Source: an archaeon (lineage in GTDB: Archaea > EX4484-52 > B79-G9). From it: DNA of 22,167 nt. The position numbers and the translations under genes were made by a program. This document shows, piece after piece, positions 1 to 22,167 of this stretch (positions within the stretch are counted from its first letter, which is position 1; the number at the start of each line of letters is the position of its first letter). The DNA is taken from contig JBDRKP010000021.1 of the NCBI GenBank assembly GCA_043813875.1, forward strand, positions 1-22,167. The letters are read 5' to 3'. The notes beneath the pieces are model-generated. The model was not told where the DNA came from. It saw only the letters and a program-made list of their open reading frames with translations, and did not search any database.

Positions 1-190
1 TTAATATGAGCTGAATTCCAGTGACAAGCGCAAAAATTCTTTCAATAATCGGAAACTGGTGTGGTTTTTTTAGCTTCAGCTATTTTGGCACATATAATTT
101 TAGCTTTTACTTTTGATTCAGAGACCAAATAAATCTCCTCTCACAAGGTATAACTTTTTTATGGTCTCTGTGCATTTCAATTATGTTAAA

Positions 191-198
191 TTATAAAC
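191..198 (+). promoter_or_regulatory. Candidate archaeal TATA box for the aro/tyr/phe operon
   Basis: TTATAAAC in AT-rich intergenic DNA about 80 nt upstream of the likely tyrA start; no clear BRE. Confidence 0.3.
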
Positions 199-275
199 TA
201 TGAATGGAAGAGAAGAAATGGAAGATGAAGGAAACAGTAGACGAAGGATGAAAAATGATGATGGTGGATGAAAAG

Positions 276-1049
276 ATGAAGACTGTTGCAGTTATCGGAT
301 TCGGAAGGTTCGGACAGATGGTGGCAGAGGTACTTTCGCAGTGCTTTGAGGTATATGCATACAATCCGCGCGATAAGAGCAAGATCGCAAAGGAGCTTGG
401 AATAAAATTCGAGCCGTCTCTTGAAAAAGCTGCAGGGAAGGACATAGTCATACTTTCAATGCCTATATCGTGTCTTTGCGATGTTTTGCGGGATATAGCG
501 CCGCATCTTAAGCCGGGTGCGCTGGTGCTTGATGTGTGTTCTGTCAAGGAGAAGCCTGCTATGCTCATGAAAAAGATGCTGCCAAAGGATGTGGATATAG
601 TCGCGACCCATCCATTATTCGGGCCATCTGTTAAAGTAGAGATTGTTAAGGGAAAGACTGTTTATGATATTGCTGATAAGAAGATAGTCCTCTGTCCTGT
701 GAGGACAAAAAAGCTTGATGTCGGGAAGTTGAAGGGATTTCTTGAAGAATTAGGACTTGTCGTGTATATCACAACTCCTGCTGAGCATGACAGGCAGATG
801 GCAATAGCGCAGGGGCTTACTCATTATATTGCGCTTGCACTCAGGAAGATGGGTGTGGGTGAGCAGGATCTTACGACGCCGAATTTTGATGCGCTGATCG
901 GGATCATCAAAAGGCTTGATAATGATACTGATGTGCTGCTGAAAGATATACAGGTGCAAAATAAGTATGCTTCAGAGCAGAGGAATATTTTCAGAAAGAC
1001 GCTTGATGAAGTTGAAAAAGATATTGATGGTTGTCAAAATGATGATTGA
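276..1049 (+). CDS. tyrA: Prephenate/arogenate dehydrogenase (no ACT domain)
   Basis: Rossmann GFGRFG, DVCSVK, HPLFGP and [14 protein letters not shown] motifs. Start placed at ATG 276 after GGTGG (263-267); the ORF is open from 255. Confidence 0.9.
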
Positions 1050-2592
1050 TGCAAATGGCCACAGGAAAGAGCTGAAGAAGATTGTCGTGAAAATCGGCGG
1101 GTCTGTGCTTAGTGATGATGAGTCGGTAATGAGACAGGCGAAGTGGATCAAAAAGATCGCAAAGGATGTGGAGACTCTTCATGTTGTCGTGTCTGCAAAG
1201 AAGGGAGTCACTGATTGCCTTGTGGAGGAGAGCCGTGCAATGTCTGATAAAAATAAGGCAGTCCACCAGATACAGGGTGAAATCGAGAGCGCAAAGAGAC
1301 TGACAGAGGAACTCAAGAAGATAGGCGTTGATTCAAAGCTGGTCATCCAGGGTACTAATGAATATCCCCTGGTTGCGAAGGGAGATTATCTTGAGGGTAT
1401 GATCGATCTTAAAAAGAGCAAGGAGCGCATACACAAGCTTGACCACAGGCTTTGCGTCATTGCGGGGTATGGCGCGGAAACCGAAGATGGAGATATAGTT
1501 CTCCTTGGCAGGAACTCTACAGATCTTGTGGCTGCTGCAATCGCCAATCTGGATAATGCTGATGCGATCATCTATCTTAAGGACACGCACGGGGTATTGC
1601 GCGATGTGTGCGACAAGGATTCGACCATCTCGCATATCTCTGTTGAAGTGCTCAAAAGAAATATCAATGAGAACAAGTGGGAAGTGCTGCATCCGAAAAC
1701 ACTTGATTTCATCCATCCTAATATTATCGGCATAGTCCAGAAACACACACAACCGATTGGAAAAAACAGTACAATAATTCATGGAGGCGTATCGAGAATG
1801 ATAGGAAAGACTATAAGAATTGAAAGAATATTAAACCGCGACACAGGTAAAACAGTGATCATACCGCTTGATCATGGTGTGACTATAGGCCCATGCGATG
1901 GCCTGTTGGATATGGGAAAGACTGTCGACAAGGTGGCTGAAGGCGGGGCGAATGCAGTGCTTGGGCATGTAGGGCTGCCGCTGCATGGACATCGCGGATA
2001 TGGGCGGGATGTGGGATTGATATTGCATCTTTCGTCGAGCACGACACTTGCGCCTGATCCTAATACTAAGGTGCTTACGGGGTCTGTCGAGCAGGCGATC
2101 AAGATGGGGGCTGATGCAGTTTCAGTGCATGTTAATGTGGGTGCTCTGGATGAGTCGAAGATGCTTTCTGATCTTGGAGCCATATCGCAGAAGTGCATGG
2201 AATGGGGAATGCCGCTACTTGCGATGATGTACCCTAGAGGCCCGAATATCAAGAATCCGCATGATGTGGCTGTTGTGAAGCATGCGGTCAGGATCGCTGC
2301 CGAGCTTGGGGTTGATATCATCAAGACCAATTATACCGGCGATGCGAAAAGTTTCAAGGAAGTCGTGGACGGCGCAATGGGTGTGCCTGTTGTTATCGCA
2401 GGCGGAGCCAAGGGCGGAGATCTTGAAACTTTGAAGATGGTCGAGGGCGCTATCAGGGCAGGCGGCGCTGGTGTCGCTATGGGCAGGAACGCTTTCCAGC
2501 ACGAGAATCCGGTCAAGCTGGTCAGGGCGGTGTGCGCAATCGTGCATGAAGGAAAAAGCGCAGAAGAGGCTATGAAGATCGTCATGAAATGA
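1039..2592 (+). CDS. Fusion of an N-terminal aspartokinase-like (amino acid kinase) domain and a C-terminal 2-amino-3,7-dideoxy-D-threo-hept-6-ulosonate (ADH) synthase (class I DhnA-type aldolase, MJ0400/AroA' family)
   Basis: N-half: [43 protein letters not shown]-half from Met 1798: [23 protein letters not shown], Schiff-base DIIKTNY, IAGG, GRNAFQ. No stop between the halves; start overlaps the tyrA end; adjacent to DHQ synthase II. Confidence 0.85.
1783..1800 (+). promoter_or_regulatory. Internal RBS (GGAGG) and in-frame ATG at the ADH synthase domain start
   Basis: GGAGG 1783-1787, then ATG 1798 beginning the family-typical MIGK.IR N-terminus. Confidence 0.55.
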
Positions 2593-2634
2593 TTTAAATC
2601 TCCTGGACTCTATATAGAGTAAAAGGTGAAATGA

Positions 2635-3627
2635 ATGAAAACGTTTTGGGTAGATGCAAGAAAATGGGATAAGAAGATAGTCACTACTGCGCTTGAATCC
2701 GGCGCTGATGCTGTTGTCGTTGAAAAAGGATTTACGGGCAAGGTGAAGGAGCTTGGCGTGATCAAGACAGTATCTGTCGACGGCGATATCAAGCTCGGGA
2801 AGGATGTGCTGGAGCTTGAGATCAATACCAAAGAGGATGAGATCAAGGCAGCGAAGCTTGGAAAGACGAAGACCGTGATTCTGAAAACAAAGGACTGGAC
2901 TATCATCCCGCTTGAGAATCTTATCGCCCAGAACGTAGGGATAATCGCCAATGTCAAGGATTCAAAGGAAGCGAAGGTTGCACTTGAGATACTTGAAAAG
3001 GGTGTCAATGGAGTGCTTCTTGTGACAGCGGATCTCAATGAGATCAAGAGGACAGGAAAAATCGTGAATGAGAATCAGGAGAAGATATCTCTTGTCAAGG
3101 CCAGGGTCACGAAAATAGAGGCTGTCGGTTCCGGTGACAGGGTCTGCATAGATACCTGTACGAACATGAAGGAAGGGGAAGGCATGCTTGTGGGGAATTC
3201 AAGTTCTGGCATGTTTTTAGTGCATTCTGAGAGTGTCGAGAACCCGTATGTCGCTGCAAGGCCGTTCAGGGTGAATGCAGGCGGAGTCCATGCATATGTC
3301 AAGGTGCCAGGCAACATGACAAAGTACCTGTCTGATATCAAATCAGGGGATAAGGTGCTTGTAATTGATTCTCTTGGCAATACACAGGAAGCGATTGTCG
3401 GCAGGAATAAGATCGAGAGGCGACCTATGATGCTTGTCGAAGCGGATGCTGCGGGTAAGAATGTGTCGCTGATATTGCAGAATGCGGAGACCATACGCCT
3501 CGTCAAGCCTAGCGGCAAGCCGGTATCTATCGTGAAGCTGAAGGTCGGCGATGAGGTGCTTGCGTATACTGAGAGCGCTGGCAGGCATTTCGGGATGAAG
3601 ATCGATGAGACTATAAAGGAAAAGTGA
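2635..3627 (+). CDS. 3-dehydroquinate synthase II (MJ1249/AroB' family)
   Basis: WTIIPLENLIA, GDRVCIDTC, RPFRVNAGGVHAY, LQNAETIRLV, GRHFG motifs; GGTGA RBS at 2625-2629. Confidence 0.93.
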   Translation: MKTFWVDARKWDKKIVTTALESGADAVVVEKGFTGKVKELGVIKTVSVDGDIKLGKDVLELEINTKEDEIKAAKLGKTKTVILKTKDWTIIPLENLIAQNVGIIANVKDSKEAKVALEILEKGVNGVLLVTADLNEIKRTGKIVNENQEKISLVKARVTKIEAVGSGDRVCIDTCTNMKEGEGMLVGNSSSGMFLVHSESVENPYVAARPFRVNAGGVHAYVKVPGNMTKYLSDIKSGDKVLVIDSLGNTQEAIVGRNKIERRPMMLVEADAAGKNVSLILQNAETIRLVKPSGKPVSIVKLKVGDEVLAYTESAGRHFGMKIDETIKEK

Positions 3628-3647
3628 GATTTTTATGTTGTGATTTG

Positions 3648-3914
3648 ATGGAACTTGAAGACCTTAGGAAGCAGATTGATGAACTTGATGAATTGCTGCT
3701 TGAAGTGATGTCGAAACGGTTGTCTCTTATGCCCAGGGTTGCAGAGATAAAGCGCTGTCGCGGTATCGATATCGACCAGCAGGACAGGGAGAGGCAGCTG
3801 GTTGAGAATATCCGAAGAAAGGCAAAACAGAAGGGTCTTGATCCTGATTTTATCGAGAGGATAATCACTGAAATCATAAAAGAGTCAAAAAGTATACAGA
3901 AAAAGAACATGTGA
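3648..3914 (+). CDS. Stand-alone chorismate mutase (AroQ type)
   Basis: LEDLRKQIDELD..LL...KR......VAEIK and D.DRE motifs, ending ESKSIQ; ATG 3648 (alternative GTG 3624). Confidence 0.88.
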   Translation: MELEDLRKQIDELDELLLEVMSKRLSLMPRVAEIKRCRGIDIDQQDRERQLVENIRRKAKQKGLDPDFIERIITEIIKESKSIQKKNM

Positions 3915-5215
3915 GAATGATGCTTGAAATAAAAAAAGCTTTGAAGCCGTTTGATGCGGTGGTGAAGGCGCCTCCGTCGAAAAGCTATACCAACCGGGCT
4001 TTGCTGATTGCTGCGCTTTCGGGCGGGAAGACAGTGATATTGAATGCGCTTGAGAGCGATGATACTAAGTATATGGAAGAGGCATTGAGGCAGCTTGGCA
4101 TTGATGTCGAGAAGAAAGGCGATACTTATACTGTCTTCGGGAAAGGCGGCAGGCTGGAGACTCCGGAAGAGCCGATATATCTTGGCAATGCCGGGACCGC
4201 GATGAGGTTCCTGACTACTGCCTCTGCGCTGGTCGACTCGGGCCATGTCATCCTCAAGGGTAATGAGAGGATGAGTGAGCGCCCCATGGGTGATCTGCTT
4301 CTAGCATTGAAATTGATCGGCGTGAATGCGCATTCGGTGATGAATAATGGCTGCCCTCCTGTGGTTGTGGAAGGCGGTGGGATTGCCGGAGGGATGACGA
4401 AGATCAACGGGGATAAGAGTTCGCAGTATTTCACTTCGATACTCCTTTCTGCTCCTTATGCGAAGAAGGATGTTGTGATAAAGACGGTCGGGGAGCTTAC
4501 GTCGAAGCCTTATATCGATATGACTATCTCTTCCATGAGGGAGTTTGGCGTCAATGTCGAGAATGAGGATTATCGCTCGTTCAAGGTGAAGGCCCGGCAG
4601 ACGTATTATGCGCGCGATTATATTGTGGAGGGTGATTATTCGAGCGCTTCATATCTTTTTGCGGCTGCTGCGGTGACGGGGAGCAGGATCAGGGTCACGG
4701 GCATCAATCCGAATTCTGCGCAGGGGGATAAGGATTTTGTTGATGCGCTTGTCAGGATGGGCTGCTCAAAGGATACTGGCAATGACTGGATCGAGATACG
4801 CGGGCCTCAAAAGCTGAAGGCTATACCCGAGATTGACATGAATCATATGCCTGATGTCGCTATGACGCTTGCTGTGGTTGCGGCGTTCGCTATAGGTACG
4901 ACGAAAATAGTGAATGTCGCGAATATGCGCATAAAGGAGACTGACAGGATCAAGGCAACTGTTGCTGAGCTTAAGAAGACAGGCGTGAATGCTGAGGAGC
5001 TACCTGATGGGATGATTGTTGAAGGCGGGACGCCGCATGGAGCGCTGATTGAGACTTATGATGATCACAGGATTGCGATGTGTTTTGCGGTTCTTGGTCT
5101 TGTGGCGGAAGGTATTGTCCTTACCGATGAGAAGTGCGTCTCAAAGACTTATCCTGATTTTTTTGAAGTGATTGAAGATATGGTCAAACAAAAGACAACC
5201 GGTGTGATGGAATGA
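3911..5215 (+). CDS. aroA: EPSP synthase (3-phosphoshikimate 1-carboxyvinyltransferase)
   Basis: PPSKSYTNR, LGNAGTAMRFL, SSQY, RIKETDRI, DDHRIAM motifs; true start may be ATG 3917 or 3920. Confidence 0.95.
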   Translation: MRMMLEIKKALKPFDAVVKAPPSKSYTNRALLIAALSGGKTVILNALESDDTKYMEEALRQLGIDVEKKGDTYTVFGKGGRLETPEEPIYLGNAGTAMRFLTTASALVDSGHVILKGNERMSERPMGDLLLALKLIGVNAHSVMNNGCPPVVVEGGGIAGGMTKINGDKSSQYFTSILLSAPYAKKDVVIKTVGELTSKPYIDMTISSMREFGVNVENEDYRSFKVKARQTYYARDYIVEGDYSSASYLFAAAAVTGSRIRVTGINPNSAQGDKDFVDALVRMGCSKDTGNDWIEIRGPQKLKAIPEIDMNHMPDVAMTLAVVAAFAIGTTKIVNVANMRIKETDRIKATVAELKKTGVNAEELPDGMIVEGGTPHGALIETYDDHRIAMCFAVLGLVAEGIVLTDEKCVSKTYPDFFEVIEDMVKQKTTGVME

Positions 5216-6015
5216 AGATAAGCATACTTGGCCCTCGCGGCACGTTCAGCCATGAGGCTGCGCTTGTGTATGACAAGAGCGCTCGCCTTTTATTTGAGAA
5301 TACGATATATGATGTGTTTGATGCGCTTGACAAGGGGAAGGCGGATGCTGCCCTGGTCCCGATTGAGAATTCGACGTCGGGGACGGTTGGTGAGACGCTT
5401 GATGCGCTTGTTGATTTTGACCTTGTGATCAGCAGGGTCATATATCTTAAGGTGGAGCATAATCTTATCGGGGTCAAGTTGGATGGTATCAGGAAGCTTT
5501 ATGTACATCCGCAGGCGCATGCGCAGTGCAGGAATTATATCAGGAAGAATTTTTCGGATGCCGAGATCATACATACTTCGAGCAATGCGGCGTCTGCGAA
5601 GCTTGCAGGGAATGATGATGAAGGGGCGATCGCTCCGACCATTGCGGCAGAGATCTACGGGAAGAATATCATTGAAAAGAAGGTACAGGACAACGGGCAG
5701 AATGTCACTATCTTTGCTGTGCTGAAGGAGGCTTATGGCAGAAGCACGGGAAATGACCGGACGTTTGTTGTGTTCAATTGCGTTGACAGGCCAGGGATAC
5801 TTCATGAGATTCTCGGGGTGTTTGCCAAGAGGAATGTGAATCTTTCGAAAATCGAGTCGCGCCCGAATAAGAAGAAGATGGGCGAATATATATTCTATGT
5901 GGAATTCGGCGGCCATCCTGATGACGAGAATGTGAAAGAGATACTTCTTGAGCTTGCGAAGAAAGTGGTTTTCCAAAAGGTGCTTGGGGCATATCCCGCG
6001 GGTGGGGTTAAATGA
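5212..6015 (+). CDS. pheA: Prephenate dehydratase with C-terminal ACT domain
   Basis: LGPRGTFSHEAA, VPIENSTSG, HPQAHAQCR, DRPGIL, NLSKIESRP; ATGA overlap with aroA. Confidence 0.93.
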   Translation: MKISILGPRGTFSHEAALVYDKSARLLFENTIYDVFDALDKGKADAALVPIENSTSGTVGETLDALVDFDLVISRVIYLKVEHNLIGVKLDGIRKLYVHPQAHAQCRNYIRKNFSDAEIIHTSSNAASAKLAGNDDEGAIAPTIAAEIYGKNIIEKKVQDNGQNVTIFAVLKEAYGRSTGNDRTFVVFNCVDRPGILHEILGVFAKRNVNLSKIESRPNKKKMGEYIFYVEFGGHPDDENVKEILLELAKKVVFQKVLGAYPAGGVK

Positions 6016-6683
6016 TTGCGATACCGATTACCTCAAAGACTGTCGATTCTGCGCTGAAGGATATCCGGCTTGCCGAGAAGTCAGGTGCTGATGTTGTCGA
6101 ATTGCGGCTGGATTATATCCCAACGCTTGGAGATGGCGAACTCATGAGGATGATGAGGGCTTCTAAGCTTTTGAAGATCGTCACTGTGAGGCGCAAGGCG
6201 GATGGCGGCCATTTCACCGGCACTGAGAAGGAGCGGCTCAGGGTTCTTAAAAAGGCGTGTGAGCTGGGTGCTGATTATGTTGATGTTGAGCTTGATGCTG
6301 ATATCGGCGTGTTCAAGGATGCCGGTGTGAAGACTATCTGTTCGTATCATGATTTCAGTGAGACTCCGCGTGTCGATGACCTTTTGGCTGTCCTTGAGTC
6401 GTGTCTTTTGAAGGGACCGGATGTGGTAAAGATTGTCACGATGGCAAATAAGTATAATGACAATGTGAAGATTTTTGAGTTTCTTGAGAAATCGAAGGTG
6501 ATTGCCGGGGATGTTAAGGTCATTTCTTTCTGCATGGGGGAGAAGGGGAAGCTGAGCCGCGCGTTGTGCGTGAAGTTCGGCAGTTTTCTTACGTTCGCTT
6601 CGCTTGGGTGCGGCAAGGAGTCTGCGCTTGGGCAAATCGATATCAATCTTATGAAGGAGTTCATGGAGGTTGTTGTCTCGTGA
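6012..6683 (+). CDS. aroD: Type I 3-dehydroquinate dehydratase
   Basis: DVVELRLD, YVDVEL, SYHDFSETP, VVKIV, FCMGEKGKLSR, ALGQI; ATGA overlap with pheA. Confidence 0.92.
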   Translation: MIAIPITSKTVDSALKDIRLAEKSGADVVELRLDYIPTLGDGELMRMMRASKLLKIVTVRRKADGGHFTGTEKERLRVLKKACELGADYVDVELDADIGVFKDAGVKTICSYHDFSETPRVDDLLAVLESCLLKGPDVVKIVTMANKYNDNVKIFEFLEKSKVIAGDVKVISFCMGEKGKLSRALCVKFGSFLTFASLGCGKESALGQIDINLMKEFMEVVVS

Positions 6684-7519
6684 TCAGTTCTTTGACTAAA
6701 ATTGTTGGCGTTATCGGGAATCCTATCGAGCATAGCATGTCGCCTGCTATGCATAATGCGGCTTTTTTGAAGATGGGTGTGGATTTTGTGTATCTTGCAT
6801 TCAGGGTGACTGATCTAAAAGGGGCAGTTAAGGGTATGAGGGCTTTGGGTATCAGGGGCTATAATGTGACTATTCCTTTCAAGGTTGATGTCATGAAGCA
6901 TCTTGATGAGGTTGATCCGCTTGCTTGCAAGATCGGTGCTGTGAATACTGTTGTGAATGATGGCGGTGTGCTTACCGGGTATAATACTGATTGCTCCGGG
7001 GCGGTTTCTGCGCTTGAAGGTAAGATCAGGCTCAAGGGGAAGAAGGTGATGGTTCTTGGGGCTGGCGGGGCTGCACGCGCTGTGGCGTTCGGCGTGGCTG
7101 ATAAGGGCGCGGATGTCGTTGTTGTGAATCGCAGTCCTCAGAAAGGGATGGAATTGACAGAGGATGTCAATCAATATTTTAAGGGGCGGGCGAATTTTGT
7201 CCCGTTTGACGGGCTGGCTGATGGGGTGATGGATGATTTTGATGTCCTGGTCAATACGACGTCTGTTGGGATGTATCCTGATGTTTCCAAGTCGCCGGTG
7301 AAGAAGGGTATTTTGAAGAAGGGTCTTGTTGTCATGGATGTCGTGTATAATCCTATCGAGACGCGTCTGCTTTCGGATGCCAAGTCAGTCGGCTGCGTGA
7401 CGATTAAGGGGATCGAGATGTTTGTCAACCAGGGGGCTTTAGCTTTTGAGCTGTTTACAGGGAAGAAGGCGCCGAAGGATGTCATGAGGGATGCTGTTTT
7501 GAAGATGCTTCCAGTTTAA
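6680..7519 (+). CDS. aroE: Shikimate dehydrogenase
   Basis: GNPIEHSMSPAMHN, NVTIPFK, IGAVNT, GYNTD, GAGGAARA, DVVYNP; GTG 6680 overlaps the aroD stop, RBS GGAGGT 6665-6670. Confidence 0.95.
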   Translation: MISSLTKIVGVIGNPIEHSMSPAMHNAAFLKMGVDFVYLAFRVTDLKGAVKGMRALGIRGYNVTIPFKVDVMKHLDEVDPLACKIGAVNTVVNDGGVLTGYNTDCSGAVSALEGKIRLKGKKVMVLGAGGAARAVAFGVADKGADVVVVNRSPQKGMELTEDVNQYFKGRANFVPFDGLADGVMDDFDVLVNTTSVGMYPDVSKSPVKKGILKKGLVVMDVVYNPIETRLLSDAKSVGCVTIKGIEMFVNQGALAFELFTGKKAPKDVMRDAVLKMLPV

Positions 7520-7536
7520 GATGCTCTTCTTTGAAT

Positions 7537-7663
7537 ATTTTTTATTGTGTATAAAGTATGTCTTGACAATAAAAATCATCTCGCCTCGCTCGAAGCTTTT
7601 CAGCAAAGCTGCAAAAGCGTGAAATGTCCCTGTCACCTCAAAATTTCATGATTTTTTATTGTG
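7537..7663. repeat. Structured intergenic element with inverted repeats, an internal hairpin and 13-nt direct repeats (MITE-like or cis-regulatory RNA)
   Basis: ACAATAAAAATCAT (7566-7579) is complementary to ATGATTTTTTATTGT (7648-7662) with one extra T; hairpin GCTTTTCAGC-AAA-GCTGCAAAAGC (7595-7618); TGAAAT/ATTTCA (7620-7625/7643-7648); ATTTTTTATTGTG at 7537 and 7651. Confidence 0.55.
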
Positions 7664-7733
7664 ATGCATGATGGTGTCTTTTTGTGACTATCCTGGCATA
7701 AGGAATAAATACTTCGTTCCCGAATTATATTAA

Positions 7734-8267
7734 ATGAAGAATATCGTTCTTGTCGGTTACAGGTGCACGGGGAAGACTGAAGCCGGGAAAAAGGTTGCGC
7801 TTGAGCTTGGTTTCCAGTTCATCGATACTGACAGATGGATCGAAAAGGATGCGGGGACGGATATATCCCGGTTCGTGTCTAAGTACGGGTGGGATGAGTT
7901 TCGGGAGCTTGAGCGCAAGATTGTTGCGCGCGCATCAAGGCAGACCGGTGCTGTCATCTCTGCCGGCGGCGGAACTGTGCTTGATGATGATAATGTCTTT
8001 AATCTCAAGAGGAACGGCGTTGTGTTCTGGCTTGGCGCCAGGCCGGAGGTCATATTTCAGCGGATGAATGCGGATCCGAAATCAGATACGCAGCGCCCGA
8101 GCCTTACTGACGGGAAAGATGCGCTGGCAGAGATTGAAGAGACGCTTGGCGAGCGGCTCGAGAAGTACGAGAGGGCGTCGGATCATAAGATCGATACAAG
8201 CGATATTGGAATCGAGGATGTTGTGAAAAAGATTGTCAGGATATATAGGAATAGTACAAAATTATGA
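7734..8267 (+). CDS. aroK: Shikimate kinase, bacterial P-loop AroK/AroL type
   Basis: Walker A GYRCTGKT, DTD, GWDEFRELE, SAGGG, RP lid motif; no RBS, AATAAATA about 25 nt upstream suggests a leaderless transcript. Confidence 0.92.
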   Translation: MKNIVLVGYRCTGKTEAGKKVALELGFQFIDTDRWIEKDAGTDISRFVSKYGWDEFRELERKIVARASRQTGAVISAGGGTVLDDDNVFNLKRNGVVFWLGARPEVIFQRMNADPKSDTQRPSLTDGKDALAEIEETLGERLEKYERASDHKIDTSDIGIEDVVKKIVRIYRNSTKL

Positions 8268-8284
8268 AATGAGAGGTAATCATC

Positions 8285-9361
8285 ATGGGTGGAAATACTT
8301 TCGGTACGATATTTAAGGCAACCACTTTCGGTGAGTCGCACGGGAATGCTGTCGGTGTGGTTGTTGACGGATGTCCTGCAGGGCTTTTGCTTGATGTTTC
8401 TGATATCCAGAAGGAGCTTGATCGGAGGAAGCCGGGGCAGAGCGGGATTACTACGCAGCGCAAGGAAGATGATGTGGCTGAGATACTTTCGGGAGTTTTT
8501 GCAGGAAAGACGCTTGGAACTCCTATTGCTATCATTGTCCGTAATAAGGACCAGAAGTCGAAGGATTATGAGAGACTGAAGGATGTATTCAGGCCTGGCA
8601 CTGCTGATTTTACATACTGTTCGAAGTATGGTCTCCGTGATTATCGCGGCGGGGGGAGAGCGTCAGGCAGGGAGACTGTCGGTCGTGTTGCTGCAGGGGC
8701 TATCGCAAAGAAGATTCTTGCTTTGAAAGGTACACGGATTGTCGCTCATACGAAAGAGGTCTGTGGCATCAGGGCGAAAACGTTTGATGAGTCTGTTATC
8801 GAAAAGAATCCTGTGAGGTGCGCTGATGGGAAGGCTGCGGCGCTGATGGAGAAGAAGATTGCCGGGGCTGCCAGGGCAGGTGATTCTGTCGGCGGGATTG
8901 TCGAGGTCATCGCAAGGAGTCCGCCGTGCAATCTTGGTGAGCCTGTTTTTGATAAGCTTGATGCTGATATTGCGAAAGCGCTTATGTCTATCGGCGCGGT
9001 CAAGGGTGTCGAGATTGGCGAGGGTTTCAATGTGTCGAATATGCTTGGGTCAGATGATAATGATGTCCTGCATTATGACGGGAAGCGGGTGCGACACCAG
9101 ACTAATCATGCCGGCGGGATAGTCGGCGGCATCGCCAATGGTGAGGATATTGTGGTCCGGATCGCTGTCAAGCCGACGCCGTCTGTCTTCAAGGAGCAGG
9201 TCATGATGGATGTCAAGTGCCAACAGAAGAAGATGGCAATTGAAGGGCGGCATGATCCGTGCATCTGCCCGCGTATCGTGCCTGTGGCTGAGGCGATGGT
9301 TGCGCTTGTGCTTGTCGATCATATGCTGCGCGCGAGGGTTGCAAGAGTTGATGAGTTATGA
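8285..9361 (+). CDS. aroC: Chorismate synthase
   Basis: [37 protein letters not shown] motifs; GAGGT RBS. Confidence 0.96.
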
Positions 9362-10482
9362 ATGTGGCGTCACGGATACAGGATATCCAGCTCAGCATAA
9401 GGAAGATTTCTGATATGGCTTCTTTAGTGCCTGGTTGCATACGATTTGATATAGGGCAGCCGGATTTCAAGACGCCGAAGAATATACAGGATGCGGCTGT
9501 CAGGGCGATAAAGGAAGGGAAACATGATTATACTCCTGTTGCCGGAATTGCGCCTCTCAGGGAGGCGATTGCTGCCTCTGAGGGAGCTAAGGGATTTGAT
9601 GTTGTTGATAAGAATGTGATGGTGACTATGGGCGGCATGGGTGCGCTGTTCACTACGATGCTCGGGTTTCTTGATGCCGGGGATGAGGTGATTTTTCCTG
9701 ATCCTACCTGGCCGCCGTATAAGCTGATTGTCAGTTCGGTCGGCGGGGTTTCACGGCTGGTTCCTTATTTTGGTGAGGGCGGGAAGCTTGATATCGATGC
9801 GATATCTTCTGCTATCGGGGCGAGGACGAAGTTTGTTGTTGTCAATACGCCTGAGAATCCGACAGGCAGGGTTATCGGGAAATCGGATCTGCGTGCTATC
9901 GCTCAAGTTGCACAGGATAAGGGTGTGATGATAATATCTGATGAGGTTTATGACAGGATATTGTTTGACGGGGCAAAGCATGTGTCGATCAAGAAGTATG
10001 CTCATGATAATGCGATTCTTATCAATTCGGTGTCGAAGACTTATGCGATGACCGGGTGGCGACTCGGGTGGCTGGTCGCGCGAGAGGATATAGTCGGGCA
10101 GCTTGTGAAGTGCAACCGGGCGTCTGTCGCGTGCCCGAACTCGGTGTCACAGTATGCGGCGCTTGAGGCGCTTTGCGGACCTCAGGATGCTGTTACTGAT
10201 ATGGTGTCTGAGTACCAGAAAAGGAAGGATCTTGTGGTAAAGCTGATGGATAAGATGGGCTGGGAGTATGTTGAGCCCCGCGGGGCGTTTTATGCTTTCC
10301 CGAAAGTCGGCGGGGATTCGTGGAAGTTTGCGACGGATCTCATTGAGAAGGCGAAGGTTTCTGTTGTGCCTGGGCTGCCGTCGGGGCCAAGGAGCGAGGA
10401 GTATGTCAGGTTATGTTTCGGGTCTGCTGATCTTGAGCAGGTAAAGGTTGGGTTTGAGAGGATTGAGAGGTTTCTCAGTTAG
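9358..10482 (+). CDS. PLP-dependent class I/II aminotransferase, probably aromatic/aspartate aminotransferase
   Basis: IGQPDF, NTPENPTG, ISDEVY, SVSKTYAMTGWRLG (PLP lysine); ATGA overlap with aroC. Confidence 0.88.
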   Translation: MNVASRIQDIQLSIRKISDMASLVPGCIRFDIGQPDFKTPKNIQDAAVRAIKEGKHDYTPVAGIAPLREAIAASEGAKGFDVVDKNVMVTMGGMGALFTTMLGFLDAGDEVIFPDPTWPPYKLIVSSVGGVSRLVPYFGEGGKLDIDAISSAIGARTKFVVVNTPENPTGRVIGKSDLRAIAQVAQDKGVMIISDEVYDRILFDGAKHVSIKKYAHDNAILINSVSKTYAMTGWRLGWLVAREDIVGQLVKCNRASVACPNSVSQYAALEALCGPQDAVTDMVSEYQKRKDLVVKLMDKMGWEYVEPRGAFYAFPKVGGDSWKFATDLIEKAKVSVVPGLPSGPRSEEYVRLCFGSADLEQVKVGFERIERFLS

Positions 10483-10494
10483 ATCAGCCGATAT

Positions 10495-10510
10495 CCGAAA
10501 GATTTATAAC
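10495..10510 (+). promoter_or_regulatory. Archaeal-type BRE + TATA promoter
   Basis: CCGAAAGA followed by TTTATAAC, upstream of ORF 10625. Confidence 0.55.
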
Positions 10511-10624
10511 GTTTTGGTACTATTTATTGGTGGTAATACAATTATATATAAGATAACACGGCTATATGTATGGTACTATATGATGTTGTTTTTTGTTATT
10601 TTTATAATCTGAAGGTGATTTTTT

Positions 10625-10948
10625 ATGTTAGAATCAATATATAGATGGTTAGGTGGTTCTGAGCCAAATCGTGAACAGTTGGTTGAAGAAATGGGTTATG
10701 TGATGTCTGCTAAAGGGATTAAGCCTAAAAATTTTGATGTCTCTGATTTTACGTGTCATGTTTTAAATAATCCTACGTATGATGATTTTGACATAGCTGC
10801 AATGGTAGGGGTACTAAGAACTGCAGTCGTTGAAGCTTCTGGAAAAGTGAGATATGATTTAGCTGACATTCAACTACCCGAAGGCGTTAGTGTAGGTTAT
10901 ACCCTGTCGCTGATGCCTGAATTAGTGCCAATGTGGCTATATCGTTAA
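10625..10948 (+). CDS. Hypothetical protein (107 aa), AT-rich
   Basis: ATG with GGTGA RBS at 10614-10618, upstream promoter, fills the intergenic gap; no recognisable motif. Confidence 0.65.
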   Translation: MLESIYRWLGGSEPNREQLVEEMGYVMSAKGIKPKNFDVSDFTCHVLNNPTYDDFDIAAMVGVLRTAVVEASGKVRYDLADIQLPEGVSVGYTLSLMPELVPMWLYR

Positions 10949-11018
10949 TTTGTTTCTAGTGCATGGTTATTTATCGTTTGGGTTAATGCCCCTCTGTTTG
11001 CAGGATATGATATTTGTC

Positions 11019-13730
11019 TTATCGTAAATTGATACTCTGTGGCTCTGCTGCGGTTGGGTTCTTCATCAGATTGATTCTTTCTTTCAGGGCTGCGTGGGCT
11101 GCTGCGAGGCGCGCTACGGGGACACGGTAAGGGGAGCAGCTTACGTAGTTGAGCCCTATTTTGTGGCAGAATTCTATGCTTTTCGGGTCGCCGCCATGCT
11201 CGCCGCATATGCCGATGGTCAGGTCCTTTCTTGTGCTGCGCCCTTTTTCTACACCAATCCGTATGAGTTCTCCGATGCCTTTCTGGTCGATGGATATAAA
11301 CGGGTCGCTGTCCAGGATATCGTTCTTGACATAAAACGGCAAAAACTTGCCTGCATCGTCTCTTGAAAGTCCGAAGCCCATCTGCGTTAGATCGTTCGTG
11401 CCGAAGCTGAAAAATTCGGCCTCGCGGGCAATTTCGTCGGCAGTGACGGCTGCTCGTGGCACTTCAATCATGGTTCCGATCCTGTATGCTAAGGTGACTT
11501 TTTTTTCGTGCATGATTTTTTCTGCTATTTCCATAATTCTCTTCTTAATGGATACGAACTCGTTGAGATGTGCTACGAGGGGGACCATGATCTCTATGTT
11601 GACTTTCCTGTTGTTTCTGGTTATGTCGCAACCGGCTTCAATAATCGCGCGGACCTGCATTTCATAGATTTCAGGATACGTTATTCCCAGGCGGCATCCC
11701 CTGTGTCCGAGCATCGGGTTGACTTCATGGAGTCTTGTGACTATGTCTTTCAGTCTTTCAAAAGATACGCGCATCTCTTTTGATACTTTCTCGATGTCTG
11801 CATCGGTTGCCGGCAGAAACTCATGGAGCGGCGGGTCGAGCAGCCTGATGGTTACTGGTTTTTCTTCCATGACTTCGAAAATCCCGTAAAAGTCTGATTT
11901 CTGGAAATCTAAAAGTTTAGATAAGGCTGCATTTCTTTCGTCTGTGCTGGTTGCGAGGATCATCTGTCTTACATAGGGCAGCCTGTCTTTGCCGAAGAAC
12001 ATGTGTTCTGTCCTGCAAAGCCCGATTCCTTCTGCGCCGAAGTCAAGTGCAATTTTTGCATCGTGCGGCGTGTCTGCATTTGCCTCGACGCCCAGTTTCC
12101 TGAAATCATCAGACCAGTCCATAATCTGCCTGAAATCGCCGGATATACCCTGCCTGATCAGTTTCGCTTCTCCTAAGATCACTTCGCCTGTGGTCCCGTT
12201 CAGTGTGATTATGTCTCCTTCATGGACTTCGACGTCATCTGCTATAAAGACCCCGGCGTCCTCAAAAATGGATATCCCGCTGCAGCCGACAATGCAGCAT
12301 TTGCCCATCCCGCGCGCGACGACTGCTGCGTGGCTTGTCATGCCGCCGGTCGCTGTCAGGATGCCCTGCGATGCGTTCATGCCGGCTATGTCTTCGGGGG
12401 ATGTCTCGGGTCTTACAAGTATGACTTTTTCTCCTCTTTCTCTTGCGAGGACCGCCATGGCCTGATTAAAGACAACTTTGCCGACTGCTGCGCCTGGTGA
12501 TGCGCCCATGCCACGGGCAATTATTCTTACAGGTGCTTTGGGATCAATATCCGGGAATAGGAGCTGGTTGATCTGGGCGGGATCGACTCTTAAAACTGCA
12601 ACTTGTTTGTCAATCAGGCCTTCACGGACCATGTCTACAGCAATCTTTACGGCGGACATTGCTGTTCTTTTGCCGGTCCTTGTCTGGAGGATGTATAACT
12701 TGCTCTTTTCGACGGTAAATTCTATGTCCTGCATATCATGATAGTGGTCTTCGATTTTTTTGCAGGTGTCTCTCAACTCTTCATAGATTTGAGGCATTAC
12801 TTTTTTTAGGATATCAACATTTTGTGGTGTTCTTATTCCTGCAACAATATCTTCGCCCTGGGCGTTTAGGAGGAATTCGCCGTAAAGGTGTTTTTCCCCG
12901 TTTGCTGGGTTTCTTGTAAAACAGACTCCTGTGGCACCTTTATTTCCAGTGTTGCCAAAGACCATTGCCTGGACATTGACTGCTGTGCCCAGGTTGTGGG
13001 GTATGTTGTTCAGGTTCCTGTAGGATGTGGCCCGTTTGTTGTTCCATGAACGGAAAACAGCTTCTATTGCCATCTTCAGTTGGACTGTAGGGTCGCTTGG
13101 GAATTTCTGGCCAGTTTCCTGAAATATGAGGTCTTTGTAGAGCACGATGAGTTTTTTCATGTGCATGATGCTGAGTTCGTTGTCGTATGTGACTTGTGCT
13201 TCCTTTTTTATGCTCTTTAATATGTGTTCAAAGTTGTTGTGATTTATCCCCAGAACAACGTTTCCGAACATGTCCAGGAAGCGCCTGTAGCAGTCGCAGG
13301 CAAATCTCTCGTCGCCTGATATGTCCGCCAGGGCGCGGGCAGTGTCGTCGTTCAGGCCCAGGTTAAGGACAGTGTCCATCATGCCAGGCATGGATGCGGG
13401 TGCGCCTGAGCGGATTGATAAAAGGAGGGGGTTGGATGAACCGAGCCTTTTTTGGGTGATATCTTCAAGTTTTTGAAGGTTTGAATTGACTTCGTCCATC
13501 AATCCCGGCGGGAGATCACTGTTATGACTGTCATAATAAGCGATGCATGCTTCTGTAGATATTACGAACCCGGGCGGTACGGGTATTTTAAAGTTCGTCA
13601 TCTCACAGAGGTTGGCTCCCTTGTTGCCCAGAATATTTTTCATGGAGATGTTGCCTTGTGAGCTGCCGTTGCCGAAAAAATAGACGTATTTGATGGATGA
13701 TCCCTCCTTCAATAACTGCTTTTTTGTCAT
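11019..13730 (-). CDS. ppdK: Pyruvate, phosphate dikinase
   Basis: LGNKGANL, SIRSGAPASMPGMMDTVLNLG, phospho-His GGMTSHAAVVARG, GIGLCRTEHMF, FSFGTNDLTQ, GICGEHGG. Confidence 0.96.
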   Translation of the reverse strand: MTKKQLLKEGSSIKYVYFFGNGSSQGNISMKNILGNKGANLCEMTNFKIPVPPGFVISTEACIAYYDSHNSDLPPGLMDEVNSNLQKLEDITQKRLGSSNPLLLSIRSGAPASMPGMMDTVLNLGLNDDTARALADISGDERFACDCYRRFLDMFGNVVLGINHNNFEHILKSIKKEAQVTYDNELSIMHMKKLIVLYKDLIFQETGQKFPSDPTVQLKMAIEAVFRSWNNKRATSYRNLNNIPHNLGTAVNVQAMVFGNTGNKGATGVCFTRNPANGEKHLYGEFLLNAQGEDIVAGIRTPQNVDILKKVMPQIYEELRDTCKKIEDHYHDMQDIEFTVEKSKLYILQTRTGKRTAMSAVKIAVDMVREGLIDKQVAVLRVDPAQINQLLFPDIDPKAPVRIIARGMGASPGAAVGKVVFNQAMAVLARERGEKVILVRPETSPEDIAGMNASQGILTATGGMTSHAAVVARGMGKCCIVGCSGISIFEDAGVFIADDVEVHEGDIITLNGTTGEVILGEAKLIRQGISGDFRQIMDWSDDFRKLGVEANADTPHDAKIALDFGAEGIGLCRTEHMFFGKDRLPYVRQMILATSTDERNAALSKLLDFQKSDFYGIFEVMEEKPVTIRLLDPPLHEFLPATDADIEKVSKEMRVSFERLKDIVTRLHEVNPMLGHRGCRLGITYPEIYEMQVRAIIEAGCDITRNNRKVNIEIMVPLVAHLNEFVSIKKRIMEIAEKIMHEKKVTLAYRIGTMIEVPRAAVTADEIAREAEFFSFGTNDLTQMGFGLSRDDAGKFLPFYVKNDILDSDPFISIDQKGIGELIRIGVEKGRSTRKDLTIGICGEHGGDPKSIEFCHKIGLNYVSCSPYRVPVARLAAAHAALKERINLMKNPTAAEPQSINLR

Positions 13731-13770
13731 ACTTTGTCATACAATGTAGTACGGATATTATATTCAAAGA

Positions 13771-13785
13771 AATATAAAGCTTTGG
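13771..13785 (-). promoter_or_regulatory. Candidate BRE + TATA promoter for ppdK
   Basis: Minus strand reads CCAAAGC TTTATATT about 40 nt upstream of ATG 13730. Confidence 0.45.
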
Positions 13786-13826
13786 TTGGCTGGCGGTATT
13801 ATTATTAAAATGCCTCTCTCAAATGT

Positions 13827-14915
13827 ATGTTTATGCAGAGGATTGTTCTTCATGTGGATATGGATTCGTTTTTTGCTGCGCTCGAGGAGTTGCGACGTCC
13901 CGAGATACGCGGGAAGGCGGTCGTTGTCTGCGTATATTCCGGGCGTACTTCGGATTCCGGGGCTGTGAGTACTGCTAATTACCGGGCGAGGGAGCTTGGC
14001 ATCAAGTCAGGGATGACCATATATTCTGCTAAACGGCTTGCGATGGATAAAGATGTTGTGTTTCTTCCGGTTGATATGGAGCATTACCGGGCGGTATCTC
14101 TGAGGATCATGGAGCTGCTTTCTCGCGAGGCTGATGCAGTTGAGCAGGTGAGCGTGGATGAGGCTTACCTTGATATCACGCGGAGGTCGAAAGGCGATTT
14201 TTTGACTGCCGGGAAGATTGGCATAAAGATAAAGAGGAAGATCAAAGAGCAGGAGAGTCTTACATGCTCGGTGGGTATCGGGCATAATAAGTTTGTCGCC
14301 AAGATGGCATCGAAGCGCAAGAAGCCTGACGGGCTGACTGTTGTGAAGCCGGAGGAGGTGCTTGCCTTTTTGGGTGATTTGCCTGTAGCTAAGCTTCACG
14401 GGATCGGGAAGAAGACTGAAGAAGCCCTGAATGAGCTTGGGATAAGGACTGCGAAGGAACTTTTAGGGTCGCGGGTGGATGTTCTTTTTGGGGTGTTCGG
14501 TGAGAATAAGGCGAAGATGCTTCTTGATAAGGCGTCCGGGATTGATGATGAGCCGGTCGAGCAGCATGAGATGCAGCAGATATCGCGGATAGGGACACTA
14601 AAACACGATTCGGATGATGTTGATTTTGTTTTTCAGAAGATCAAAGAGATTTCTGTTGGCATGAAAGAGAATGTCGAGAAAAGGAAGGTGGCTTTCCGCA
14701 CAGTTTCTGTAATCACTATTGATACCCAACTTGAGACGCGCACGAGGAGTGAGACGATTGCTCTTACTGATGATGTGGAAGTTGCGCTTGCTGTTGGCAG
14801 AAGATTGCTTGCCGGGTTTTTTGCTCTGAATCCGGGTATTGCGCTTCGAAGGGTCGGGATAAGGGTGTCGAACCTTGTTGATAAAAAGAAGCAGAGGACG
14901 CTTGGTGATTTTTGA
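13827..14915 (+). CDS. dinB: Y-family DNA polymerase IV (DinB/Dpo4-like) with C-terminal PIP-like motif
   Basis: LHVDMDSFFA, STANYRAR, SVDEAYLD, AKMASK..KPDG, HhH LHGIGKKT; ends QRTLGDF; start may be ATG 13833. Confidence 0.93.
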   Translation: MFMQRIVLHVDMDSFFAALEELRRPEIRGKAVVVCVYSGRTSDSGAVSTANYRARELGIKSGMTIYSAKRLAMDKDVVFLPVDMEHYRAVSLRIMELLSREADAVEQVSVDEAYLDITRRSKGDFLTAGKIGIKIKRKIKEQESLTCSVGIGHNKFVAKMASKRKKPDGLTVVKPEEVLAFLGDLPVAKLHGIGKKTEEALNELGIRTAKELLGSRVDVLFGVFGENKAKMLLDKASGIDDEPVEQHEMQQISRIGTLKHDSDDVDFVFQKIKEISVGMKENVEKRKVAFRTVSVITIDTQLETRTRSETIALTDDVEVALAVGRRLLAGFFALNPGIALRRVGIRVSNLVDKKKQRTLGDF

Positions 14916-14920
14916 CGGGC

Positions 14921-14935
14921 TTTTTTCTATTTTTT
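14921..14935 (+). terminator. Oligo-T tract, candidate archaeal terminator after dinB
   Basis: TTTTTTCTATTTTTT directly after the dinB stop, between convergent genes. Confidence 0.35.
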
Positions 14936-15767
14936 ATTGTGTATATTTTCTATATTTTAGTTTCTTTGTGATTTCTGGCTCATCGAGATAATTTTCACTA
15001 GTTGCGACTTTGCTGCCTGATTCCAGTTCAAGGTTTTTTCTAGCATCGCCTGCGATTTTTCCGCCTTTTTTTGCGGCGATTTTGTTTTCTATGAAGCCTT
15101 GTGAGTCTTTGTTTTTTGCGATTTCTGTTGTTGACGCTTCTCCAAGCATTGAGAAGATTAATTCAAGGTCGGTCATGTGGTCTCGAAGGTTTTCTTTTTT
15201 CAGGTTCTTGTATTGTTTGTATTCTTCGACTGTCTTGTCGAATGTTGCTTTTGTGATTTCGTTTGTCAGTATTGCGTATTCTATGTTGTTATTCATTCCT
15301 CTGTTCTTCCATTCTTCTGTCAGTTCCTGTCTTATCGCTATGCCTCTTAGGCGTTTGTCTATCCAGTTTTTTGAATAGCCTTTTTGCTCGTAGAGATGTT
15401 TCATGCGAACTTGTGCCAGTTCGGGATCTTCTATTTCCTGAACCCGTTCATATCCTACTTTTGCGAGCCATCTTTTGAATGGCTCTGCTTTTTTTGACGG
15501 GATCGACTGGATTATACGGAACATGGATTCTGTGCTTGCGCAGTCTGTATTCCTTAATTTTCCATCCGGAGCTTCTAATTTCAAAGGGTTACATATTGTA
15601 ACCAGTTGATTTTCTCTATGCTTTAGAACTTTCCAATAATTACGAGAATCAGGACTGTCTGTCAAAACAGCTACAGTGTCAACTACAGAGAAATACCATT
15701 CGTCCTTGTGCCATATTCTTCTAATATGTTTTCCCTGAAATACTACCAAAGCATCTTTTGAGTCCAT
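14934..15767 (-). CDS. Bro-N domain protein (phage antirepressor-like DNA-binding family)
   Basis: F.G..IRR.W...EWYFSVVD.V..LTDS, RNYWKVLK, RIIQSIPSKKAEPFKRWLA, ENLRDHMTDLELIF motifs; AT-richer than the aro genes. Confidence 0.8.
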   Translation of the reverse strand: MDSKDALVVFQGKHIRRIWHKDEWYFSVVDTVAVLTDSPDSRNYWKVLKHRENQLVTICNPLKLEAPDGKLRNTDCASTESMFRIIQSIPSKKAEPFKRWLAKVGYERVQEIEDPELAQVRMKHLYEQKGYSKNWIDKRLRGIAIRQELTEEWKNRGMNNNIEYAILTNEITKATFDKTVEEYKQYKNLKKENLRDHMTDLELIFSMLGEASTTEIAKNKDSQGFIENKIAAKKGGKIAGDARKNLELESGSKVATSENYLDEPEITKKLKYRKYTQ

Positions 15768-15873
15768 CTTATTACGATATTGGTTTTAAGAATATATATC
15801 TAATTGGTACATTGTGCCGATAGGATTGTTTTTGTTGCAAAGTGCATTTCTGACGGCTGAATGCAAAATGTTT

Positions 15874-15890
15874 CCAAAAGGCTTATAAAT
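15874..15890 (+). promoter_or_regulatory. BRE + TATA promoter about 310 nt upstream of trpE
   Basis: CCAAAAGGC TTATAAAT; a second TTTATAT at 15902-15908. Confidence 0.45.
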
Positions 15891-16150
15891 TTTTGTGATT
15901 ATTTATATGTTATATCGTTGTTATCTTATCGTGATGCCAATGGATTGGAAATGCGCTTGACGGATTTTGAACCTGATTTTCCTATCCTTAAGTATCCTGG
16001 TTATCAATGTTTTCTTTCTTTAGTCCTGCTTTTCTGGCGCCCGTTCTTTTAGGTTGTTTCTGGTCTGGTTATCTGGAAAATTATGAAAATGTTTGTCTGT
16101 TTTTTGTCTGTTTACTGTCATGTATGTTCTGAAATCGACAACAGTCGCAG

Positions 16151-16190
16151 TTAAATATATAAAGCTGCCTGTCCCTAAATTGATTGGTGA
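16151..16190 (+). promoter_or_regulatory. Proximal TATA-like box and RBS of the trp operon
   Basis: TTAAATATATAAAG (16151-16164) and GGTGA (16186-16190). Confidence 0.5.
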
Positions 16191-16196
16191 TTTTGA

Positions 16197-16229
16197 ATGG
16201 GTGGATACCTTTGGCGAGGAAAATATTAA
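16197..16229 (+). other. Out-of-frame micro-ORF MGGYLWRGKY overlapping the trpE start (candidate regulatory peptide)
   Basis: ATG 6 nt after GGTGA; reads ATG GGT GGA TAC CTT TGG CGA GGA AAA TAT TAA. Confidence 0.3.
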
Positions 16230-17829
16230 GAATGTAAAATTAGGGCAGATTGTTCCCATATATAAAAAGACCAAGGGGCTTGGGTGCCCGGTGGAGTTCT
16301 TTGCCAAGCTCTCTGATTATGGCAGGAATCCGCATTGCCTGCTTCTTGAGTCTGCAAGCGTCTCTGCGAAGTATGCGCAGTTCAGTATGGGTACCGCTGC
16401 ACCGTGCCTGAAGATTTCGGGACGTGGCGATGATTTTGAGATCATTGCGCTTAACAGTCTTGGCGAGCGTTTTCTTTTGTCTATCAAGGATGATCTTTCG
16501 TTTTCTGATTCTCTGAAGTACGGGAAAGACAGGATTACAGGCAAGCTGAAACCGGTGCGCAAGAAAGGGATAAGTGAGGAGGAGCGACTCAGGCAGAAGA
16601 CGCATGTCGATATACTTCGGGTCATAGCGTTCAAGTTTCTGCCGACTTCCCGGCCGCTCGTGCCTTATGCAGGGCTTCTTGGCATGTTCTCATATGACTT
16701 CATCGACCAGTTTGAGGATCTTCCCAAGAACAGGCAGGATGTCTTAGGGACTCCTGATTATGAAGTGTATTTTGCCGATAACCTGTTCATCTGTGACCAC
16801 AAGAATGATGCCACGTATTTCATCGCGAATGCGCTTGTCTTTGATGAAGATAAAGATAAGGCCGTGGCTGAGTGCAGGAGCAAGATCGATGGATATATAC
16901 GGGTGCAGAACCAGACAGATGTACCGAAGCCGCGCAAGTACCTGAAAAAGAAGGTGCGGATAAGGAGCGATACGACAAAAGAGGAGTTCATGGATACTGT
17001 TTCCAGGATGAAGGAGCATATACTGGCAGGGGATGTCTTCCAGGTGGTTCCTTCACGGACCCTGATGGTAGAGTATAATGCCGAGCCGCTTGATGTGTAT
17101 CGCACGCTTCGCAGACTGAACCCGTCGCCTTATATGTTTTTCATAAATTCGCTTGATTCTATTCTTCTCGGGGCGTCGCCTGAGATGTCTCTTCGCGTCG
17201 AGGGAGAAAAAGAGAAGAAGGTAGAGATACGGCCGATCGCAGGGACAAGACCGCGGGGGATTGTCGACGGGAAGATCGATATGGATCTTGATTCGAAGTA
17301 TGAGATCGAGCTTAAGCTTGATAAAAAAGAGGTTGCTGAGCATGTCATGCTTGTCGACCTTGCCAGGAATGATGTCGCACGGGTATCAAAACCGGGCACG
17401 AGGATTGTCGATGAGCCGTTCATTGTGGAGAAGTATTCTCATGTGCAGCACCTGGTCTCGAATGTGAGCGGGGTGTTGAAAGATGATTTTGATGCGCTCC
17501 ATGCGTATCTTGCGTCGATGAACATGGGGACGCTTACGGGTGCGCCGAAGGTGAAGGCGATGGAGATCATCAGGCGCCTTGAAAAGAATAAGCGCTGCCT
17601 TTACGGGGGCGCTGTCTTCTATCTTACGCCGCATAAGGATTTTGATTCCACTATAATCATCCGGTCTTTACAGATAAAGGATGATGTCGCATACATCCGG
17701 TCCGGGGCTGGAATTGTCTATGATTCTGTGCCAATTTATGAGTATGAGGAGACCATCAAGAAGGCGAGGGCGTGCCTCGCGGCTATTGAGAAAACAGGAG
17801 GTGTCGAGTATGAAAATCCTGTTGATTGA
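16201..17829 (+). CDS. trpE: Anthranilate synthase component I (enteric-like type)
   Basis: LLESA, FSYD, FQVVPSR, NPSPYM, PIAGTRPRG, EHVMLVDLARND, MNMGTLTGAPKV. Start uncertain; in-frame GTG 16201 is 10 nt after GGTGA. Confidence 0.93.
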   Translation: MDTFGEENIKNVKLGQIVPIYKKTKGLGCPVEFFAKLSDYGRNPHCLLLESASVSAKYAQFSMGTAAPCLKISGRGDDFEIIALNSLGERFLLSIKDDLSFSDSLKYGKDRITGKLKPVRKKGISEEERLRQKTHVDILRVIAFKFLPTSRPLVPYAGLLGMFSYDFIDQFEDLPKNRQDVLGTPDYEVYFADNLFICDHKNDATYFIANALVFDEDKDKAVAECRSKIDGYIRVQNQTDVPKPRKYLKKKVRIRSDTTKEEFMDTVSRMKEHILAGDVFQVVPSRTLMVEYNAEPLDVYRTLRRLNPSPYMFFINSLDSILLGASPEMSLRVEGEKEKKVEIRPIAGTRPRGIVDGKIDMDLDSKYEIELKLDKKEVAEHVMLVDLARNDVARVSKPGTRIVDEPFIVEKYSHVQHLVSNVSGVLKDDFDALHAYLASMNMGTLTGAPKVKAMEIIRRLEKNKRCLYGGAVFYLTPHKDFDSTIIIRSLQIKDDVAYIRSGAGIVYDSVPIYEYEETIKKARACLAAIEKTGGVEYENPVD

Positions 17830-18409
17830 TAATTACGATTCTTTCACCTATAATCTAGTGGATGAGTTCGAGAAGAGGGGCCATGCTGTGCTCGTGTACA
17901 GGAACGATGCGGATATCGGCTTTATCGATAAGGTGATAAAAAAAGAGAAGCCGGGGCTTATTGTCTTGTCGCCGGGGCCGGGGACGCCAGGGGATGCCGG
18001 CATATGCATTGAGATGATCAAAAAGTATCATGCTAAAATACCGATATTCGGCATATGTCTTGGGCACCAGGCGATTGTGGAGGCATTCGGCGGCAAGGTC
18101 GGGAAGGCAGATGAGACGCTGCACGGGAAGACATCGCTTGTGTATCATGCGGGCGTTGGGCTGTACAGGGGTATCGAGAACCCGTTTGCTGCGGGCAGGT
18201 ATCATTCGCTTTGCGCTATCTGTGTGCCGGATTGCCTTGAAGTCACGTCGAAGACAGAAAGCGGAATCGTCATGGGTGTGTGCCACAAGTCGTATCCTGT
18301 TTTTGGCGTGCAGTTCCACCCGGAGTCGATACTTACGCCGGTGGGCGGCAAGATGATTGAGAATGTCGTCAATGAAAATGATAATGAGAAAGATGGTGGT
18401 AAATCATGA
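17810..18409 (+). CDS. trpG: Anthranilate synthase component II (glutamine amidotransferase)
   Basis: IDNYDSFTYNL, SPGPG, GICLGHQ, RYHSL, QFHPES; RBS GGAGGTG at 17797-17803. Confidence 0.95.
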   Translation: MKILLIDNYDSFTYNLVDEFEKRGHAVLVYRNDADIGFIDKVIKKEKPGLIVLSPGPGTPGDAGICIEMIKKYHAKIPIFGICLGHQAIVEAFGGKVGKADETLHGKTSLVYHAGVGLYRGIENPFAAGRYHSLCAICVPDCLEVTSKTESGIVMGVCHKSYPVFGVQFHPESILTPVGGKMIENVVNENDNEKDGGKS

Positions 18410-19416
18410 TAAAAGAGGCTATACCTGCGGTTGTGGAAGGCAAGGACCTGACTGAGAAGGAGACTATCGAGGTGTTTACTGAGATAATGGAAGGCAAGGC
18501 GACGGATGCGCAGATCGCCGCGTTTCTTGTCGCTCTCCGGCTCAAGGGCGAGACAATCGATGAGATAACGGGCGCTGTCCGCGTCATGAGGAAGAAGGCG
18601 ATGAAGATCGCGCCGAAGGTGGATATGCTTGTCGATACATGCGGCACAGGCGGAGATAGTGCGGGGACTTTCAATATATCTACTACTGCCGCTTTTGTCG
18701 TTGCCGGCGCAGGCATCGCTGTCGCAAAGCATGGCAACAGGTCTGTCTCAAGCAAGAGCGGGTCTGCTGATGTGCTTTCTATGCTTGGCGTGAAGATCGA
18801 TGTTTCGCCGGAGGTTGTTGTGAAGTGCATCGAGGAGGCGAATATCGGGTTCCTTTTTGCGCCCCAGTATCACGGGGCCATGAAATATGCTATCGGGCCG
18901 AGGAGGGAGATCGGCATCAGGACGATTTTCAATGTCCTTGGGCCGCTTACGAATCCGGCTGGCGCGAAGGCGCAGGTCATCGGGGTGTATGATGCGAAGC
19001 TTACGGATGTGCTTTGTGAAGTGCTTTCGAATCTTGGGACCAAGCGCGCGTTTGTTGTCCACGGCTATCCGCTTGATGAGATAAGCATCTGCGGGAAAAC
19101 GAAGATAACTGAATTGAATGAAGGTGTTGTAACTACTCACACTGTCAAGCCAGAGGATTTCGGATTCAGGGCTGTGGGTCTGTCTCTTATCGCAGGAGGG
19201 ACACCTGAGGAGAATAGCAGGATCACTCTTGATATATTGAATAATGTCAAAGGCCCAAGATATGATATAACCGTACTCAATGCTGCTGCGGCGATTGCTG
19301 CTGCAGGAATGGCGGGGACTATCAAGGATGCTATCCCGATCGCAAAGGAGTCGATTGAGAGCGGAAGGGCGCTTCTTGCGCTTGAGAGACTGAAGGAGAT
19401 CACAAATGCAGGCTGA
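18406..19416 (+). CDS. trpD: Anthranilate phosphoribosyltransferase
   Basis: DTCGTGGD, FNIST, KHGNRSVSSKSGSAD, RTIFNVLGPLTNP; ATGA overlap. Confidence 0.96.
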   Translation: MIKEAIPAVVEGKDLTEKETIEVFTEIMEGKATDAQIAAFLVALRLKGETIDEITGAVRVMRKKAMKIAPKVDMLVDTCGTGGDSAGTFNISTTAAFVVAGAGIAVAKHGNRSVSSKSGSADVLSMLGVKIDVSPEVVVKCIEEANIGFLFAPQYHGAMKYAIGPRREIGIRTIFNVLGPLTNPAGAKAQVIGVYDAKLTDVLCEVLSNLGTKRAFVVHGYPLDEISICGKTKITELNEGVVTTHTVKPEDFGFRAVGLSLIAGGTPEENSRITLDILNNVKGPRYDITVLNAAAAIAAAGMAGTIKDAIPIAKESIESGRALLALERLKEITNAG

Positions 19417-20206
19417 AAAAAAGAGCATACTGGATGAGATAGTGGAGCATAAGACCCTTGAAGTCGAAGCCCAGAAGAAGAAGGTTCCGTTCGAGACATT
19501 CATCTTGAATATAGGGCGGAGTACACGGGATTTCAGGAAGGCGATACTGAGGCCGGGTAAAGAGGATGCTATCAGGCTGATCGCGGAGCTTAAGTTCGCT
19601 TCTCCGGCGTCTGGCAAGATCAGGGATGCAAGCAAGGATGAAATCGTGAGGATCACGAAACTCTATAATAAATATGCGAGCGCGATATCGGTGCTTACTG
19701 ATGAGAAATATTTCGGGGGAAGTGTCCTGAATCTCAGGGATGCTGCCCGGATCAGCAGTGTGCCGATTCTTAGAAAGGATTTTATCGTGGATAAGTACCA
19801 GATTGTGGAGGCGCGTTATTATGGCGCAGATGCGATATTGCTGATCGCGTCGGTGCTCGGCGAACAGAAGCTTAAGAGTTTTATGGGCGCGGCTAAGGGC
19901 CTCGGCATGGCGTGTCTTGTAGAGGTGCATGATAAAGGTGATCTTGATGTCGCTATCAGGGCGGGGGCGGATATAATCGGCATCAATAACCGTGACCTGA
20001 AAACGATGGATGTTGATGTCAAGAATACTCTTGAGCTTTCCGGGCAGATACCAGATAATGTGGTTGTTGTGAGCGAGAGCGGGATCAGGACTAAAGAGGA
20101 TGTTGAGCGTCTACGGGAGGCGAATGTTGATGCGGTGCTTGTCGGGACTGCTATCATGGAAGGGGATGTCGAGGATAAACTGAAGGAGCTTATAGGTGAT
20201 GTGTGA
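19406..20206 (+). CDS. trpC: Indole-3-glycerol phosphate synthase
   Basis: IAELKFASP, ISVLTD..YFGG, LRKDFI, LVEVH, GINNRDL, SESGI. Confidence 0.95.
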   Translation: MQAEKKSILDEIVEHKTLEVEAQKKKVPFETFILNIGRSTRDFRKAILRPGKEDAIRLIAELKFASPASGKIRDASKDEIVRITKLYNKYASAISVLTDEKYFGGSVLNLRDAARISSVPILRKDFIVDKYQIVEARYYGADAILLIASVLGEQKLKSFMGAAKGLGMACLVEVHDKGDLDVAIRAGADIIGINNRDLKTMDVDVKNTLELSGQIPDNVVVVSESGIRTKEDVERLREANVDAVLVGTAIMEGDVEDKLKELIGDV

Positions 20207-20823
20207 TGACGAAGGTGAAGATATGCGGGATTACGAATGTCGAGGATGCCAAGTTGGCGGTTGAGTCCGGGGCTGATGCGCTCGGGTTCATTTTTTATGA
20301 GAAGAGCAAGCGGTCTGTCGATAAGGAGGATGTCCGGGAGATTGTTCGCTCACTGCCGCCGTTTGTCGCAAAGGTGGGTGTGTTTGTGGATGAGGATGAA
20401 GATGTTGTCAGACAGATACAGGCGTATTGCGGGCTTACTTGCCTGCAGTTTCATGGGAGTGAGACTAAAGAGTATTGTGGCATGTTCAATAATGTCATCA
20501 AGGCTTTCAGGGTGAAGGACAGGTCAAGCCTTGATGCTGTCAGAGAGTATGAGCCTTATGTGAGTGCGATACATCTTGATAATTTCAAGTTGGACGTTGC
20601 CGGGGGGACTGGCGAAGTGTTTGACTGGAATGCGCTTCGCGGATTCAGTTCACGGAAGCCTATAATACTTTCAGGCGGGATAACTGAAGCTAATGTGGCG
20701 GAGGCTATTGGTATTGTGAAGCCGTACGCGATAGATTCCGCAAGCGGCACGGAGAAAGAGCCGGGAAGGAAGGATCATGCCAGGATGAAAAGATTGATAA
20801 ACCTTGTAAAGAGAGTGAATTGA
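20203..20823 (+). CDS. trpF: Phosphoribosylanthranilate isomerase
   Basis: VKICGIT, VGVFV, QFHGSE, GGTG..FDW, LSGGI; GTG 20203 or ATG 20206 after GGTGA. Confidence 0.94.
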
Positions 20824-20825
20824 TT

Positions 20826-22004
20826 ATGAAGACAAATACGAAATTCGCTAAATTCGGCGGCACGTTCGTGCCGGAGACGCTGATGACTGCACTTCTTGAG
20901 CTTGAGGGTGCATATCTTAAGCTCAAGGATGATGATGGGTTCAAAAAGGAGCTGCATGAACTTCTTGCCAGTTATGCGGGGCGGCCGACGCCATTGTATT
21001 TCGCGGCCAATATGTCTAAAAAATACGGGTGCAGGATATATATCAAGCGCGAGGATCTGCTTCATACGGGAGCGCATAAGATCAATAATACTCTCGGGCA
21101 GGGGCTGCTTGCAAAGCATATGGGCAAGACAAGGATCATCGCGGAGACTGGGGCCGGGCAGCATGGGGTCGCGACTGCGGTTGTCGGGGCGCTTCTTGGC
21201 ATCAAGACAGAGGTGTTCATGGGTGTCGAGGATATCGAGCGCCAGAAGCTTAATGTTTTTCGGATGAAGCTTTGCGGGGCACGGGTCATTCCTGTGAGTT
21301 CGGGGGCCGGTACGCTCAAGGATGCTGTCAACGAGGCTTTGCGTGACTGGATAGCGAATGTGAGGACGACCTATTATGTGCTCGGTTCTGCTGTCGGGCC
21401 GCATCCATATCCGACGATAGTGCGCGATTTCCAGAAGGTCATCGGCGAGGAGACCAAAAAGCAGGTCATGGAGCTTGAAGGGCGGCTGCCTGATGCTGTT
21501 GTCGCCTGCGTCGGCGGGGGATCTAACTCGATAGGCATGTTTTTTGATTTTATTCCTGACAAGGGAGTCGGGCTTTACGGTGTCGAGGCGGCAGGATTAG
21601 GTCTTGATACAGGCAAGCATGGCGCATCGCTTTGCAAGGGTGAGCCCGGCATATTGCATGGCTCGATGTCGTATGTGCTGCAGAATAAGGACGGGCAGAT
21701 AACAGAGGCTTATTCGATTTCTGCGGGGCTTGATTACCCGGGCGTGGGTCCGGAGCATAGTATGCTCAAGGAGAGCGGGCGAGCGAAGTATGTGGCTGTC
21801 ACTGACAAGGAGGCGCTTTCTGCGTTCAGGGAGCTTTCTGTGACTGAGGGCATAATTCCTGCGCTTGAGTCAGCGCATGCGGTTGCGTATGCCATCAAGC
21901 TTGCGAAGACTTTGAAGAAGGATGATATTTTGGTGATTACGCTTTCGGGGCGCGGTGATAAGGATATGTATCACGTGGCAGAGGCTTTGGGGGTGAGGGT
22001 ATGA
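20826..22004 (+). CDS. trpB: Tryptophan synthase beta chain (TrpB1 type)
   Basis: [15 protein letters not shown] (PLP lysine), [46 protein letters not shown]. Confidence 0.97.
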
Positions 22005-22167
22005 GCCGGGTTTCTGGTGCTTTTTTAAATAAGGCGTTTGTCCCGTTCACTGTGCTTGGTGATCCGGATTTTGATACGTCGCTTGAGGTTGTCAAGAGCA
22101 TGATTGATGCCGGGGCTGATATGCTTGAGCTTGGGTTTCCGTTTTCTGATCCTGTCGCTGACGGGCC
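22001..22167 (+). CDS. trpA: Tryptophan synthase alpha chain (5' part, truncated by window end)
   Basis: Manual translation [59 protein letters not shown] overlap with trpB. Confidence 0.93.

Follow-up and report, generated by a model that had tools for sequence, protein, structure and literature searches.

The 22,167-nucleotide stretch of archaeal DNA analysed here (the window) holds a reading frame in which an aspartokinase-like domain is followed directly by an ADH synthase, and this raises the question of whether the two form a genuine fused gene and, if so, what a kinase would do at the entry step of the shikimate pathway. Entry into this pathway from aspartate semialdehyde and DKFP has been established biochemically in Methanocaldococcus. 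For many archaea, the source of the sugar substrate for shikimate entry has been described as unidentified (PMC9012536).

From the perspective of the sequence itself, the frame is a single one that runs without a stop codon from position 967 to 2592 of the forward strand (541 amino acids when counted from the first ATG in the list of open reading frames). The 517-residue product considered below starts at 1039, or at 1042, which encodes the methionine common to the orthologues, and it overlaps the stop codon of tyrA at 1047-1049. Pfam places an AA_kinase domain (PF00696) at residues 13-226, with 82.3 bits against a cut-off of 24.9, and a DeoC domain at residues 272-488, with 212.7 bits. Together with a TIGR01949 score above its cut-off, these matches bear out the uninterrupted kinase-aldolase frame described in an earlier note on this DNA, and the gene is confirmed as a real and conserved fusion with a two-domain architecture. 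All features of the locus are collected in Table 1.

Table 1. Features of the fused gene and of the aro operon around it; positions are those of the window.
Feature	Position	Strand	Remarks
tyrA (prephenate dehydrogenase)	255..1049	+	PDH_N 79.2 bits, PDH_C 30.1 bits; 5' of the fusion; stop codon overlapping the fusion's start
Fused ORF	1039..2592	+	517 aa; aspartokinase-like kinase domain and ADH synthase; one open frame, two Pfam domains
ACT-less aspartokinase-like catalytic domain, N-terminal	1039..1797	+	aa 1-253; AA_kinase 82 bits
Shine-Dalgarno-like GGAGG and ATG	1783..1800	+	GGAGG at 1783-1787; ATG at 1798 (Met254) 10 nt later
ADH synthase domain, class I aldolase, MJ0400 type	1798..2592	+	aa 254-517; TIGR01949
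DHQ synthase II	2635..3627	+	PF01959 443.4 bits; uses the product of the aldolase; next gene after the fusion
Remaining aro operon	3624..10482	+	chorismate mutase, EPSP synthase, prephenate dehydratase-ACT, DHQase I (Pfam)
Remaining aro operon, continued	3624..10482	+	shikimate dehydrogenase, SKI-type shikimate kinase, chorismate synthase, aminotransferase (Pfam)

The fusion is present in 7 of the 42 species-level genomes of the small phylum from which the DNA comes, and only 6 of the 120 matches listed contain both PF00696 and PF01791; these six represent the protein clusters P0001-P0006 (defined at 90% identity), which are 79-100% identical. Within these searches the architecture is rare, and, in agreement with the earlier note, full-text searching of the literature turned up no account of an aspartokinase-ADH synthase fusion. 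Since the search of representative clusters returned no match to the fusion's own cluster, other fused forms may sit behind single-domain representatives, and the case made here is a narrow one, apparently confined to seven genomes of one small lineage. Within this lineage, purifying selection acts on the kinase half: among orthologue pairs, pN amounts to 0.085-0.156 vs a pS of 0.61-0.92, and dN/dS lies between 0.047 and 0.126 (dS was computable in 6 of the 10 pairs).

These copies also bear on two explanations that would deprive the joined form of any meaning. That the frame is an artefact of assembly or sequencing, with two genes merged by error, is extremely improbable. Two short JGI contigs of the P0002 cluster do hold the gene as frame-shifted pieces (P0274/P0271 and P0273/P0272), and one of the shifts falls four codons past Met254, but on both contigs further shifts lie inside each of the two domains, a pattern that suggests decay or sequencing error and not a clean two-gene form. 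All seven orthologous genomic copies that span the junction, from independent MAGs of differing labels and sources, keep the frame unbroken, as do the six clusters, with neither the stop nor the indel before 1798 that the earlier note had proposed to look for in relatives; a search for sequencing runs listed four DNA runs and no RNA run, and the contigs of three of these runs cover 1114-1536 and 2093-2699 and leave 1571-2058 uncovered, so that the junction falls outside these data. We also consider it very unlikely that the fusion is the selectively neutral result of a lost stop codon, in which case the aldolase would be made separately, by initiation at Met254 behind the Shine-Dalgarno-like site, and no special role would fall to the joined form. 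Met254, the ancestral start of the aldolase, may serve as a second start: the GGAGG is retained in six of the seven orthologues, the seventh having a GGTGG variant (AAAGGTGGA), the ATG is retained in all seven, similar motifs stand before 9 of the window's 18 gene starts, and AAGGTGA lies ahead of the ATG of the unfused ADH synthase gene in the close relative G021. However, the GGAGG coincides with conserved His-Gly-Gly codons, so that constraint on the protein may explain its retention, and the joined frame has been kept while the kinase half diverged by about 25% of its amino acids over seven species-level genomes, with a linker of constant length apart from a two-residue insert in P0002. 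Moreover, internal initiation and a functional fusion are compatible with each other.

TIGR01949, the model for ADH synthase, gives 357.8 bits with the whole protein and 360.2 bits with the C-terminal half alone (cut-off 299.45), NF005556 gives 395-398 bits vs 241, and the alignment with MJ0400 (2QJG) extends across 262 residues with an E-value of 4e-97. Asp33, Tyr153 and Lys184 of MJ0400 align with D278, Y398 and K429, respectively, and each of them is retained in all seven fusion sequences. By its score above the equivalog cut-off, its catalytic residues and its DHQ synthase II partner, the C-terminal half is classed as an ADH synthase, for which a transaldol reaction between aspartate semialdehyde and DKFP is predicted. 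Its score above the TIGR01949 cut-off and the DHQ synthase II that comes next are points of likeness with MJ0400 from Methanocaldococcus jannaschii; unlike the fusion, MJ0400 and the 114 other homologues among the matches listed have no kinase domain. The GriI/BagB-type aldolases of the 3-amino-4-hydroxybenzoate pathways are also homologous to the C-terminal half and also use aspartate semialdehyde, but they belong to actinomycete secondary metabolism, and the match to the BagB_FevI model (216-218 bits) is far under its cut-off of 500; no aspartokinase fusion of such aldolases is described among the literature titles searched. A study on ADH synthases (PMC4162585) assigns the Schiff base to Lys184 and the role of proton acceptor to Asp33; for a haloarchaeal homologue it reports that the anticipated reaction could not be demonstrated, the sugar substrate being unsettled.

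The N-terminal half is less easily placed. Its best NCBIfam models are all aspartate kinases, and every one of them scores under its cut-off (NF005159, the best, with 96.3 vs 379; TIGR00657 with 77.6 vs 208.7; TIGR00656 with 83.2 vs 402). The kinase models are covered only at positions 3-263 of 406, the aldolase begins straight after, and neither Pfam nor NCBIfam finds an ACT domain in the 517-residue product, the C-terminal regulatory domains of aspartokinase being absent. The AF2 model of the kinase domain (pLDDT 93) has aspartokinase chains at ranks 1-10 of the Foldseek results, with TM scores of 0.71-0.84 (0.83-0.84 with the Methanocaldococcus aspartokinase), and the profile of the clade to which the domain belongs matches nine aspartokinase structures (E 3.5e-23 to 9e-9) ahead of any other amino-acid-kinase family. 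As modelled, the domain has the amino-acid-kinase fold of a catalytic domain. The full-length model, predicted from a seven-row alignment, is too poor for domain packing (pLDDT 55, pTM 0.48), and the ESM Atlas, which contains the sequence, gave no usable neighbour.

At the level of residues, likeness and departure are found side by side. By alignment with E. coli LysC, which serves as the reference for numbering, K18, S52, A53, T58, E81, R158 and D162 are identical to K8, S39, A40, T45, E119, R198 and D202, respectively, K8 and D202 being the catalytic Lys and Asp, whereas Y144 and T161 are conservative replacements of F184 and S201. A study of LysC describes the binding of aspartate by salt bridges via Glu119 and Arg198 and contacts with Ala40, Thr45, Phe184 and Ser201 (PMC5481828). 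Neither the equivalents of this catalytic pair nor any member of the aspartate-contact set varies among the seven fusion sequences, and a 30-row alignment of the clade retains Lys, Ser, Glu and Asp in 30/30 rows and Arg in 29/30. In contrast, the GRGGSD substrate loop of aspartokinases reads GRNSTD in the fusion and GRN(S/A)(T/S)D more broadly: the position of LysC Gly199 is occupied by Asn in 29 of 30 clade members, which means that the substrate pocket may differ from that of LysC, and the position of Gly200 by Ser or Ala. Additionally, all 30 sequences have Lys where the canonical TD motif has Thr. Having missed the cut-offs, lacking ACT domains, carrying an altered loop and falling in a separate clade, the kinase half is not a canonical aspartokinase.

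In the phylogenetic tree, this clade consists of ACT-less proteins of roughly 230-290 amino acids (46 rows, SH-aLRT 100) and is deep and split from the canonical aspartokinases (SH-aLRT 100). Closest to the kinase half, with 35-42% identity, are standalone proteins from DPANN-labelled archaea and from Acidobacteria and Aminicenantes MAGs, which have the motifs KxGGS, VSAxxGxT, GE, GRNxSD and KD in common with it but, unlike the fusion, are single-domain. We know of no member of the clade that has been characterised. Gene neighbourhoods offer a mixed picture: at 3 of 12 standalone loci the kinase immediately adjoins asd (L023, where dapA is also present, L027 and L028), while the others have a thrS neighbour (2/12), an ADH-synthase-like aldolase (1/12) or unrelated genes (6/12). 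The locus with the aldolase, L022, was considered as a second link between kinase and ADH synthase and was dropped; since its aldolase remains below the ADH synthase cut-off (266 vs 299) and DHQ synthase II was not found in its genome, it is not independent support. This type of kinase was found in one of the 151 genomes of the order to which L022 belongs.

The gene order around the fusion and the remaining gene content of the genome define the setting in which the kinase would act. The fusion is the lead gene of an aro operon. DHQ synthase II adjoins the fusion, as the earlier note had it, and also comes after it at three further loci (L017, L018 and L019). No match to PF00793, PF01474 or PF01761, the models searched for DAHP synthase I/II and DHQ synthase I, was obtained in the genome (completeness 91.5%). 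The location of asd and of other aspartokinase genes, which the same note had recommended as a check, gave a single asd (E 7e-107 to 2YV3), encoded away from the fusion, and one full-length aspartokinase elsewhere in the genome (TIGR00657 242 vs 208.7); ProB, IPK and UMPK account for the three remaining AA_kinase paralogues. A full-length aspartokinase is likewise present in the four other fusion genomes checked. The close relative G021 encodes an unfused ADH synthase, 80% identical, within its aro operon, and tblastn with E-values up to 10 found no remnant of a kinase 5' of it. Close relatives thus manage without the kinase, which counts against a dedicated aspartokinase.

Taking these elements together, the fusion probably serves the aromatic branch as a dedicated, feedback-free isozyme of aspartokinase, with a ThrA-like build. 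Most likely, the N-terminal 253 residues would use ATP to phosphorylate L-aspartate, giving beta-aspartyl phosphate; that the domain is an active kinase, that aspartate is its substrate, that it is insensitive to feedback and that any channelling takes place are all predictions from sequence. The ACT domains carry the Lys/Thr feedback in ordinary aspartokinases, so the ACT-less kinase half should escape it. The lone aspartate-semialdehyde dehydrogenase of the genome (Asd) would then reduce beta-aspartyl phosphate to aspartate semialdehyde, the fused ADH synthase would condense this with a keto-sugar phosphate, which in Methanocaldococcus is DKFP, and the DHQ synthase II from the next gene would close the ring. 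With this proposed sequence, the fusion would represent the aromatic branch's own aspartokinase isozyme, the ratio of the kinase to the semialdehyde-consuming aldolase being fixed at 1:1 and both presumably co-transcribed with the aro genes. As Asd is neither fused nor adjacent, its product would join the shared pool unless a complex forms. The complex with Asd that the earlier note had raised as a possibility gained no support: a prediction with the kinase domain, the aldolase domain and Asd, run without controls, scored 0.00 and speaks neither for nor against binding. Of what the earlier note had proposed, the pathway logic holds, in that the product of an aspartokinase feeds the route through ADH synthase and DHQ synthase II. 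Its pathway-dedicated aspartokinase stands in part: the conserved catalytic and aspartate-contact residues, together with its place as an extra paralogue in a genome that has a full-length aspartokinase and only one asd, fit such a kinase, but the enzyme would not be the canonical one, and the scores below the cut-offs, the GRNSTD loop, the deep separate clade and the standalone loci with unrelated genes or thrS as neighbours count against the aspartokinase reading.

Two other functions may be considered for the kinase-fold domain. It seems unlikely that its role is chiefly to regulate or to sense, binding aspartate and/or a nucleotide to gate the aldolase, with weak or irrelevant catalysis. 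Some DAHP synthases are regulated by domains added at their N-terminus, and the domain is found at the N-terminus of the first enzyme of the pathway, an ADH synthase without a known feedback device, in a genome that already has a full-length aspartokinase, while G021 works without it. Nevertheless, the invariance of the catalytic Lys and Asp and of the aspartate-contact set in the seven fusion sequences would be needless for mere binding, and the standalone clade members in operons with asd and dapA point to a working enzyme. A similarly low probability is given to an active enzyme of the amino-acid-kinase fold that uses a substrate other than aspartate, the candidates being a different amino-dicarboxylate and an intermediate, carboxylate or phosphate, tied to the second substrate of the aldolase. 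To our knowledge, enzymes of this fold transfer the phosphoryl group to carboxylates, carbamate or phosphates, and not to sugar hydroxyls. The failure to reach any aspartokinase cut-off, the separate position in the tree, the altered loop with the Lys that replaces the Thr of the TD motif throughout, and the lack of any hint of aspartate metabolism in half of the standalone neighbourhoods would all agree with a different substrate, although the nearest structures and profiles are without exception aspartokinases and asd adjoins the kinase at three loci.

The fusion raises the question of how aspartate semialdehyde continues to reach aromatic synthesis under feedback shutdown of the ordinary aspartokinase by Lys and Thr. 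Being conserved, it constitutes independent genomic evidence linking the aspartate branch to the archaeal shikimate entry step, and the finding points to a sizeable clade of catalytic-domain-only aspartokinase-like proteins which, if active and feedback-free, would be of interest to archaeal physiology and to the engineering of amino-acid pathways. A broader version can be put forward only tentatively and is doubtful as a whole: the fusion would be an aspartate-to-aromatic module, the ACT-less clade a new class of unregulated aspartokinases that act as a plug-in for feedback-free semialdehyde, and kinase, Asd and ADH synthase a three-enzyme complex handing on the acyl phosphate and the aldehyde, so that the fusion would serve as Rosetta-stone evidence outside the methanogens for aspartate semialdehyde as the precursor at shikimate entry.

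Regarding comparable systems, the ectoine-specific aspartokinase (Ask_Ect), which retains its regulatory domains, resembles the fusion kinase in being an additional aspartokinase encoded in a pathway operon, and it provides a precedent for pathway-specific aspartokinases. It is a separate, bacterial protein, whereas the fusion kinase is physically joined to its partner and comprises the catalytic domain only. A study of this enzyme presents it as an aspartokinase additional to the housekeeping one, encoded in the operon of a pathway that consumes aspartate semialdehyde (PMC7876524). ThrA and MetL combine the catalytic domain of an aspartokinase with the semialdehyde-consuming enzyme of one branch, joining steps 1 and 3 and leaving Asd separate, and the same would hold for the fusion. 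The partner in ThrA and MetL is homoserine dehydrogenase, of the Thr/Met branch, while in the fusion it is the ADH synthase of the aromatic branch, without ACT domains and without any Pfam match to the homoserine dehydrogenase models PF00742 or PF03447. The resemblance is an analogy, one of logic only. ACT-less versions of the AK-HSD architecture, 484-607 amino acids long, do occur among the relatives of the kinase half (9 of the 18 proteins checked), and in the tree the AK-HSD kinase halves cluster with the canonical aspartokinases, apart from the kinase half of the fusion.

The kinase and aldolase domains lie in one uninterrupted ORF beside the gene for DHQ synthase II, exactly as the earlier note had read them (continuous open frame, Pfam and NCBIfam assignments). 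The fusion starts at position 1039, or at 1042 (the Met common to all orthologues), overlapping the stop of the prephenate dehydrogenase gene upstream at 1047-1049. Its C-terminal half is a 2-amino-3,7-dideoxy-D-threo-hept-6-ulosonate (ADH) synthase (NCBIfam TIGR01949, 358-360 bits versus a cut-off of 299.45) that aligns to MJ0400 from Methanocaldococcus jannaschii (PDB 2QJG) across 262 residues (E 4e-97). Asp33 has been described as the proton acceptor and Lys184 as the Schiff-base lysine (PMC4162585), and the equivalents of Asp33, Tyr153 and Lys184 are kept in 7/7 fusion sequences. The aro genes beyond DHQ synthase II encode chorismate mutase, EPSP synthase, prephenate dehydratase, DHQase I, shikimate dehydrogenase, shikimate kinase, chorismate synthase and an aminotransferase, with a trp operon farther along the window. 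Since neither DAHP synthase (type I or II) nor type I DHQ synthase was matched in the window's genome (1.64 Mb, 91.5% complete), the ADH synthase route is, within that completeness, its only detected shikimate entry. The only other DeoC-family aldolase of the genome scores as an LsrF-type 3-hydroxy-5-phosphonooxypentane-2,4-dione thiolase (398 bits versus 297), which, together with the dehydrogenase encoded by the overlapping gene, could be a lead to the source of the sugar substrate. The shikimate kinase of the operon belongs to the SKI type, the bacterial form, archaea usually having a GHMP-type kinase. The region between the aro and trp operons may be a mobile-element remnant; no tRNA genes were found in the window.

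Features of the fused gene, its surroundings and related loci (window positions unless a protein or locus is named)
Feature	Location	Strand	Remark
Single open frame holding the fusion	967..2592	+	ORF listing
AA_kinase domain	aa 13-226 of 517-aa product		Pfam, 82.3 bits
DeoC-type aldolase domain	aa 272-488 of 517-aa product		Pfam, 212.7 bits
DHQ synthase II	2635-3627		next gene after the fusion
SKI-type shikimate kinase	7734-8267	+	PF01202, 133 bits
DinB-type polymerase gene; Bro-N domain gene	13827-15767	+; -	between aro and trp operons
GC drop to 0.38	15001-16000
LsrF-type aldolase	L008:1399-2208	-	window's genome (G000), contig C61
Zn-dependent dehydrogenase	L008:404-1402	-	overlaps the LsrF-type aldolase gene
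AlbA_2 (Schlafen) + HATPase_c_4 protein, 450 aa	L019:3066-4418	+	fusion genome G004
Prephenate dehydrogenase + prephenate dehydratase + ACT fusion, 563 aa	L017:3034-4725	+	fusion genome G020
ACT_7 protein, 216 aa	L023:3120-3770	-	beside dapA-kinase-asd cluster
ACT-less kinase and threonyl-tRNA synthetase	L031:2235-4931; L032:2118-4854		Woesearchaeota-labelled MAGs

The architecture is rare. When 5.8 billion clustered proteins were searched, the best 120 of 185 matches were listed; six of these are clusters with both domains (P0001-P0006; 517-528 aa, 79-100% identity over the full length) and the other 114 have the aldolase alone. Within the GTDB phylum of the window's genome (42 species), the kinase domain is present in 7/42 genomes, including the window's own; at NCBI the seven go under the labels Nanohalarchaeota, Aenigmatarchaeota, Methanosarcinales archaeon or uncultured archaeon. 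A full-text literature search, mostly judged on abstracts and with thin coverage of subscription journals, found no published description of an aspartokinase-ADH synthase fusion. An artefactual joining of the two frames is highly improbable: the frame stays open through the junction in all seven genomes, spanning 525-549 aa in five of them and continuing across the junction in the two whose contigs begin within the kinase half; contigs from public sequencing runs did not reach over this point. As counter-evidence, a pair of short JGI contigs (2251 and 2580 bases long; P0271-P0274, P0002 cluster) has the gene in frame-shifted pieces, but frame shifts lie within both domains as well, and these copies could reflect sequencing error or decay. 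In two relatives from a sister family the ADH synthase is unfused; that of G021 is 80% identical to the window's aldolase half and is the first gene of an aro operon, no kinase trace being found in the 680 AT-rich bases that precede it. The fusion of G020, from another family of the lineage (contig C55; L011, L017 and L037 are one locus), is 76% and 83% identical to the window's kinase and aldolase halves, as close as the fusions of the window's own genus, among which it nests in the tree, whereas the full-length aspartokinase of G020 is only 32% identical and its Asd 53%, which points to either lateral transfer of the aro cluster or mis-binning of the contig. The gene upstream of this fusion is itself a fusion, and in G004 a further gene separates the fusion from DHQ synthase II.

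From the perspective of its family, the kinase half is related to aspartokinases, although distantly. Its best NCBIfam models are all aspartate kinases, matched at the catalytic part only (positions 3-263 of 406) and far under their cut-offs (best 96 bits versus 379; TIGR00657, 77.6 versus 208.7), and Pfam and NCBIfam profile searches detected no ACT domain in the fusion. An exhaustive HMMER search of 1.84 billion representatives gave 1005 matches at E <= 0.001, of which 80 reached 1e-10 and one reached 1e-30; the nearest are standalone proteins of ~230-290 aa with 35-42% identity. When a profile of these relatives (A2) was compared with solved structures, nine aspartokinases (E 3.5e-23 to 9e-9) ranked ahead of UMP kinases and isopentenyl phosphate kinases, and Foldseek with an AF2 model built on the same alignment (pLDDT 93, pTM 0.91) placed aspartokinases in all top ten positions, the predicted fold reaching TM 0.83-0.84 to the Methanocaldococcus enzyme. 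A quick maximum-likelihood tree was built from 73 kinase domains; it resolves the clade membership of the fusion kinases and not their place within it. The five full-length fusion sequences group together (support 100) inside a 46-row ACT-less clade (support 100), separate from a 27-row clade (support 100) that unites canonical aspartokinases with ACT-less fusions of aspartokinase to homoserine dehydrogenase. The latter are nine proteins of 484-607 aa (P0176, P0194, P0200, P0216, P0243, P0252, P0253, P0262 and P0270) in which AA_kinase is joined straight to homoserine dehydrogenase with no ACT detected by Pfam, a compact form of ThrA.

In E. coli LysC, Glu119 and Arg198 form salt bridges to the bound aspartate, and Ala40, Thr45, Phe184 and Ser201 contact it directly (PMC5481828). 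LysC numbering was carried over by aligning the genome's full-length aspartokinase to LysC and to the fused domain, and the latter to the Methanocaldococcus enzyme. Across a 30-row clade alignment, K8, S39, E119 and D202 (K18, S52, E81 and D162 of the fused domain) are kept in 30/30 rows, and A40 (A53) and R198 (R158) in 29/30; T45 (T58) is Thr in 26 and Ser in 4, F184 (Y144) Phe in 22 and Tyr in 8, and S201 (T161) Ser in 23 and Thr in 6. Against this, the two adjacent glycines of the GRGGSD loop are replaced, the first by Asn (29/30) and the second by Ser or Ala, and in the TD motif that comes next Lys takes the place of Thr in 30/30. The earlier note's pathway-dedicated aspartokinase thus holds in part: the catalytic and substrate-binding set is kept and a separate full-length aspartokinase is present, while the family scores and the altered loop speak against it. 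A domain of kinase fold with a mainly regulatory role and a kinase acting on another substrate are each unlikely.

A neutral read-through fusion, with the aldolase made from an internal start, is still less plausible. A GGAGG lies 10 nt before ATG 1798 and is kept in 6/7 orthologues (Met254 in 7/7), similar motifs preceding 9/18 gene starts in the window, but it overlaps conserved His-Gly-Gly codons and so only hints at initiation; use of Met254 alongside the fusion is nevertheless a real possibility. Both halves are constrained proteins: in the five full-length orthologues they are 74-76% (kinase) and 83-87% (aldolase) identical to the window's, non-synonymous differences in the kinase half are 0.085-0.156 versus synonymous 0.61-0.92, and dN/dS is 0.047-0.126 and 0.021-0.067, respectively (6/10 pairs with computable dS).

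The most economical reading is that the fusion is probably an additional aspartokinase isozyme serving the aromatic branch, with predicted activity, substrate and feedback insensitivity and possible channelling. The window's genome has five AA_kinase genes (the fusion, a 436-aa full-length aspartokinase with TIGR00657 at 242 versus 208.7, glutamate 5-kinase, isopentenyl phosphate kinase and UMP kinase) and, as the earlier note had supposed, an asd elsewhere, a single copy (E 7e-107 to 2YV3) among unrelated genes. Of the other fusion genomes, all four examined for a full-length aspartokinase have one, and all six have asd. Lys and Thr inhibit ordinary aspartokinases through their ACT domains, and the fusion, having none, would escape this feedback. 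Its residue set predicts aspartate phosphorylation; the kinase would share a transcript and a translational link with the aro genes and be made 1:1 with the enzyme consuming aspartate semialdehyde, the Asd step falling between the two activities. ThrA and MetL share this arrangement, with aspartokinase fused to homoserine dehydrogenase, and ectoine operons have been described to contain pathway-specific aspartokinases (PMC7876524). Each half has a known fold, and there are precedents for the logic; the fusion itself is rare and confined to a single small lineage. It is chiefly of value as a Rosetta stone joining aspartate activation to the shikimate entry step of archaea, and it also directs attention to the ACT-less aspartokinase-like enzymes, a clade with no characterised member.

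Among 12 loci with standalone members of this clade, the kinase adjoins asd in three. In one of them (L023, from a genome of unpublished, restricted data), dapA and a small ACT protein lie near the pair; the latter resembles the C-terminal region of aspartokinases and may be a detached regulatory subunit of the ACT-less kinase. In another locus (L022) the kinase follows an ADH-synthase-like aldolase, a weak case since the aldolase is under the cut-off (266 versus 299) and the genome gave no match to DHQ synthase II. Neighbours are unrelated in six loci and, finally, thrS lies directly downstream of the kinase in two.
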